DNA from: an uncultured Candidatus Saccharibacteria bacterium
GTDB lineage: Bacteria; Patescibacteriota; Minisyncoccia; Phycocordibacterales; UBA12088
Assembly (NCBI GenBank): GCA_964562615.1
Contig: CAZLUD010000001.1
Coordinates: 257,072 to 321,071 of the forward strand
DNA: 64,000 bases
Direction: 5' to 3'
The notes under the pieces were generated by a model. The model saw nothing but the letters and a program-made list of their open reading frames with translations, searched no databases and was not told the DNA's origin. This document shows positions 1-64,000 of this stretch, piece after piece. The translations under genes and the position numbers were made by a program. Each line of letters begins with the position of its first letter. Position 1 is the stretch's first letter.

Positions 1-1093
1 CAACTGGGTCCTCAAGTGAAAGTACGTTTTGTGTTTCTCTGTCGGTATTCCACAACATGGCTTGTAGCGAAGTAGACTTTCCTGATCCGGTTGGACCAGT
101 AATAAGGATGAGCCCGTATGGTTGATCTATCGCCTCTCTAATAGTAGTGAGCTGCGCTTGATTAAAGCCCAGTGATTCAATTGGCTTTGCTCCTGTCTCT
201 CTATCAAGAATACGCATCACGACTTTTTCTCCATATACCGCAGGAAATGTAGAGACACGGAAATCGATTTTTCTATTACTTATCGTAGCGGAGAATCTTC
301 CGTCTTGTGGCTTTCGCTTTTCGTCGAGCTTCATCGAGGCAAGGATTTTTATACGCGCAACCACAGCTCGGTGCACTTTAGGAGGTAGCACAATAGAAGT
401 GTAGAGCACGCCATCAAGCCTAAAACGTACTCGCACTTTCTCACCGGTGTGTTCTATGTGAATGTCTGATGCCTTTCCTTCAACTGCATTTCGTAGCAAA
501 GTTGCTACAATCTTAGTTACCGGGGCATCTTCTTTAATAGCATCCAGCTTTTCACCTTTTTCTATGGTTGGTGCTTGGTCTAGATTATGCTCTTCTTGAT
601 CACCCTTAAGCTCTGTTTCAAGATCATCAAGTGCCTTCCCTACCGTACCGGAAAGACCTTTGTACATATCCATCACCTTTTGGTAATCAGCTTGCCCGAT
701 CAAAAATATTTTATACGGCATGTTTACCTTTGCCGATATAAAGTTAAGCGCATCAAGCGCTTCGATATTTTCAGGATCAAGCATGCCAATTTCAAGCACA
801 CCCTCTGCTACCCCCAAAGGGACAAATTGGTAGTGCGCAGCCGACTCCTCGGGGATGTACTGCAATACCTCGTACGGAATGAGTGTATCTTGTCGTATCT
901 CTCTTTGAGGAAGTTCGTAGTGTGAGCCTTTTGCATTCAAAATATCAGCGGCGGATATTCCTCGCTTTATCAACAGATCCTCTATTGCTTCACCGGTGGA
1001 GCGTGACTCTTCATCAATGGACGTAACATCAGCCTCATCGATAATGCCTTTTTCTTTTAAGAGCTCAAGTACATTCATACTAGTGTTACTCAT
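1..1093 (-). CDS. pilB: Type IV pilus assembly ATPase PilB/GspE family, 5' portion; gene continues beyond window start
   Basis: Manual translation of minus strand from ATG at 1091-1093 gives MSNTSMNVLELLKEKGIIDEADV... (GspII_E N-terminal domain), then ...DIHIEH...RFRLDGVL... and Walker A LITGPTGSGKSTS near position 1. Not in ORF track because truncated. Confidence 0.8.
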   Translation of the reverse strand, partial: MSNTSMNVLELLKEKGIIDEADVTSIDEESRSTGEAIEDLLIKRGISAADILNAKGSHYELPQREIRQDTLIPYEVLQYIPEESAAHYQFVPLGVAEGVLEIGMLDPENIEALDALNFISAKVNMPYKIFLIGQADYQKVMDMYKGLSGTVGKALDDLETELKGDQEEHNLDQAPTIEKGEKLDAIKEDAPVTKIVATLLRNAVEGKASDIHIEHTGEKVRVRFRLDGVLYTSIVLPPKVHRAVVARIKILASMKLDEKRKPQDGRFSATISNRKIDFRVSTFPAVYGEKVVMRILDRETGAKPIESLGFNQAQLTTIREAIDQPYGLILITGPTGSGKSTSLQAMLWNTDRETQNVLSLEDPV

Positions 1094-1129
1094 TAGTATA
1101 CTACGAGCACACAAAAGAGTTATGCAATA

Positions 1130-1507
1130 TTATCTTGTCCTACCTGGACTAAAGACATTGTTGGAACTACTTTGCGCTTGCACCTGCCCACTTATCGGAG
1201 CAAATGGGTTTGGTCGTCCTATTTTTTGTGGTTCAATCTTTTGTGTCATATCAACAAGTACTCGAAGTGCTGGATCTTCAAAAATAGTTGCATCGAGTCT
1301 GATTCTTTGAAGTTGCAGGAGCTCATTTAATAGCTCTTGCTCAAGCACTGCAGCAGTCCCCCCACCGGCAACAAGCGCGGGATTAGCAACCGCCGCACTT
1401 GATGAAAAGAATGTCGAATACACATAGTAGCCACCTGCTAGCACCAGTACGAGTATGAATATTCCTTTATACGCAAGAAGTTTTTGTAACATAATTATGG
1501 AAGCCAA
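1130..1507 (-). CDS. Hypothetical pilus-associated membrane protein, between pilO-like and pilB
   Basis: 125 aa ORF with N-terminal TM helix (IFILVLVLAGGYYVY); lies inside pilM-N-O-x-pilB operon; start possibly at internal Met (about 1492). Confidence 0.4.
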   Translation of the reverse strand: MASIIMLQKLLAYKGIFILVLVLAGGYYVYSTFFSSSAAVANPALVAGGGTAAVLEQELLNELLQLQRIRLDATIFEDPALRVLVDMTQKIEPQKIGRPNPFAPISGQVQAQSSSNNVFSPGRTR

Positions 1508-2172
1508 TAGGTATTGATACCGATGTCATATGTATACGTCGTGGAGCCAGAATCTGATGATGGGTCGATGCTAAGACTGGTGATATCTACAATGCGCAAA
1601 CTTCTTTCAAGATCATTCATGAAAGAAATAAACTCTTCGTAAGTTGCCTCAACCGTAAATGTCATACCAACCGAGCGATACATTGGCGCTGGCCCACCAG
1701 GCGCTGCTGAGGTAACCATACCATCACTAAATCCTGCCCCACCTACACCTGATGCCTCTGGTGCAAAACCGGCAGGTGCACCAACTTGTTGCGTAGGTGC
1801 TGGGGTTCCTGCTTGGGTAGTAGCGCCAGTGGTGCCCTCTGACTCGCTGCTGTCTCCACTAAATCCAAAATCATCCAGTGTGAGTCCATGTTGCTTAGCA
1901 ATACTTTCGATATCAAGAATAAGGCGCACATTATCTATTTGGTCTGGAAGCATTTTTTGTAGACGCTCCAAATCAGTATCATTAAATGTGTTGTAGCGTG
2001 AGAGGAGACCGTCTCTTGCGGATTGTAGCTCTTTTGCCTTGGTAAGTGCTTGGTCATACCGATCATTCTCTGCGATGAGCGCTTGCACACTTTTGTAGGT
2101 AGGATCAACGTACGTAAAAAACAATCCACCAGCAACCAGTATGAAAAATATGGGCATGAATACTCCGGACAT
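1495..2172 (-). CDS. pilO: PilO-like type IV pilus inner-membrane assembly protein
   Basis: 225 aa, single N-terminal TM then coiled-coil (ENDRYDQALTKAKELQ) and low-complexity periplasmic tail; position after pilN. Confidence 0.55.
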   Translation of the reverse strand: MSGVFMPIFFILVAGGLFFTYVDPTYKSVQALIAENDRYDQALTKAKELQSARDGLLSRYNTFNDTDLERLQKMLPDQIDNVRLILDIESIAKQHGLTLDDFGFSGDSSESEGTTGATTQAGTPAPTQQVGAPAGFAPEASGVGGAGFSDGMVTSAAPGGPAPMYRSVGMTFTVEATYEEFISFMNDLERSLRIVDITSLSIDPSSDSGSTTYTYDIGINTYWLP

Positions 2173-2219
2173 ACTAGTGTTGAGATGCTATTAGGTTGTT
2201 GGTAAAGGTATACATGATA

Positions 2220-2975
2220 TTAAAATCCAAAATCATCAATATTAAGATCATCCACATTGACGTCATCTGTATTCAAAAGCGCGTCATCAGGATTAAATGT
2301 GGCATCGGCAGCAGATGCAGGCAATGATGACTCTACTCCTGCGAGGGCTTCAAATAGTGCTAGGTTCTTTATAAATGAAACTGTCTGTGGCTCAACAGAC
2401 GCTTTGAATGCAAAGGTAATAGTACCCTCATCTGAATCAAGATCACTTACGACCGGCTCAATAAGGAAATTATTTTCTCCGTATGCATCTGATTGGAGTG
2501 CCACCGCCTCAAAATCTGTAGCGACACCCGCCATGCTTATAGTAGGAAATCCGTTGTCATTAGAATAATCAAATGAGTCGTATCGCACAGACTCAAGTGT
2601 TACCTGCTCAAGAATCCCAAATATCGCTGATGGTGCGACATGTAGCTCGAGAATTTCTTTTGCTGCCTGAATGCGTGTATCAAGACGAGTAAGCTCTCTG
2701 ATGAGCGCGGGTTGAAACGCGTCGCGTGCTCGCTCGAGCGTGTCCTTTTTAGTTGCGATACTCTCGGTGAGATATCGCTCATAAAGAAACAATCCAGCGG
2801 ACAAACCTACCGCCGCAAGAAATACAATAAGACTGATGAAGGAACCAAGACCGAGCCCTACCCTCTTGCGAGGCGCACGCTGTGGTGCGACCGATGACTC
2901 GAGAGATTGCTTCGGTATAAATGATGTCTTAAATTTTGGCTCCACAGTATATGTAGTATACGCTAGGTAGTGCAA
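2220..2975 (-). CDS. pilN: PilN-like type IV pilus assembly protein
   Basis: 251 aa, short cytoplasmic N-term, TM (FISLIVFLAAVGLSAGLFLY), periplasmic domain; immediately downstream of pilM. Confidence 0.55.
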   Translation of the reverse strand: MHYLAYTTYTVEPKFKTSFIPKQSLESSVAPQRAPRKRVGLGLGSFISLIVFLAAVGLSAGLFLYERYLTESIATKKDTLERARDAFQPALIRELTRLDTRIQAAKEILELHVAPSAIFGILEQVTLESVRYDSFDYSNDNGFPTISMAGVATDFEAVALQSDAYGENNFLIEPVVSDLDSDEGTITFAFKASVEPQTVSFIKNLALFEALAGVESSLPASAADATFNPDDALLNTDDVNVDDLNIDDFGF

Positions 2976-3008
2976 TTAACTATACGCAACCTGTTGAAAA
3001 CTTACGCA

Positions 3009-4205
3009 CTACTCTTCTTCTTGAAGTTTGCGAAGTGCCAATCCCACTGCAACAGCAAAATCTGGACCAGCACCTTTTAACACTTCTTCAAGAAATGCAG
3101 GTGACTGCACCTTTTGAAATGGATCCGCAAGCACCACCTCCATATCAAAGCGCTCCGCAGCAAAACCCTTTAATCCCTGAATTGATGCCCCGGCACCAGT
3201 AAATACTATTTTGTTTACATTTTTGTTATAGCGCTTTTGGTAGCTAAGGATAGAGCGCTTCGCCTCCGAAAATATAAATTCCATGGTGAGTTGCGCAGTT
3301 TGTGACACGCTCTTTCCGTCTGCTCCTGTCCCTGCGCCGAGTAGCCCAAGTTCGCGCTTCATTTTTTCGGCTTTATCTATTGGTATCCCCAATGATCGCG
3401 AGAGCGATAGAGTGATGTCTTGTGATCCTTTACTTATGATATGTGACACACGGACAATACCGTACTCAACCACATAGAGTTTGGTTGAAGATGCGCCGAT
3501 ATCTATAACGACAAATGGCGCCGTTCCCCTATCCATCACCGCTCTGATAGAGCTGAAAATTTCTATTTCAAAAAATGCTGGTTTTAATCCTGATAGGGTG
3601 AGTACCTCGGCATACTTGCGAAGCATTTCATTATGAATGGCAACAAGCAACACAGTGGTTGTGCTTGTTGGAACCTTTGGTGCTTGCTGTTGAGGAGTGG
3701 CGGCAGCAGGTCCAGAAATCTGCTCTGCCTTTTGCTCTGGTGAATCTTTTGAAAAAAATCTTGCGTCATCATTAGGAATAACAAACCAATCAAGCTGCAC
3801 CTCGGTTATAGGAACGGGGATATATTTGCGTGCTTCTATTGGGATCATTTTTGCCAGCTGCGTTTGATCAAGCGCTGGCATTTCGATAAGCGTGATAAGA
3901 CTTGAGGCAAATGGAACAGACACCCCGCAATCCATAGTGGTAACATTTGCTTCTTGCATCAAATCTTTGAGCGCCTCAGATAATTTGTCTGCGGGCAAAT
4001 TAGTAGAGCGACCTGTCTCAAGTGAAGCATACGGACCAAGCGCTATTTCGCCATACGTTTCAAGTAGTGCTACCCCCTTCTCTTTTCGTAGCTGTACTAC
4101 TTTTATAGATGAATTTCCGATATCAACGCCAAGCACACTCTTTCCAGCTGAACTGAAAAGTCCTGACCCGAGCGAACCAATTAATTTGGAAAACATTCCC
4201 GCCAT
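3009..4205 (-). CDS. pilM: Type IV pilus assembly protein PilM (actin-like ATPase fold)
   Basis: 398 aa; VLGVDIGNSSIKVVQL start typical of PilM/FtsA-like; precedes pilN/pilO. Confidence 0.8.
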   Translation of the reverse strand: MAGMFSKLIGSLGSGLFSSAGKSVLGVDIGNSSIKVVQLRKEKGVALLETYGEIALGPYASLETGRSTNLPADKLSEALKDLMQEANVTTMDCGVSVPFASSLITLIEMPALDQTQLAKMIPIEARKYIPVPITEVQLDWFVIPNDDARFFSKDSPEQKAEQISGPAAATPQQQAPKVPTSTTTVLLVAIHNEMLRKYAEVLTLSGLKPAFFEIEIFSSIRAVMDRGTAPFVVIDIGASSTKLYVVEYGIVRVSHIISKGSQDITLSLSRSLGIPIDKAEKMKRELGLLGAGTGADGKSVSQTAQLTMEFIFSEAKRSILSYQKRYNKNVNKIVFTGAGASIQGLKGFAAERFDMEVVLADPFQKVQSPAFLEEVLKGAGPDFAVAVGLALRKLQEEE

Positions 4206-4268
4206 TGTCTTATATATGCCTTTTTAGTATAGCACCCTAACGCTATTATAAGAGTATCGATTGTTTAT

Positions 4269-4910
4269 ATGTATATTATAGAACGATTGCTTAGTATTCT
4301 ATTCCCCTACTCAGATGAGGTGGCAAACGTGACCACCATGCCGCTTGAAGTGCTCTTTAATAAGATCACCCCCCACGTAATCGAAGATAGCGCTTGTATT
4401 TCCCTTTATTCATATCATGATCCATTGGTACGTGCGCTGGTATATGCGGCAAAGTTTGAAGGCTCAAAAGAAGCAGCATACCGTATCGCCCTACTTATGA
4501 ATGAAGCACTGAAAGAAGTACTGTTTGAAAAACTACTCTTTGAGGGCATTGATACACCATTACTCATACCAGTCCCCCTTGGTAAAGTTCGTATGAAAAC
4601 ACGTGGCTTTAACCAAGCAGAACGTATTGCTCACCGCCTTGCCTTGTTGCTTCCCCAGCTTGGCACCGTGACTACCGGTGTGCTTATTCGTTCTCGTGAC
4701 ACAAAAAAGCAATCGCATATACGCAGTGACGGTGCGCGAGCAGAGAATGTTCGTAAAGCATTTTCAATACCACACCCAGAGCTATTATATGGTAAACATG
4801 TCATACTCATTGATGACGTGGTCTCAACCGGAAGCACTCTCTATGAATGCAGCAAGGTAATAGAGGGCGCTGGAGGTCGACCAGTAGTAGCTATAGCCTT
4901 TGCTCGGTAA
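4269..4910 (+). CDS. comFC: ComF family protein (ComFC-like phosphoribosyltransferase-domain competence protein)
   Basis: C-terminal PRTase motif HVILIDDVVSTGSTL, GFNQAE motif; divergent from pilM. Confidence 0.75.
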   Translation: MYIIERLLSILFPYSDEVANVTTMPLEVLFNKITPHVIEDSACISLYSYHDPLVRALVYAAKFEGSKEAAYRIALLMNEALKEVLFEKLLFEGIDTPLLIPVPLGKVRMKTRGFNQAERIAHRLALLLPQLGTVTTGVLIRSRDTKKQSHIRSDGARAENVRKAFSIPHPELLYGKHVILIDDVVSTGSTLYECSKVIEGAGGRPVVAIAFAR

Positions 4911-5313
4911 GCAAAAACTAACCATATCTATCCAAGACAAGTACATGCTACAGACATTACACACCACACTCTCAACCAAAACAAAAATGCTGGTAGGATT
5001 ACCACTTGTTGGACTTATCCTTATTGGATTATCTATCCATACCTATTATTCGTGGCACGATAAGCAATACTTTGGTGAGATAGTACAAGTTACTGATACC
5101 TCCATCACCATCTCGGATAAACGAATAGGAACAAGAACCCTAGAAATACATCAAGATACTGTCGTTAAAAAAGGGAGAATATCTGAAGTCGCCCTTATGG
5201 AGGGCATGAGCGTTATCATTACCACAAGCAGAACCAATAATCAGCACGCAAGTTTTATTCGCGTGGTGGAGCATCCGCCTCGAAAAAGTTCTCCCTTTGA
5301 TGTCCTTCGCTAA
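4900..5313 (+). CDS. Hypothetical membrane-anchored protein
   Basis: 137 aa ORF with TM segment LVGLPLVGLILIGL; no recognisable domain. Confidence 0.35.
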   Translation: MLGKQKLTISIQDKYMLQTLHTTLSTKTKMLVGLPLVGLILIGLSIHTYYSWHDKQYFGEIVQVTDTSITISDKRIGTRTLEIHQDTVVKKGRISEVALMEGMSVIITTSRTNNQHASFIRVVEHPPRKSSPFDVLR

Positions 5314-5896
5314 CCCCATGAAGCCTACACCTACGACACTTGCGACATACAAGCCGTTTCTATTTATCATCCCATTCGTGGGCTTTTCTATATTGTTTTA
5401 CACACTATCCCCAGAGACTATCATCGAATACATAGGGGTAGAAAACGCATATCTATTTATAGGCGTATTAGCATTTTTAGGAGGAGTTACTACCTTTAGC
5501 GGTATTCCCTACCATATTGTTCTTGTATCACTCGCGCTTGGTGGGCTTAATCCATTTATACTTGGAGGCGTCACTGCATTTGCCGTGATGGCAGGAGATG
5601 CCACCTCATATTATTTAGGAACGCAAACCCGATCACTGTTATCACAGAGGATGAATGAGTGGCTTGAAAAGCTTAGACTGTTGTATACAAACCACCCCCA
5701 CCTCCTTCCTGCAGTATTTTTTGGGTATGGATGTCTCATGCCTTTTTCAAATGATGTCATCACCATCCCCATGGGTATGCTTGGCTACCCCTTTTGGAAG
5801 GTAATCATCCCCCTTGGTCTTGGTAACCTTATTTTCAACACCACCCTCGCCCTACTTGCGGTATACGCCTACGACTATCTTGAGTATTTCTTTTAG
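5297..5896 (+). CDS. DedA / VTT-domain (SNARE-associated) family membrane protein
   Basis: 199 aa polytopic membrane protein, G-rich TM core (LAFLGGVTTFSGIPY...LGGLNPFILGG) typical of DedA/TVP38 family. Confidence 0.5.
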   Translation: MMSFANPMKPTPTTLATYKPFLFIIPFVGFSILFYTLSPETIIEYIGVENAYLFIGVLAFLGGVTTFSGIPYHIVLVSLALGGLNPFILGGVTAFAVMAGDATSYYLGTQTRSLLSQRMNEWLEKLRLLYTNHPHLLPAVFFGYGCLMPFSNDVITIPMGMLGYPFWKVIIPLGLGNLIFNTTLALLAVYAYDYLEYFF

Positions 5897-5906
5897 TAAC
5901 GCGTCA

Positions 5907-6197
5907 TCATACTTGCTGATAATTTCTAAACACTTCATTCTCTGGTAACCGCAAATCCTTGTAGACAAAACTGACACCATATGCCCTCAGCGCAGAAACG
6001 GGATCATCAACTCGCTCAACTCTCTTTGGGGTAAGTATATCTTTAGTAATCACCTCCAAATTACCTAGTCCATCTTTGTGAAAAAATGCATCTTTTTCAA
6101 AAGTATATAGATACCCTCCATCCCCATATAATGCAATGAGGCTTTCTTCCAATGAATCAAATCCGAAAATCTCCACTTCCTTCTTGTATTCATACAA
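5907..6197 (-). CDS. Hypothetical protein (downstream of CDPS, same strand)
   Basis: 96 aa ORF, AT-rich, co-oriented with CDPS; no recognised domain. Confidence 0.35.
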   Translation of the reverse strand: MYEYKKEVEIFGFDSLEESLIALYGDGGYLYTFEKDAFFHKDGLGNLEVITKDILTPKRVERVDDPVSALRAYGVSFVYKDLRLPENEVFRNYQQV

Positions 6198-6227
6198 ATC
6201 AACTCCCTTGTTGTAATGTGCTATCCT

Positions 6228-6437
6228 TCAATCAATTACGTATGGTTTAGGGGTACAGGTATACACAAGAGCTATCCATTTATGTGTGGTGGTGTGGAAA
6301 GAAACTTCATCAAAAATAGTGCATATCACCCCGTCATTGTCAGCGCTATTTCGAATATGTCGCTTGGGAATAGCACAATCAAACGAGTCACTTGATCCAT
6401 GGTATACGTATGCATCATCTAGCTCTGACTGATGCAT
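6228..6437 (-). CDS. Hypothetical small protein (downstream of CDPS)
   Basis: 69 aa ORF 6 nt downstream of CDPS stop; Cys-containing; no recognised domain. Confidence 0.3.
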   Translation of the reverse strand: MHQSELDDAYVYHGSSDSFDCAIPKRHIRNSADNDGVICTIFDEVSFHTTTHKWIALVYTCTPKPYVID

Positions 6438-6443
6438 ATGTAT

Positions 6444-7175
6444 TTAATAGTCCTTTATCAATTGCCCAGCAACTGGCTTTTGTAAATAATCTTCAACCAG
6501 AACACAAAGCTGCCGAAGTTGTAATGTTGAGGCGCTGAAATATTTACCACCTCTTATATCAAGAACAAATTGGCTCATTCCACTATCGACGTAGGTCGGA
6601 TACAAAATCAAATTATACAATGTGTTATTCCAAAATATTCCACCCAGTAACGTTGGGAGTTCACTTATTATGTACCCCGCAAGCTTATCCCTATCTTCAT
6701 TTGATACCGTTACATCTCTAAGTTCAATGTATTTGTTAACAAAATAGAGTACCCGCTCTCGAAATGCGGTATTCGATGTATATTCTTCAGCAAGAATTTC
6801 TCTCAAATGATCATAGCCGCTATTTTTTATGTCACTCCAGAATATTATATGCGTGTTTGCTATATAGGTGGGATCATTCTCTTTTCGTGCAAGATTACGA
6901 ATTGCTTTATCAAACATTCCTTTTATTCCATAACCCTTTTGCTGCACTTTCTCTTCAGCCTCCTCTTTGCTTAATCCCCTAAAGACCATCCAGTTAATGA
7001 CATCAATATCATCAGCGATAAGTATGAGAGCGTTATCCTTTGAATGGTGATGTGCCCATTGCACATACCGCTCCGCGAGCTCGGGTGTAAGGAGCTTATT
7101 TCCTAAACTGATACCCACAAAAATATTGAATAGTTTTTTGTTTATTTCCTCCTCCGTAACATGAAAATATTGCAT
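6444..7175 (-). CDS. tRNA-dependent cyclodipeptide synthase (CDPS, AlbC family)
   Basis: 243 aa; N-terminal IFVGISLGN matches the AlbC catalytic-Ser motif (ALIGISAGN); GYIISELP matches the AlbC Y178/E182 region (Y..AEAP); later YPTYVD matches the Y202 region; size and Rossmann-like layout fit CDPS. Confidence 0.7.
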   Translation of the reverse strand: MQYFHVTEEEINKKLFNIFVGISLGNKLLTPELAERYVQWAHHHSKDNALILIADDIDVINWMVFRGLSKEEAEEKVQQKGYGIKGMFDKAIRNLARKENDPTYIANTHIIFWSDIKNSGYDHLREILAEEYTSNTAFRERVLYFVNKYIELRDVTVSNEDRDKLAGYIISELPTLLGGIFWNNTLYNLILYPTYVDSGMSQFVLDIRGGKYFSASTLQLRQLCVLVEDYLQKPVAGQLIKDY

Positions 7176-7277
7176 ATTGTTATATTAAAACATATTTACG
7201 CGTATGAATATGTGTTCGGTTCTCTACCAAAACCTGCTAGCGCAGTAAAAATCAATCTATATACTGCATGGTATACC

Positions 7278-7883
7278 ATGACAGAATTTTGGGAATCTAG
7301 CTTTCAAAGCAAGCACATGATGTGGGGTGAAAGGCCTGCAGACTGCGTACATGAGGTAGTTGCTTTATTCAAGGAGCAAGGAGTGAAGAATGTTCTTATA
7401 CCCGGCTATGGCTACGGCAGAAACGCCAAGCCATTTATTGATAGCGGATTTGATGTAACAGGGATTGAAATATCACAAACAGCAATTGATTTAGCAAAAA
7501 AACACTCAAGTAATGACATCCTGATTCATCACGGCTCTGTCAGTGCGATGCCATTTGATGACGTGCAGTATGGTGGGATCTTTTGTTATGGGCTAATCCA
7601 TTTATTAGCTAAAGAAGAGAGGGCAAAACTCATCAAGGATTGCTACCGTCAATTACTGCCAGGTGGGTATATGGTATTTGTGGCACTTTCTAAAAATGAT
7701 GCTTCATATGGACAAGGAAAAGAGCTTAGCAGCAACACATTCCTTATGCCGTATGGGGTTACCCTTTTTTACTATGACGCTGATTCCATAAAAAATGAAT
7801 TTGAAGACCACACCATACTTGAGGCAAAAGAAATAAATGAGTCCTCAAGAAAATTTTGGCAGGTGACGTGTAAGAGAAATTGA
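7278..7883 (+). CDS. Class I SAM-dependent methyltransferase (candidate cyclodipeptide tailoring enzyme)
   Basis: Motif I VLIPGYGYGRNAKPFIDSGFDVTGIE, motif post-I/II (HHGSVSAMPFDD), LLPGGYMVF; start taken at internal ATG 7278 (MTEFWESS...); divergent from CDPS. Confidence 0.7.
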   Translation: MTEFWESSFQSKHMMWGERPADCVHEVVALFKEQGVKNVLIPGYGYGRNAKPFIDSGFDVTGIEISQTAIDLAKKHSSNDILIHHGSVSAMPFDDVQYGGIFCYGLIHLLAKEERAKLIKDCYRQLLPGGYMVFVALSKNDASYGQGKELSSNTFLMPYGVTLFYYDADSIKNEFEDHTILEAKEINESSRKFWQVTCKRN

Positions 7884-7911
7884 GAGTTATACCGTATGCA
7901 TATCATGGGTA

Positions 7912-8370
7912 ATGCATAACGACATGATAAAAAGAATTTCAATAGCATCTCTTCAAATAGCAGTTGTACTTATAGGCATAGTGGCATTCGCCATTATGAT
8001 CAGATTCCCTTTAACTGAAGGGCGGGCAATCAATTTGGATATATTTAGCATATACACTGATCCCCTCTTGATATATGAATACTTTGCATCAATGGCATTT
8101 TTTTATGCCTTGTATCAGACATACAAATTACTCGGATACATGCAACAGGATATGCTCTTTTCAAAACACTCTATTGATGCTCTCACAAAAATAAAATATA
8201 GCTCAATACTATTAAGTTTATTGATCATAGGAGCAGGCATATATGTACGGATATTTCACGCGCAAGACGATGATCCTGCAGGCTTCCTTGCGCTTTGTAT
8301 AGTAGCTATATTTGTGCTCAGCATCGTTGCTACTGTAGCGACAATGTTACAGAGAAGATTACGTCACTAG
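7912..8370 (+). CDS. Hypothetical 4-TM membrane protein (co-transcribed with methyltransferase)
   Basis: 152 aa with several hydrophobic helices; 29 nt downstream of MTase stop. Confidence 0.45.
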   Translation: MHNDMIKRISIASLQIAVVLIGIVAFAIMIRFPLTEGRAINLDIFSIYTDPLLIYEYFASMAFFYALYQTYKLLGYMQQDMLFSKHSIDALTKIKYSSILLSLLIIGAGIYVRIFHAQDDDPAGFLALCIVAIFVLSIVATVATMLQRRLRH

Positions 8371-8450
8371 GACGGCGCCTCGTATTGCTTACGCAATATA
8401 CTCCGGCGTACCAGTGTCGCCTTCGCAAAGTCTTGCTTCGGCGTACCGAG

Positions 8451-8475
8451 GGCGGAGAGTGAGGGATTCGACCCG
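8451..8475 (-). repeat. 25-nt direct repeat identical to the 3' end of tRNA-Ser (att-like)
   Basis: ggcggagagtgagggattcgaaccc at 8451-8475 is identical to 12597-12621 (3' T-arm plus acceptor of tRNA-Ser on the minus strand). No matching 5' acceptor, so it is a fragment and not a gene. Confidence 0.75.
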
Positions 8476-8854
8476 CTTTTGCTAAGCCCTGCAGGCTAAG
8501 CACGCTGGTCGCGCCTCGCCGACAATTTTACTTCGCGTTGCTGCGTAAAATCGTAGACCGGCTCCGGCGTTCGAATCCCTCACTTCTCACCCAAAACATA
8601 GTCGCCCAATGCTTCGCATCGTTCTCCTTGTTTTGCGGTGGCGATGTCCCGAAGTTTGAACCGAAAAAGTGGCTCAAATTCAAGGATATTGATAAAAGTA
8701 TACGTGAATTAAGGGCTATGTACAAGATTCATCCTGAATGGTTTGAAACGCCTCACCCAGAGTCCAATAGAGGTAAAAATGAGGTGGATTATTCGATCAT
8801 TGAGCAACCCTACATGGAAACGAAAACGAGGCGTTAGCCTCGTCCCCGCTTTTC

Positions 8855-9073
8855 TTAGCGATCCGTAATAAGATCGTTCAGAGATTTGATATTATGTTCC
8901 TCAAGGTAGGTCCCGAGTTGCATATCAGACCTAACACCAAGGTCAATGCCGTATTGTTTCTCGATTGTGCCAATATGAGTATCATCACGCTTATCGCGCA
9001 GGAGCCCATTTTGGTTTCGAGAACGGCACCCCTTCATGCCAGGTGCGTCGTTCTTGCAATTTGAATTTGCCAT
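8855..9073 (-). CDS. Hypothetical small protein in island
   Basis: 72 aa ORF, no recognised domain. Confidence 0.25.
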   Translation of the reverse strand: MANSNCKNDAPGMKGCRSRNQNGLLRDKRDDTHIGTIEKQYGIDLGVRSDMQLGTYLEEHNIKSLNDLITDR

Positions 9074-9255
9074 AGTACGTCTCGAAATTAAGTTAATAAT
9101 GTCGAGAAAGGTTCGACTACCTCCTTCCTCGCGTCTGACGCGATATGAAGATAGTCATTTTGGCTTTTACAAGAACAGGACGGACTTTAACGTCTCGTTT
9201 TCAGTAATATTATAAATTATTTTAACTAATTCCGCAACCTCCTTTTCCTGCTATT

Positions 9256-9903
9256 TCATAACTCAATAACCTTATACCCTCCAGTAGACACAATAATATG
9301 ATTAATAAGAATAATCCCCAGAAGATCTCCTGCATCAGCTACTCGCTTTGTAATTGTGGCGTCTTCGTCTGAAGGTTCAAGGCTACCTGATGGGTGATTG
9401 TGGGCCAAGACAACCCCTGCCGCTGATAGTTGCAGAGCGGGCTCGAAGACCTCCCTTGGATGTAAAAGTGAAGTATCGAGCGTACCGACAGAAATAATAC
9501 GTCTTTCAATTAATTTTTGTTGTGTGTCAAGGTAAAACGCCACTATATGCTCTTTTTTTGATGAACGAAAATCTGCGCATAAATTCCATATATCCTTCAC
9601 TGATAGCAATTCAATACTGCTCTCACTCCTAAAACGATCAGCAAGAGAAATGACGGCAAGTATTTGAATTGCTTTTGCTTTTCCTAATCCGCGAATCTTT
9701 CGCAAATCTTCCAGTGTTACGTTATTTGCTGATTTTTGAGTTATGAATTTTTCTATTTTTCGAGCAAGCTCAAGTACGTTGCAACCTTTGATTCCTGAAC
9801 CAAGGATGATTGCTATCAATTCAAAATTTCTTAGACGTTTTGCGCCATACTTCTCCATTTTCTCTCGAGGAAGTTCTGTCTTCTTTAGTTCAGCAAGTTT
9901 CAT
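9256..9903 (-). CDS. radC: RadC-like JAB/MPN-domain protein (UPF0758)
   Basis: C-terminal JAMM motif VLAHNHPSGSLEPSDED; helix-hairpin-helix-like N-terminal part. Confidence 0.75.
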   Translation of the reverse strand: MKLAELKKTELPREKMEKYGAKRLRNFELIAIILGSGIKGCNVLELARKIEKFITQKSANNVTLEDLRKIRGLGKAKAIQILAVISLADRFRSESSIELLSVKDIWNLCADFRSSKKEHIVAFYLDTQQKLIERRIISVGTLDTSLLHPREVFEPALQLSAAGVVLAHNHPSGSLEPSDEDATITKRVADAGDLLGIILINHIIVSTGGYKVIEL

Positions 9904-9935
9904 GGCGTAGTTTTAGTATATAATAATCATAGTCG

Positions 9936-10439
9936 TTACATAAGCGAGTCGGCAATCTTCTTGACGCACGTGGATTGATCTTTTTTGAGTTGATGTTCCC
10001 AGAGACGCAACACAACCCAACCTTCAGTATGGAGTTTTTGAGTCACTCTTCTATCGCGTATTCTGTTGCGTTCAATTTTCTCTCGCCAGAAATCATTTTT
10101 GAGTAAATGCTTCCAACGTGGATATTGCCAGCCATGCCAAAAGTTACTGTCGAAGAACACGCAGACTCTATGTTTTTTAAAAACAATATCGGGTTTACCC
10201 AAAACACTCACATCGTTAATAGTAAAAATTTTGCGAGTTTGTTTTTTTAATACAGCAATCAAATTTTGCTCAAACTTGGTTGATTTTGAGCGTATAAGCG
10301 ACATTCGTCGTGATCGTTCTTTAACAGTTAGCTTGTCCGGACTCCTTTTTTTAGAAAAATCACGATTAAGACTATTATGAGTTTGTTTCTTCATAACCAG
10401 ACTGAAAAACTTCTGAGGGAAGTTCATTGCCAAGGCCAC
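9936..10439 (-). CDS. vsr: Very-short-patch repair endonuclease (Vsr)
   Basis: FDSNFWHGW...W..K...N..RD..V...L...GW.VLRLWEH motif set characteristic of Vsr; overlaps the 3' end of the upstream endonuclease gene by 65 nt. Confidence 0.75.
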   Translation of the reverse strand: MALAMNFPQKFFSLVMKKQTHNSLNRDFSKKRSPDKLTVKERSRRMSLIRSKSTKFEQNLIAVLKKQTRKIFTINDVSVLGKPDIVFKKHRVCVFFDSNFWHGWQYPRWKHLLKNDFWREKIERNRIRDRRVTQKLHTEGWVVLRLWEHQLKKDQSTCVKKIADSLM

Positions 10440-11418
10440 CGACGGCGTCCTTATCTATAAGATCTTTCCACTGCCTAATTCTATCTGCTTCAACAGACTG
10501 GACTTGCCAATAAAATTTCAACAATTCTTCATCTATTTCATTGATTCTACTGGCGATTCTTGACGCATAATCATGAAGTTGGGAAAGTATCTGTGATACA
10601 CTTTTTTTCTCCCGCGCGACCAAAACTTCTTGCTGACCACCTGCGCTAAAAGCATCACGCAAGCTTGTGGAGACCGCTCCAAATTCGGTGATCATGTACG
10701 TGGCCGCTCGTTCATAATTAGCACGATTTTTAAAGAGTTCGGGTAGAAGGATCATACAATCGATCTTAAATCTTTCTTTATTCTCCGGTTCCAAGGTTCG
10801 AAATTGTTTAATAACTGGGGAAGATGATTCTGATTCTTCATCAATCCACCACAAACCTTCGCCGTCTTTGAGTTGTTTTCTGTAATATGATTTTATTTGC
10901 TGTATAGTGTCTCCACTTGTTCGCAGCTCATCATAAGAAACACCCATTTTATCAAATATGGATTTTCCTTTTGGTAAGTCCATATTGATTCTATATCTTG
11001 GTGAATGAGTAACGCTTATCTCCGGCAAACACTCTTGGTATAACCGATAACGGACGTCGGGTTCTCCACCCAATTTCCCGAACATGATAAAAATTCGCTC
11101 AACATCTTCCATTCGTGAAGTTTCTAAGACGCTATTACCAGTTGAAGTCCAATGATCTTTAGAGGTTATCTTTACTTCAACTCCAAAATATCCGTTAGCG
11201 ACGATATCAGGAAAAGCATATACCCCTGTCCGCTTAATCGTTCCTTCAAATTCTGTGCCTATGGAAACCTCTTGCATCTTGTCGCAAACGAGACCTTCAA
11301 AATCAAGAGCTGAAATACTCTTATCTCCCCTCAAATGCGCCACTAAAAGTTTTTTCGACTTTTCCAAAAGCTCAACAAACCTTTCTTCGTGGGCGTTTTT
11401 CTTTTCTGAATAAATCAT
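10375..11418 (-). CDS. Putative Type II restriction endonuclease (PD-(D/E)xK fold)
   Basis: 347 aa between the C5-MTase and Vsr; candidate PD..E.K motif in AFPDIVANGYFGVEVK; start 2 nt after MTase stop. Confidence 0.5.
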   Translation of the reverse strand: MIYSEKKNAHEERFVELLEKSKKLLVAHLRGDKSISALDFEGLVCDKMQEVSIGTEFEGTIKRTGVYAFPDIVANGYFGVEVKITSKDHWTSTGNSVLETSRMEDVERIFIMFGKLGGEPDVRYRLYQECLPEISVTHSPRYRINMDLPKGKSIFDKMGVSYDELRTSGDTIQQIKSYYRKQLKDGEGLWWIDEESESSSPVIKQFRTLEPENKERFKIDCMILLPELFKNRANYERAATYMITEFGAVSTSLRDAFSAGGQQEVLVAREKKSVSQILSQLHDYASRIASRINEIDEELLKFYWQVQSVEADRIRQWKDLIDKDAVGGLGNELPSEVFQSGYEETNS

Positions 11419-11419
11419 A

Positions 11420-12406
11420 TTATTTCAAGTTCTTGTCGAGAAACGACCGAATCGACTTCGCAATATGCCATGCTAAAACTGGGGGTACGGCATTACCGAT
11501 CTGTTTATAAGCCTGGGACGTTGATGGTAAAAATTCCATGTCGTCAGGAAACGATTGAATCCTTGCGGCTTCACGAGCCGAAAGTCGTCGCTTACCATTC
11601 CAATGGTATTCAATATTGCCATGATGCTCTGTTCTCATTGTTGGTCCTGGTTTATCGGAATCTATTATTCCGTTTCCCTGTCCTTTATTTTTCTTTGCTT
11701 TAGACCAATAGTGGTTTGATAAGCCGCCTTCTTTGACATTTTCCAAATCACCAAACGCCTCTTTTACTGATACGTGTTTGCCTTTGTGAGTTGGCCTTGG
11801 ATAATCATCGTCCTTAAATAAAGGCAAAACATCTTTACGGGTTCCAACAATAACTACTCGCTCACGCATTTGTGGCACGCCATAATCAGCAGCAAGAAGT
11901 AGTTTATGATTTACATGGTATCCCAATTTTGCAAAATCATTTTTGATAATACCTATGGCTGTTCCGTTGTCTATCGTAAGAAGACCCCTAACGTTCTCAG
12001 CAACAAACATCATCGGTTTCGTCCGACGGATAACCTCGGCCATACTACGATAAAGGAGACCTTTTTCGCTATTAAATCCTCTTCGCTTCCCAGCATGACT
12101 AAACTCCTGACACGGAAAACCACCGAGTACGATATCAACTTTTTTTGGTAGTGGCGTATCAAGCTTAGAATTATGTTTACCACTCAAAATATCAACAATG
12201 CTTCCGCAAACAATATCATGTTTGAAATAATTTTTAAAAGTTTTACATGCTGGTTCGTCTATGTCGTTGGCCCAATCTATAATAAACGGATGTTTCTGGT
12301 ATTTTTTTCCATTTGATTCAAAACCACCGACAAAACCGAGATCTAGACCACCACATCCAGTAAAAAGCGACGCAACCGTAAATTTATTTTTAGTATTGTT
12401 GGTCAT
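11420..12406 (-). CDS. dcm: DNA (cytosine-5)-methyltransferase (Dcm-type)
   Basis: Motif I LFTGCGGLDLGF, motif IV GGFPCQEFS, motif VI ENVRGL, QMRERVVIVG, C-terminal GNAVPP. Confidence 0.85.
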   Translation of the reverse strand: MTNNTKNKFTVASLFTGCGGLDLGFVGGFESNGKKYQKHPFIIDWANDIDEPACKTFKNYFKHDIVCGSIVDILSGKHNSKLDTPLPKKVDIVLGGFPCQEFSHAGKRRGFNSEKGLLYRSMAEVIRRTKPMMFVAENVRGLLTIDNGTAIGIIKNDFAKLGYHVNHKLLLAADYGVPQMRERVVIVGTRKDVLPLFKDDDYPRPTHKGKHVSVKEAFGDLENVKEGGLSNHYWSKAKKNKGQGNGIIDSDKPGPTMRTEHHGNIEYHWNGKRRLSAREAARIQSFPDDMEFLPSTSQAYKQIGNAVPPVLAWHIAKSIRSFLDKNLK

Positions 12407-12520
12407 AAAATTATTTTAGATTGCAATCAATATAGTTATGGTTGTTTAGAATTATTTCTAGTTCACCGTACAACTGTATTTTACCAGAAATTCATTAATT
12501 TGATGAGTGTATTTAGAAAA

Positions 12521-12550
12521 ACCGGCATCTTATTCTAATGCCGGCTTTTC
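12521..12550 (-). terminator. Hairpin plus T-run downstream of tRNA-Ser
   Basis: accggcat-cttattcta-atgccgg followed by T-run on the minus strand. Confidence 0.4.
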
Positions 12551-12595
12551 AATCGTATAAATCCCTTATTTTGCTTGGGTTCAAACTTGGTAATC

Positions 12596-12685
12596 TGGCG
12601 GAGAGTGAGGGATTCGAACCCTCGAGGGGTTTTACCCCCTACCTCGTTAGCAGTGAGGCGCTTTCGGCCACTCAGCCAACTCTCC
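12596..12685 (-). tRNA. tRNA-Ser (anticodon GCU), CCA encoded
   Basis: Minus-strand read GGAGAGTTGGCTGAGTGGCCGAAAGCGCCTCACTGCTAACGAGG...long variable arm...GAGGGTTCGAATCCCTCACTCTCCGCCA; 7-bp acceptor, anticodon loop CTGCTAA. Confidence 0.85.
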
Positions 12686-12753
12686 AATTTGTGGAGATAC
12701 CATACCATGAATAGGTACCACATTGAAAGCACGACGATAGTGAGGCGCTTGTG

Positions 12754-13137
12754 TTATGAAGCGAGACCTAAAAGCTCCTCAGCCTTGTGGACTATTTCTT
12801 CAAGAAAAACCGATGACTTTACCAAATACTCATTAGCTCCTGCCTTGAGTGCTTCCTCCTTCTCTGCATCCTGCGCGTTGTTAGAAACAATAACCACCGG
12901 CACTTCTTTATGAATACCAGCGCGTATCTCTTTGAGTAGCTCTATGCCATTTTCTCCCGGTAGTCCTATATCAAGACATACTAGATCAACCCGCTCTGCT
13001 TCTAGGTACTTTTTTGCATCGATGGCATTTGCCGCATGAAGCACCTTGAATACCGTACTCAGCTTTCTTCCTAAAATATCAGAAATAAAAATATCATCCT
13101 CTACCACCAATACCGTTCGTTTAATTGTTTCAGTCAT
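12754..13137 (-). CDS. Stand-alone response regulator receiver (CheY-like) domain protein
   Basis: VLVVEDD...DLVCLDIGLPGENG...K receiver motifs; 127 aa. Confidence 0.7.
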   Translation of the reverse strand: MTETIKRTVLVVEDDIFISDILGRKLSTVFKVLHAANAIDAKKYLEAERVDLVCLDIGLPGENGIELLKEIRAGIHKEVPVVIVSNNAQDAEKEEALKAGANEYLVKSSVFLEEIVHKAEELLGLAS

Positions 13138-13271
13138 TTGAGTACTTCTATTATTTTATAAGTGAGTCATTCTGTCTAGTGTGTATTGCAGGCGCTGCCA
13201 TACTTGTATGGGTGGCTCTTTCTTCTTGCATCAGCTACAATGACAGGCGCATTAGACATTGAAATAACATC

Positions 13272-13706
13272 ATGAAATCATTACTTGTCATACCAATCAT
13301 TTCTGCACTCGCCATTGTTGGTTACTTGTATAGCAAAAAAGAAACAAACGACCCGATTACACAAGAAGGGTCAATGAATACTCTCACACAAAGTGATATG
13401 ACTGCCACGAGCCTCCTTTCTACCCCATCAGTACAAACATTTAATGTAACGGGAAAGGACTACGAATTTTCTTTGAAAGAGATGCGGGTTAAAAAGGGTG
13501 ATACCGTGCGAATAAACTTTGAAAGTGTTGATGGTACCCACAATTGGACACTTGATGAATTTGAGGTTGCTACCGAGCAGGTAGCGCCGGGCACGCTAAC
13601 ATCAGTAGAATTTATTGCGGATACTGTTGGCGCATTTGAATACTATTCTTCAATAGAGAGCGACGAGGCAAATGGCATGGTGGGGCAACTGTTTGTAGAG
13701 GAATAG
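13272..13706 (+). CDS. Secreted/membrane-anchored cupredoxin-like domain protein (metal site apparently degenerate)
   Basis: N-terminal TM/signal; GTHNW and C-terminal ...YYSSIESDEANGMVG resemble a blue-copper fold, but Cys is replaced by Ser. Confidence 0.3.
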   Translation: MKSLLVIPIISALAIVGYLYSKKETNDPITQEGSMNTLTQSDMTATSLLSTPSVQTFNVTGKDYEFSLKEMRVKKGDTVRINFESVDGTHNWTLDEFEVATEQVAPGTLTSVEFIADTVGAFEYYSSIESDEANGMVGQLFVEE

Positions 13707-13719
13707 TTACGTATAGCAA

Positions 13720-13751
13720 ACGCCGCCGCCTACAGGCGGCGGCGTTTGCTA
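13720..13751 (+). terminator. Perfect inverted repeat after the cupredoxin-like gene
   Basis: agcaaacgccgccgcc-tac-aggcggcggcgtttgct (16-bp GC-rich stem). Confidence 0.5.
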
Positions 13752-15917
13752 TACTTTACCTATCTCATGTTGCACCATCCGCTACAACACCATCTACGTC
13801 TCGACAGCACGCATATAAAAGCTCTTGAAAAGCTTGGTATAAAAACAGTGCATGATCTTCTTACCTTTCTTCCTACTCGATACGAAGATATCTCGCTTAT
13901 AAAGAAAGTGGTCTCCCTAAGAAAAGGAGATGAAGCGGTAGTGTATGGCAAGGTAACTGGGTTGGTCACAAAAAAATCATTTACCCGTGGGCTTCCTATT
14001 TCTGAAGGGGTTATTGATGACGGTACGGCAAAAATGAAGATACGCTGGTTCCACCAACCATACATAGCAAAGATGATTCCAGAAGGATCCCTTGTAAAAC
14101 TTAGTGGCGTGGTAACTGGTGATGAAGGAAAGTTATACCTTGCTAATCCAGAGATAGAACGCACCGACGACCTCCCTATCGACTCACACGATTCGTTATT
14201 TGATAACACTGATGGAACACTCTATGCTGTGTATCGAGAAACAAAAGGTATTACCTCAAAGTGGTTTCGTCATGCGATAAAAAGACTTCTCACCAACGAG
14301 CTACTGCAATCTCTCGTGGACCCAATTCCAGATGACATACTCGCACGCTACCATCTCCCCTCGTTTGCAACCGCTCTTGTCTGGGCGCACATGCCTAAAA
14401 CTGAAAAGGACACCATTTCTGCTAGAAAGCGATTTTCTTTTGAAGAAATTTTATCTATACAACTCGCGCGAGCAAAAGACAGACACGATCTATCAATAAC
14501 CCCCTCATTTGGGATACAGACCACCGCGCGTGATGTCGACCAATTTATGAATGAGCGATTTAGCTTTGCACCCACCAACGCGCAACGACAGGCAGTGCGT
14601 ACTATACTTACAGATCTTTCAGGTACGCACCCAATGGCTCGACTATTAGAAGGAGATGTGGGGAGCGGAAAGACCGCAGTTGCGGCAGCAACCATGTACG
14701 CAGTTATAGCTACCGCACCAAAAGATAATCGCTACGGCACGCTCCAGTGTGCCTACATGGCACCCACCGAGCTCCTCGCCCGACAACAGTTTGATGCCTT
14801 TACAGAGCTCTTTAACCACCTCCCCATCACTATAGGCCTTATCACCTCTCATGACTGTAAAAAGTTTCCGTCAAAAGTACACGGCGCAAGGTCGGCAAAA
14901 GTTTCAAAAAATCAGTTGAAAACCTGGGTGAAGAAAGGTGATGTTGCCATAGTAGTAGGGACACACTCACTTATTCAAAAGAGTATCGAGTTTAAACATC
15001 TTGCGTATGTCATTATTGATGAGCAACACCGTTTTGGTACTGCGCAACGACAAAAGCTCATCCGCAAAGACCACACCGCGCCACACCTTCTTTCTATGAG
15101 TGCAACCCCTATCCCCCGCACCCTTGCTCTCACTATGTATGGTGACCTTGATATCAGTGTACTTGATGAAATGCCAAAAGGAAGAAAGCCTGTGATAACA
15201 CAAGTGGTTGCTCCAAAAGACAGAAATGACGTGTATAAGAAAGTCATTGCAGAACTCACTCGAGGCAAACAAGCGTATGTGATATGCCCACGTATAGATG
15301 AGCCTGATCCAACCAAAGAATCAGCCCTCCTTGCTAAATCGGTGGTGGCAGAAGCAGAACAACTCCAAAAAACAGTGTTCAAAAACTTTACCGTCGCCTG
15401 GGTACACAGCAAGCTAACTCCTAAAGAAAAAGAGGATGTTATGGAACGGTTTGCTACACACAAAATAGATGTACTGGTTGCTACCAGCGTGGTAGAGGTA
15501 GGGGTAAATGTACCTAATGCAACGAGTATTATCATTGAGGGCGCAGAGCGATATGGTCTTGCCCAGCTTCACCAATTACGCGGTCGTGTCATTAGATCTA
15601 GCGAGCAGGCGTATTGCTATCTCTTTTCTGAGTCATCAAGCAAAAAATCTAAGGACCGATTGCGTGCCCTTTCGGAAGCTAAAAATGGTTTTGCACTTGC
15701 AGAGGCTGACCTTGCGCTCCGCGGCGCAGGAGAGCTAATCGGTATTAAACAATCCGGCCTCACTGATAGAGGAATGGACGCGCTCAAGAATCTAAAAATG
15801 GTAGAGGCGGCACGAGATGAAGCCCGAAGACTTGTAGAAGAAGACCCTACACTAAAAAGTATTCCTCTTTTAAAGGAAAGAAGTGACGAGCTCATTCGCA
15901 AGCTCCATTTTGAATAG
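13746..15917 (+). CDS. recG: ATP-dependent DNA helicase RecG
   Basis: Wedge domain then helicase motifs LLEGDVGSGKT, DEQHRFG, C-terminal helicase domain; 723 aa. Confidence 0.9.
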   Translation: MLYFTYLMLHHPLQHHLRLDSTHIKALEKLGIKTVHDLLTFLPTRYEDISLIKKVVSLRKGDEAVVYGKVTGLVTKKSFTRGLPISEGVIDDGTAKMKIRWFHQPYIAKMIPEGSLVKLSGVVTGDEGKLYLANPEIERTDDLPIDSHDSLFDNTDGTLYAVYRETKGITSKWFRHAIKRLLTNELLQSLVDPIPDDILARYHLPSFATALVWAHMPKTEKDTISARKRFSFEEILSIQLARAKDRHDLSITPSFGIQTTARDVDQFMNERFSFAPTNAQRQAVRTILTDLSGTHPMARLLEGDVGSGKTAVAAATMYAVIATAPKDNRYGTLQCAYMAPTELLARQQFDAFTELFNHLPITIGLITSHDCKKFPSKVHGARSAKVSKNQLKTWVKKGDVAIVVGTHSLIQKSIEFKHLAYVIIDEQHRFGTAQRQKLIRKDHTAPHLLSMSATPIPRTLALTMYGDLDISVLDEMPKGRKPVITQVVAPKDRNDVYKKVIAELTRGKQAYVICPRIDEPDPTKESALLAKSVVAEAEQLQKTVFKNFTVAWVHSKLTPKEKEDVMERFATHKIDVLVATSVVEVGVNVPNATSIIIEGAERYGLAQLHQLRGRVIRSSEQAYCYLFSESSSKKSKDRLRALSEAKNGFALAEADLALRGAGELIGIKQSGLTDRGMDALKNLKMVEAARDEARRLVEEDPTLKSIPLLKERSDELIRKLHFE

Positions 15918-15995
15918 TTGACATATAGCAATATATTGTGGTATAATGTTTTTAGCTGTACCCTGCTACCCAAGTATGTACCAAAGGAGCTCGAC

Positions 15996-16505
15996 ATGAA
16001 AAAGCTGTACTCTTTTCTCATCTCTGCAGTGATTCTAATAGGAGTACTTGGACTAAATTGGAAAACAACAATAATAGAAGGGGTTGCGTACGAGATATTT
16101 TCTCAAAGTAATTCTCTTCGTGAAAATTTTGACCAATTCATACGATGTACTCAGGAGATAAGAGCAAGCAATACTGGATGCTCGAGAAATTTTCAAAGAA
16201 TATTTACTGGGAGAGATTCCGCAATTGCTGAATCTTGGCCGGATATATTTGACGCACTTGAAGCAAAGCCTCACTGGGCATGGGTCAAGAGGAATGATTT
16301 CCGCGCATTTCATGATGCAATACAGTCATATGGGCGAAACAAATTGAGAAATGAATGTGTACCTATAATTACCTATATGTACACTGAGGGACGAACTACG
16401 TTCAATTTCGATCACCGCTACCGGTGTAGCGGTGATCCTAGGCCACCTTCGGGTGGCCTTTCCTTTTTACTCCCAACCACAAACTGTGCGCCCGCTTGGA
16501 CTTGA
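15996..16505 (+). CDS. Hypothetical secreted/membrane-anchored protein
   Basis: Start at MKKLYSFLISAVILIGVLG (signal/TM); the 3' end runs through a hairpin and overlaps the tRNA on the opposite strand, so the C-terminus is uncertain. Confidence 0.4.
   Translation: MKKLYSFLISAVILIGVLGLNWKTTIIEGVAYEIFSQSNSLRENFDQFIRCTQEIRASNTGCSRNFQRIFTGRDSAIAESWPDIFDALEAKPHWAWVKRNDFRAFHDAIQSYGRNKLRNECVPIITYMYTEGRTTFNFDHRYRCSGDPRPPSGGLSFLLPTTNCAPAWT
16441..16470 (+). terminator. Rho-independent terminator-like hairpin
   Basis: ggccacc-ttcg-ggtggcc followed by tttccttttt. Confidence 0.5.
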
Positions 16506-16560
16506 ACCAAGGACCCCAAAGGTATAAGCTTTGTGCTCTAACCAACTGAGCTACGGGCGC
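16487..16560 (-). tRNA. tRNA-Ile with anticodon UAU (no encoded CCA)
   Basis: Minus-strand read GCGCCCG-TA-GCTC-AGTTGGTTA-GAGC-A-CAAAG-CTTATAC-CTTTG-GGGTC-CTTGG-TTCAAGT-CCAAG-CGGGCGC-A; clean cloverleaf; anticodon loop CTTATAC gives UAU. Confidence 0.75.
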
Positions 16561-16724
16561 GTATGTTTCTCGAAGCACCTCGAGATATCCCATAACATAC
16601 CTTTAAATAGCACTATTGCCAACTGCAACATAATCCTTAAAGTGCTTATATCTACCCCCACAGATGGTATTTTGTACTACTTTTTACCACACCAATACAA
16701 ACCATCCGTTGCTCTCCCTATGTA

Positions 16725-16754
16725 TTGACATAAAGCCATTTTTTGTGCTATAAT
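16725..16754 (+). promoter_or_regulatory. Consensus sigma70-type promoter (TTGACA-18 nt-TATAAT)
   Basis: TTGACA at 16725-16730 and TATAAT at 16749-16754, upstream of the lipoprotein gene. Confidence 0.55.
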
Positions 16755-16807
16755 ATACATCGAGTACAACCGCACCACCGCAAGTGGTGCCACCGGAGGT
16801 CTTTGAC

Positions 16808-18064
16808 ATGAGTATCGTAATTCGCCTTTTCTCAGCTTTGTTTGTCATGCTTGTGGGAGGGTGTGCTGCCAACAATCAGTATGACCCCTACAGCTCCAGG
16901 CCATCCACTCTTTCGGAAGCGGGCAAAGCCCGCGTCCTGAAAGCGGCAACAGAAATTGGCGGGGCGGAGGCACTCTACTACATTGACGTACCTCCCAGCA
17001 ATTTTTCAGCAGGACTCAAACGCCACCAGGCGTTTCAGGTATGTTCAAGCTCTGAATATTCAGAGGAAGCCTGCACAAAAGCGTGGAGGGAGGCGGTAAA
17101 GTATGCCGCCTCTAAGGAAGAAAAAAGAATCAAGGGGATTCAAGCAAATACTGACAGAATCAACGCAAAAGATGAATTGATTCTGTTGAATCGAATGGAT
17201 CCATTGATGGGAAAGTTGGTGAGGAGAGGGCTTCTCACTGATGGTACCGCTACAGGCGAGTATCAATCACCGGCAGGAAGATTCACCTTAGAGGGGGAAG
17301 ATCTCCCCGAGAGGTTGCTTCCGGATCAAATGCCGCCAGAGCATGAAGCTGCATCCATCACGGGGCTCAAAAAGTTGATCGGGCAGATGCGAGAAACGAG
17401 CCTCGCCAATATAACACCAGAGGAAGCGGTGGAGCTCTATGCCGCAAAGCGCCTAGGAGGGGAGGCATCCCCACCCCGACAGGTTGCTGGAGGTTCGAGA
17501 AGCAATCCCTTATCGGAGCCTCTCTACCTCGAGATTGATCCAAGTAGGATCAAGCGAGGCGGAACCGACTTTGACCTCGATGGTGGTTCATACACCATCG
17601 AGTCTGGGGAGACACGTATATGTCTCCCCGTCCGTCGCCAAGTAGGTGACGGTGCGTGTTTCGTTGCGGTTCGCAGGGATCGCAATGTACAGCTATGTGA
17701 TCCGGAAAGGATCAACTGCACGCAGCAGCTTAGCTTGCCCGTAGGGAACGTGAGGAGGGTAACTCCCCTCTCTCGTAACCTTCGGGTTCCTACATCACTC
17801 GGGAACACGGAACCGGTATCTGTAACACTCGCAGGGGATGAACTCCCTGGGAGCTTCCGCTACAATCTGCCTGGCGGTTTCCAAGGTGGTGGCGGGGGCA
17901 GCCGCCCAGCTCCCGTCATCACCGACCGAAGGCTTGGTCGGTGCACCTACAACTCAACTGAATCGAGAAGCGGTCTCCCCGTCTACTTATGCAAAGACGG
18001 AAAGCCCTACCTTTACGACGGCTCGAGGTTCGAGCCGTTGCGGCAGGGAGGACGTCGAAACTAA
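16808..18064 (+). CDS. Predicted lipoprotein of unknown function (GC-rich, likely horizontally acquired)
   Basis: GGAGG RBS 7 nt before ATG 16808; signal peptide with lipobox LVGG-C; Gly-rich C-terminal region; GC clearly higher than neighbours. Confidence 0.55.
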   Translation: MSIVIRLFSALFVMLVGGCAANNQYDPYSSRPSTLSEAGKARVLKAATEIGGAEALYYIDVPPSNFSAGLKRHQAFQVCSSSEYSEEACTKAWREAVKYAASKEEKRIKGIQANTDRINAKDELILLNRMDPLMGKLVRRGLLTDGTATGEYQSPAGRFTLEGEDLPERLLPDQMPPEHEAASITGLKKLIGQMRETSLANITPEEAVELYAAKRLGGEASPPRQVAGGSRSNPLSEPLYLEIDPSRIKRGGTDFDLDGGSYTIESGETRICLPVRRQVGDGACFVAVRRDRNVQLCDPERINCTQQLSLPVGNVRRVTPLSRNLRVPTSLGNTEPVSVTLAGDELPGSFRYNLPGGFQGGGGGSRPAPVITDRRLGRCTYNSTESRSGLPVYLCKDGKPYLYDGSRFEPLRQGGRRN

Positions 18065-18081
18065 GGGCGAATGCCCAAGGG

Positions 18082-18117
18082 GCGCAGGACAAAATGTCCT
18101 GCGCCCCTATTTTTTTG
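18082..18117 (+). terminator. Rho-independent terminator (convergent with ftsH)
   Basis: ggcgcagga-caaaat-gtcctgcgcc followed by cctattttttt. Confidence 0.6.
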
Positions 18118-18152
18118 CTTGATATTGTCTTTTGCTTCTTCCCCACCTCCTA

Positions 18153-20105
18153 CTAATTAGCTATTGTCACCACTTCATCAATAATAGTTTCCTTTTTCTT
18201 TGGGGTAATGCCGTTTTCTTTTAGGAGCATTTCAAACTCTTCTCTCTCTAGTGTTTCTACTTCAATAAGTCTTTTTGCAATCGCATCGAGTACTGGTCGG
18301 TGCTTGTGTATCACTTCCTTAGCTCGCTCCATTGCTCCGTTTACCAAGCTTGATACTTCTTCATCAATAAGCGCACTTACCTTTTCTGAGTACTCCTTTT
18401 CGTACATGGTCTTTCCGTATAGTGGTTGACCGTTTTCACTCTCAAGCGCAACAGGGCCAAGCGAGTCACTCATACCCCAACGAGTAACCATGTTACGAGC
18501 CAGGCTTGAGACGTGCTGTATATCCGCTGAAGGGCCTGTCGTAAGGTCACCAAACACTTCTCGCTCGGTAACATAGCCGCCTAGTGCCATTGCCATATCA
18601 TCAAGGAATTCTTTCTTTGAGTGCATCTTTTTATCCTCAAACGGAAGCTTGAGTACATACCCCGCCGCGCGCCCACGCGAGATAATAGAAATTTTATGTA
18701 CTGGATCAGCGTGTGGAAGCACACTCGCAACAAGCGCGTGTCCTGCCTCATGATAAGCGGTGATCTCTTTTTCTTTCTTTGAAAGAATGTGGCTCTTTCG
18801 CTCAGGGCCAAGCATCACCTTTTCGATAGAGCGGATAAGGTCGTACTGGGTTACTTCTTTTCTATTTTCTCTCGCAGTGAGAATTGCCGCCTCATTCATA
18901 AGTGAGTACAGCTCTGCCCCAGAAAATCCTGGTGTTCGTTCAGCGATAACCTTTAGATTAGCATCAGCGTGAAGTGGCTTTTTCTTTGCGTGCACAAGCA
19001 GTATCTGCTCTCTGTCCTTTCTATCTGGAAGGTCAATAGTAACTCGTCTATCAAATCTTCCAGGACGCAAAAGTGCAGGGTCAAGTACATCAGGGCGGTT
19101 AGTTGCAGCCATGACTATCACCTTTTCATTTGGCTCAAAGCCATCCATCTCGACGAGTATTTGGTTAAGGGTCTGCTCTCGTTCATCATTACCTCCCCCC
19201 ACACCAGTACCTCGCACGCGACCTACTGCATCAATCTCATCAACAAAGATAATCGCTGGCGCGCTCTTTTTAGCCATATCAAAAAGATCTCGCACACGAC
19301 TCGCGCCCACGCCAACAAACATCTCAACAAACTCCGATCCTGATATAGAGAAGAACGGCACACCCGCCTCACCTGCTACTGCACGAGCAAGAAGTGTCTT
19401 TCCGGTACCTGGGGCACCCATAAGGATGATGCCTTTAGGAATACGCGCCCCGATTTCAAGAAACTTTTTAGGATTTTTGAGAAAGTCTACAATCTCCATA
19501 AGCTCTTCCTTTGCCTCTTTTGCTCCGGCTACATCTGCAAAGGTAACTCGTTGATTGCTATCATTAGGATCAATCATGCGCGCCTTGCTCTGCCCAAAGG
19601 AGAACGCCTGCATCCCTGCCCCACGTACCTGCCGTGCAAAAAACCACACCAAAAACAGAATCACTGCAACCAAAAAGAGTGATGGTGCAAGGGTGAGAAA
19701 CCAAAACTTAAAGCCAGACTCGCTTTTTATATCAACAGAAATTTTTGCGAGCGCTTCGGTAGTCACGCCGTAATTTTTTAGCGTGTCAGTGAGCGCGGTA
19801 TTTACTTCTTTCTTAGAAGTGAGTGATTTTTCTGCAGTGTCAGTAATGACTAGTTCGTCACCGCGCACTTCAATGGTAGCTATCTCTCCCGCGGCAATTT
19901 TTGTCGCAAGCTCGGACAGAGAGATTTCTTCAGACTTCACGCCTTGTTCGCTAAGATACGTAAAAATACTCACCGTGAGAAATAGTGCCAAAATCACTGA
20001 TACCACATTAAGCCAAAACTGATTCCCCGACCCCATTCCAGAGAGTGGAGAATTATCCTTTTTTTGTGTTGGGAGTTTTTTGCCTCCGCGTTGTTTTTCG
20101 CTCAT
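18153..20105 (-). CDS. ftsH: ATP-dependent zinc metalloprotease FtsH
   Basis: AAA motif [26 protein letters not shown] region, zinc site HEAGHA; N-terminal TMs. Confidence 0.9.
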
Positions 20106-20156
20106 ATAGGGCTTACTCTATCACAAACTCTCGTAGTTGCGAGCAATATATACTCG

Positions 20157-20185
20157 TTGAAAAGGGAGTGTATCTGTGGTATGGT
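20157..20185 (+). promoter_or_regulatory. Candidate promoter for infC-rpmI-rplT (TTGAAA-17 nt-TATGGT)
   Basis: Hexamers read directly upstream of infC. Confidence 0.35.
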
Positions 20186-20217
20186 ACCCGATGTAGCTAT
20201 TTCTAATCGTATACGTT

Positions 20218-20820
20218 TTGAAACAAGAAGATCGAGTTCGCATTAATGAAAACATCCGAGCCAGTGAGCTTAGAGTAATTGCCGCCGATGGCGGTAATAT
20301 TGGTGTTATCTCCCTTAGTGAGGCGCTTGCTAAGGCTAAAGAAGCTGGGCTTGATCTTATCGAGATATCTCCCCTTGCCGTACCACCTGTAGCCAGAATC
20401 ATGGACTATGGAAAGTTTCAATATGAACAAAAGAAGAAAGCAAAAGAGATAAAGCAGCGATCAGTGGTTACTGAAACAAAGAACATGCAGGTAAAAATTG
20501 GTACCGGCGACCATGACAAAGAGCTTAAAGCGAGCAGAGTAGATGAATGGCTCAAAGAGGGTCACCGTATCAAAATCGACCTCTTCTTGTTTGGTAGATA
20601 TAAGTACATGGATGAAAAATTCCTTAAAGAGCGCTTGAATCAATTTATGACGGTAATAAAAGAACCGTACAAAATTGCCGAAGAAATGAAAAAGAGCCCA
20701 AAAGGCTATAGTCTCACCATAGAAAGAGACAAAGGAGGCAAGCGAAAGGTTGTTGAAGGGCAAGAAACCCCTGAAAATAACCCCTCAAAAGAGCCTACTC
20801 CTAACGGTGGACAAATATAA
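20218..20820 (+). CDS. infC: Translation initiation factor IF-3 (non-ATG start likely)
   Basis: RINENIRASELRVI...GVISLSEALAKAKEAGLDLIEISP...PPVARIMDYGKF matches IF-3; ORF begins with TTG. Confidence 0.85.
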   Translation: MKQEDRVRINENIRASELRVIAADGGNIGVISLSEALAKAKEAGLDLIEISPLAVPPVARIMDYGKFQYEQKKKAKEIKQRSVVTETKNMQVKIGTGDHDKELKASRVDEWLKEGHRIKIDLFLFGRYKYMDEKFLKERLNQFMTVIKEPYKIAEEMKKSPKGYSLTIERDKGGKRKVVEGQETPENNPSKEPTPNGGQI

Positions 20821-20910
20821 AAAATCGGGTATAGTGGGTAAGCTATATTTTGCTTATCTGTAGCGTTGATATAAAGCAATACAACAGGCAGTAGCAGTGC
20901 CAAAAACACT

Positions 20911-21114
20911 ATGAAGTCAAACAAATCATTCAGCAAAAGAATAAAGGTAACCCGAACTGGAAAGCTAATCACTAGAAAGATTGGCCAGGGTCACAATAAC
21001 TCAAAAGAATCTACAAGAGAGAAGCTAGCAAAAGGCAGAACTCAGCAGATTCAGATGACTGCTAAATCAAGAGCTCGATTCCTTCCGGGTCTTCCAGGTA
21101 AATCTAGTAAATAA
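20911..21114 (+). CDS. rpmI: 50S ribosomal protein L35
   Basis: 67 aa basic protein; position between infC and rplT. Confidence 0.85.
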   Translation: MKSNKSFSKRIKVTRTGKLITRKIGQGHNNSKESTREKLAKGRTQQIQMTAKSRARFLPGLPGKSSK

Positions 21115-21119
21115 TCACT

Positions 21120-21461
21120 ATGTCACGAGTAAAAAGAGGAACAACCAAATTAAAGAGTCGTCGCTATACCCTAGCAAAGATGAAAGGCGGCAGGTTTGGT
21201 ATTGGATCAAAAGAGCGAGCTACACAAGAGGCAATCTTTCATGCGGCAGAACATTCATTTAGCCACCGCAAGGATAAAAAGGGTGATTTCAGACGCCTTT
21301 GGACAGTACGCCTTAATGCCGCGCTCCGTCCCCTCAATTTTTCATATAGCGTCTTTATCAAGAAGCTAAAGACAAAAGAGATCGGCCTAAACCGAAAGGT
21401 ACTCTCAGAGATCGCGCAAGAATCTCCTGAAAGCTTCAAGCGAATCGTCTCTTCTCTCTAA
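21120..21461 (+). CDS. rplT: 50S ribosomal protein L20
   Basis: MSRVKRGTTKLKSRR...RRLWTVRLNAA signature. Confidence 0.9.
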   Translation: MSRVKRGTTKLKSRRYTLAKMKGGRFGIGSKERATQEAIFHAAEHSFSHRKDKKGDFRRLWTVRLNAALRPLNFSYSVFIKKLKTKEIGLNRKVLSEIAQESPESFKRIVSSL

Positions 21462-21481
21462 GAAATATCACTTCTCTCAAC

Positions 21482-21512
21482 AAAAACACGCACCACTAGG
21501 TGCGTGTTTTTG
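21482..21512. terminator. Bidirectional terminator hairpin
   Basis: aaaacacgcacc-acta-ggtgcgtgtttttg. Confidence 0.55.
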
Positions 21513-21885
21513 TAAGTAGCCAAGCAATACCCCCACCAAAGAGCCCTACGCAAAGATCGAGTGTGGTATCAATAAAAAAGCCTGGCTCAATAGCATTTGC
21601 TATACCGCCATACAGCTCAAATATCTCCCAAAGCCCTGCAACCACGGCAACCACGCCGAAGGTTAGCATCCATTCTCGAGACTGAGTGACAAAGGTACCC
21701 TGAACCACATATCTACATAGCCACATGGTAGAGAGGCCAATAAAAAACCCTCCGAGAAAGTGCACCACAATATCAAACCACCAATATAGCCAATACCAGT
21801 AGTATACAAACGCACTATGGTGAAGTATCGCAATCACTAACGCCACCGCGAAAAGAGTCATGAGATGAACCGTTCTGGTCATAGG
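21496..21885 (-). CDS. Hypothetical polytopic membrane protein (Trp/Tyr-rich)
   Basis: Start at MTRTVHLMTLFAVAL...; several TM helices. Confidence 0.4.
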   Translation of the reverse strand, partial: PMTRTVHLMTLFAVALVIAILHHSAFVYYWYWLYWWFDIVVHFLGGFFIGLSTMWLCRYVVQGTFVTQSREWMLTFGVVAVVAGLWEIFELYGGIANAIEPGFFIDTTLDLCVGLFGGGIAWLLTKTRT

Positions 21886-22096
21886 TGCATAGTAACACAC
21901 GCAAAAGCCACTCAAAAGAGTGGCATCTACGTATCGCCAAACATATGTTGCCTTGGAAAAACAAGGTGGGCGATCGCAAACAAGAAGCAAACTTCTTGAA
22001 GATATAGACCAGCCCTAGGATATAACCAAGAAGGACAATATGTCTGGCGACAAGGCTAGTATACCATGATGCATACTAGGTCAATCTTCTAAAAAA

Positions 22097-22702
22097 CTAT
22101 TCAAGGATACCGTCAAGATTTACGTCGTACAGTATCTTTTCCCACACTGTTTTGTAATTCATGATGTCATTCTCTGAGAACCATACCTGAATTTCTCGCT
22201 CTGCCTCCTCTGGACTCTCAGAGCAGTGAATGAGATTTCGTACCGCCGAGCTTCGGTAGGTAGCGTGCGAGTAAGAGTCAACCGTAAGATCTCCTCGTAT
22301 GGTGCCTATATCTGCTGTTTTTGGCTCAGTAGTACCAACATGCTTAACCACTACACCTACTGCTTGATTTCCTTCTACTACTGCTGCAAGCACAGGGCCC
22401 GCAGTCATAAACTTCACATTACCCTCCATGATGTCTCTTCCGTACTCAATTGCTGGTTTATCAACCACCACACCACGGGCGGTAAGTTGCTCAACTACCC
22501 CCTGCCCTTTGCGCTCACACCATGCGTCATCTTTATTGTAGTGCGCTAATACCTGTTCGCGAGTAGGAACAAAAAACTTAAATGCGGTAAATTTTAGTCC
22601 AGTTCGCTCAATACGTGAGAGTACCTCTCCGACTAGTCCGCGCTGGATAGTGTCAGGCTTAAGAATAATAAGTGTTCGCTCTTTTTCAAATTGTCTATTC
22701 AT
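22097..22702 (-). CDS. ndk: Nucleoside diphosphate kinase
   Basis: ERTLIILKPD...RGLVGEV...NVKFMTAGP...; C-terminal extension. Confidence 0.85.
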   Translation of the reverse strand: MNRQFEKERTLIILKPDTIQRGLVGEVLSRIERTGLKFTAFKFFVPTREQVLAHYNKDDAWCERKGQGVVEQLTARGVVVDKPAIEYGRDIMEGNVKFMTAGPVLAAVVEGNQAVGVVVKHVGTTEPKTADIGTIRGDLTVDSYSHATYRSSAVRNLIHCSESPEEAEREIQVWFSENDIMNYKTVWEKILYDVNLDGILE

Positions 22703-22763
22703 GTATGTACTTACTAATTAATTGACCGCACTATAGCTAAAATTCTTATATATGTACAGACAG

Positions 22764-23534
22764 CTAGGCGGTTACCACCACTGGCTTGCCGTTTGTAATG
22801 ACTATGGTGTGTTCAAATTGCGCGCTTCGTGAACCATCTTTTGTACGAACCGTATACCCATCTCTATCGACAACAAAACGATTTTTACCCTCAATGACGA
22901 TAGGTTCAATGGCGAGCACCATATTTGGGACAAGACGAGCTCCCTTGCCAAATCCTGTGACATTTGGCACGTGCGGGTCTTCGTGGACTTTATACCCTAC
23001 CCCATGCCCTCCGTACTCCTCTGCCAAAGAAAACCCAGTGCCAATAACTGATTCTTCAATCGCATTACTGATATCACTTACATAATTATTTGGCAGCGCG
23101 GCCGCTATTGCCCTCTCGAGTGCTCGCTTGGTTACGGCAATAAGCGATGCGGCCCGCTCATCAATGTGACCTACCCCCACCGTTATGGTTGCGTCCACCA
23201 CTAAACCTTTTCGTACCAATCCCATATCCAACGAGACAATATCCCCCTCCTTAAGTATTTGTGGATTCTCATTTGGGATGCCGTGTACCACCACGTTGTT
23301 TATCGAGATACAGGCACTTGCAGGAAACGGCCTTGGAGCCCCTTGTGGTTTATAGTGTAAAAAGGCTGGTATATCTCCCTCTTTGCGAATAAGTGATTCC
23401 GCAAGATCATTTAACTCGTTAGTACTTACCCCAGCAACTGCAGCCTTGCCCACTTCATTGATTACTATCGCGAGGCGTTTGCCCGCGCTTTTGAGTATCT
23501 CTATCTCCTCAGGCTTTTTAAGAGAAATTGCCAT
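22764..23534 (-). CDS. map: Methionine aminopeptidase type I
   Basis: MAISLKKPEEIE..., metal ligands D..D..H..E..E pattern (VVDATI, HGIP). Confidence 0.9.
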   Translation of the reverse strand: MAISLKKPEEIEILKSAGKRLAIVINEVGKAAVAGVSTNELNDLAESLIRKEGDIPAFLHYKPQGAPRPFPASACISINNVVVHGIPNENPQILKEGDIVSLDMGLVRKGLVVDATITVGVGHIDERAASLIAVTKRALERAIAAALPNNYVSDISNAIEESVIGTGFSLAEEYGGHGVGYKVHEDPHVPNVTGFGKGARLVPNMVLAIEPIVIEGKNRFVVDRDGYTVRTKDGSRSAQFEHTIVITNGKPVVVTA

Positions 23535-24129
23535 TTGCGAATTTTATCTTTGAGATTATTTCTTGATGAACCTCTTCCACAGAATTATTACCATGTATCT
23601 TTATAAGACGGTAATCATCGCGCCAATCATAGTAATCAATAATGGGGAGCACTCTTCCTCTGTACCATGCCAAACGCTCTTTGATACCCTCAGGGGAGTC
23701 ATCGTGGCGTCCTCGAGCGAGTAATCGCTCAAATGCAGTCTCATCATCTATATCAAGAAAGATAACAATGGCAGGTAGCCTATTATAAAACTTAAGGGCG
23801 GTGTGGAGTATTTGCGCTTCAAACAACGAACGAGGAAACCCATCAATAAGAATATGTTCAGAGCCACCAAAATTATGGATGAAGCCTTGCGACCAGAGAG
23901 ACACAGAAAGAAACTCTGGCTGAAGCTTTCCCTCTTCCATACTTTCCTTTACTAGCTTCGCGGTATAACTATCTCCCTCCATCATCTCTCTGAAACCAGC
24001 GCCCGTTTCAAATCGAAATACCGCCCCATCGGTGCTTTTTTCTTTGAGATACGCTTCTAGTAAATTGGCCTGTGTCCCCTTACCTGCGCCCTGCATTCCT
24101 ATGAATATTATTGTTTGAGCAACCATATG
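23518..24129 (-). CDS. adk: Adenylate kinase (short form)
   Basis: Start at MVAQTIIFIGMQGAGKGTQ (P-loop); follows secY as in the canonical operon. Confidence 0.8.
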   Translation of the reverse strand, partial: HMVAQTIIFIGMQGAGKGTQANLLEAYLKEKSTDGAVFRFETGAGFREMMEGDSYTAKLVKESMEEGKLQPEFLSVSLWSQGFIHNFGGSEHILIDGFPRSLFEAQILHTALKFYNRLPAIVIFLDIDDETAFERLLARGRHDDSPEGIKERLAWYRGRVLPIIDYYDWRDDYRLIKIHGNNSVEEVHQEIISKIKFANGNFS

Positions 24130-24189
24130 CCTACAATAGCAAAAAAGACGGCTTAATGAAACAGCAAAAATATGGTTTGATACTATAGT

Positions 24190-24756
24190 ATGAAGAAACA
24201 CATAATCACCATCGCCGGTAAGCCAGGAAGCGGAAAATCAACCACTGCTAATTTACTCGCTCAAACGCTAGGCTACGAACGATATTCTTCAGGTGATTTT
24301 ATGCGTACTATTGCGATGAATCACCACATGACCCTTGCCGAGCTTGGTGAGTATGCAAAAACCCATCCAGAAATAGATCTTGAGATTGATGCAGAAAATG
24401 TAAAAGCAGGTACAAAGGACAATATAGTTATCGACGCGCGTCTTGCCTTTCACTTTATTCCAGAGTCCTACAAAGTGTACCTTGATCTTGATTTAGTCCA
24501 ATCTGCGAGTCGTATTTATCACAACCAAACAGAAGCACGTGTACAAAGCGGCGAATCACCAAGCAGTGAAAAGGAGCTTGAAACTATGCTTCGTGAACGA
24601 CTAGAAAGTGAGCGTGAACGATATACCACACTCTATGGCATAAATCACCTCGACCTATCTAACTATGACTTGGTTATAAATACCGAAAAACTATCCACTG
24701 AGGAGATAGTTGATCAGATTATTCACGGCTACAACTCCTTTATAGAAAAAGAGTAG
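24190..24756 (+). CDS. Cytidylate-kinase-like P-loop nucleotide kinase
   Basis: IITIAGKPGSGKST P-loop; about 188 aa; archaeal-type Cmk-like. Confidence 0.5.
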   Translation: MKKHIITIAGKPGSGKSTTANLLAQTLGYERYSSGDFMRTIAMNHHMTLAELGEYAKTHPEIDLEIDAENVKAGTKDNIVIDARLAFHFIPESYKVYLDLDLVQSASRIYHNQTEARVQSGESPSSEKELETMLRERLESERERYTTLYGINHLDLSNYDLVINTEKLSTEEIVDQIIHGYNSFIEKE

Positions 24757-24760
24757 GTTC

Positions 24761-26044
24761 TTAGTACTCTCTGATTGAAAGCTGAGCCTCAACCTTTCTA
24801 ATGAGGTCAAGCACCACAGAAACCGCGATGAGTAGTGAGGTTCCTCCTATTGCAAAGGCGGTAATACCGGTTGCTGCCTGCATCGCAAGAGGGAGTACCG
24901 CGATAAGTCCAAGGAAGAGTGCGCTCACTAGTGTAAGGCGAGTAAGAATATCACCAATGTACTCTGATGTGCTTACACCAGGACGCACCCCAGGAACAAA
25001 CGCTCCTGACTTCTGGAGATTTTTTGCAATCTGGTCTGGGTCAAAGGTAACTGCGGTGTAGAAATAGGTAAAGATGAAGACAAGCACAAAGTAAATACCT
25101 GCATATACCCACTGATTTGCCAAAAATTCGGTTACTTTTGTACCTACGTTATTTATCCATGCAATACCGACTCCTTGCGCAAAGTTAAAGAGCATCTGAG
25201 GAAGAAGCAACATAGAGAGTGCAAAGATGATTGGGATCACTCCCGCTTGATTGAGGCGGATAGGAAGATAGGTAGATACTCCACCTGAAATCTGACCTGA
25301 GCGTGCCTGCTTTGCGTAGGTAATAGGAATTGGTCGTTCTGCCTCTGTGATAACCACCACCGCATACGTGATAATTATTGCCGCAAGGGTAAAGCCGAGG
25401 TACAGCGGAAGTTGTGACACATCAAACGAGAAGAGGAGTTGGTTAACGGTAGTAGGAAGGCTTGCCACAATACCCGCAAAGATAAGGAGCGATACACCGT
25501 TACCAATACCAAACTCAGTAATAAGCTCACCGAGCCACATAAGAAGAAGTGATCCTGCTGATATCACGAGTACGTTTACGACAAAGGTAAGAATGTCGGT
25601 ATTGGCAACAATGCCCTGTCTTGTAAGGAGTACAAGGAAACCAAATCCCTGAGTAAGCGCAAGTGGTACAGCAAGCCATCGTGAGTACATGGCAAACTTT
25701 TTTCTTCCGATCTCTCCTTCCTCGCTATAGAGCGCCTTGAGCTTTGGTGACATCACCGTAAGAAGCTGCATGATGATAGACGCGGTAATGTATGGAGAAA
25801 GTCCAAGCATCACGATAGAAAGGTTCGCGAGTCCACCTCCTGAAAAGATATTAAGCAATCCGAGGAATTGGTTGTTATTGAAAAACTCTTCTAGTGCTAC
25901 AACGTCAATACCTGGTATTGGGATAACGGCAAGCGCTCGAAATACGAGCAACATACCAAGCACAAACAACAATCTATTCCGTATGGATGGATCTTGTACT
26001 GCGAGTTTTAGCTTGTGTAGAAACGTTTTTATCATAGAAGCCAT
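24761..26044 (-). CDS. secY: Preprotein translocase subunit SecY
   Basis: 427 aa, 10 TM, follows rplO. Confidence 0.9.
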   Translation of the reverse strand: MASMIKTFLHKLKLAVQDPSIRNRLLFVLGMLLVFRALAVIPIPGIDVVALEEFFNNNQFLGLLNIFSGGGLANLSIVMLGLSPYITASIIMQLLTVMSPKLKALYSEEGEIGRKKFAMYSRWLAVPLALTQGFGFLVLLTRQGIVANTDILTFVVNVLVISAGSLLLMWLGELITEFGIGNGVSLLIFAGIVASLPTTVNQLLFSFDVSQLPLYLGFTLAAIIITYAVVVITEAERPIPITYAKQARSGQISGGVSTYLPIRLNQAGVIPIIFALSMLLLPQMLFNFAQGVGIAWINNVGTKVTEFLANQWVYAGIYFVLVFIFTYFYTAVTFDPDQIAKNLQKSGAFVPGVRPGVSTSEYIGDILTRLTLVSALFLGLIAVLPLAMQAATGITAFAIGGTSLLIAVSVVLDLIRKVEAQLSIREY

Positions 26045-26046
26045 TC

Positions 26047-26499
26047 TTATGAGAGAATGGAGCCCCCTGCCTTGGTAATTGCCTCCTTTGCCGTTGCTGA
26101 AACTGCGCAGTTAGCAATCTGTAGCTTCTTAGTGAGTGTACCACGTCCAAGAATCTTTATAAGTGGGAGCTTCCCTTTTGTCCTTGGCACCATACCCTTT
26201 TTAAGGAGTGAAAGTGGAGATACAGAATCACCGGTAGCAAAATTCTTTTCTAGTGTATCGAGATTAACTGCAATAGCACGCTTTACCTCATTGTTTACTC
26301 CCTTCGCGCGATTAATACCGTGACCGCGAAGCTTTGGAAGCTTTTTGATCATATCTCGGATCTCAGGGCGAATTCGTGATCCAGCGCGTGCGGTCTGACC
26401 CTTGCCTCCCTTACCAGAAGTTTTTCCACGCTTTCCACCACGTCCTACTCGGCGTGCCTTCTTGTTTTCATTTACCCTTGAAAGATTGTGTAGCTGCAT
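26047..26499 (-). CDS. rplO: 50S ribosomal protein L15
   Basis: RVGRGGKRGKTSGKGGKGQ motif. Confidence 0.9.
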   Translation of the reverse strand: MQLHNLSRVNENKKARRVGRGGKRGKTSGKGGKGQTARAGSRIRPEIRDMIKKLPKLRGHGINRAKGVNNEVKRAIAVNLDTLEKNFATGDSVSPLSLLKKGMVPRTKGKLPLIKILGRGTLTKKLQIANCAVSATAKEAITKAGGSILS

Positions 26500-26501
26500 A
26501 C

Positions 26502-27095
26502 TTATTTGGTTTTAAGTGCTTGAAGTGCCTCTATTGCAGCAACCGCATTGTTGAGCTTGTTCTTGCTGCGTGAAAGAATTTTTGAGGTGACATCGGTAAC
26601 TCCAGCAAACTCAAGTACGGTACGTACTGAGCTACCTGCCACTAGTCCGCGTCCTGGTGCTGGGCGAAGCTCAATAACAGATGAAGCGTACTTTGATCCA
26701 ACTGGATGAGGAATTGATTTTGTCTCTGTCATTGCAACAGTAATCATGTTCCTTTTGCACTCTCGTAGCGCCTTCTCGATAGCAAGTGCGGTGTCGCTTG
26801 CCTTTCCAGTACCTACACCGACTCTTCCGTTTCTGTCTCCTGCTACCATTGCAACAGAGAAGCTAAATCGTCTTCCTCCACCCATCACACGAGTAACGCG
26901 TCGTATGCTGATGAGCTTCTGATCAAATTCAGGACGAACCCGCTCTCTAGTACCACGTCGTGGTCGCTTTGGCATACGTCTGTTTCTAGGACGATCACCG
27001 TATGGAGCATCCTTAGGAGTACTCGCACTCTGAAGTGGCGGCGTCTGCGCTACGCCTTCGTTAGTACTAGTGATTGTTTTCGTTTCTTCTGTCAT
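26502..27095 (-). CDS. rpsE: 30S ribosomal protein S5 (N-terminal extension)
   Basis: RVTRVMGGGRRFSFSVAMVAGDRNGRVGVGTGKA core; abuts rplO with no L30 gene in between. Confidence 0.9.
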   Translation of the reverse strand: MTEETKTITSTNEGVAQTPPLQSASTPKDAPYGDRPRNRRMPKRPRRGTRERVRPEFDQKLISIRRVTRVMGGGRRFSFSVAMVAGDRNGRVGVGTGKASDTALAIEKALRECKRNMITVAMTETKSIPHPVGSKYASSVIELRPAPGRGLVAGSSVRTVLEFAGVTDVTSKILSRSKNKLNNAVAAIEALQALKTK

Positions 27096-27107
27096 ACGGA
27101 TGTGTAA

Positions 27108-27455
27108 TTAAAAATTGAGTCCTCCCTTACGAGCACCTTCAGCAAGCGCCTTTACTGCTCCGGTGTATATGTACCCACCTCTATCAAATACCACCGCAGT
27201 AACTCCAGCGGCCTTTGCATGCTTTGCCACCTCTTCTCCTACCACCTGTGCGCTCGCGAGCTTTGGTGTGGTCATTTTAAGTGATGATGCAGCAGCAAGA
27301 GTTATGCCCTTAGTATCATCTATTATTTGTGCGTAGATGTATCCGTTTGATTTATAGACAGAAAGTCGAGGACGTTCAGCTGAGCCAACAACCTTAGACC
27401 TAATTCGTCCTTGGCGTCTCTTTCTTGTTGCTGCTTTGTGAATGGTTTTTTTCAT
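27108..27455 (-). CDS. rplR: 50S ribosomal protein L18
   Basis: Conserved C-terminal ...[23 protein letters not shown]. Confidence 0.9.
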
Positions 27456-27458
27456 ATA

Positions 27459-27992
27459 CTATACGTTCTTCTTACCCTCCTTCATACGAACATACTCGCC
27501 CGAGTAACGAATACCCTTTCCCTTGTATGGTTCTGGCTTCTTTGTTGCGCGAATGTTTGCTGCAAATTGTCCAAGCGCATCTTTGTCTGCTCCAGAGATA
27601 GTGATTACGTTCTTTTCAATGGTTACGGTAAGACCTTTTGGAATATCAAAAATAACTGGGTGAGAAAATCCAAGCGCACACTTGATGGTGTTACCGACAA
27701 GCTCTGCCTTGTACCCCACACCTTGTACTTCAAGCTTCTTTTCAAATCCCTTGGTGACTCCTTCGATAAGGTTGGCGATGTGCGCCATGGTAGTACCCCA
27801 CATAGCTCGTGCAAAAAGAGTATCCACTGTTGGCTTTGCGGTTACCACGTTATTCTCCACACTCACTGCTATCTCGCTTCTCATTGGCTTTGTGAGTTCT
27901 CCTTTTGGACCTGCAACAACTATAGCCCCCTCCTTGAGGGTTATGGTGACACCTTGTGGTATCTGCAATTCTTGTTTACCGACTCTGCTCAT
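27459..27992 (-). CDS. rplF: 50S ribosomal protein L6
   Basis: Start at MSRVGKQELQIPQGV... Confidence 0.85.
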   Translation of the reverse strand: MSRVGKQELQIPQGVTITLKEGAIVVAGPKGELTKPMRSEIAVSVENNVVTAKPTVDTLFARAMWGTTMAHIANLIEGVTKGFEKKLEVQGVGYKAELVGNTIKCALGFSHPVIFDIPKGLTVTIEKNVITISGADKDALGQFAANIRATKKPEPYKGKGIRYSGEYVRMKEGKKNV

Positions 27993-27999
27993 ATTTGTA

Positions 28000-28395
28000 T
28001 TACCAGACTGTAAAGAGAGCTTCCCCTCCGACATTGCGCTTGCGCGCTTCTCTGTCTGAGAGTATCCCCTCTGGGGTTGATAGTATCATCGCACCGTACC
28101 CTTCTCTAACCTTATTGATCTCGTCTACCCCTTTGTACTCTCTGCGTCCCGGCTTTGAGTATCGCTTCATATCTGTCACCTTACTCTTACCATATTTATC
28201 ATACGCAAGGGTGATTGATAGTGCTGGCTTTCCTGCCTTCTCCGCCTTCTCCACTTTGCCTACGTAGCCAAGTGATGAAAGCGTATCAGCGATAGCATGC
28301 TTGAGTTTAGAATACGGTATTGTCACCATATCATGCTTCACCGCTGAAGCATTTTTTATTGTTACTAGCATTGCTGAAATTGGATCGGTCATCAT
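28000..28395 (-). CDS. rpsH: 30S ribosomal protein S8
   Basis: MMTDPISAMLVTIKNA... Confidence 0.9.
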   Translation of the reverse strand: MMTDPISAMLVTIKNASAVKHDMVTIPYSKLKHAIADTLSSLGYVGKVEKAEKAGKPALSITLAYDKYGKSKVTDMKRYSKPGRREYKGVDEINKVREGYGAMILSTPEGILSDREARKRNVGGEALFTVW

Positions 28396-28396
28396 A

Positions 28397-28582
28397 TTAC
28401 CAGCTTGATTTCTTAATTCCAGGAATTTGACCTAGGTTAGCTAGCTCTCTAAAGCAGATTCGGCACATACCGAAGTCTCGCATATAGGCTCGTTTTCTTC
28501 CGCAACGAAAACACCGTCGCACTTCTCTAGTGCTAAACTTTGGTGTTTTTTCTGATCGGGCAATTACTGACTTTTTGGCCAT
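28397..28582 (-). CDS. rpsZ: 30S ribosomal protein S14 type Z (zinc-binding)
   Basis: 61 aa with CxxC...CxxC. Confidence 0.85.
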
Positions 28583-28726
28583 ACGAAAATAAAACGCCTA
28601 CAAAAACGGCGTAGAGGCATACTATCAAGCAAGTGCCCTAGTGTCAACGATTTATATCTAAAAAACACAAATACAAAACCGCCAAGAGTGTTCTTGGCGG
28701 TTTTAGTATGCAGTGTAAGGATATTT
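28583..28726 (-). promoter_or_regulatory. Unusually long (144 nt) intra-operon spacer with hairpins between rpsZ and rplE
   Basis: ccgccaaga-gtgtt-cttggcgg followed by T-run, plus a cgcctac...ggcgtag hairpin. Confidence 0.3.
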
Positions 28727-29266
28727 TTACGCCTTGAGTGGAAGACCGAGGTAACGAAGAAATGCTTCTGCCTCTTTCTTTGTCTTTGCGGTAGTAGTGA
28801 GGGTAATCGCAAGACCAAATACATCTCGTAGGTCTTCATCAGCAGTCTCAGGAAATACCGTATGCTCTTTGATACCAATGGTGTAGTTGCCCATGTCATC
28901 AACAGCCGTCTTTGGAAGCCCTCTGAAGTCACGAGTACGTGGAAGCGCGATGTGTATAACCTTATCAACAAATTCCTTCATTCTGTCACCTCTAAGGGTT
29001 ACCTTAAAGCCGATAATCTGACCCTTTCTTGATTTAAATGAAGCAATCGCCTGCTTTGCCTGTGTTGGTGCTGGCTTTTGACCAGTGATGCGAGTAAGTC
29101 TATCAATGATAGTGGCAATCTTTGCCTTATCGGTTATTTTACCTACCCCAGAAGAGATAGTAACTTTAACCAAGCGTGGCGCTTGCATCTTGTTGGTATA
29201 GCCGTGCGCATCCTTAAGCGCAGCATAGGCAGTGTCCAATTTTTCTTTTGTTTTTACGAATGCCAT
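28727..29266 (-). CDS. rplE: 50S ribosomal protein L5
   Basis: Strong L5 homology. Confidence 0.9.
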   Translation of the reverse strand: MAFVKTKEKLDTAYAALKDAHGYTNKMQAPRLVKVTISSGVGKITDKAKIATIIDRLTRITGQKPAPTQAKQAIASFKSRKGQIIGFKVTLRGDRMKEFVDKVIHIALPRTRDFRGLPKTAVDDMGNYTIGIKEHTVFPETADEDLRDVFGLAITLTTTAKTKKEAEAFLRYLGLPLKA

Positions 29267-29271
29267 ATAAT

Positions 29272-29502
29272 TTACTTTGCTTTCTTATCAGTAGCTTTGA
29301 CATTTGAGACGTGTATAGGAAACGCCTTCTCTATTACCTGTCCGGTGCTACTTCCCGATCGCGCCTTTCGGTGCTTCTTTTTCATATTAATACCATCGAT
29401 GAGCACCATGTCATCTTTAATGAACACACGTGATATTACTCCAGACTTTCCTTTGTCTGCCCCTGCAATCACGGCTACTTTGTCTCCTTTTTTTACATGC
29501 AT
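29272..29502 (-). CDS. rplX: 50S ribosomal protein L24
   Basis: Start at MHVKKGDKVAVIAGADKGK (KOW motif). Confidence 0.8.
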   Translation of the reverse strand: MHVKKGDKVAVIAGADKGKSGVISRVFIKDDMVLIDGINMKKKHRKARSGSSTGQVIEKAFPIHVSNVKATDKKAK

Positions 29503-29503
29503 A

Positions 29504-29872
29504 TTAGAGGACTTCAGCGGCAAGGTTGATAATCTTTGAAAATCCTTTTTCAGAAAGCTCTCGAGGTATTGGACCGAACACACGGTTTGCGCGTGGCTCA
29601 TTCTTTGCGTCAATCACCACAATCGCATTATCATCAAATCGAATGTATGATCCATCCTTTCTTCGAAACGCTTTTGTTTGGCGAACTACCACACCGCGTA
29701 CTACCTCCTTTTTCTTGAGCATTTTGCGTGGCTCTGCGGTTTGAATTGAAGCAACCACAATATCTCCTATTTGTGCGTAGCGACGCTTTGATCCTCCGAG
29801 CACCTTGAAAATACGAGCAACTTTTGCTCCTGAGTTATCGGTGACCATTACTATTGAAAGTGGTTGCAACAT
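29504..29872 (-). CDS. rplN: 50S ribosomal protein L14
   Basis: MLQPLSIVMVTDNSGAK... Confidence 0.9.
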   Translation of the reverse strand: MLQPLSIVMVTDNSGAKVARIFKVLGGSKRRYAQIGDIVVASIQTAEPRKMLKKKEVVRGVVVRQTKAFRRKDGSYIRFDDNAIVVIDAKNEPRANRVFGPIPRELSEKGFSKIINLAAEVL

Positions 29873-29879
29873 AAATGTA

Positions 29880-30134
29880 TTATACGACCTTAAAATGCTT
29901 GGTCTTACTGATTGGACGAGTCTCTTCTATTAAGACCTTTTCTCCCTCTGCCTTTGTGTTACCAGCATCATGCGCGTGAAATTTCTTCACTTGCTTAATG
30001 AACTTTTGGTACCGAGGGTGCTTTACATATCGGGTTACTGCAACAGTCACAGTATCCTTCATTTTTGCACTAGTCACCACACCGCTAAGTCGGCGTGATT
30101 TCTTTGTTTCCTGTTGTGTTGTTTTGTCGGTCAT
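29880..30134 (-). CDS. rpsQ: 30S ribosomal protein S17
   Basis: 84 aa, S17 OB-fold signature. Confidence 0.85.
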   Translation of the reverse strand: MTDKTTQQETKKSRRLSGVVTSAKMKDTVTVAVTRYVKHPRYQKFIKQVKKFHAHDAGNTKAEGEKVLIEETRPISKTKHFKVV

Positions 30135-30136
30135 AA

Positions 30137-30328
30137 TTATTGAAGCTCTCTTCGTCGAAGCTCGGTAAGGATTCGTGCAATGCCCTTTCGTGCTACTGAC
30201 GCCTCCTTTACGTTTTTGGTACCAGCACCTGCAATGCCGAATCGGAATGTACGCACTACCTCCCTTTTCTCTGCAAGCTCCTTTTTTAGGTCTTCTATTT
30301 TTTTGTCGATTGTATTGATCTTGGCCAT
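30137..30328 (-). CDS. rpmC: 50S ribosomal protein L29
   Basis: Start at MAKINTIDKKIEDLKKELAEKREVV. Confidence 0.8.
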   Translation of the reverse strand: MAKINTIDKKIEDLKKELAEKREVVRTFRFGIAGAGTKNVKEASVARKGIARILTELRRRELQ

Positions 30329-30338
30329 ACTACACAAA

Positions 30339-30758
30339 TTATGCTCTTACGACAAATCGTGCCTTGAGAGGAAGTTTTGCAGCTCCCTTTCTAAGAGCTT
30401 CCTGAGCTACCGCTTCGGTAACACCATCAAGCTCAAAGAGCACGCGTCCTGGCCATACCTGGAACTCAAATCCCTGCGCATCACCTTTTCCCTTACCCAT
30501 ACCTACCTCTGCCGCCTTTTGAGTCCATGGTCTGTCTGGGAAGATGCGGATCCACACCCTACCATTTTTACCCATAGCGCGCGAGATGGTTCGGCGAGCG
30601 GCTTCGATGTGATTAGAACGAATGCGTGCAGAGGTGGTAGCCTTCATGCCGTACTGACCAAAAGCTATGGTAGTACCACGTGACTCTTTCACGTTTTTAG
30701 CAGGATTTACTCGATCTCGCTGCCACTTTCTGTGTTTTATCTTTTTAGGAAATAACAT
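30339..30758 (-). CDS. rplP: 50S ribosomal protein L16
   Basis: Start at MLFPKKIKHRKWQRDR... Confidence 0.85.
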   Translation of the reverse strand: MLFPKKIKHRKWQRDRVNPAKNVKESRGTTIAFGQYGMKATTSARIRSNHIEAARRTISRAMGKNGRVWIRIFPDRPWTQKAAEVGMGKGKGDAQGFEFQVWPGRVLFELDGVTEAVAQEALRKGAAKLPLKARFVVRA

Positions 30759-30768
30759 ACAAATGAAT

Positions 30769-31452
30769 TTATGCGCGATTTTGTCCTTCTTCCATCTCAA
30801 ACACTTCACCTCGGTATATCCATACCTTTACTCCGGTAAGTCCAGTGTAAGGAAGGTACGCCTCATCATGCGCGTAGTCTACGTCAGCACGGAGAGTGGT
30901 AAGTGGAATTCGTCCCTTCTTAATAGACTCCTTTCGTGCCATCTCTGAACCACCAACGCGTCCCTTTACCATGATGCGCACACCCTCAACCTCACGGTTA
31001 GCCATTACCTTTTCAGTAACTTGCTTGAGTACACGTCTAAATGGCATCTTTTTCTCAAGCTGCTCTGCTACCATGTAGGCGACAATCGCTGCGTTGCTCT
31101 CAGGATTTTTTACTTCCTCAACATCGAGTTTTATTTCAGGAACATTTGCAATGTTAGCCTTTTTGATTACTTTAGCAATCTCCTTTTTAAGAAGGGTAGC
31201 TCCTTCGCCGCTTCTTCCAATTACTAGTCCTGGGCGTGATGTCTTTATCAAAATTCGGTATGCCGCTTGTGTGCGCTCAGTCTCGATACCTGCGATATAC
31301 ATACCGCGCAATCGCTTCTTAAGAAACTCACGAATAAGCGTGTCCATCTTAAGCTGAGCAACATACTCCTTTTTTGAAGGAGAAAACCACCTCGCCTTCC
31401 AATCGCGGATGATACCAAGTCTATGTGAATATGGATGGACTACGTGGGTCAT
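30769..31452 (-). CDS. rpsC: 30S ribosomal protein S3
   Basis: KH domain GIIRDWKARWF... Confidence 0.9.
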   Translation of the reverse strand: MTHVVHPYSHRLGIIRDWKARWFSPSKKEYVAQLKMDTLIREFLKKRLRGMYIAGIETERTQAAYRILIKTSRPGLVIGRSGEGATLLKKEIAKVIKKANIANVPEIKLDVEEVKNPESNAAIVAYMVAEQLEKKMPFRRVLKQVTEKVMANREVEGVRIMVKGRVGGSEMARKESIKKGRIPLTTLRADVDYAHDEAYLPYTGLTGVKVWIYRGEVFEMEEGQNRA

Positions 31453-31459
31453 ATAGTGA

Positions 31460-31855
31460 TTATGCTTCGTTAACGACGGGCTTTTTAGCTTTCTTAGTGG
31501 TTGCCTTTTTTACTGCAGGCGCTTCCTTTCTTTCACCAAGCTCGAGTCTGATGTGGCTTGATTCCTTGTGAATTCGTGAAGCTCGTCCTCTAGCGCGAGG
31601 CATCATACGCTGCAAGGTAATACCCTTATCTACTGAGATAGTTTTTATGAAAAGATCCTCAGTTTTGATTCCCTCATCAATAACCTTCGCGTTTGCTACC
31701 GCAGACTCAATAAGCTTCTGCATAGGGAGTGCCGCGCGCTTAGATACAAATGAAAGCTCCTTAACGGCAACCGCTACGTTTTTACCTCGCACCATATCAG
31801 CAAGAAGACGTACTTTTCTTGGTGCCTGACGATAATTTTTAAGGAAAGCCTTCAT
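31460..31855 (-). CDS. rplV: 50S ribosomal protein L22
   Basis: L22 signature, C-terminal basic extension. Confidence 0.9.
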   Translation of the reverse strand: MKAFLKNYRQAPRKVRLLADMVRGKNVAVAVKELSFVSKRAALPMQKLIESAVANAKVIDEGIKTEDLFIKTISVDKGITLQRMMPRARGRASRIHKESSHIRLELGERKEAPAVKKATTKKAKKPVVNEA

Positions 31856-31860
31856 AGGAA

Positions 31861-32202
31861 TTATTTAGATGCCGTTACTGCCCCCTTGGCTGCCTTTGCT
31901 GCCTGAATTTCTGACTCTTTCTTCTTTGTGTCTAGTTCTTTCTGGATCTTTCCTCCGTGTCGTACGAACTTCTTTGTTGGAGAAAATTCACCTAGTCTGT
32001 GTCCCACCATTTCTTCTGTAACCAAGACTGGTAGGTGTGCCTTTCCGTTGTGGACACCAAAAGTAAAGCCAACCATCTCTGGTGAGATCATTGAATCACG
32101 TGCCCACGTCTTAACAACCCCCGCGTCTCGTGGGCTTTTGCCGGCAATCTTTTTCAAGAGCCGATCATATACGTATGGACCTTTTTTAAGCGAACGTGTC
32201 AT
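31861..32202 (-). CDS. rpsS: 30S ribosomal protein S19
   Basis: [11 protein letters not shown]... Confidence 0.9.
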
Positions 32203-32316
32203 GTAAGTAAAGAAAAGCGCTCATCCGAGCGTCCGGTAGATACTATGCGAATACTCATTAATTGTCAAACTAAACTAACACCAAACCACACAAAAACCCT
32301 ACATTCTCACATCACA

Positions 32317-33174
32317 TTACCGCTTCTTGCCAACCTTTCGGCGAGATACGATAAGTTTGTTTGAATACTTTTTAGGCGTTCTTGATTTCTGACCCTTTCC
32401 TGTAGGCTTGCCCCACAGAGAACGAGCTCGGCGATGACCTCTTCCGCCCTTTCCTTCGCCTCCACCGTGTGGGTGGTCGACTGGGTTCATGGCTGAACCA
32501 CGAACCGTAGGACGAATACCAAGCCATCGTGATCTACCCGCCTTACCAAGATTCTGAAGGCGGTACTCTGGGTTAGAAACCTCACCAACAGATGCCCATG
32601 CCTCAGAAAGGACTTTTCGGACTTCAGTTGATGGCATTTTTAGGAATGTATATCCAGCATCTTGACCAATTACCTCAATAAAGTTGCCAGCGCTTCGAGC
32701 AAGACGCGCCCCCGCTCCTGGTTGAATCTCTACATTGTAGATAAATGTTCCTACTGGAATATTTTTTAGAGGAAGACGATTGCCCACTTTAACCTTTGCC
32801 TTCTCTGAAGCAATTATTTCGTCACCTACTGCTAGGTGTGATGGAGCAAGTATGTATGCTCGAGCACCGTCAGCATAGCAAACAAGCGCAATAAAGCCTG
32901 ATCGGTACGGATCGTACTCAATAGTCTCTATTTTTGCTGGAATATCTCTCTTTGCATAGGTAAAATCTATTGCTCTGTGTAGCTTTTTGTGACCTCCGCC
33001 CTTGTGTCGGGTAGAAATTCTTCCTCCCGCTCTTCCTACACCTTGTGAGCCTCCCTTGGTGAGCTTCTTGTGTGGTTCAGTAGCAGTAATAACTCCCTTA
33101 TAGCGAACCACGCTCATATGCCGACGAGAAGGTGTTACTGGTTTATACTTTTTTACCGATGATCTATCAGCCAT
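32317..33174 (-). CDS. rplB: 50S ribosomal protein L2
   Basis: 285 aa, conserved GGGHKKLHR / HPHGGGEG motifs. Confidence 0.9.
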   Translation of the reverse strand: MADRSSVKKYKPVTPSRRHMSVVRYKGVITATEPHKKLTKGGSQGVGRAGGRISTRHKGGGHKKLHRAIDFTYAKRDIPAKIETIEYDPYRSGFIALVCYADGARAYILAPSHLAVGDEIIASEKAKVKVGNRLPLKNIPVGTFIYNVEIQPGAGARLARSAGNFIEVIGQDAGYTFLKMPSTEVRKVLSEAWASVGEVSNPEYRLQNLGKAGRSRWLGIRPTVRGSAMNPVDHPHGGGEGKGGRGHRRARSLWGKPTGKGQKSRTPKKYSNKLIVSRRKVGKKR

Positions 33175-33179
33175 AATGA

Positions 33180-33557
33180 TTATATAAGTTCAATTTTATC
33201 CCCCTTCTTGAGGTATACGTACGCTTTCTTAAACGCCTTTGACTTTCCACTTACTCCACGAAGCATCTTGGTGATGTTTTGCTGCTTCATACGTACAGTA
33301 TGAATCTTGACTGGAGTTACCTTAAAGAGGTGTGTTATTGCCTTTCCTATATCTATCTTAGATGCGTCTATCGCAACCTCAAATACGTACACTCCCTTCT
33401 CTGCGCTGTAGGTAGCCTTTTCAGTAATGCGAGGTCTGCGGATAACCTGCGAGAGGTCGATACCCTTTTTAGTAAGGCTTGCGCGTGTAGTGCTCTTTAC
33501 CACCTCCTTCTTAGGAGTGTCTACCGCTTTTTCTTTTTTTGTTCCGAATATGGCCAT
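33180..33557 (-). CDS. rplW: 50S ribosomal protein L23
   Basis: Position and composition. Confidence 0.85.
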   Translation of the reverse strand: MAIFGTKKEKAVDTPKKEVVKSTTRASLTKKGIDLSQVIRRPRITEKATYSAEKGVYVFEVAIDASKIDIGKAITHLFKVTPVKIHTVRMKQQNITKMLRGVSGKSKAFKKAYVYLKKGDKIELI

Positions 33558-33562
33558 ACTAA

Positions 33563-34240
33563 TTATTTATCCTTGGTGACCGACAATTTTGCTTCAAGTG
33601 TTGAAATAGCGTTTTCTGCACCTACCACTACGACAAACTTATGGGTAAGTACATCAAGCACGTTAAGATTGCGGACTTCCTCTACTTCTACATTGCCAAA
33701 GTTACCAAAGCTTTTCTTTATGAAATCATTTTTTTCAGCAATAGCAACAAGGGCGGCATTTTTCTTTTTAGTTGCAAGATGCTCAAACCCCTTTACTGAA
33801 GCAAGAGCGAGTAGTAGATCCTTTGCTTCCTTAGTCTTTGGAGCGTTAAGTGAAAATTCGTCAACAAAGATAAGTTCACCGTCTTGATACTTTTGAGAAA
33901 GTGCAGTAAAGAGAGCCTTTACACGCATTTTCTTGTTTACTTTCTGTGAATAGTCCTTTTCGTTTCGAGGACCGTGTGCGATACCTCCCCCCTTCCATAT
34001 TGGAGATCTAATAGAACCATGGCGCGCTTGACCAGTACCCTTTTGCTTCCAAGGCTTTCTTCCTCCTCCGCGAACCTCGCTTCTGTCTTTGGTGTGAGCG
34101 GTAGAATTGCGAGCGTTAGCCTGTACTGCAAGCACTACCTGGTGCACAAGGTCGGCATTCCATGGCAAGCCGAACACGCTCTCGGGAAGTGTTACCTTTC
34201 CTGCTTCTTTCGCTTGCTTGTTGTATACGAGAGCTTCCAT
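33563..34240 (-). CDS. rplD: 50S ribosomal protein L4
   Basis: 225 aa; position. Confidence 0.9.
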   Translation of the reverse strand: MEALVYNKQAKEAGKVTLPESVFGLPWNADLVHQVVLAVQANARNSTAHTKDRSEVRGGGRKPWKQKGTGQARHGSIRSPIWKGGGIAHGPRNEKDYSQKVNKKMRVKALFTALSQKYQDGELIFVDEFSLNAPKTKEAKDLLLALASVKGFEHLATKKKNAALVAIAEKNDFIKKSFGNFGNVEVEEVRNLNVLDVLTHKFVVVVGAENAISTLEAKLSVTKDK

Positions 34241-34245
34241 AGTAA

Positions 34246-34869
34246 TTATGAGGTTTTTCTTATCTCTACAAGTGTGCCTGGTCTTCCTGGTACTGCGCCC
34301 TTAAGGTACAGCTTTCCTGCATCACTATCAATAGCAACCACAGTTAGGTTCTTTACTGTAACCCTATCAGAACCCATTCTTCCTGGCATTTTTCTACCTT
34401 TAAACACCTTTGCAGGGCCCTTTGCACCAATTGAACCAGGAGTACGAAAATCGTGCGCTCGGCCGTGAGAGCTTGGGTGACCTGAAAATCCATGACGCTT
34501 TACCACACCCTGAAAACCCTTTCCTTTTGTGGTTGCAGACACGGTAACCACATCACCTTCTTTGAGCATATCTGCGAGGGTAAGTACATCGCCAACGTTC
34601 ACATCAGCAGGTGCGTCATTTTTCATTCTGAACTCTACAAGATGTTCAAATGGGCCCTTTCCCTTAAGATGTCCCATTTCTGCCTTATTTACCTTTCTCT
34701 CTGCTTTAGTACCAAAACCAACCTGAATGGCGCTGTAGCCATCCTTTTCTGTGGTGCGGACTGCGGTAACGGTAACTGATGGTGCATACAGCACCGTAGA
34801 AGGGTGTACTTCACCCCCTTTACCGAATATCTGAGTCATTTTTTCTTTTTTTCCGAGTAGGAATTGCAT
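34246..34869 (-). CDS. rplC: 50S ribosomal protein L3
   Basis: Start at MQFLLGKKEKMTQIF... Confidence 0.85.
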   Translation of the reverse strand: MQFLLGKKEKMTQIFGKGGEVHPSTVLYAPSVTVTAVRTTEKDGYSAIQVGFGTKAERKVNKAEMGHLKGKGPFEHLVEFRMKNDAPADVNVGDVLTLADMLKEGDVVTVSATTKGKGFQGVVKRHGFSGHPSSHGRAHDFRTPGSIGAKGPAKVFKGRKMPGRMGSDRVTVKNLTVVAIDSDAGKLYLKGAVPGRPGTLVEIRKTS

Positions 34870-35113
34870 GTGAAATATATTGGCACAAAAAAACCCGTGC
34901 TGGACGGATGATTGCCTTACAAAAGGCATTCCTGTCCAGTGGTCCCTCTCAATACCTCTATTGGGGACATGGGACTTCTATATGAGAAGTGGTCACACTA
35001 TATACGAATATTCAAAAAACACAAATAGTAAGCATGTTGACACACGACTATGTATGTGTTGATATAACATCAGCACATACCCGCACCTCGGGGATCAGGG
35101 GTTTGGAGTTTAA

Positions 35114-35399
35114 CATGATCACACACGGCTTTTGTCCTATTTGCAATCAATTGGTTGAAGTAGTTGATTCGCATTTTGCACCCGATATTATCGAATCGAT
35201 TGAGGGGTGCTATTCAGTAACTGAACACAAACATGATGGATTGAGTTGCATCGGTACTGGATTATCGCCAAAATCTATCGAGGAAGATGATGATTGGCCG
35301 GAGGATCCACCTCCAGAGCCAAAAAACAATGACCTCGGTCCGGGGGTCGATCCCCTCGGAGAGGAGGAACCTCCTCACAGAAAGAGGATCCTCCCCTAG
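35114..35399 (+). CDS. Hypothetical small Cys-containing protein with acidic Pro-rich tail
   Basis: AGGGG RBS before ATG 35114; CPIC...C...C pattern; ends at the hairpin terminator in the first direct repeat. Confidence 0.3.
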
Positions 35400-35412
35400 A
35401 GTGGTGGCCGGT

Positions 35413-35483
35413 GCGAAACGCGCCGGCCACATCTTTTTATACCACTGACAAATTTTCACTTTTTAAAACAACAACACCGCCCT
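35413..35483 (+). repeat. 71-bp direct repeat, copy 1 (1 mismatch with copy 2)
   Basis: gcgaaacgcgccggccacatctttttataccactgaCaaattttcactttttaaaacaacaacaccgccct; identical but for one base to 36908-36978. Confidence 0.85.
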
Positions 35484-35638
35484 CGAGCGCCCTTCCCTCC
35501 GCTCCGCAACCCGAGCGAAGATCAAGAAGCTCATACGTGACAATTCAACTCGATCGATGCGTTCAAATTACTTGTGAGCTTCGTACGCCTTACGAGGTGG
35601 TGCGACAGGTGTCGCGGTAGTCAATTTGAGTGCCTTAG

Positions 35639-36226
35639 TTAAAATACATCGCGGGCGATTATTATCATTGTTGAAACCAAGCCAAATAAGAAGAACAGGT
35701 ATGAAATCGGCAGTAGCGCAAGACTATTCTCACAAATTACATTTGCATGTGATGCCAACCATCCCTGAAAATTTCTCTTGAAGACAATTTTTTCATCCAT
35801 TTTTTCAAAAGTTGAACGAAAAAATTCAATATGTCCTTTTTCTTTTTTTACAAAACCTCTTACTATCTCCCGATACAAATCCATAAACCCATCAATCACA
35901 CAAAACAAACCGACCGAAAGAAAGCCAAGCACAAAAAAACATATTGGTGCCACTAATTCAAATCGTATGCTCATTTCGTTGATAAACAACTGGGCATACA
36001 TGGTAACCGCAATAATCAACGCAGAACCATTTGCTTTGAAGGAATATTTAATAACAAGATCATTCAATGGGTCGCGTTTTTCCATGTATTCATTTTTAAC
36101 CGCATTGTTGTTCATAAAAAGGTGCACCACGACTTGGGTGAGAAGCTCGCCAGCACCTATGTGTCCGGCAGGGACTTGGTAGTTCCCATTCTGATACTTG
36201 CTATGTGAATGGATTCTCGATTTCAA
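35639..36226 (-). CDS. Hypothetical 3-TM membrane protein, translationally coupled to the upstream CYTH gene
   Basis: 195 aa; start overlaps CYTH stop by 26 nt. Confidence 0.45.
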   Translation of the reverse strand: MKSRIHSHSKYQNGNYQVPAGHIGAGELLTQVVVHLFMNNNAVKNEYMEKRDPLNDLVIKYSFKANGSALIIAVTMYAQLFINEMSIRFELVAPICFFVLGFLSVGLFCVIDGFMDLYREIVRGFVKKEKGHIEFFRSTFEKMDEKIVFKRNFQGWLASHANVICENSLALLPISYLFFLFGLVSTMIIIARDVF

Positions 36227-36779
36227 ATGTAAAAGCCTTGAGAGTTTCCTTGTCGAGCTCGTCGAGAGTCTTGCCGTATTTCTGTTTGTAAATGCCGTTC
36301 ACTGTGTCGAAGATGGCATCCTGATAATCGAATCCGAGCTTTTGTGCAGCAGTTTTTACCACTTCCTCAGAAGAGCCTTCCAGTTCAACGTATGTATCAA
36401 GGAATGGCCATGTATCAATCGCAACCTCGACATCTCCAAGTAACCAAAGTTCGCGTCTGGATTCTTGGTAGGATTTACGCTCACACCCGATCGACTCAAG
36501 AAGTGCAACCGTGTCTCCTAAGTCGTTTACTTCAACGAGGATTTCTTTCTGTCCAGTAATCGTCTTTCCATCGACAGACTTGAGAGTAAGCGTCACTTTG
36601 TTCCCCTCGTCACGAACACGAAGCCATGTATTCGGATCCTGTTTCTCCTTCGGAAGTTCCAGAGTGACACGTCGTTGCATGTATTCTGGACGCACAAGAA
36701 TAGCGCCAAGAGCTTTGAGTGTCTGAGTCAAATCCTCCTTCTGTATATCAAGAAATGTCGCCTCGTATTCTGTCTTCAT
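36201..36779 (-). CDS. CYTH-domain protein (CyaB-like class IV adenylyl cyclase / triphosphate tunnel metalloenzyme family)
   Basis: 192 aa; N-terminal EYEATFLDI (CYTH ExExK-like start), WLRVRDEGNKVTLTLK beta-strand pattern, acidic residues spaced as in tunnel-fold enzymes. Confidence 0.6.
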   Translation of the reverse strand: MKTEYEATFLDIQKEDLTQTLKALGAILVRPEYMQRRVTLELPKEKQDPNTWLRVRDEGNKVTLTLKSVDGKTITGQKEILVEVNDLGDTVALLESIGCERKSYQESRRELWLLGDVEVAIDTWPFLDTYVELEGSSEEVVKTAAQKLGFDYQDAIFDTVNGIYKQKYGKTLDELDKETLKAFTFEIENPFT

Positions 36780-36907
36780 GATGCGATTATATTACAATTC
36801 GAACAGTTAAGGATGTCATTAGGCTATTGATCGATCGGTCTAGTTGTTCGATCAACAACATTCACTCTGAGGAGTGATATTTATTTTACCCTACCGTAGT
36901 GCTACCA

Positions 36908-36978
36908 GCGAAACGCGCCGGCCACATCTTTTTATACCACTGAAAAATTTTCACTTTTTAAAACAACAACACCGCCCT
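36908..36978 (+). repeat. 71-bp direct repeat, copy 2
   Basis: See copy 1; here followed by a perfect hairpin aaacaacaacaccgccc-tttc-gggcggtgttgttgttt that acts as the terminator for rpsJ on the minus strand. Confidence 0.85.
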
Positions 36979-37017
36979 TTCGGGCGGTGTTGTTGTTTGT
37001 CCTCACTTTGTTGTTTG

Positions 37018-37371
37018 CTACACCATCTTCACCTCAATGCTTACCCCAGAAGGCAAGGAGAGGTTGGTAAGTGCTTCAACAATTTTTTGTGAAGGATTCA
37101 CAATCTCAATAAGTCGTTTATGAACTCGCATTTCGAACTGTTCTCGCGCGTCCTTATGAACGAATGCGGCTCTATTAACGGTATATTTCTTAATCTCAGT
37201 CGGTAGCGGTACTGGACCTACCATCTTTGCATCAAAGCGAAGGGCGGTGTCCATTATTTGGCGTACCGATGCGTCAAGCACCTTATTTTCATACGCGCGC
37301 ACACGAATGCGAAGACGTGGTTCACTTGCGTGCGTGCTTTTTTCTTTTTTTGCTTTTTTAGCGGTTGTCAT
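37018..37371 (-). CDS. rpsJ: 30S ribosomal protein S10 (N-terminal basic extension)
   Basis: RLRIRVRAYEN...GPVPLPTE...VNRAAFVHKDAREQFEMRVHKRLIEIV... Confidence 0.85.
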   Translation of the reverse strand: MTTAKKAKKEKSTHASEPRLRIRVRAYENKVLDASVRQIMDTALRFDAKMVGPVPLPTEIKKYTVNRAAFVHKDAREQFEMRVHKRLIEIVNPSQKIVEALTNLSLPSGVSIEVKMV

Positions 37372-37400
37372 GGTGCAAAGCGCGTGAGCGCACTATGTTA

Positions 37401-38597
37401 CTAGGCGACGATCTTGGTGACCACTCCAGCGCCGACGGTCTTACCACCCTCACGGATAGCAAAACGCTGTTGTTCTTCAAGGGCAATTGCGGCAACAAGC
37501 TTTACCTTAAAGGTAACGGTATCGCCCGGCATAACCATTTCTACACCCTCCTTGAGTGTTACCTCGCCGGTAACGTCAGTGGTTCGAACATAGAACTGTG
37601 GCTTGTATCCAGTGAAGAATGGTGTGTGACGACCTCCTTCCTCTTTTTTAAGGATGTATACCTCTGATTCAAACTCTGTGTGTGGAGTAACAGAACCAGA
37701 CTTTGCAAGCACCTGACCTCGGTGTACATCTTCTTTTTTAGTACCTCGAAGAAGAATACCTGCGTTGTCTCCTGCCTGACCTTCTTGTAGTTGCTTGTTG
37801 AACATTTCAACTCCAGTAACCGTAGTCTTAGCGGTAGGAGCCATACCAACAATTTCTACTTCTTCACCTACCTTAACTACACCTCGCTCAATACGGCCGG
37901 TAACTACTGTTCCGCGACCTTCAATTGAGAAGATGTCTTCGATTGGCATAAGGAATGGCTTTTCGATTTCTCGAACTGGCATTGGGAAGTATTCATCCAT
38001 TGCCGTTACAAGCTCAACAACCTTTTCGCTCCATGGACCCTTTGGATCCTCAAGCGCCTTAAGACCTGAACCCTTGATAACAGGAGTGTTTTTACCATCA
38101 AATCCGTTTGCATCAAGAAGCTCTCGGATTTCTTCTTCTACAAGCATTACCATTTCTTCATCATCTACCATGTCTACCTTGTTGATGAATACGATAATCT
38201 TTGGCACACCTACTTGGCGTGCAAGGAGTACGTGCTCACGAGTTTGTGGCATCATACCGTCGGTTGCTGCTACCACGAGCACTGCGCCGTCCATCTGAGC
38301 GGCACCAGTAATCATGTTTTTGATGTAGTCGGCGTGACCTGGGGCATCAATGTGTGCGTAGTGACGACTCTTTGTCCAATACTCACTGTGCGAAAGCGAA
38401 ATAGTAATACCACGCGCCTTTTCTTCTGGCGCCTTATCAATATCATCTACTCCCTTTACGGTAGCTCCGTAGTCGCCTCCTCGGGCGTTAAGGGTGTTGA
38501 GAATCGCAGCCGTAAGCGTAGTCTTGCCGTGGTCAACGTGACCAATGGTTCCTACGTTTATGTGCGGTCTCGAGCGATCAAACTCTGCTGCTGCCAT
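37401..38597 (-). CDS. tuf: Elongation factor Tu
   Basis: [25 protein letters not shown] motifs. Confidence 0.95.
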
Positions 38598-38914
38598 ATA
38601 ATTGTAGCTTAACGCTGATAATAAAGGCTGTTTTCAGATGAAGGCGCGAGAACACCTCCTCGTCTAAAAACGGCACACTGCTTGCGCAACGAGACAACCT
38701 TGAGCATTAAGCACACAATTATTGTTAAGGTGCACAGAAAACTAAGGCGCAACGTGCGGTACATCGGAGTATAGAGGGAGAAAGCCAATAGGTCAAGCGG
38801 GGTTTGTTTATTACAACAACCAAACCATGGCTTACTTGACTAATATTTATAATCGTGTTATATTTTATAAAGCAAAGAGGGAGGGGTCCCTACACACTAA
38901 CCTAGGAGATCCCT

Positions 38915-39505
38915 ATGGATTCGTATGCTTTTGCTTTTTTTCCTGCTTCATTGCTTGCGTGCCTATTTTTAGGCATTAAGTGGTGGCAGGCGAAACGTGA
39001 GATAGCCCGCCTTGTGGGCGAACTCACGGAAGACACCTTCACACCTCCCCTTCTGAACAAGAGAGGATTTTTTTTGAAAGGGCAAAGGGTGTACGAGCGC
39101 GAAGTGCGCCTGAGACATGAAGGTCGAGTAGGTATCGCCTGCTTTGATCTTGTAGGTTTCAAGAGGGTTAACGATGAGAAGGGGCACAAAGTTGGCGACA
39201 ACGTGCTCAAGCTTTTCGCTCGACTCCTTGACGCGCATTTTCGAGTATCCGACATCCTCGCCCACCTAAGTGGGGACGAGTTCGCGGGAATCTTCCCGCG
39301 AATGGAGGAAGAGGTTCTCCACCGCAAATGCTCAGCGCTTGTCGCTGAATTTGAGCGCCGAACTCTTGAGGAGTTTGGTATCAAAGTCAGCGCGAGGTTT
39401 TGCGCATTGAGTTTTTGTGGCAGTAACATCGACACATCCCTTGAAGGGCTACTTGTTTTAGCCGATGAAGGGATGATCGCAAAGAGACAAGGAGAAAGGA
39501 GGTAA
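38915..39505 (+). CDS. Membrane-anchored minimal GGDEF-domain protein (SGDEF variant)
   Basis: N-terminal TM; FDLVGFKRVNDEKGHKVGDNVL, LSGDEFAGIF, ...LLVLADEGMIAKRQG; higher GC than surroundings; own terminator at 39514-39537. Confidence 0.65.
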   Translation: MDSYAFAFFPASLLACLFLGIKWWQAKREIARLVGELTEDTFTPPLLNKRGFFLKGQRVYEREVRLRHEGRVGIACFDLVGFKRVNDEKGHKVGDNVLKLFARLLDAHFRVSDILAHLSGDEFAGIFPRMEEEVLHRKCSALVAEFERRTLEEFGIKVSARFCALSFCGSNIDTSLEGLLVLADEGMIAKRQGERR

Positions 39506-39513
39506 CACGAAGG

Positions 39514-39537
39514 CGGGCGCGCAAGCGCCCGCCTTTC
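39514..39537 (+). terminator. Terminator after the GGDEF gene
   Basis: aggcgggcgc-gcaa-gcgcccgcct then ttctc. Confidence 0.5.
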
Positions 39538-39882
39538 TCATTGGCACCCCGCCACCACCTTTCCACTACCATCAACCACTTCCCCTACACGCAAATACAC
39601 GCCTTGATGGCGTGTATTGCTATGCTATACCCTCTCTTTATTATCCCAGAAGGAGATAAAACTGCGCGAACATCACCGTCGTGCTTGCAAAAAGTCCAGT
39701 CGTAAAGACCGCAAACATTTTTTGATCAAGCTCGTAAAGCTCACCTAGTGCCTGTTTCATATTGCTGATACAAAGCTACTAATAAGCAACAAAAAATGCG
39801 CCTCCTTAGCGCTGGTGTGTACCGCACAATCCCTTGTGCTTATAGAGTATACACCTACCCCATAGATATGCACGTAAAGTTA

Positions 39883-39915
39883 TACACACAAAAGCCCGCA
39901 ACTTGTTGCGGGCTT
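39883..39915. terminator. Bidirectional terminator downstream of fusA
   Basis: aaaagcccgcaac-ttgt-tgcgggctttt. Confidence 0.6.
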
Positions 39916-39935
39916 TTGTGTGTCGTTAGTATTGC

Positions 39936-42101
39936 TTACGCCTTTACTCCACCTCTCTTTTTGATGATATCCATAGCCACATTTGGTGGTACTGGTTGGT
40001 ATGAGCTGAACTCCATCGTCCAGTTACCACGTCCTTCTGTAAGGGAGCGTAGGGTGGTGGTGTACCCAAACATTTCTGAAAGAGGTACCTTTGCATGAAT
40101 AGCTTGATTCATACCACGCGCTTCCATACCTTCAATTTGTCCACGCTTTGATGATAGGTGTCCGTTAATATCACCCATGAATTGCTCTGGGATAACTACC
40201 TCAACATTCATGATCGGCTCAAGAATAATTGGTGTAGCTTTTCTTGTTGCCTCTTGGAATGCTTGTGACGCGGCAATTTTGAAAGCGATTTCTGATGAGT
40301 CAACATCGTGATATGAACCATCGTACAAGTCTACCGATACGTCCACCACTTTGTACCCAGCCTGAATACCTCTATCCATTGCTTCTCTAAAGCCTTTTTC
40401 ACACGCAGGGATATACTCTTGTGGAATCACTCCTCCCTTGATGCTGTTGATGAACTCAAAGTGTGCCTCACGCTTTACCGCCTTTGGAAGATCTTTGATT
40501 TCTTCTTCAGATAGCACAGTCATCGGCTTTACCTTTATCTTTACGTGACCATACTGACCACGACCACCTGTTTGTTTGATGTATTTAACTTCAGCATCTG
40601 CAGGATTCTGAATAGTTTCTCGGTAGGTAACCTGAGGTGCTCCAACATTAGCCTCAACGTTAAACTCGCGCTTCATTCTGTCTACCAAAATATCTAGGTG
40701 AAGCTCACCCATACCTGAGATGATAGTCTCGCCAGTTTCTTCATCACTTGAAACTCTAAAGGTTGGGTCTTCATCTGAAAGACGCCTAAGCGCAACTGAG
40801 AGTTTTTCTTGATCTTGCTTTGTTTTAGGTTCAATACGAAGCGATACCACTGGTTCAGGGAACTTAATTTCTTCAAGGATAATTGGGCGGTTTTCATCAC
40901 AGAGGGTGTCTGAGGTCTTTGTGTCTTTAAGACCCACTGTTGCCGCAATATCACCAGCGCGAACTTCTTGTACATCTTCTCGCTTGTCTGCCATAAGACG
41001 AACCATACGAGAAAGGCGCTCTCGCTGACCAGTACGTGAGTTAAGCACGTATGATCCTGCTTGCATGGTTCCTGAGTACACTCGGAAGAATGTGAGCGCG
41101 CCTACATACGGATCAGTCTGGATTTTAAATGCAAGTGCTGCAAACGGTTCATCGTCTGATGATGGCCGTGGCTCAATTTCGCCTGTTTTTGGACTTATAC
41201 CAATCATTGCAGGAACTTCAAGTGGTGATGGGAGATAGTCAACAACACCGTCAAGAACTAGCTGTACGCCCTTATTCTTTAGCGCAGATCCGGTAAATAC
41301 AGGGAAAATCTTATTTGCGATAACTGCCTTTCGGAGAGTCTTCTTTATATCTTCATTGGTAGGCTCTACCCCATCGAGGTACGCAGTCATAAGTGCATCA
41401 TCATGCTCTACCACCTTTTCAATAAGCTCCGCTCTGTAGGCTGTTGCCATTTCTTTAAGCTCTTCAGGTATCTCGTGCTCAGTTACCTCCATACCCATAT
41501 TGCCTTCAAAGGTGTACGCCTTCATCTTGATAAGGTCTACAACACCAACATGATGCTCTTCTTCGCCCCATGGAATTTGTACTCGTACCGCATTTGGTGA
41601 AAGACGCTTTAGGATGCTATCAAATGATCGCTCAAAGCTTGCGCCTGTTCTGTCCAGCTTGTTAATGAAACAGATTCTTGGTACGTGTGCATCTTCTGCG
41701 TAACGCCAGTTTGTTTCTGATTGTGGCTCTACTCCTGCTACACCATCAAATACCACAATCGCGCCATCGAGTACGCGCATAGAGCGCTGTACCTCAGCGG
41801 TAAAGTCAATGTGACCTGGGGTATCAATAATGTTAAACGCGGTTCTTGATGCCTTGTCTTCCTTATTTGGAACATCGGTTTTAACCCACGAGCATGAGAT
41901 AGCTGCAGCGGTAATAGTAATACCGCGCTCTCGCTCTTGTTCCATCCAGTCGGTTACGGTAGCACCTTCGTGCACTTCTCCGATTTTGTGGCTTTCACCA
42001 GTATAAAAAAGTATGCGCTCTGAGGTGGTTGTTTTTCCTGCGTCAATATGGGCAATAATGCCAAAATTACGTAGTTTATCTAATGGATACTGCCTTGCCA
42101 T
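39936..42101 (-). CDS. fusA: Elongation factor G
   Basis: [23 protein letters not shown]; 721 aa. Confidence 0.95.
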
Positions 42102-42159
42102 ATATTGACTATGCTAAACAATAAAACTACCAATAATACCCCTGCCCTTAGAGACTATA

Positions 42160-42627
42160 TTACCACGCAAAGTGAGCAAATGCGCGGTTAGCCTCTGCCA
42201 TCTTATGTACATCCTCCTTCTTCTTTACTGCAGCGCCTTCATTGTTTGCTGCGGCAACAAGCTCCTTAGCGAGGGCCTTGTAGCTTTCACCAGCTCCACG
42301 ACTTGCTCGAGCTGAGTCCTTTAGCCAACGCATTGCGAGCGCAAGACGTCTTTCAGGACGAACTTCACGTGGCACTTGGTAGTTTGCACCTCCCACTCGT
42401 CGAGAGCGAACCTCAACCATAGGACCCACGTTTTTAAGCGCGGTCTCAAATACTTCAAGAGGATTTTTGCCGTCCTTTTCAATATGATCAAACGCCTGGT
42501 AGAGAAGCTTTCTTGCTGTCTCTTTTTTACCATCAAGCATGAGGTAATTGATGAAACGACCAACCTTTTCGTTGTTGAAACGAAAATCAGGTCGTGGAGT
42601 GATTCTGTTTTTTACTGGTCGTCGCAT
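42160..42627 (-). CDS. rpsG: 30S ribosomal protein S7
   Basis: 155 aa; S7 signature. Confidence 0.9.
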
Positions 42628-42659
42628 GATTGTCTATACAATTAATTGTTCGTACTATG

Positions 42660-43070
42660 TTATGCCTTTGGCTTCTTTGCGCCGTACATTGAGCGGCCCT
42701 TTCGGCGCTTATCTACACCTGCAGCGTCGAGCTTACCGCGCACAATGGTATAACGGATTCCTACGTCTTTTACACGACCACCACGCACAAGCACCACAGA
42801 GTGTTCTTGTAGGTTGTGACCTTCGCCAGGAATGTATGCGGTAATTTCATACCCATTAGAGAGGCGTACGCGGGCAATCTTTCTGATAGCAGAGTTAGGC
42901 TTTCTTGGTGTCTTTGTAGTCACCTTAGTACATACCCCGCGCTTGAATGGAGATGGGTATGATGAAGGCTTGTTTTTAAGCGTGTTAAAACCACGCCCAA
43001 GAGCCACGGTCTTAGCCTTCTGTATTCTGTCTTTTCTTCCCTTGCGGACTAATTGATTGATTGTTGGCAT
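42660..43070 (-). CDS. rpsL: 30S ribosomal protein S12
   Basis: [12 protein letters not shown]...PKKPNSA.RK. Confidence 0.9.
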
Positions 43071-43479
43071 GAAATGCTCGATCTCTCTATACGAGTGAAC
43101 GTGGCGATACTGTACTATCTTAAGTCAAAAAAGGCAAGTGGGTAGTCAGTGATATGTATAGCAAAGGCCGGAACTATTCGTTCCGGCCGGTCCCTTACTG
43201 GGGCTTTATCCTTTTCTCCTATGAATAGATTGTGGTTCTTCCTCATTTTTGACAGGAGTCCTATGCAAACCAAATTTTCTTTTTGATGTTCCTGATCTTC
43301 TCTGTATCTCCTGCGATGCGATTTTATCTAAATACCTTGATTTTTCAAGGATGGAAAATTCGGGAGGCGTCTCAATCGCCGGTGACGACCCTCTACTTGA
43401 GAGGGTTTTTTTCTTTTTCACTGCGTTTCCTCTTTTTTTGGCTACACCGACAATACTATAGAGAACGCATTTGGCAAAT

Positions 43480-44121
43480 CTACATTGATGTACCTGTAAG
43501 TAGCGTGAACACCATTCCAAGAAATGCGCTGAAAAATGGCCACAGAAGTGTGATGAAGATAAACAAAAATAGTATAGCGCCGAGTATGCCGTAGCGGTAC
43601 ATAAACTCCTCAAACGCTCTAAACTTGATCATGAGCCGAATAGGTAGTAGTGACTTTAAAATTTTAGATCCATCAAGTGGTGGCACCGGTACCATATTAA
43701 ATAGCGCCAAGAGAAGATTGAGATACACTACAAAGGCAATAAGCGGAAGCGATGCTTCAGGGAGCGCGAGTGTATCACTAAATCGAATCATCATCGCAAA
43801 CACCACGGCTATGACCACATTTACAAATGGCCCTGCACCTGCAACAAGTGCCTCACCCCATCGCTTGTTTCGTAAATTATGAGGATTGTAAGGGACAGGT
43901 TTTGCCCACCCAAACAATAGATTAGCGCCAGAGAGGAGTAGGATACCTGGAATGATAACTGATCCCATTGGGTCAATATGAGCAAATGGATTTATGGTAA
44001 GTCTCCCCTCTAACCGTGCAGTAGGGTCGCCTAGCCAGTTAGCGGCAAATCCGTGTGCTGCCTCATGAACGACAATAGAGAGGACAAGAACGATGATAAA
44101 AAATATGCTTTCAATGCCCAT
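43480..44121 (-). CDS. Site-2 protease family (peptidase M50) membrane metalloprotease
   Basis: HEAAHG zinc motif and NMVPVPPLDG motif; start at MGIESIFF. Confidence 0.75.
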   Translation of the reverse strand: MGIESIFFIIVLVLSIVVHEAAHGFAANWLGDPTARLEGRLTINPFAHIDPMGSVIIPGILLLSGANLLFGWAKPVPYNPHNLRNKRWGEALVAGAGPFVNVVIAVVFAMMIRFSDTLALPEASLPLIAFVVYLNLLLALFNMVPVPPLDGSKILKSLLPIRLMIKFRAFEEFMYRYGILGAILFLFIFITLLWPFFSAFLGMVFTLLTGTSM

Positions 44122-44252
44122 AGTATCAGTTATAGAATCGTAATGATGACAATGAAGTGATAGTAGCACATACCCATATATATTGTCGCATTATCACCAC
44201 TCTCCACACCCCCACTTGCATGATTTGTATTGTGTTGTAGTATAGCCACACC

Positions 44253-44498
44253 ATGACTAGGGAATGTCCAATCACTGGAAAATCAACAAAAATGGCTAAT
44301 CGCCTATCAAATCGCATTCGCGCGACTAAGTTTAATCCTTGTGGAAAGGTGCGAAGGAAGGCGAATATGCAAAAGCGACGCATTTTTGTACCTGAATTAA
44401 ATACCACCCTTACCGTTGACCTATCAACAAAGGGTCTCAAAACATTGAACAAAAACGGTGCGTACAAAACACTAAAGAAGGCGGGGGTTATTGCGTAA
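44253..44498 (+). CDS. rpmB: 50S ribosomal protein L28
   Basis: MTRECPITGKST...NRIRATKFNP... Confidence 0.8.
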   Translation: MTRECPITGKSTKMANRLSNRIRATKFNPCGKVRRKANMQKRRIFVPELNTTLTVDLSTKGLKTLNKNGAYKTLKKAGVIA

Positions 44499-44506
44499 AC
44501 ATTGCA

Positions 44507-45358
44507 CTAGTTGGTGGCAAATACTGTTGTGCCATCACTCTGAAAGGAAACCATACCCGAAAGGGTATCTTTCTTTTGTATGCCAAATGCTGCAATTTTT
44601 TCTAGCACTTCCTCATGAGGGTGTCCGTAGCTATTGTCTTTCCCTGCAGAGATAACTGCGTAGTCAGGACTCACAAAACCTAAAAACAATTCACTTGTTG
44701 AAGTACGCGAACCGTGGTGCCCTAGTTTAAGCACATCGCTTTCCAACCTCTTTCCATCGAGCGTTACTAAATATTCTTCGATTTCATCAGGTGAGTCCCC
44801 GGTAAACATAAACGCGGTTTTTCCATATCGAAGTTGTAGCACAAGTGACGCGGTATTTGTTTCAATATGATCAAGTTCTCTGTCAGGAAATAGTATCGTG
44901 GCGTGTACACCGGCTCCCAGATCAAGATCAGAGCCACGTAGTGGTGCCTTTATAAACACCCCTTTCTCTTTAGCAATACTGATAAGTCGTTCGTCAACAT
45001 CAGTATCATTTGCTGGAAATGATACCAGCAACATACCAACCTCATATCGCTTCATGACCTCTATAAGTCCTCCAATATGGTCAAAGTCAGGGTGCGTGGC
45101 GACAACCACATCAATACTTCTGTCATAAAACGGCATTACCTGTGACAACTCACGCAACAGTGCACCATTTGACCCACCATCAATAAGCATTTGCGTACCC
45201 GTTGGTGATTCTATAAATGCAGCGTCACCTTGTCCTACAGACAAAAAATGTACATGCAACCGCTGATTACCCTCTTTGTGTATGACATACACCCAAATAG
45301 ATATAGTCCCCACCATGAGGACTATAAGGAGTAACGGGATATATACGTGTCTCTTCAT
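44507..45358 (-). CDS. ComEC-type metallo-beta-lactamase domain protein (stand-alone)
   Basis: FLSVGQGDAAFIE...ATHPDFDHIGG...GHHGS; N-terminal TM. Confidence 0.7.
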   Translation of the reverse strand: MKRHVYIPLLLIVLMVGTISIWVYVIHKEGNQRLHVHFLSVGQGDAAFIESPTGTQMLIDGGSNGALLRELSQVMPFYDRSIDVVVATHPDFDHIGGLIEVMKRYEVGMLLVSFPANDTDVDERLISIAKEKGVFIKAPLRGSDLDLGAGVHATILFPDRELDHIETNTASLVLQLRYGKTAFMFTGDSPDEIEEYLVTLDGKRLESDVLKLGHHGSRTSTSELFLGFVSPDYAVISAGKDNSYGHPHEEVLEKIAAFGIQKKDTLSGMVSFQSDGTTVFATN

Positions 45359-45361
45359 GGA

Positions 45362-45586
45362 TTAAATGCATCCACGCGCACTCATGCGGATTCTGTCTAG
45401 ATACGAGAGGGCGTATTCACCATCTTGAGTGATGTATGGCTTGAGGAGTGTTGCGCAATACTCTTGTTTTGCACCAGCACACTCTACGCATGGTTCGCGG
45501 TTAAGGTACATAAATGCACCAACTATTACTAGCCCTATGGTGATAATGAGAATTATGAATTGCATATATGCTATGGTAAGTCGCAT
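45362..45586 (-). CDS. Hypothetical small membrane protein with CxxC (upstream of, and coupled to, the MBL gene)
   Basis: 74 aa ORF; 4-nt gap to the next gene. Confidence 0.3.
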   Translation of the reverse strand: MRLTIAYMQFIILIITIGLVIVGAFMYLNREPCVECAGAKQEYCATLLKPYITQDGEYALSYLDRIRMSARGCI

Positions 45587-45640
45587 TACCCACGGTGTCT
45601 AGCTACTATTCCCCAACTTAAGAACAGTTCATACTGAGTA

Positions 45641-45752
45641 TTGACAAGCGCATGCAATTAGCGCATTATAAATATGCCTCCCTTACAACGATTTGGCACC
45701 CTACGGGGTGCAGCCGACATTCTCTCCGCGCGAGAATGTCGGCATTTTTTTT
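45641..45752 (+). promoter_or_regulatory. Promoter-like TTGACA element followed by a structured leader ending in a strong intrinsic terminator, immediately upstream of sod
   Basis: TTGACA 45641-45646; hairpins gcaccc-tacg-gggtgc and gccgacattctc-tccgcgc-gagaatgtcggc followed by T8 (45713-45752). Confidence 0.4.
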
Positions 45753-45787
45753 GATACTTTTTTATACTTTTGCGATACACTATAGTC

Positions 45788-46375
45788 ATGCAACCATATA
45801 CACCAATCGAATATACCTTGCCTGAAGTATCAGGCATTTCTCAAAAGCAATTATCTGAACATCTCACCCTCTACAAGGGGTACGTTACTCATGTAAACAA
45901 ATTACACGAGGAGATAGGAGCACTCACTACCACGGGCGGTCATGAGCATGAAATTTCTGAGCTTAGGCGCAGGCTCGGCTTTGAGTTTTGTGGTATGCGC
46001 CTCCACGAATACTACTTTGGTGACTTAGTAGGAGGAAGCAAACCACTTCCACAAGACTCACCACTACATGAAGCGCTCATCAAGCAATATGGATCATTTG
46101 AAGCGTGTATTACAGAAATAAAAAGCACCCTCGCAAGAGGTACCGGATGGATAATTCTTAATTATGATCCTGTCTATGGACGTTTTCACACCAACTGGGT
46201 AGACGAGCATCACATAGGACACCTCGCGACATTACCGGTGATTGTTGCAATAGATATGTGGGAACACGCCTACATGGTTGACTATCTCCCTGGTGAGAAA
46301 AAAACATACCTAGAAAACTATCTTCACGCGATAAACTTTGAAACAGTGGCATCGCGCTTTTCTTTGCGTGCGTAG
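45788..46375 (+). CDS. sod: Fe/Mn superoxide dismutase
   Basis: GGHEHE, DMWEHAYM (D-x-W-E-H-A-Y) signature; ORF track starts at TTG 45770. Confidence 0.75.
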   Translation: MQPYTPIEYTLPEVSGISQKQLSEHLTLYKGYVTHVNKLHEEIGALTTTGGHEHEISELRRRLGFEFCGMRLHEYYFGDLVGGSKPLPQDSPLHEALIKQYGSFEACITEIKSTLARGTGWIILNYDPVYGRFHTNWVDEHHIGHLATLPVIVAIDMWEHAYMVDYLPGEKKTYLENYLHAINFETVASRFSLRA

Positions 46376-47787
46376 TAGTAGACACCATATAGTCCTCCGT
46401 ACATGAGCAAGGCAACCCAATAAGAAAATTGGGGTATGTGCAGGGTTATAAATGGCAGCTCAGAGAGCCAAGTAGTAACCGTAAGTTGATACGAAAGCAC
46501 CATGCTGGTTACCGCACCCGGCACCACGGCAACCAAACTTAGTGGGGATGGCAACAATCCAATAACACCTGTTATAAACCCAAGCGCCATAGCAAGTGGT
46601 ACCACCAAGAGTACTGCTATGTTTGATAGCGGAGCAATAAGTGACATGGCGCCCGAAAACCACAAAAGATGTGGGAGTACAAATAGTTGAGTGGCGCAGG
46701 TGGTTGCCAATATTTCACGAATACTAAACGATCGCGTCACTCGTCCAAACATCCTTTGCATAATAGGGGTAAAATAAATAATTCCTATTGTTGCTAAAAA
46801 CGACAATTGAAATGAGGGGTCGAAGGCAAGAATTAGTGGATGAAAAAACACCATGATCCCTCCTGCGATAATAAGTGCTCGGGTAATGTTGTAGTTTCTC
46901 CCCACCACCCTTGAGAGGAGAACAATAAGCGCCATAATTGAAGCGCGAACAATAGTTGCAGAGCCACCGGTAAGTATTGCAAAAAGAATAATACTGATAC
47001 CTCCAACAAACGCTCCTATACCTGTAGGGAGAAACCCGAGTGCGCGAAGTAACCAGTCGGCAATAATACTGACGTTATATCCAGAGAGAACCACAATATG
47101 GATAAGCCCCGTGTCACGAAAACGACGCAACAACTCCTCACCCATAGACTCTTTTGCACCAAGAAGTAGGCCTCCGAGTAATGACATTTGTGGTTCTGGG
47201 ATAACACGTTGTAGTGACCCTAAAAAGCGTTCTTTGTGTGAAAACAAAAATTCTTTTATTCGATTACCTTCATGTTTCCCAATTATTGATACCTTTGGAT
47301 AGGCCATGATGGCAGTAATGCCATCTTTAAGAAGCCACGCTTCGTATGCAAATTCTCTCCCTTCATCTGTTGTAAATGTGGTGGGGCGCTCAATTACTCC
47401 ATCAAGAGATACCTTGTCGCCATATGAAAGATCGTGACTTAGTGGCAATGTGACGCGAATACGTGTCGTATCCGTTGCTACCACCACATGCTGATTTTTG
47501 TCTCGTGTATCAGGTTCATCGACTATTACTCCTTCAATAACGGCATGTCCATACATGGGACGAGTGGCTTCTATGGCATCGATATGAAGATCGGTACGCA
47601 ACACCCCAATACTTACTGATAGTAAAAAAATTGCCATCACAGTCCCCTTGGTACGTAGGGTGAGTACAGAAACGAATGAAAGCAACCAAAGAAACACCAC
47701 CCCTGAGACGCCAAAATCAAAAAAAGATCGCCACAGGACACCGAGTCCTGTGGCGATCACCATGAGTTCAATAAAATATTTTCTCAT
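46324..47787 (-). CDS. comEC: ComEC/Rec2 DNA internalisation channel protein (membrane domains only; no MBL domain)
   Basis: 487 aa; N-terminal DUF4131-like OB region plus polytopic competence domain. Confidence 0.75.
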   Translation of the reverse strand: MRKYFIELMVIATGLGVLWRSFFDFGVSGVVFLWLLSFVSVLTLRTKGTVMAIFLLSVSIGVLRTDLHIDAIEATRPMYGHAVIEGVIVDEPDTRDKNQHVVVATDTTRIRVTLPLSHDLSYGDKVSLDGVIERPTTFTTDEGREFAYEAWLLKDGITAIMAYPKVSIIGKHEGNRIKEFLFSHKERFLGSLQRVIPEPQMSLLGGLLLGAKESMGEELLRRFRDTGLIHIVVLSGYNVSIIADWLLRALGFLPTGIGAFVGGISIILFAILTGGSATIVRASIMALIVLLSRVVGRNYNITRALIIAGGIMVFFHPLILAFDPSFQLSFLATIGIIYFTPIMQRMFGRVTRSFSIREILATTCATQLFVLPHLLWFSGAMSLIAPLSNIAVLLVVPLAMALGFITGVIGLLPSPLSLVAVVPGAVTSMVLSYQLTVTTWLSELPFITLHIPQFSYWVALLMYGGLYGVYYYARKEKRDATVSKFIA

Positions 47788-48143
47788 GCTTTTAGTTTTC
47801 TCATTACGTCAATGATGAGTGTTACAAACAACAATAAACTCAACAACAGAAACGGTATACCTAGCAGTTGTGATCCGGTTAGCAGTTTTGATAGTCCAAA
47901 CGGAAATAAAATAGTCACCCCGTAAAACTGACACCCGTTTATAAATTTAGATTGCTCGGTGGTGATACCTTTTTCGGCAATCACTTCTTTTGCTGATAAC
48001 CGAGGATATAAGTACAGAGGAATATATTTGAAGATGGTTAATGGGATTATGCCCACCAACATCTTCCAAGAACCAAACACAAATAAGTGCGTTATTCCAA
48101 TAAATTGCAAAAGTACTCCAAAAAAAACGAGTCGCATTGCCAT
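47784..48143 (-). CDS. Hypothetical membrane protein (overlaps comEC start by 4 nt)
   Basis: 119 aa, 3-4 TM. Confidence 0.35.
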   Translation of the reverse strand: MAMRLVFFGVLLQFIGITHLFVFGSWKMLVGIIPLTIFKYIPLYLYPRLSAKEVIAEKGITTEQSKFINGCQFYGVTILFPFGLSKLLTGSQLLGIPFLLLSLLLFVTLIIDVMRKLKA

Positions 48144-48206
48144 CTCTATCTCCCTCCAATAGACGACCTGACAAAAAAGATACTCTTTATAGAAAAATTG
48201 GCAAGA

Positions 48207-48626
48207 CTACACTGCGCCATCCATAGCGATGTTTGCAAGCTCGTCAGCTTTTGCGTTTTGTTCTCTTCTTATATGCACAAATGACACATGAGCAAATCGC
48301 ACAAGAAGCGCTCGCACTCGTTCGTGTTGCTTTTTTAATCCAGGATCTTTTACTTTATACTCGCCTCTCATTTGCTTAATGATAAGCTCACTATCCATAT
48401 GCACGAGCACATTCTTGCTTTCTTGCTTGTGAGCAATGAGTAACTGGAGTCCCTCTATAAGACCTTCGTATTCAGCGTAATTATTTGTTTGGTGCCCAAT
48501 ATACTTTGCGTGTTCAAAAACGATTTCACCTGCCGAATCTTTTGCCCACACACCAATCCCGGATATGCCAGGATTACCCCTTGCTCCTCCATCCGTATAT
48601 AATTCTATAATTTCTTTCATAGGCAT
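48207..48626 (-). CDS. rnhA: Ribonuclease HI
   Basis: LYTDGGARGNPG...AEYEGLIEGL... Confidence 0.85.
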   Translation of the reverse strand: MPMKEIIELYTDGGARGNPGISGIGVWAKDSAGEIVFEHAKYIGHQTNNYAEYEGLIEGLQLLIAHKQESKNVLVHMDSELIIKQMRGEYKVKDPGLKKQHERVRALLVRFAHVSFVHIRREQNAKADELANIAMDGAV

Positions 48627-48630
48627 GCGT

Positions 48631-48658
48631 GCACTATCGCGATATATCGCGATAGTGC
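48631..48658. repeat. 28-bp perfect palindrome GCACTATCGCGATATATCGCGATAGTGC
   Basis: Self-reverse-complementary; between rnhA start and the yerC-like stop. Confidence 0.9.
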
Positions 48659-48666
48659 CTGTGGGG

Positions 48667-49119
48667 TTATCTTTTATTACGTGGGCGCAGACTCTGCCAC
48701 CTCCCGTTACCTACTACTGGTGGCAATCCTACTCTAAGCGCATACTCAATATTTTTCCATAGTGACTCACTGCGTTTGGCATTACTAAACAATCGTTGCA
48801 ACGATTCAAATCCTCCAGTGGTAATCATTGCTGCATACGTTCGTACCGTAGAATCACTCACGCTCAGTATTTTTGCGATTCTATAGGTAGAATATCCTCT
48901 TACCACCATACCTATAATCGCCAAACGCTTGGCAAGCATAACCCGTTCTGTTGGAGTAAACAAACTAAGTATTACTTGAGATTTTTGTTGCGAAAGTAAT
49001 TCAGCAAATTCTTCAGTGATTTTTTTGTCTGCGTACTCTTGAATATGTTTTTTTGAGACATGTGCCACCCCTCCAATATAGCGATATATCGCTATATTGT
49101 CGTGAAAGTTTTCCACCAT
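48667..49119 (-). CDS. YerC/YecD (TrpR-like) family DNA-binding protein
   Basis: LFTPTERVMLAKRLAII...GYSTYRIAKILSVSDSTVRTY helix-turn-helix. Confidence 0.6.
   Translation of the reverse strand: MVENFHDNIAIYRYIGGVAHVSKKHIQEYADKKITEEFAELLSQQKSQVILSLFTPTERVMLAKRLAIIGMVVRGYSTYRIAKILSVSDSTVRTYAAMITTGGFESLQRLFSNAKRSESLWKNIEYALRVGLPPVVGNGRWQSLRPRNKR
49074..49099. repeat. 26-bp perfect palindrome CAATATAGCGATATATCGCTATATTG (inside the 5' end of the yerC-like gene)
   Basis: Self-reverse-complementary. Confidence 0.9.
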
Positions 49120-49129
49120 ACCTAGCCAA

Positions 49130-49159
49130 TCACACTATCGCGATATATCGCGATAGTGT
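49130..49159. repeat. 30-bp perfect palindrome CACACTATCGCGATATATCGCGATAGTGTG
   Basis: Upstream of the yerC-like gene; near-identical to 48631-48658. Confidence 0.9.
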
Positions 49160-49160
49160 G

Positions 49161-50897
49161 TTACACAGAGAGTGATGAATCATCCATTACAATATCTAAT
49201 ATTCTAATACGCACAGAGGTACGTCCCATAAACGTACCGCTCTCTATGTTTCCCATCACCGTCACTCTCTTACCCGCCTCAGGAAACACCGCAAAGTCTG
49301 TTGGTTTTTTAAAAAATGCTATCGCTTCTCGCTTTGTTCTTTTATCATCAACGCAGACCATGCGCACATGCTCACCGCTTTTACCAAATGATGCTACCTC
49401 TTTAATCTGCACTGGTGTGATTTTTAAATACGGTTTTTTGTTACCTTCCCCAAACGGGCGTAGCGTTTCTAAGCTCTCTAGGAACGAATCTGATATTTCT
49501 GTAAGTGAAACCGTAATGACGTGCGGTGTATCAGCGCTATTTGTTACTTTGGGTATAGTGCGCATCACCGTTACCAGTGCCTCTTCCAAAAAATGAATTT
49601 GTTCGTGAGAAACAGAAAATCCTCCCGAACAATCATGTCCTCCCTTATCTAAAAAATGTTCATGTGCTCGCTCCATAATCTCCATTACATTGTAGCCAAC
49701 AGGAGACCTACATGACCCCTTTATTACAGAACCATCTTCTCGTCCCCACAAAAATACCGGTACTCCGTATTCACCCATGAGCGTATTGGCAACAAGTCCA
49801 AGTAAGGAAGGTTTCCATGATGGGTCACCAAGAACAATGACTCCGTTTATTTCTCTGTGCGCGAGACGCTTTCTCACCTCTTTAACGAGCGACGCCACCA
49901 CCCCCTTTCGTTTGTTATTAAGCAAATCAAGTTCGCGCGCGAGCGTCTCTGCCTCCTGCGCACTCTCGGTCGCAAGTAATCTAAATGCTCGTTCAGGTAC
50001 TCCCATTCTACTTGCTGCATTAATACGTGGGCTAATACCAAACCCAATATCATCCTCAGTGAGTGTTTTTTGATCAATACGCAAACGCTTTAGGAGCGCT
50101 CGAATACCTGGTCGAAATGTTTTTCGCATAACCTGAAGACCGTACCGTGCAAAAGCACGATTCTCTCCGACGAGCGGTACCATATCTGATAATGTTGCTA
50201 TAGCAACCATATCAAGAAGCCATTTCTCCCACCCAACAGGGGCACCTTCGATAGGTCTAAGTGCAATTAGTGCTCTCACTAATTGAAACGCCACACCAGC
50301 GCCGCAGATATCTTTATTTGGATATATATCATCCTTTTGTTTTGGATTAACGAGCGCGATTGCTGCTGGTGGACTCTCTGGCACAACGTGATGATCGGTT
50401 ATTATCACATCAACACCAAGCGCTCGAGCACGGTCCACCTCTTTAGTATCTGTCGATCCACAATCGACGGTAATGATGAGTGTTGCTCCGCTGTCTGCTA
50501 TCTCTTCTATTGCCGGCACATTGAGGCCAAACCCCTCAAGCACTCTATGCGGGGTATAAACTCGAACATGTTCATACTTCACTTTTTTAAAATAATCATG
50601 CAGGATGACACCACCAGGAATGCCGTCAGTATCATAATCGGTATAAATGACGATGTGCTCTTGATTATCCATAGCGGCAAGTATTCGTTTTCCCGCTGTT
50701 TCTATTTGAGAAAGTAAAAATGGATTATGAACATCTCTGTCATAATCAGGATACAAAAATACCTTGCGCGCCTCCTCATCAACGAGCCCTCGGGAAATAA
50801 GTAATCGTTCTATAAGCTCTGGCGTCATAGACGCATATTGTACCACGTGGCTACTCCATGATTTATGTACGGCGTGGTAGTCTATTGCTGTATGCAA
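49161..50897 (-). CDS. recJ: Single-stranded-DNA-specific exonuclease RecJ
   Basis: DHH motifs (DYDTDGIPGG, DHH), DHHA1 C-terminal region. Confidence 0.85.
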   Translation of the reverse strand: MHTAIDYHAVHKSWSSHVVQYASMTPELIERLLISRGLVDEEARKVFLYPDYDRDVHNPFLLSQIETAGKRILAAMDNQEHIVIYTDYDTDGIPGGVILHDYFKKVKYEHVRVYTPHRVLEGFGLNVPAIEEIADSGATLIITVDCGSTDTKEVDRARALGVDVIITDHHVVPESPPAAIALVNPKQKDDIYPNKDICGAGVAFQLVRALIALRPIEGAPVGWEKWLLDMVAIATLSDMVPLVGENRAFARYGLQVMRKTFRPGIRALLKRLRIDQKTLTEDDIGFGISPRINAASRMGVPERAFRLLATESAQEAETLARELDLLNNKRKGVVASLVKEVRKRLAHREINGVIVLGDPSWKPSLLGLVANTLMGEYGVPVFLWGREDGSVIKGSCRSPVGYNVMEIMERAHEHFLDKGGHDCSGGFSVSHEQIHFLEEALVTVMRTIPKVTNSADTPHVITVSLTEISDSFLESLETLRPFGEGNKKPYLKITPVQIKEVASFGKSGEHVRMVCVDDKRTKREAIAFFKKPTDFAVFPEAGKRVTVMGNIESGTFMGRTSVRIRILDIVMDDSSLSV

Positions 50898-51290
50898 GAC
50901 TCAATATTTACAAAAATTTTGAAGGGTGAGGTGCCTGGAGTGATAGTGTGGCAAGATGAAAAAGCCTTTATTCTTATGGATAAATTTCCCTCAGTGGAAG
51001 GGCAAGCACTCGTCATTCCTAAAACTCAGATTGACTATATGTTCTCGCTTGATGAGGAGTTGTACCTGCATCTGTGGCATATTACCAACCACCTTGCGAG
51101 AGCTATGAATGCGTCATTTCCAAACACACGAGTCTGCGTCGTAGTAGAAGGATTTGATGTACCACACGTCCATATACGCGTATATCCTGTACCACACGGG
51201 AAACCACTTATTGCTCACAAAGGTGAGATGGCAGATGATGAGGTAATGGAAAAATTAGCACAAACAATACGATCTTCACTTACGCTATAG
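50892..51290 (+). CDS. HIT-family (histidine triad) protein
   Basis: C-terminal HVHIRVYP triad; start at MQDSIFTKIL. Confidence 0.75.
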   Translation: MQDSIFTKILKGEVPGVIVWQDEKAFILMDKFPSVEGQALVIPKTQIDYMFSLDEELYLHLWHITNHLARAMNASFPNTRVCVVVEGFDVPHVHIRVYPVPHGKPLIAHKGEMADDEVMEKLAQTIRSSLTL

Positions 51291-51762
51291 AAACAACATG
51301 CGGATTTACTACCGTGCGATAATCGGCTGAGGTTATCGCCATCGAAACTCCTCTGTCACCCGCATTAAAAATAATCTCGTTGTTGGTATATAGCGATATA
51401 TCGCTATATACCGGAAGGTTCCATAGTATACCAAAGGGTGGCACCCCACCTGGCTTAACACCGTCGGTAATCTCTCCGACCTCTTCAGGAGTAGCAAACC
51501 GTATATCACTTGCACCGAGTACCTCTTTTAGCTTCTTTGAGTCAAATTTTTTATCTCCCGGAACCACCACCATAACAAAAAACTTTTCCCCCGAGCGCTT
51601 TACTCTCACAATGAGTGCTTTAGCCCCTTGAGACAATGAATACTCTGGACGCACCATTGCCGCCTCTTCGCTGGTGCGAACTGGTTCATGAACAAATTTT
51701 TTATATATTACGCCGCGTGATACCAGCAATGATTCAATAAGGGCTACTGTTTTATGCTCCAT
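51280..51762 (-). CDS. YbaK/ProX-family aminoacyl-tRNA deacylase
   Basis: GAKALIV...GGVPPFG motif. Confidence 0.75.
   Translation of the reverse strand: MEHKTVALIESLLVSRGVIYKKFVHEPVRTSEEAAMVRPEYSLSQGAKALIVRVKRSGEKFFVMVVVPGDKKFDSKKLKEVLGASDIRFATPEEVGEITDGVKPGGVPPFGILWNLPVYSDISLYTNNEIIFNAGDRGVSMAITSADYRTVVNPHVVSIA
51385..51412. repeat. 28-bp perfect palindrome GGTATATAGCGATATATCGCTATATACC (inside the ybaK-like CDS)
   Basis: Self-reverse-complementary; same core as 49074-49099. Confidence 0.9.
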
Positions 51763-51764
51763 AG

Positions 51765-52895
51765 TTAGTTACTGTGCTTAAGCGCCTCAAGTCCCACAAG
51801 AGTACCTTCTGCGAGATAATCAAGCATTGCACCACCGCCTGTTGAGAGAAAGGTGAATTTGTCTTCAAGCGAAAGGCGTCCAATAGAGGCGATAGTATCT
51901 CCTCCGCCCACAATTGATGTAGCAGATGAAGCGGCGACTGCCTTTGCTAGTTGTTCTGTCTCTCTTGTGTAGCCCTTTTCATAATTTCCAAGTGGACCAT
52001 TCCATAGAATGGTTTTTGCCTCAGCGACAAGCGAAGAAAGCATGTCAGTAGTTTTTGTACCGACATCCATAATCACATCGTGTGGGAGCACTTCAGTGGG
52101 AGCCACCACCAAAGAATCTTCTCCGCGAGAAACGGTTACATCAATAGGAAGCAGGATATTTTTATTGCTCATAAGTGACGCGATCGCCTGCGTATCAGAA
52201 GAAACAAGGGATTCCCCAACCTCATACCCCATTTCTTTAAAAAAGTCATTTGCGATTGCACCGCCAATAAATATAGTGTCGTAGTGTTGTAGTCTACGTA
52301 TCAGTGGTATTTTTGTAGCAAACTTTGCTCCACCAAGAATAAGAAGTGATGGCGAAACAGGAGTAAGCGCAGTATCAAGATTAGTGACTTCATCCATACA
52401 CTCTATGCCAGCATATGATGGAAGAAGAGTAGGCACGCCAACAATTGATGCGTGCGCTCTGTGTGATGCTGCAAATGCGTCATTAACATACGCCTCAGCT
52501 AACCCAGCGAGTCGCGCTGAAAATGCTTTGTCCGCCTCTACTTCACCGGGATTACTTCGTAGATTTTCAAGTAATAAAACTTCACCTTCTGCAAGAGATA
52601 CTTGAAGACGCTCTGCTTCATCAAGTGTTTTTGCAAAATGAATAGGGACATGTTGCTGTAAGTAGTGATAAACAGGACCAAGGGTACCCTGCCCATCTTT
52701 ACCAATATGTGAAATAAGCACTACTCTACCCCCACCACGAATAATTGCAGTAATTGTAGGGAGCGCTCTTCTAATACGAAAATCATTAGTAATAACACCA
52801 TTATCTATTGGTACATTAAGATCAGCGCGCACCAAGACACACCGACCAGCAATATCCTCAGGAGAAAAAGTTCGAAGTTTATTTAGTTGCGTCAT
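51765..52895 (-). CDS. pgk: Phosphoglycerate kinase
   Basis: RADLNVP, WNGPLGNYE, GGGA motifs. Confidence 0.9.
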   Translation of the reverse strand: MTQLNKLRTFSPEDIAGRCVLVRADLNVPIDNGVITNDFRIRRALPTITAIIRGGGRVVLISHIGKDGQGTLGPVYHYLQQHVPIHFAKTLDEAERLQVSLAEGEVLLLENLRSNPGEVEADKAFSARLAGLAEAYVNDAFAASHRAHASIVGVPTLLPSYAGIECMDEVTNLDTALTPVSPSLLILGGAKFATKIPLIRRLQHYDTIFIGGAIANDFFKEMGYEVGESLVSSDTQAIASLMSNKNILLPIDVTVSRGEDSLVVAPTEVLPHDVIMDVGTKTTDMLSSLVAEAKTILWNGPLGNYEKGYTRETEQLAKAVAASSATSIVGGGDTIASIGRLSLEDKFTFLSTGGGAMLDYLAEGTLVGLEALKHSN

Positions 52896-53658
52896 GCACA
52901 GCACTTACAATTTTTGTAAACAGTGATGCATCAAGTGATGCATGCCCTACCAACAGCCCATCTACCATTCCTTCTGTAATGATAGCCTGAGCATTCTCTG
53001 GAGAAACTGAGCCACCATACAGAATTGGCACCGCAAATGCCACGGACTTCTCTGTCATGTCAGTGAGCACTTTGCGTATAAACAATACTGTCTCGTGCAC
53101 ATCAGTGGGGCGCATTGCATCTTCTGGTGCTTTTCCTATTGCCCACACAGGCTCGTAGGCGACAAGCACTCGCTTGAGCAACGATGGCGAGACATCGTTA
53201 AGTGATTGTTCAATCTCATCTTTAAGAAAATCAAGATACGCGCCAGATTTATCGCGTACTTGTTCACCAATACAAACAATTGGGGTAAGTCCAGCAGCTA
53301 GCGCTGCGTGTACCTTTTTATTGATGAGTGCATTGTCTTCACCTCTGGCTCTTCTTTCTGAGTGTCCTAGTAATACATACTTAACTCCAAGCTGTTTAAG
53401 TTGAGTTGGAGATACATCGCCGGTGTGTGCGCCGGTTGCCGCCATACCTGCGTCTTGCGCGCCCAAAGAGAGAAGTTTTAATCCAGTAAATCCAGCAACA
53501 GCACTTATATGCACATGGCTAGGCGCGAGAACAATATGGACAGCAGTCGCCTTCTTCAGGCCTGTTTTGATAGCTTTTGCAAGCGACTTCACCTTGGTTG
53601 GTGACTCCGGATTCATTTTAAAATTGGCAACAACGTACCGTAGTGTTCTTTTTTTCAT
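52879..53658 (-). CDS. tpiA: Triosephosphate isomerase
   Basis: ANFKMN, AYEPVWAIG, GGSV. Confidence 0.85.
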   Translation of the reverse strand: MKKRTLRYVVANFKMNPESPTKVKSLAKAIKTGLKKATAVHIVLAPSHVHISAVAGFTGLKLLSLGAQDAGMAATGAHTGDVSPTQLKQLGVKYVLLGHSERRARGEDNALINKKVHAALAAGLTPIVCIGEQVRDKSGAYLDFLKDEIEQSLNDVSPSLLKRVLVAYEPVWAIGKAPEDAMRPTDVHETVLFIRKVLTDMTEKSVAFAVPILYGGSVSPENAQAIITEGMVDGLLVGHASLDASLFTKIVSAVHDATK

Positions 53659-53688
53659 GCCACCTAAGTATAGCATGTGAGGAATACT

Positions 53689-53988
53689 CTATTTACGCTT
53701 TAACGAGACTCCAAAAGAAAGCACTACAAGGCCCCCGATTAGTGCTGCAATCTCTTTTGTAGGGAGAGGTTCCGTTGGGCTCACGTATGAGTCGTGCACC
53801 GCGAGTGCCGCGGCAATAGTGAGCACCCCACCTATGATGGTAATACTTCCTCGTACTACTGTAAGTGGGTCAATGCCCACGATTTTTTTTATCTCACGCG
53901 TGATTGCCTCTTTTTGCTTTTGCTCAGTAAGATGCTTGAGTGCTTCATTTTGATTGCGCTTTTCAAGATCGCTATATTCAATAGACAT
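53689..53988 (-). CDS. Hypothetical small membrane protein
   Basis: 99 aa, 2 TM. Confidence 0.3.
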   Translation of the reverse strand: MSIEYSDLEKRNQNEALKHLTEQKQKEAITREIKKIVGIDPLTVVRGSITIIGGVLTIAAALAVHDSYVSPTEPLPTKEIAALIGGLVVLSFGVSLKRK

Positions 53989-54020
53989 ATAATGAGTATA
54001 TATCGCTCACCCTATAGTGA

Positions 54021-55445
54021 CTAGTTCATTTCTCGCCACTCTACAAACATAAAGTCGTCTGATGTGTACGGGGTAAGTGGGGGCGGACTGGTAGAAAGCT
54101 TTCTGTCATAGTTATTTTCTCTTTCAGCATATCCTGAGCAATACACACTTGAACACAACCACTGGGTTCCCTCTCTACCGTTTGAAACGATAGTTCCTTG
54201 GACGGTAAGCAAATCCTGCTTTACATATGAGTCCAGCGAAGTTGGCACCTCGTTAGTACCAGTAGTCGTGTAGTGATTTCTTCCAAAGTGACCCGTTTGC
54301 GCAATATAGATACCACTAAGTGTCATGATGTTGGGTGACTGAAGTGGGATGAGTACATCTTCCTCTGCTACCAACGTAAATCCATCGACCCCAGAATTAT
54401 TTACATACGTAATGTTACCTGAGAGAATTGCTCGTGTTGAAATTGCCGGACTATTTTCATTTGCTGATACGACGGTCACCTTTCCACTTACCACACCATC
54501 GATCCACACATTGTCCTCGACAAAAATGATCGGACATTGTGCGGGTATGATTCGATTTTCTATAAAGCGTTGTCTGTTTATTATTTCATAATTCCTATGC
54601 CATCCAAGTTCGTTAGAATATGCCCACACGTAGCTTGTGCTTTGTACGTCATATATATCTACCGAACCATTATTTTTTAAGACAAGATGATACCCCGCGC
54701 CTCGTGGATTGAGATAAATGCCACCGTTATTTCTTGCTGCATTCTTCATCGCGGTGAGATTAAGAGTGATGCCAGCAAAATCAATTGATGGGGTCGGATA
54801 CTTCCACAACTCATTTCCACTCCCTACGCCAAATATCCCGGGCTTTGTCTCACCCGCAGAGCTACACCCAAAACTCGACGTACAGAACCAATTGGTAAGG
54901 GCGCTGGTAACACTAGAATAATTTGTACCATCCATTCGGATACCACCGTTTGAGTGGTATCTACCAAAAATCTCTCTGTCATTTCCTGCCCACACATTAC
55001 TGTTTAGTATGTATGCATACTCAGCAACCGACGGCCGTGCATACTTTGCATATATCTCTCTTGTTAGGGTTGGCTCTGCAGTGGTGTAGCCTGTTGACCG
55101 TATCTCTACTGCTGATAACTGCCCGCAGTAACTATTACCTTCTACCTCGAGAGAAAACTCTCCCACGGTCCCAGTCTCTGGATCGGTATACTCATGTACA
55201 TATGGACCAGCTGCATTGGTGCCATCCTGCAAATCTTGCGGATAGTGTGCGAGGCGCCATTTGTAATACTCAAGCCCCGCCTCTGCAATATGTATCGCCT
55301 TCTCTCTGTTCTCTTTTGAAAATTGTAATTTTTTTTGTACCAACACAAACCCAACAAGCGATGAGGTAAGTGTCACAAATAGCGTACCAAACACTAGCGT
55401 GAGAATTATGAGAGAACCTTTTTCATTGTGATGATGACGATACAT
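54021..55445 (-). CDS. Pilus-associated protein with prepilin-like N-terminus (minor pilin / PilX-like)
   Basis: N-terminal EKG-SLIILTLVFGTLFV hydrophobic helix; 474 aa beta-rich. Confidence 0.4.
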   Translation of the reverse strand: MYRHHHNEKGSLIILTLVFGTLFVTLTSSLVGFVLVQKKLQFSKENREKAIHIAEAGLEYYKWRLAHYPQDLQDGTNAAGPYVHEYTDPETGTVGEFSLEVEGNSYCGQLSAVEIRSTGYTTAEPTLTREIYAKYARPSVAEYAYILNSNVWAGNDREIFGRYHSNGGIRMDGTNYSSVTSALTNWFCTSSFGCSSAGETKPGIFGVGSGNELWKYPTPSIDFAGITLNLTAMKNAARNNGGIYLNPRGAGYHLVLKNNGSVDIYDVQSTSYVWAYSNELGWHRNYEIINRQRFIENRIIPAQCPIIFVEDNVWIDGVVSGKVTVVSANENSPAISTRAILSGNITYVNNSGVDGFTLVAEEDVLIPLQSPNIMTLSGIYIAQTGHFGRNHYTTTGTNEVPTSLDSYVKQDLLTVQGTIVSNGREGTQWLCSSVYCSGYAERENNYDRKLSTSPPPLTPYTSDDFMFVEWREMN

Positions 55446-55456
55446 GTCTACGGGTG

Positions 55457-56047
55457 CTAATTGCTTCTTACATTTCTTAATGAGGCAGTTGATCGCAAGG
55501 TAAACTCTTCAGGAAGACGGGTAGGATTTATATTTACTATAACGGTAACTCCTACAATTGCCACGTCACTTACTCGAGTGTAATCAAGTATCTCTGTACC
55601 GGTCGCATCATAGTACTCAAGCATTGGTACATCATCCTCACCATTTCGTACATCTTCAGACACCACCGTTACCTCTCCCGTACCATCAACGTATGTAAGT
55701 GGTGTGCCGGTCGGATTTACCGTCTCACGTACAAGCACGGTACCGTTAAGATAATAATGTATGCGCTCTACTGCATTGTCTCTGTCGGTGTCGCTGTAAA
55801 AATACAACTCGGTATCACTCATTGAAATAATCGGATAGGAACCTTCTTCAGAATACGTTGCTTCACGCACATCACGAACCATATATTCAACACCCTTACG
55901 CGCACTTGATAGTGCGAGTGCCTGTTCTATCGCGTTTGCATTTGTTCGGTAAAAAAATAAGACAGACGAAGCAATCGCAAGCATCGCGAGCGTCGAAATG
56001 GAAATCACAATAATACTTTCTATGAGTGTGAACCCTTTCTTTTGCAT
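55457..56047 (-). CDS. Prepilin-type N-terminal cleavage/methylation domain pseudopilin
   Basis: KKG-FTLIESIIVISI class III signal. Confidence 0.55.
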   Translation of the reverse strand: MQKKGFTLIESIIVISISTLAMLAIASSVLFFYRTNANAIEQALALSSARKGVEYMVRDVREATYSEEGSYPIISMSDTELYFYSDTDRDNAVERIHYYLNGTVLVRETVNPTGTPLTYVDGTGEVTVVSEDVRNGEDDVPMLEYYDATGTEILDYTRVSDVAIVGVTVIVNINPTRLPEEFTLRSTASLRNVRSN

Positions 56048-56064
56048 TACTAGATGGATTATTT

Positions 56065-57819
56065 TCATAGAGCAGGAAGGGTAACCCGTAAACTATCCGC
56101 CCCAGAGATATTTACCCCAGTGAGGGTAACGGTTTCATATCCATCCCGCACCACGACAATTGTGTATGGGGTACTGTTACTTACTCCAGAAAAATGCGCC
56201 TGCCCACACGCACCCGTGTTCTTTTGTGTGTCATATCCTCCGCCATACACACGCACAGATGCATCAGTCATAGTGGCACCTGCGTCGTCTACCACTTCAA
56301 CTCGTATCGAGTGTGGTGTGTGCGCAGTCATGTAGAGCGATAGTGTTTTTGTACTTGCCGGTGAAATAGTAACAGGTAACGCTGCACATGCTTGTGCAAT
56401 ATCAAAACCTCCACCAACACCATCAACCGTAAGCGTATACGTATCCCATTCGATTGCATCAAATGAGGTGACTCCTTCACTGTTTGTAGTCTGACTCTCT
56501 GTATATTTATATATTGGATTAATATCCTCGTCTGTACCGATGGTCTTAGTACTCGTAATCGTAATAGGAATACCGCCCCTCGGTACAGGACCGACAAGAC
56601 TTGAAAGATTCCACTCATGAACATACGGCGTGACGGTGGTGGTATCAGTGTGTAACAGGGCGCGAATTCTAAGTTCGCTATACGTCGTAGTGGCAAGTCC
56701 ATATAGCGGAACGGGCGAGGTACTAAAGCCAGTAGCATTACCAATCAAATCGCTTTCTGGTATAGGTACAAAGTCAGTGCCGTTATTGTAAAGCAGTTGG
56801 TATCGTAGTGATGTCGTCTCAGGCATGGTATGCGCAAACGTTACTTCTCCCCATGAAACCAAATACGGCGAGGCGATAGTAAGTGAGTCTGCGGTACCGT
56901 CTGCGTAGTATTCGCCATTAGTGGTAGCAAGAAGTATGTCTCCCCCCGCGCGTGCCGTGTTGGATAGCTGTGCGATACCTCCGCCGCTATCAAATGTGTC
57001 ATGGGTAGTCGTGGTAGCAACAGGATCAAAGGTGTTCACAAACAAATTTGATAACACATCAATTGCGAAACTGCCGGTAGTCGTCTCTCCTTCAACTACA
57101 GAAAGGTTTGCTGGGAGAGGATTAGGATTTTGTGCCGTTGCATCGTACGTGCTATCGGTACTGTAACCTGCTTTGGTAACCGTAATATGATAATTACTTC
57201 CCTCTGGAGTACCTCCCGGAAAAATCGCGACCCCGGAGAGATTGGTAAATGTGGTCACATCAATAGGTGGTGAAACGGTGGTATTTCTTATCCGTACTTG
57301 CGCGCTTGTTACCGGTAATGCTGATGCATCAAACACGGCAATCTTTAATGTGCCGCCACCAGTGATGTTTTCTATACCAACCGGCACCACTGATGAGGTT
57401 ATCGCATACGACTGCACTCTATCTTTTAACGTCCACTCGAGTTCGACTTTAACCTTTTTATAATCTGCGGTGATGCCGTTTTCATCTTCATCATCAAGTC
57501 CATCTTCAGGATCATCGACGTAGGTGATAAAGGTGCGTCTTGTGTAGGTAGTTTGATTGAGTTCTATTGTTTCTGTTTGTGGCAACAATCCCGCTGGTAT
57601 ACCCCCCACAGTACCAAGTGCGTCATAGGACATTGATCTAACAAATTCCATTTTTTCTGTTGCAAGAGACATCGCGCCTACTTTTGCTTTATTACTTCCT
57701 ATGAGGACAATAGATAGACGAAACGTTCCGTACAATCCATAAAAGACGAGCATAATAAGAGCGATGCCGATGATCACATCGATGAGCGTCATTCCCTTTT
57801 CTTTTCTATTGATAACCAT
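56065..57819 (-). CDS. Large (584 aa) pilin-like protein with prepilin-type N-terminus
   Basis: KG-MTLIDVIIGIALIMLVF; Thr/Ser-rich repetitive beta region. Confidence 0.5.
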   Translation of the reverse strand: MVINRKEKGMTLIDVIIGIALIMLVFYGLYGTFRLSIVLIGSNKAKVGAMSLATEKMEFVRSMSYDALGTVGGIPAGLLPQTETIELNQTTYTRRTFITYVDDPEDGLDDEDENGITADYKKVKVELEWTLKDRVQSYAITSSVVPVGIENITGGGTLKIAVFDASALPVTSAQVRIRNTTVSPPIDVTTFTNLSGVAIFPGGTPEGSNYHITVTKAGYSTDSTYDATAQNPNPLPANLSVVEGETTTGSFAIDVLSNLFVNTFDPVATTTTHDTFDSGGGIAQLSNTARAGGDILLATTNGEYYADGTADSLTIASPYLVSWGEVTFAHTMPETTSLRYQLLYNNGTDFVPIPESDLIGNATGFSTSPVPLYGLATTTYSELRIRALLHTDTTTVTPYVHEWNLSSLVGPVPRGGIPITITSTKTIGTDEDINPIYKYTESQTTNSEGVTSFDAIEWDTYTLTVDGVGGGFDIAQACAALPVTISPASTKTLSLYMTAHTPHSIRVEVVDDAGATMTDASVRVYGGGYDTQKNTGACGQAHFSGVSNSTPYTIVVVRDGYETVTLTGVNISGADSLRVTLPAL

Positions 57820-57830
57820 GTGGTGAAAAA

Positions 57831-59054
57831 CTAAATACCTTCAGTGACAGAATATATTGGAGTGATCATTGATACCGCAAAGAATCCGACAACCGCACCG
57901 ACGATAACCATCAAAAATGGTTCGATAATCGTGGACATGTCTTTTGTTTTTTGCTCAACTTCAAGTTCATAAAACTCTGCGACGCGTAAAAGAAGTTCAG
58001 GAAGCTTTCCTGTCTCTTCACCAACGGCAATTAACTCGCCAACGAGTGTTGGGTACAAATCTTCATGCACATGAAATACATCCGCAAGTGGGTTTCCTTT
58101 CTGGATTTTTTCTTTTGCTTCAACTAGCACTGCTCGATAATACGAATGCTGCACCACATCAGCAGTAATCTCGAGTGAATGCACCACATCAACTCCAGCA
58201 GACAATAACGACGAGAGCGTGCGCGCGGTACGTGCAGAGTTAGTCTCTTTGACAAGCTCTTTTATAATAGGCATCTTGAGTAATACGGTTTCAAATATTC
58301 TTCTACCGATGCTGGTTTTAAGTCCGTAATAAAATCCTGCAATAACTCCGATACATAGTATGATCGCGGCGACTGTTTGCTCTTGCATAAAATTACTTGC
58401 CCCGATAATCATTTTTGTTGAGGCAGGAAGCTCTACTCCAAGTTCGGTAAATGTCTGACTGAGGGTAGGTACTACAAAGACCAAAAGGAGTGCGCCGATA
58501 ACAACAAGTGCCGCCATAATGATACCGGGGTAAATCAGCGCCCCTTTGATTTTCTTTTTTAGTCGATAGGTTTGATCCATCTGCTCGCCCACCACAAGGA
58601 GTGAGTTAGATAGCCCACCACTCTCTTCACCGGCACGCACCATAGAAATAACTAGTGATGAAAATACTTTTGGATGTTTTGCTAGCGCTTCATTAAAAGT
58701 GATTCCCTTTTCAATTGATGCCACCAGATCAAGGAGTACCGTCTTGAATCCTGGTTTCTTTGTTTGGCGCTCCATCACCTGAAGAGCGCGTGAGAGGGAC
58801 AGCCCCGCAGAGAGCATGGCGGAAAGATTTTTAGCAAAGTTGATTTTGTCTGTCTCTTTTATTCTTCCAAAGAAACTACTGATAATAGGTATGTGGATAT
58901 TTATAGAACTTCCACCCTTTGTTTCTTCAAATGAAACCACCGTCGCGTTTTCTTTGCGTATATGTTGGTACAACTCAAATCTATCTACCGCCTCAAGCGT
59001 ACCTTCGTACTCCTCCCCTGTATCTCGTTTAGCTTTGTATACAAATGTTGGCAT
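57831..59054 (-). CDS. pilC: Type IV pilus inner-membrane platform protein PilC (GspF family)
   Basis: Two GspF repeats; 407 aa. Confidence 0.85.
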   Translation of the reverse strand: MPTFVYKAKRDTGEEYEGTLEAVDRFELYQHIRKENATVVSFEETKGGSSINIHIPIISSFFGRIKETDKINFAKNLSAMLSAGLSLSRALQVMERQTKKPGFKTVLLDLVASIEKGITFNEALAKHPKVFSSLVISMVRAGEESGGLSNSLLVVGEQMDQTYRLKKKIKGALIYPGIIMAALVVIGALLLVFVVPTLSQTFTELGVELPASTKMIIGASNFMQEQTVAAIILCIGVIAGFYYGLKTSIGRRIFETVLLKMPIIKELVKETNSARTARTLSSLLSAGVDVVHSLEITADVVQHSYYRAVLVEAKEKIQKGNPLADVFHVHEDLYPTLVGELIAVGEETGKLPELLLRVAEFYELEVEQKTKDMSTIIEPFLMVIVGAVVGFFAVSMITPIYSVTEGI

Positions 59055-59164
59055 AGTGTGTACTTATGTCCGTGGCAACAAGCATCTATTTATACCGAAC
59101 AGCAGTACTTCAATGATACCATCCAACTACCATTTATTTTGAAAGTTAATCAACAGTACGAACT

Positions 59165-59206
59165 ATATATAAGGACCTTTCGATATATCGAAAGGTCCTT
59201 ATATAT
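59165..59206. repeat. 42-bp perfect palindrome ATATATAAGGACCTTTCGATATATCGAAAGGTCCTTATATAT between pilB and pilC
   Basis: Verified base by base; central CGATATATCG core. Confidence 0.9.
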
Positions 59207-59234
59207 GATGTTTGTATAAAAAAGAAAACGAAAA

Positions 59235-59275
59235 GGCCGCAAGCGCAAGCTTGCGGCCTTTGGTGAGAAATACTC
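59235..59275 (-). terminator. Terminator after pilB
   Basis: ggccgcaagc-gcaa-gcttgcggcc followed by T-run on the minus strand. Confidence 0.5.
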
Positions 59276-59298
59276 ACCCTAAAAATAATTACTAATTA

Positions 59299-61050
59299 TT
59301 ACTCACTAATCACCCTGAGTACTTCTTCAATAGAGGTAATACCTTGCGCTGATTTAAATATGCCGTCTTCAAGCATGGTGAGCATGCCTTCTGCCCTTGC
59401 CTGCTGTTCAATATGGTCTGCGTCCTTGCCCTCCATAATAAGGTCGCGAATTTTTGACGACATAGAAAGTATTTCGTGGATACCGATACGCCCTTTATAT
59501 GCGTCTTCTTCTTTACCTTTTTTTGGTCTAAAAAATGGAACCTTATCAAGTGTGGTGATCTTTTTATCAACTATCCCCTCTTCATGAAGCGCTTTCATCA
59601 CGCGCTCAATATTTGCATGCACGGCAAGATTATCTACTTCTGCCTTGGTGAGGTTGTACTCCTCCTTTTCTTTTGTAAACTTTCTTACCAAACGCTGGGC
59701 AATAACCACATCAAGAGTAGATACAAGAAGAAATGCTTCTGCACCCATTTCAATAAGACGAGGGATAGCGCCAGCAGCAGAGTTGGTGTGGAGGGTAGAG
59801 AGTACAAGGTGTCCCGTGAGTGCTGCATTAACCGCAAGACTTGCGGTTTCGCCGTCACGAATTTCTCCCACCATGATAATGTCGGGGTCTTGGCGAACAA
59901 GTGAGCGCAGACCTTCGGAGAAGGTAAAGCCAATTTGCGGTTTTACCTGTGTCTGATTTACCCTCTGCATTTGATATTCGATAGGGTCTTCTATGGTTGA
60001 GATATTTACTTCTGGGGTATTAACAATATCTAAAATAGTATAAAGCGTCGTCGTTTTACCTGATCCGGTAGGACCAGTAGTGAGAATCATACCCACGGTA
60101 CGGCGAGTCGCCTCGTGAATCTTTTCTAACCCATTACCATGAAAGCCAAGTGATTCAAGGGTGTACCCCCCACCTCCCTCTCGCAACAATCGCATCACTG
60201 TTTTTTCACCATAGTAGACCGGCAACACTGATACACGGAATGATACTTTTTCGTCATCTATCTTCATTTTGAAACGACCATCTTGTGGGAGACGCTTTTC
60301 ATCAAGCTTTAAATTGGAAAGTACTTTTATGCGCGCCGTAATAGAAGGGCCGGCACTTTTAGGAAGTGACATTGCGTCATGGAGTATACCGTCAATTCTA
60401 TAACGAACGAGCACCGTCTCTTCCATTGGCTCTACGTGTATGTCAGATGCGTTTTGCAAAATTGCATGCTTTAAAAGCGCATTTACAATACGTACCACCG
60501 GAAGATCTTCAGCGAGCTTTTTTAAGTCGGTACCAGAAACTTCCTCGCCTGTATTTTCAGATACTACCGCGAGTGTTTCTGACTCTCGTTTTATGATATC
60601 GCCAAACTCATCCTTGAGTGTTTTTTGATACTGCAGTAGCGCATCCTTGATTGAATTTACATCGGTAAGACGAGGTAAAATCTTGAGTCCTGTCTTCTTT
60701 TTTATGAATTCAATGGAGCGTAGGTCGTCTGTATCTAGCATGGCAACCTCAAGCTCTTTGTCCTGCTTTTTAAATGCGACAATATTATTAGTGCGTGCAA
60801 TAGGCTCTGGGATTAATGACAGAGTATCAAAGTCTATATGCTTCCCTTTTAATGAAATAAATGGGATACCAAGTATGTATGCCTGTACCCGACGCAAATC
60901 ATCCTCAGAGAGATGTCCGTCACTTATTAAAATGTCACCTAGTTTTTTCTTTGTGGCTTTTGCTTTAATCAATGAATCCTCAACCACTTGCTTGGGTACA
61001 AGACCAGAATCAAGTACGAATTCTTTTAGTTGTATTTGATCTACTACCAT
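59299..61050 (-). CDS. pilB: Type IV pilus assembly ATPase PilB (GspE family)
   Basis: TTGPTGSGKTTTLY Walker A, DPIEY, VGEIRD; GspII_E N-terminal domain. Confidence 0.9.
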   Translation of the reverse strand: MVVDQIQLKEFVLDSGLVPKQVVEDSLIKAKATKKKLGDILISDGHLSEDDLRRVQAYILGIPFISLKGKHIDFDTLSLIPEPIARTNNIVAFKKQDKELEVAMLDTDDLRSIEFIKKKTGLKILPRLTDVNSIKDALLQYQKTLKDEFGDIIKRESETLAVVSENTGEEVSGTDLKKLAEDLPVVRIVNALLKHAILQNASDIHVEPMEETVLVRYRIDGILHDAMSLPKSAGPSITARIKVLSNLKLDEKRLPQDGRFKMKIDDEKVSFRVSVLPVYYGEKTVMRLLREGGGGYTLESLGFHGNGLEKIHEATRRTVGMILTTGPTGSGKTTTLYTILDIVNTPEVNISTIEDPIEYQMQRVNQTQVKPQIGFTFSEGLRSLVRQDPDIIMVGEIRDGETASLAVNAALTGHLVLSTLHTNSAAGAIPRLIEMGAEAFLLVSTLDVVIAQRLVRKFTKEKEEYNLTKAEVDNLAVHANIERVMKALHEEGIVDKKITTLDKVPFFRPKKGKEEDAYKGRIGIHEILSMSSKIRDLIMEGKDADHIEQQARAEGMLTMLEDGIFKSAQGITSIEEVLRVISE

Positions 61051-61293
61051 TATGAGTAGTATACCGCATACACGCGGTTACTTTAGACACTTCTCAACAT
61101 GTAACAAAATAAATAGTGTTTAGCGTTACAAAAGAAACAGCACGCAGAGTATTGCGTGCTGTTTGGAATCTTTAACGTTGCTTTCTTTTCCAATTTTTCA
61201 TGAAATTTGCTTTATCAATTTCATGTTTGATTCTTTCTTTTTGCTTTTTCTCTCTTTCTTTTTGCTCTTTTTTTTCTTTGGGAGTCTTTTTCT

Positions 61294-61866
61294 TCACTTG
61301 ATCCCCCCTTGTCTTCTTCCGCCACGCCGGCGGTTTTCCTCTGCCGCCCGTTCTCTGTTTAATCTCTGGCGCTCCTTCGCGCCAGAGATTCGTGCTTTCT
61401 CCGTCTTCCCTGGCGGCGGGTCACGGTTAGCCTCACCTGAAAAAACCTTACTAGGTTTTTCATTTTCCCTTTTCGCTTTAGCCACTATTCTTGGCTTTAT
61501 GTCACTCTTCCAAACCTCCGCACATGCGCGTGATGAGAAAACAGTGAATAGTGGATTACTGTAAATCCAGGCCATGGGCCATTTAACCCTGCATTCTTTT
61601 CCCTTCTCATCTCTCCATGTAATATTATTCCGAGTAGGAAGAATATAACCTGAGGCTGCGAAAAATCGCTCCCCCCATTCTGATAGGAGTTGCTCCTCAT
61701 CTCCCCGTAAGTAGGCCTGAGCAAGGCCTACTTGCATCGTCATACTTGGCAAGAACCAACCATGAGTCATTAGTCGTCGAATTTCTTCCATTTCCTCTTC
61801 CATGCTATTGAAAATGGTCTGGGAATTATTCCTGTCGACGACGGTCGTGCCATAGCTGTCAAACAT
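61294..61866 (-). CDS. Hypothetical protein with Lys/Arg/Glu-rich C-terminal tail
   Basis: 190 aa ORF; no recognised domain. Confidence 0.3.
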   Translation of the reverse strand: MFDSYGTTVVDRNNSQTIFNSMEEEMEEIRRLMTHGWFLPSMTMQVGLAQAYLRGDEEQLLSEWGERFFAASGYILPTRNNITWRDEKGKECRVKWPMAWIYSNPLFTVFSSRACAEVWKSDIKPRIVAKAKRENEKPSKVFSGEANRDPPPGKTEKARISGAKERQRLNRERAAEENRRRGGRRQGGIK

Positions 61867-62132
61867 TTAACTTCTCCTTGGTTTTCCCAACGTATTTTGG
61901 CGTGGGTGGGTTACAACAACTACATGTATTATACATGAAAATATTGATTAGTCAATAGCTTACTTGACAGTTTTTACTCAGATGCTAGTATTATCGCATC
62001 AGAAACGCCCCATGGGGGCGATTCTTTTTGCCCGAATAGTAGGTATATAGTACATATTCATACATACTATATATAATAGAAGGGTATGATGTGTATACGA
62101 GTATTTAGAAGACAATTGAATAACAACTACAT

Positions 62133-63299
62133 ATGGCGCTATTTGATCTAAAAGTAATTAATTCAGTCCTTGACCAGCTCGAAGAAGAGCGTGGTATTCC
62201 TCGTGCTAAAACCCTTGATGCAATCGAACAAGCACTTGCTACTGCCTATAAGAAGGAGTACGGAAAGCGCTCACAGATTGTACGAGCAAAATTTAACCCA
62301 GAAACTGGGGATGTTACCTTTTCCCAAGTAAAGATAGTAGTAGACCCATCGCAGGTACGCATGGAAAGCGACGAACCGGTTGATAAGGATGATGACCGTA
62401 TTCGCTACAACCCTGAACAGCATATATTTATTGACGATGCTCGCAGAATGAAAAAGGATACAGAGCTAGACGAAGAAATTGTATTCCCACTTGAAGAGAA
62501 GGGTGACTACGGACGAATCGCCGCACAAACGGCAAAGCAAGTAATTATTCAAAAAATCCGAGAGGCAGAAAAAACATCGGTATTTGAAGAATACGGCCAA
62601 AAACAAGGAGAAATAGTATCTGGTACAGTACAAAGAATTGAACGAGGCAATATTTACATTGACTTAGGTAGAACTACCGGCATCCTCCCGTACGAAGAGC
62701 AAATACCTGGTGAGCGTTTTCGCCAAGGTGAGCGAGTCAGAGCATATCTGTATTCTGTTGATGAGGGGCACCGTGGTGTGTTTTTGCGTCTTTCTAGGTC
62801 ACATCCTAAGTTTCTTGCAAAGCTTTTTGAGATGGAAACCCCAGAACTACAGCACAAAACTGTGGAGATTAAGGCAATTGCCCGTGAGCCAGGTAGCAGA
62901 TCTAAAATTGCGGTTACCTCATACGATGATCATATCGATCCAGTAGGATCACTTGTAGGTCAACGTGGTGTACGCGTAACTACCGTGATGGGCGAATTGG
63001 GTGGCGAAAAGATTGATATTATTGCCTGGGATGCTAATCCAACAGAATTTATTGAGGAAGCACTTTCTCCAGCAAAAATACTCAATATAGAAATCAACGA
63101 AACTACAAGAACTGCCTTTGTTGAAGTGTCTGAAGACCAGCAATCACTAGCTATTGGAAAGGCGGGGCAAAACGTGCGTCTTGCGGCTAAACTAACTGGT
63201 TGGAAAATTGATATTCACTCTGTAGGCACTCCAGAGAGTGCGGAGTCTACAAATGAAGCTGAGGGTGAGGCACTTTCTGCGGAAACAGAAACAGAGTAA
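62133..63299 (+). CDS. nusA: Transcription termination/antitermination factor NusA
   Basis: N-terminal domain, S1 and two KH domains (IGKAGQNVRLAAKLTGWKIDI). Confidence 0.9.
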   Translation: MALFDLKVINSVLDQLEEERGIPRAKTLDAIEQALATAYKKEYGKRSQIVRAKFNPETGDVTFSQVKIVVDPSQVRMESDEPVDKDDDRIRYNPEQHIFIDDARRMKKDTELDEEIVFPLEEKGDYGRIAAQTAKQVIIQKIREAEKTSVFEEYGQKQGEIVSGTVQRIERGNIYIDLGRTTGILPYEEQIPGERFRQGERVRAYLYSVDEGHRGVFLRLSRSHPKFLAKLFEMETPELQHKTVEIKAIAREPGSRSKIAVTSYDDHIDPVGSLVGQRGVRVTTVMGELGGEKIDIIAWDANPTEFIEEALSPAKILNIEINETTRTAFVEVSEDQQSLAIGKAGQNVRLAAKLTGWKIDIHSVGTPESAESTNEAEGEALSAETETE

Positions 63300-63331
63300 A
63301 GTAACACTGTTAGTAATAATCACCTACGTCT

Positions 63332-63853
63332 ATGAATCTACTTCATGACATTGAACCAGGTACTCGAGATGAGATGAATGTCATCATCGAAATACCACGA
63401 GGATCTAAGAATAAGTACGAAATTGATAAGGCAACAGGGCTTATCGCCCTTGATAGAGCCATGCACACTTCACAGGACTATCCATTTGATTATGGCTTTG
63501 TCCCCCGCACATTGTGGGACGATGGTGACGCGCTTGATGTACTTGTCCTTACCACCTACCCCCTAGCTCCCGGCATACTGGTGCGAGTGCGGCCAGTTGC
63601 GGTTATGGATATGATTGATGGTGGAGAAAGTGACAACAAGGTAATCGCAGTGCCGACCGATGATCCTCGATGGAATGAAGTAAAAGACCTAGGTGACATC
63701 AATAAACACACCATAAAAGAGATTGAGCACTTTTTCTCTACCTACAAAAAAATCCAGAATAAAGAAGTAGCAGTAAACGGATTTAGAGGAGCAGAGGATG
63801 CAAAAAAGGACTACGATAAGGCAATTGCTCAATACCAAGCAAAAGCGGCATAG
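63332..63853 (+). CDS. ppa: Inorganic pyrophosphatase (family I)
   Basis: EIPRGSKNKYE, DYPFDYGF, DGDALDVLV. Confidence 0.9.
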   Translation: MNLLHDIEPGTRDEMNVIIEIPRGSKNKYEIDKATGLIALDRAMHTSQDYPFDYGFVPRTLWDDGDALDVLVLTTYPLAPGILVRVRPVAVMDMIDGGESDNKVIAVPTDDPRWNEVKDLGDINKHTIKEIEHFFSTYKKIQNKEVAVNGFRGAEDAKKDYDKAIAQYQAKAA

Positions 63854-63880
63854 CCAACACCTATAGATATAACAGAACAA

Positions 63881-63915
63881 TCCCCGCCTCGTGGCGGGGA
63901 TTGTTCTGTTTACCG
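63881..63915 (+). terminator. Rho-independent terminator after ppa
   Basis: cagaacaatccccgcc-tcgt-ggcggggattgttctg followed by ttt. Confidence 0.6.
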
Positions 63916-64000
63916 TATTCTATCCACACAGAAGAACTCTCCTATAGTACTTTTGTTGTGTATACTTACCATAAGTATACGGCTTGTGCTTGGTACTTGT

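Follow-up and report, generated by a model that had tools for sequence, protein, structure and literature searches.

Five perfect palindromes that share a CGATATATCG core are present in the window (the whole 64-kb stretch of DNA that was analysed), and they are probably cognate operators of the TrpR-family protein encoded at 48667-49068. We place the probability of this reading, which is drawn from sequence comparison, at about 70%. It is supported by the pairing of palindromes with homologous genes at other loci and by co-variation of the palindrome core with the lineage of the adjacent protein. The proposal of an autoregulatory operator set made in the preliminary description of this DNA gains comparative support from both patterns, while what it said about intragenic copies calls for revision.

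Patescibacteria (CPR) are mostly uncultured organisms with very small genomes and few recognizable regulators. To our knowledge, hardly any of their transcription factors has a known target. Searching the literature for the motif, or for palindromic motifs bound by transcription factors of CPR bacteria, yielded nothing relevant. The arrangement proposed here would be an ordinary gene switch in organisms with almost no known switches.

Palindromes that share a core

The palindromes range in length from 26 to 42 bp (Table 1), and there are no other perfect palindromes of at least 20 bp in the window. All four of the copies noted in the preliminary description are present and perfect. Three had been given correct coordinates; that reported at 49130-49159 is displaced by one nucleotide, and the fifth and longest copy had been missed. 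The CGATATATCG sequence occurs five times in 64 kb compared to an expectation of 0.05, and none of 100 shuffles reached this count. Shuffled windows contain between zero and three palindromes of at least 16 bp each. Three arm types (A, B and C) can be distinguished, which have only a 10-12 bp core in common. The two type-A copies are identical over 26 bp (CACTATCGCGATATATCGCGATAGTG). Known RNA families were not detected at the palindromes by Rfam, which returned only two tRNAs from the window.

Table 1. Palindromes, genes and promoter-like site discussed in the text
Feature	Position	Strand	Remarks
RNase H gene (rnhA)	48207..48626	-	Pfam RVT_3 and RNase_H; probable regulated target
Type-A palindrome, 28 bp	48631..48658	none	GCACTATCG-CGATATATCG-CGATAGTGC; perfect
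TrpR-family helix-turn-helix gene, 133 aa	48667..49068	-	Probable GTG start at 49068
Type-B palindrome, 26 bp	49074..49099	none	CAATATAG-CGATATATCG-CTATATTG; perfect
Promoter-like site	49075..49103	-	-35 ACGACA, 17-nt spacer, -10 TATATT; consensus scan
Type-A palindrome, 30 bp	49131..49160	none	Perfect; proposed auxiliary operator or read-through barrier
ybaK-like gene	51280..51762	-	Pfam tRNA_edit 5.7e-30; host of intragenic palindrome
Type-B palindrome, 28 bp	51385..51412	none	Inside ybaK/tRNA_edit coding sequence
pilC-like (T2SSF) gene	57831..59054	-	ORF; PF00482 on syntenic homologues; possible regulated target
Type-C palindrome, 42 bp, longest	59165..59206	none	ATATATAAGGACCTTT-CGATATATCG-AAAGGTCCTTATATAT; intergenic
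Q-type operator (heterologous core; listed for comparison)			ATGATTCGAATCAT

The regulator and its protein family

The database ORF for the regulator is 150 aa long and begins with an ATG at 49119. Residue 2 of its homologues aligns to residue 19 of this query, and the conserved N-terminus reads M-x-H-V-S-K-K. The homologues thus begin at the residue that corresponds to an in-frame GTG at 49068, which is most likely where the protein really starts. Translation from this codon would put the adjacent type-B palindrome on the promoter side of the gene. This copy, which had been described as lying inside the regulator gene, is therefore probably outside the coding sequence and ends 5 nt upstream of the start.

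A word-indexed search for homologues returned the query alone, and relatives were obtained by an exhaustive HMMER search. The family comprises 680 cluster representatives at E<=1e-3, and all relatives with an organism name are Patescibacteria. The Pfam model Trp_repressor (PF01371) matches 60 of 61 aligned family members (best E 4.5e-13), with the window protein alone remaining sub-threshold at 21.3 bits against a cut-off of 27. Most relatives carry a precomputed PF01371 annotation, and pipelines have labelled relatives as 'Trp family transcriptional regulator' or YerC. A profile of the family matches the TrpR-like PDB chains 3kor, 3frw and 3g1c (E 3e-7 to 1e-6). The AF2 model of the regulator has seven helices (pLDDT 85.7). 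In a Foldseek search of the PDB, E. coli TrpR ranks first (probability 0.98-0.99, TM 0.5-0.68). Over the top matches, which also include TrpR-like proteins, probabilities are 0.9-0.99, TM scores by target 0.57-0.68 and E-values only about 0.15-1.

Of the TrpR/YerC-like identity assigned earlier, membership of the TrpR family holds and the narrower YerC assignment does not. The model for YerC/YecD, or HisR (TIGR02531), gives no match to the window protein at E<=1, and three homologues score 24-31 bits, below the cut-off of 42.2. The curated TrpR cut-off likewise lies above the score of the regulator. No paralogue of the regulator was found in the window.

Candidate operators at the regulator, rnhA and pilC

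In the operator reading, a dimer would recognize the central part of each palindrome, corresponding to the approximately 14-30 bp that are common to copies flanking the same gene. The promoter-like site ahead of the regulator overlaps the nearby type-B palindrome, which would cover the spacer and the -10 element, so that occupancy would stop transcription of the regulator's own gene. This palindrome is proposed as the primary autoregulatory operator. Transcripts from this promoter would begin at about the GTG codon and be leaderless-like, a reading that is uncertain because the predicted start is a GTG with an oddly placed GGAGG.

The two type-A palindromes bracket the regulator gene. The upstream copy is directly 3' of the recJ stop codon, 62 nt from the regulator start. 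The downstream copy begins 8 nt past the regulator stop codon and ends 4 nt ahead of the rnhA ATG, where a -10-like GATAGT is found 6 nt before the start codon. In a related genome that lacks the regulator gene, TATACT occupies the same place, 7 nt ahead of the rnhA ATG. We take this copy for a candidate operator downstream of the gene, lying over the rnhA promoter. With one type-A site at the recJ stop codon and the other on the rnhA promoter, rnhA would probably also be under regulator control. The regulator could in addition shield its gene against transcription from the neighbours, or hold the sites together in a loop of approximately 450 bp. We infer binding itself, repression, leaderless transcription and looping or insulation from these arrangements.

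A second operator directly past the stop codon of its own gene is unusual, and counts against simple autorepression. At 28 of 55 family loci the downstream neighbour is convergent, which also counts against it.

The type-C palindrome has the same 10-bp core as the other copies and different arms. It is located between pilB-like and pilC-like genes, 110 nt upstream of the pilC-like start, and is overlapped by promoter-like hexamers on both strands. The canonical terminator of pilB adjoins it (59232-59262), and the palindrome itself is flagged as terminator-like on just one of the strands, where its tail is weak. It is possible that the pilC-like gene, which is tied to the system only by its position relative to this palindrome, is a target, and the regulator perhaps controls it. 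The copies upstream of pilC and within ybaK, for which the evidence is weaker, could serve as further targets or as barriers. One protein may not bind all five sites equally, because the arm types share only 10-12 bp while flanking copies share 14-30 bp.

Gene-palindrome pairing across homologous loci

The pairing was surveyed at 64 distinct homologous loci, all metagenomic, that were picked by protein similarity only in a search run with an 8-sequence alignment. At 43 of the 64 loci, a perfect palindrome 14 bp or more in length ends no more than 45 nt from the start of the family gene, and about a third of loci have no such palindrome at the start. At 39 loci a palindrome of this kind occurs within 80 nt past the stop codon, and at 27 the identical 10-bp core is found at both gene ends. 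The background rate of palindromes is approximately 0.9% per 50 bp. Palindrome centres are 7-53 nt before the ATG (median about 22), and it is the central 14-30 bp that both copies flanking each gene have in common. An identical 24-26 bp type-B sequence is positioned 3-7 nt upstream of the start in homologues that are only 35-40% identical. These homologues are from Patescibacteria, Kaiserbacteria and Parcubacteria MAGs. Judged from the loci surveyed, the gene-plus-site pairing is found across Patescibacteria.

The sequence of the core is not the same throughout the family. A His at residue 3 accompanies a GATATATC core at 20 of 25 loci, compared to none of the 24 with a different residue there (Fisher 2e-9), and Arg or Lys in the recognition helix is associated with YGATnnATCR cores (5e-5); both statistics ignore shared ancestry. 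At these loci the core of the palindromes thus changes together with the lineage of the protein.

Symmetry beyond the shared part

Recognition by a protein does not account for every property of these sites. In 23 of 54 flanking palindromes, compared to 0.8 expected, each arm remains perfectly symmetric for 3 bp or more outside the portion that the copies share. These outer arms vary between copies yet remain perfectly symmetric. Such symmetry would fit palindromes that are mainly structural, acting as DNA cruciforms or hairpins, or as hairpins in both transcripts, and serving at gene boundaries as bidirectional terminators, insulators or stabilizers of mRNA ends, with the core as a structural apex or only a secondary protein contact. 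Variable arms that stay complementary fit this alternative, as do the orthologous palindromes at two closely related loci (L111 and L119), which differ by two compensatory pair changes. Single-strand folds of the palindromes are strong (-9 to -18 kcal/mol, z -4.7 to -9.2). Many copies lie directly past stop codons or between convergent genes, and some have A-run and T-run flanks like those of bidirectional terminators (for example L008 and an extra copy at L070).

Other observations make a mainly structural role unlikely. A scan of 48300-49500 reveals no terminator-like site around the three sites beside the regulator, a T-tract (at least five T in 6 nt) follows only 4 of 38 downstream palindromes, and the type-C site already has a canonical terminator beside it. 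Furthermore, the primary sequence of the core is kept across CPR classes, yet shifts with the lineage of the adjacent protein. Single mismatches have no sense-strand G.T bias (four G.T versus five A.C), which disfavours selection acting on a hairpin in a single RNA. Two specific forms of the structural explanation are rejected: intrinsic termination as a general function, on the basis of the terminator scan and the scarcity of T-tracts, and one-strand RNA-hairpin selection, on the basis of the mismatch counts.

We tentatively attribute the symmetry of the outer arms to template-switch 'perfection' of quasi-palindromes, which would turn them into longer perfect ones around a core under selection. 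Template switching evens out and extends the arms of inverted repeats, and a single event can produce a perfect hairpin together with what look like compensatory changes (PMC7202029, PMC8794818, PMC13100816). Mutagenesis of this kind fits the variable but symmetric arms seen here, among them arms that reproduce start or stop codons and coding sequence; selection for structure would yield the same pattern.

The ybaK copy and mobile elements

The palindrome within the ybaK-like gene encodes VYSDISLYT and is located 95 nt beyond the stop codon of a convergent HIT gene. In an alignment with 16 homologues it replaces codons one for one, with no insertion or deletion. An orthologue that is 82% identical carries a degenerate version at the same codons, with 8 of 14 pairs, and the palindrome is absent from another that is 72% identical. 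Because the orthologues have either a degenerate version or none, the ybaK copy is, by this comparison, a recent lineage-specific acquisition. The idea that intragenic copies are maintained under coding constraint fails for this one. At L070, a syntenic locus, the corresponding convergent junction of pgk and HIT carries a palindrome of cognate type.

The preliminary description had also raised the alternatives of a dispersed repeat family and of recombination sites, both of which fit poorly. The first would make the palindromes selfish or domesticated repeats (REP/REPIN-RAYT or MITE-like), with the regulator as their spreading partner, or would make the palindrome-gene-palindrome unit a mobile cassette. 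A gene bracketed by its own repeats, with dispersed copies elsewhere, does resemble RAYT/REP systems. In a syntenic relative, a gap of 33 bp separates recJ and rnhA and the regulator gene is absent, an unrelated ORF occupies this junction in another relative, and the neighbours of family genes are not conserved family-wide. However, the protein is a 133-aa helix-turn-helix protein with no nuclease, HUH or recombinase domain, close relatives (L111 and L119) keep the same neighbours, and the ybaK copy arose without insertion. The arms differ, which means that the palindromes are not copies of one element. Copy number is low, with five copies in 64 kb, four of which are beside the regulator gene. 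Of the 38 perfect palindromes found outside the gene in 206 kb of family loci, 5 count as cognate copies, or about seven if near-cognate copies at L070 and L086 are included. The empty recJ-rnhA junction (L134) carries no palindrome, no relatives of the regulator were found in viral contigs, and among plasmids there is one partial, weak match. Such an origin is improbable.

Three particular scenarios are rejected. REP or MITE insertion does not explain a ybaK copy with no indel and a degenerate orthologous version. The lack of a palindrome at the empty junction dismisses insertion of a cassette into a pre-existing palindrome, and the near absence of viral and plasmid relatives dismisses a phage or plasmid origin.

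Sites for site-specific recombination or resolution (Xer/dif-like, invertase or telomere-resolvase-like) are a still more remote prospect. Perfect dyads with AT-rich centres resemble the core sites of some recombinases, and paired sites do flank a gene. Nevertheless, no recombinase is encoded in the neighbourhood or in syntenic annotation, and a search of the neighbourhood for recombinase or transposase domains found none. The sites number several per 64 kb and their arms differ, and flanking copies are each fully symmetric rather than hybrid like attL and attR.

Implications

The operator reading links a protein family to particular DNA sites recognizable in the sequence itself, with a specificity that shifts between lineages. 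It provides protein/operator pairs for testing and a route to CPR regulons, as well as a natural series in which to follow the evolution of TrpR-type recognition. A 28-bp palindrome in a conserved enzyme gene with no indel is also a clean case for weighing template switching against structural selection.

A broader and doubtful possibility is that the family constitutes a self-insulating operator-gene-operator module. Each genome would have a few dozen cognate palindromes, some of them intragenic or at convergent junctions, where the protein would mark or block the boundaries of transcription units, and these sites would arise and grow in place through template switching around a core under selection. 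If true, proteins would program a system of boundaries or roadblocks whose specificities co-evolve with its sites, and the module could replace regulatory machinery that is missing from reduced genomes.

Comparison with known systems

As in REP/REPIN-RAYT systems, a single-copy gene lies between palindromic repeats that are cognate to it, additional copies are dispersed at gene boundaries, and the repeat sequence is distinct for each protein lineage. RAYT proteins, however, are HUH/Y1 (IS200/IS605-like) transposases, whereas the present proteins have helix-turn-helix/TrpR-type domains only. REP and REPIN elements are inserted extragenic repeats, in contrast to the low-copy, perfect palindromes described here, which have unrelated outer arms and an intragenic copy that was not inserted. 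MITEs have terminal inverted repeats, internal sequence and target-site duplications, and occur as many near-identical copies. The present sites are 26-42 bp palindromes without internal sequence and with arms that vary from copy to copy, and no flanking direct repeats were found around the copies.

A 20-mer, TATCGCGATATATCGCGATA, is also present just upstream of PadR-family regulator genes, where it is often part of a longer perfect palindrome (26-38 bp); that PadR and TrpR-like sites have this 20-mer in common follows from the design of the scan. PadR regulators are an unrelated protein family (hallmark HGYEI...SPSPGxVYPTLQ), and the hosts of these sites are Actinobacteria, Chloroflexi, Armatimonadota, cyanobacteria and Thermoplasmata. 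There is no PadR-like gene in the window. The non-CPR matches to the 20-mer are operators of unrelated PadR-type regulators and are set aside as evidence.

The regulator also resembles E. coli TrpR and HisR (B. subtilis YerC) of PF01371, with which it shares a small all-helical helix-turn-helix architecture, a TrpR-like fold and a profile match. DNA binding by TrpR-family proteins is sequence-specific and under the control of a small-molecule co-repressor. HisR/YerC regulators of the TrpR family use lineage-specific 20-bp palindromes and are often autoregulatory (PMC9413887). Operators of the TrpR/HisR group are palindromes of about 18-20 bp, lineage-specific and often located at the regulator's own promoter, and the sites described here appear to be of the same kind. 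HisR operators precede genes for histidine biosynthesis or uptake. The present sites are at the regulator, rnhA, recJ, ybaK and pilC; none of them was seen to have a his gene nearby, or amino-acid biosynthesis genes next to it. The protein is longer than TrpR or HisR (about 133-150 aa versus fewer than 100-108). Its family differs further in two conserved segments, an N-terminal arm (M-x-[HQK]-V-S-K-K) and a C-terminal tail (G-M-P-P-x-x-G-K-G-R-W), and in a gene that is bracketed by putative operators on both sides.

Five palindromes with a common core

All four perfect palindromes named in the preliminary description are present and perfect in the window sequence. The coordinates of the copy upstream of the regulator gene were off by one nucleotide and are corrected in the table below, and a fifth, longest copy had been overlooked. 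No other perfect palindrome of at least 20 bp exists in the 64 kb. Their 10-bp core, CGATATATCG, would be expected 0.05 times and is present five times. The three arm types (A, B and C) have only a 10-12 bp core in common, and every copy is fully symmetric. The type-A 20-mer is itself a 10-bp palindrome, TATCGCGATA, duplicated in tandem. The three sites around the regulator gene recur with identical spacing in L012, a locus from a Candidatus Saccharibacteria MAG (contig CAYPBQ010000002.1).

Features of the window and of comparison loci (L-numbers; other positions refer to the window)
Feature	Position	Strand	Description
Palindrome 1, type A	48631-48658		28 bp, perfect
Palindrome 2, type B	49074-49099		26 bp, perfect
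Palindrome 3, type A	49131-49160		30 bp, perfect
Palindrome 4, type B	51385-51412		28 bp, perfect; inside ybaK
Palindrome 5, type C	59165-59206		ATATATAAGGACCTTT-CGATATATCG-AAAGGTCCTTATATAT; longest; between pilB-like and pilC-like genes
Core-unrelated palindrome	48791-48806		AATCGTTGCAACGATT; 16 bp, perfect; within regulator gene; length within chance range
Regulator ORF	48667-49119	-	weak HTH and Trp_repressor matches when searched alone
Promoter-like site	49103-49075	-	-35 ACGACA, 17-nt spacer, -10 TATATT
rnhA start	48626-48640		GATAGT-N6-ATG
Regulator start	49068-49080		TATATT-N6-GTG
rnhA start, related genome	L134 4800-4824		TATACT-N7-ATG
HIT-family gene	50865-51290	+	convergent 11-bp overlap with ybaK (51280-51290)
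ybaK	51280-51762	-
Terminator hairpin	39884-39923		canonical, GC-rich, T-tract
Terminator hairpin	59232-59262		canonical, GC-rich, T-tract
Hybrid site	L047 2264-2293		AATATAGCGATATATCGCGATAGT; type-B left arm, type-A right arm
Intergenic site	L136 6251-6274		ATTCATACGATATATCGTATGAAT
Other CPR palindrome	L053 4398-4441		perfect
Other CPR palindrome	L091 5236-5273		perfect
Other CPR palindrome	L079 183-224		perfect
Contig-end palindrome	L134 7043-7150		108 bp, perfect
PadR-associated 20-mer site	L006 4896-4933
PadR-associated 20-mer site	L018 5071-5092
PadR-associated 20-mer site	L040 1968-1989
PadR-associated 20-mer site	L049 938-969
PadR-associated 20-mer site	L043 3305-3330
PadR-associated 20-mer site	L019 6835-6854

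The regulator family

An exhaustive search recovers 680 cluster representatives homologous to the regulator at E<=1e-3. Pfam Trp_repressor matches 60 of 61 aligned members, and the family profile matches the TrpR-like structures 3kor, 3frw and 3g1c at E-values of 3e-7 to 1e-6. Family scores do not reach the curated YerC/YecD and TrpR cut-offs. The best fold match of the AlphaFold model (pLDDT 85.7) is E. coli TrpR, with a probability of 0.98-0.99 and TM of 0.5-0.68 but E-values of only ~0.15. All organism-named relatives are Patescibacteria/CPR, including Saccharibacteria, Kaiserbacteria, Taylorbacteria, Giovannonibacteria, Niyogibacteria, Zambryskibacteria and Minisyncoccia, and some are annotated 'Trp family transcriptional regulator'.

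Relatives are ~130-145 amino acids long and begin with a common M-[PST]-H-[VI]-S-K-K. Because their residue 2 aligns to query residue 19, the true start of the regulator is most likely the in-frame GTG at 49068. With this start, the nearby type-B palindrome, originally placed inside the 5' end of the gene, would instead be noncoding and promoter-proximal, ending 5 nt upstream of the start.

Palindromes accompany the gene across lineages

Eighty metagenome loci, fetched purely on protein similarity (peptide pattern L[LF]T[PDE]TEx[VL]ML), yield 64 distinct complete proteins. A perfect palindrome of at least 14 bp ends within 45 nt of the start codon in 43 of these 64 loci, and one lies within 80 nt past the stop codon in 39. 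Both sides carry palindromes in 34 loci, with an identical 10-bp core in 27; the background elsewhere in the loci is 0.9% per 50 bp. The core varies by lineage (for example, NCGATATATCGN, TGATATATCA, CGATTAATCG, ATGATTTAAATCAT, ATGATTCGAATCAT and ATGAATCGATTCAT, and also ATGTATTAATACAT, ATGTTTTAAAACAT, AGACTAGTCT, ACAGTTAACTGT and CCAGTATACTGG). Proteins with His at residue 3 accompany core GATATATC in 20 of 25 loci, compared to 0 of 24 with Gln, Lys or Asn (Fisher 2e-9), and Arg/Lys in the recognition helix accompanies YGATnnATCR cores (5e-5), both uncorrected for shared ancestry. These associations show co-variation at the lineage level and are not proof of contact.

The exact 24-26 bp type-B sequence also lies 3-7 nt upstream of the start codons of 35-40% identical homologues in Patescibacteria, Kaiserbacteria and Parcubacteria MAGs, and two of these homologues have it at the stop codon as well. 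Noncoding DNA that stays unchanged while the neighbouring protein falls to 38% identity is strong evidence that the sequence is functional. The comparison of homologous loci thus supports the initial proposal of an autoregulatory operator set for the adjacent protein, and we put the probability that the palindromes are cognate operators of the TrpR-like regulator at roughly 0.7.

Two sites occur in other settings. The L136 site, in a Saccharibacteria MAG (GCA_964459075.1), sits between convergent HSP20 and hydrolase genes in a syntenic region where the family gene is absent. Because its extended sequence type is that found at the L091 and L093 family genes, this genome may hold a family member at another place. 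The L047 hybrid, from a genome related to the window, lies ~45 nt upstream of a tRNA-Lys gene and is one of only three non-palindromic hybrids among ~50 matches.

Predicted mechanism of control

The type-B palindrome near the regulator start coincides with a promoter-like site whose transcript would start about at the GTG. Across the family, palindrome centres lie 7-53 nt before the ATG (median ~22), such that bound regulator would occlude the promoter of its own gene. Promoter occlusion classically has this geometry. Autorepression is therefore the mechanism with the best support, and for it we infer both binding and repression.

Only 4 nt separate the downstream type-A copy from the rnhA ATG, and this copy provides a -10-like GATAGT 6 nt ahead of that codon. 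In a syntenic relative without the regulator gene, TATACT stands 7 nt ahead of the rnhA ATG. The regulator therefore likely has rnhA as a second target. The other type-A copy, upstream of the regulator gene, begins immediately past the recJ stop codon. Ahead of pilC, promoter-like hexamers overlap the type-C copy. Judging from hexamer spacing, rnhA and the regulator gene look leaderless, and a related genome has the same layout before rnhA.

Three points are left unexplained by a plain operator, one of them the extended arm symmetry described in the next section. Another is the second cognate palindrome, centred 5-86 nt past the stop codon (median ~20). This copy is not merely an operator for the next gene, because the downstream neighbour is about as often convergent (28 loci) as co-directional (27). 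The centre-to-centre spacing of 421-559 bp is compatible with looping, or with insulation of the regulator gene from nearby transcription.

The remaining point is the ybaK copy. It encodes VYSDISLYT without an indel relative to 16 homologues; the orthologue at 82% identity has a degenerate version (8/14 pairs) and that at 72% identity has no palindrome at this place. For these reasons, the palindrome appears to have arisen within the gene in the lineage of the window, at the cost of amino-acid changes, and such a recent copy contradicts the earlier view of a motif maintained under coding constraint. In the syntenic locus L070, the corresponding convergent junction between pgk and HIT carries a palindrome of cognate type, a hint that the position matters.

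Mobile repeats could account for the bracketing of the regulator gene. They would also fit a syntenic relative whose recJ-rnhA junction lacks the gene and has a 33-bp gap, another relative with an unrelated ORF in its place, and gene neighbours that differ across the family. However, the regulator protein lacks a catalytic domain, no palindrome is present at the empty junction, the ybaK copy arose without an insertion, arms are unlike between copies, and close relatives retain the same neighbours. Copy number is low (five in 64 kb, four of them within 2.8 kb of the regulator gene). Outside the gene region, 206 kb of family loci contain 38 perfect palindromes; five of these carry the 10-bp core, and two more (L070 and L086) are near-cognate. 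Viral contigs hold no relatives and plasmids one partial, weak match only. More weighs against mobility than for it, making this origin improbable. Recombination sites are a still more remote explanation.

Origin of the symmetric arms

Paired copies at one gene have only their central 14-30 bp in common, but in 23 of 54 palindromes (0.8 expected) perfect symmetry continues past this part by 3 to 14 bp per arm. Arms extend into start codons, stop codons and coding sequence, mirrored in the opposite arm, and orthologous palindromes at L111 and L119 are two compensatory pair changes apart. A primary role as cruciforms or hairpins would agree with strong predicted single-strand folding (-9 to -18 kcal/mol). 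This seems unlikely, and a DNA-level explanation for the arms is favoured by several observations: of 38 downstream palindromes across the family, just 4 are followed by a T-tract, a scan around the three sites at the regulator gene finds no terminator-like site, and an Rfam search finds nothing at the palindromes. Almost every isolated mismatch in the extended palindromes is a transition, with 4 G.T and 5 A.C when read on the sense strand. This split matches recent point mutation of palindromes at the DNA level rather than selection acting on one RNA.

Quasi-palindrome template-switch mutation homogenises and lengthens inverted-repeat arms and mimics compensatory change (PMC7202029, PMC8794818, PMC13100816). 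Such events would perfect and extend arms around a core held by selection. Template switching is therefore the favoured reading of the arm symmetry, with cruciform or hairpin selection also possible.

Ordinary intrinsic terminators are in use in these genomes beside the palindromes, because canonical hairpins are found at two window positions. Long perfect palindromes seem unusually frequent in these CPR genomes (~1 per 20 kb at >=24 bp). Three others, of 38-44 bp, are centred on sequences with no relation to the regulator's core; TTCTTAAGAA is common to two of these. The 108-bp example sits right at the end of a contig, most likely as an artefact of assembly.

Relation to known systems

A public-genome scan for the 20-mer TATMGCGATATATCGCKATA returns 48 matching stretches, nearly all palindromic. 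The non-CPR matches lie upstream of PadR-family regulators and were discounted as support for TrpR-like operators, as they belong to an unrelated system on the same sequence. The 20-mer TATCGCGATATATCGCGATA occurs directly upstream of PadR-family genes in Actinobacteria, Chloroflexi, Armatimonadota, cyanobacteria and Thermoplasmata MAGs, frequently as part of a longer perfect palindrome (26-38 bp). A His/Gly-rich N-terminus and a neighbouring ABC-transporter ATPase are features of many of these regulators. They look like unrelated proteins that converged onto the same operator sequence.

From sequence comparison, the regulator family is a Patescibacteria-specific TrpR-family variant with readable, co-varying predicted operators in an unusual operator-gene-operator layout. 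HisR/YerC and TrpR likewise use lineage-specific 20-bp palindromes with frequent autoregulation (PMC9413887), a precedent that the proposed operators would fit.
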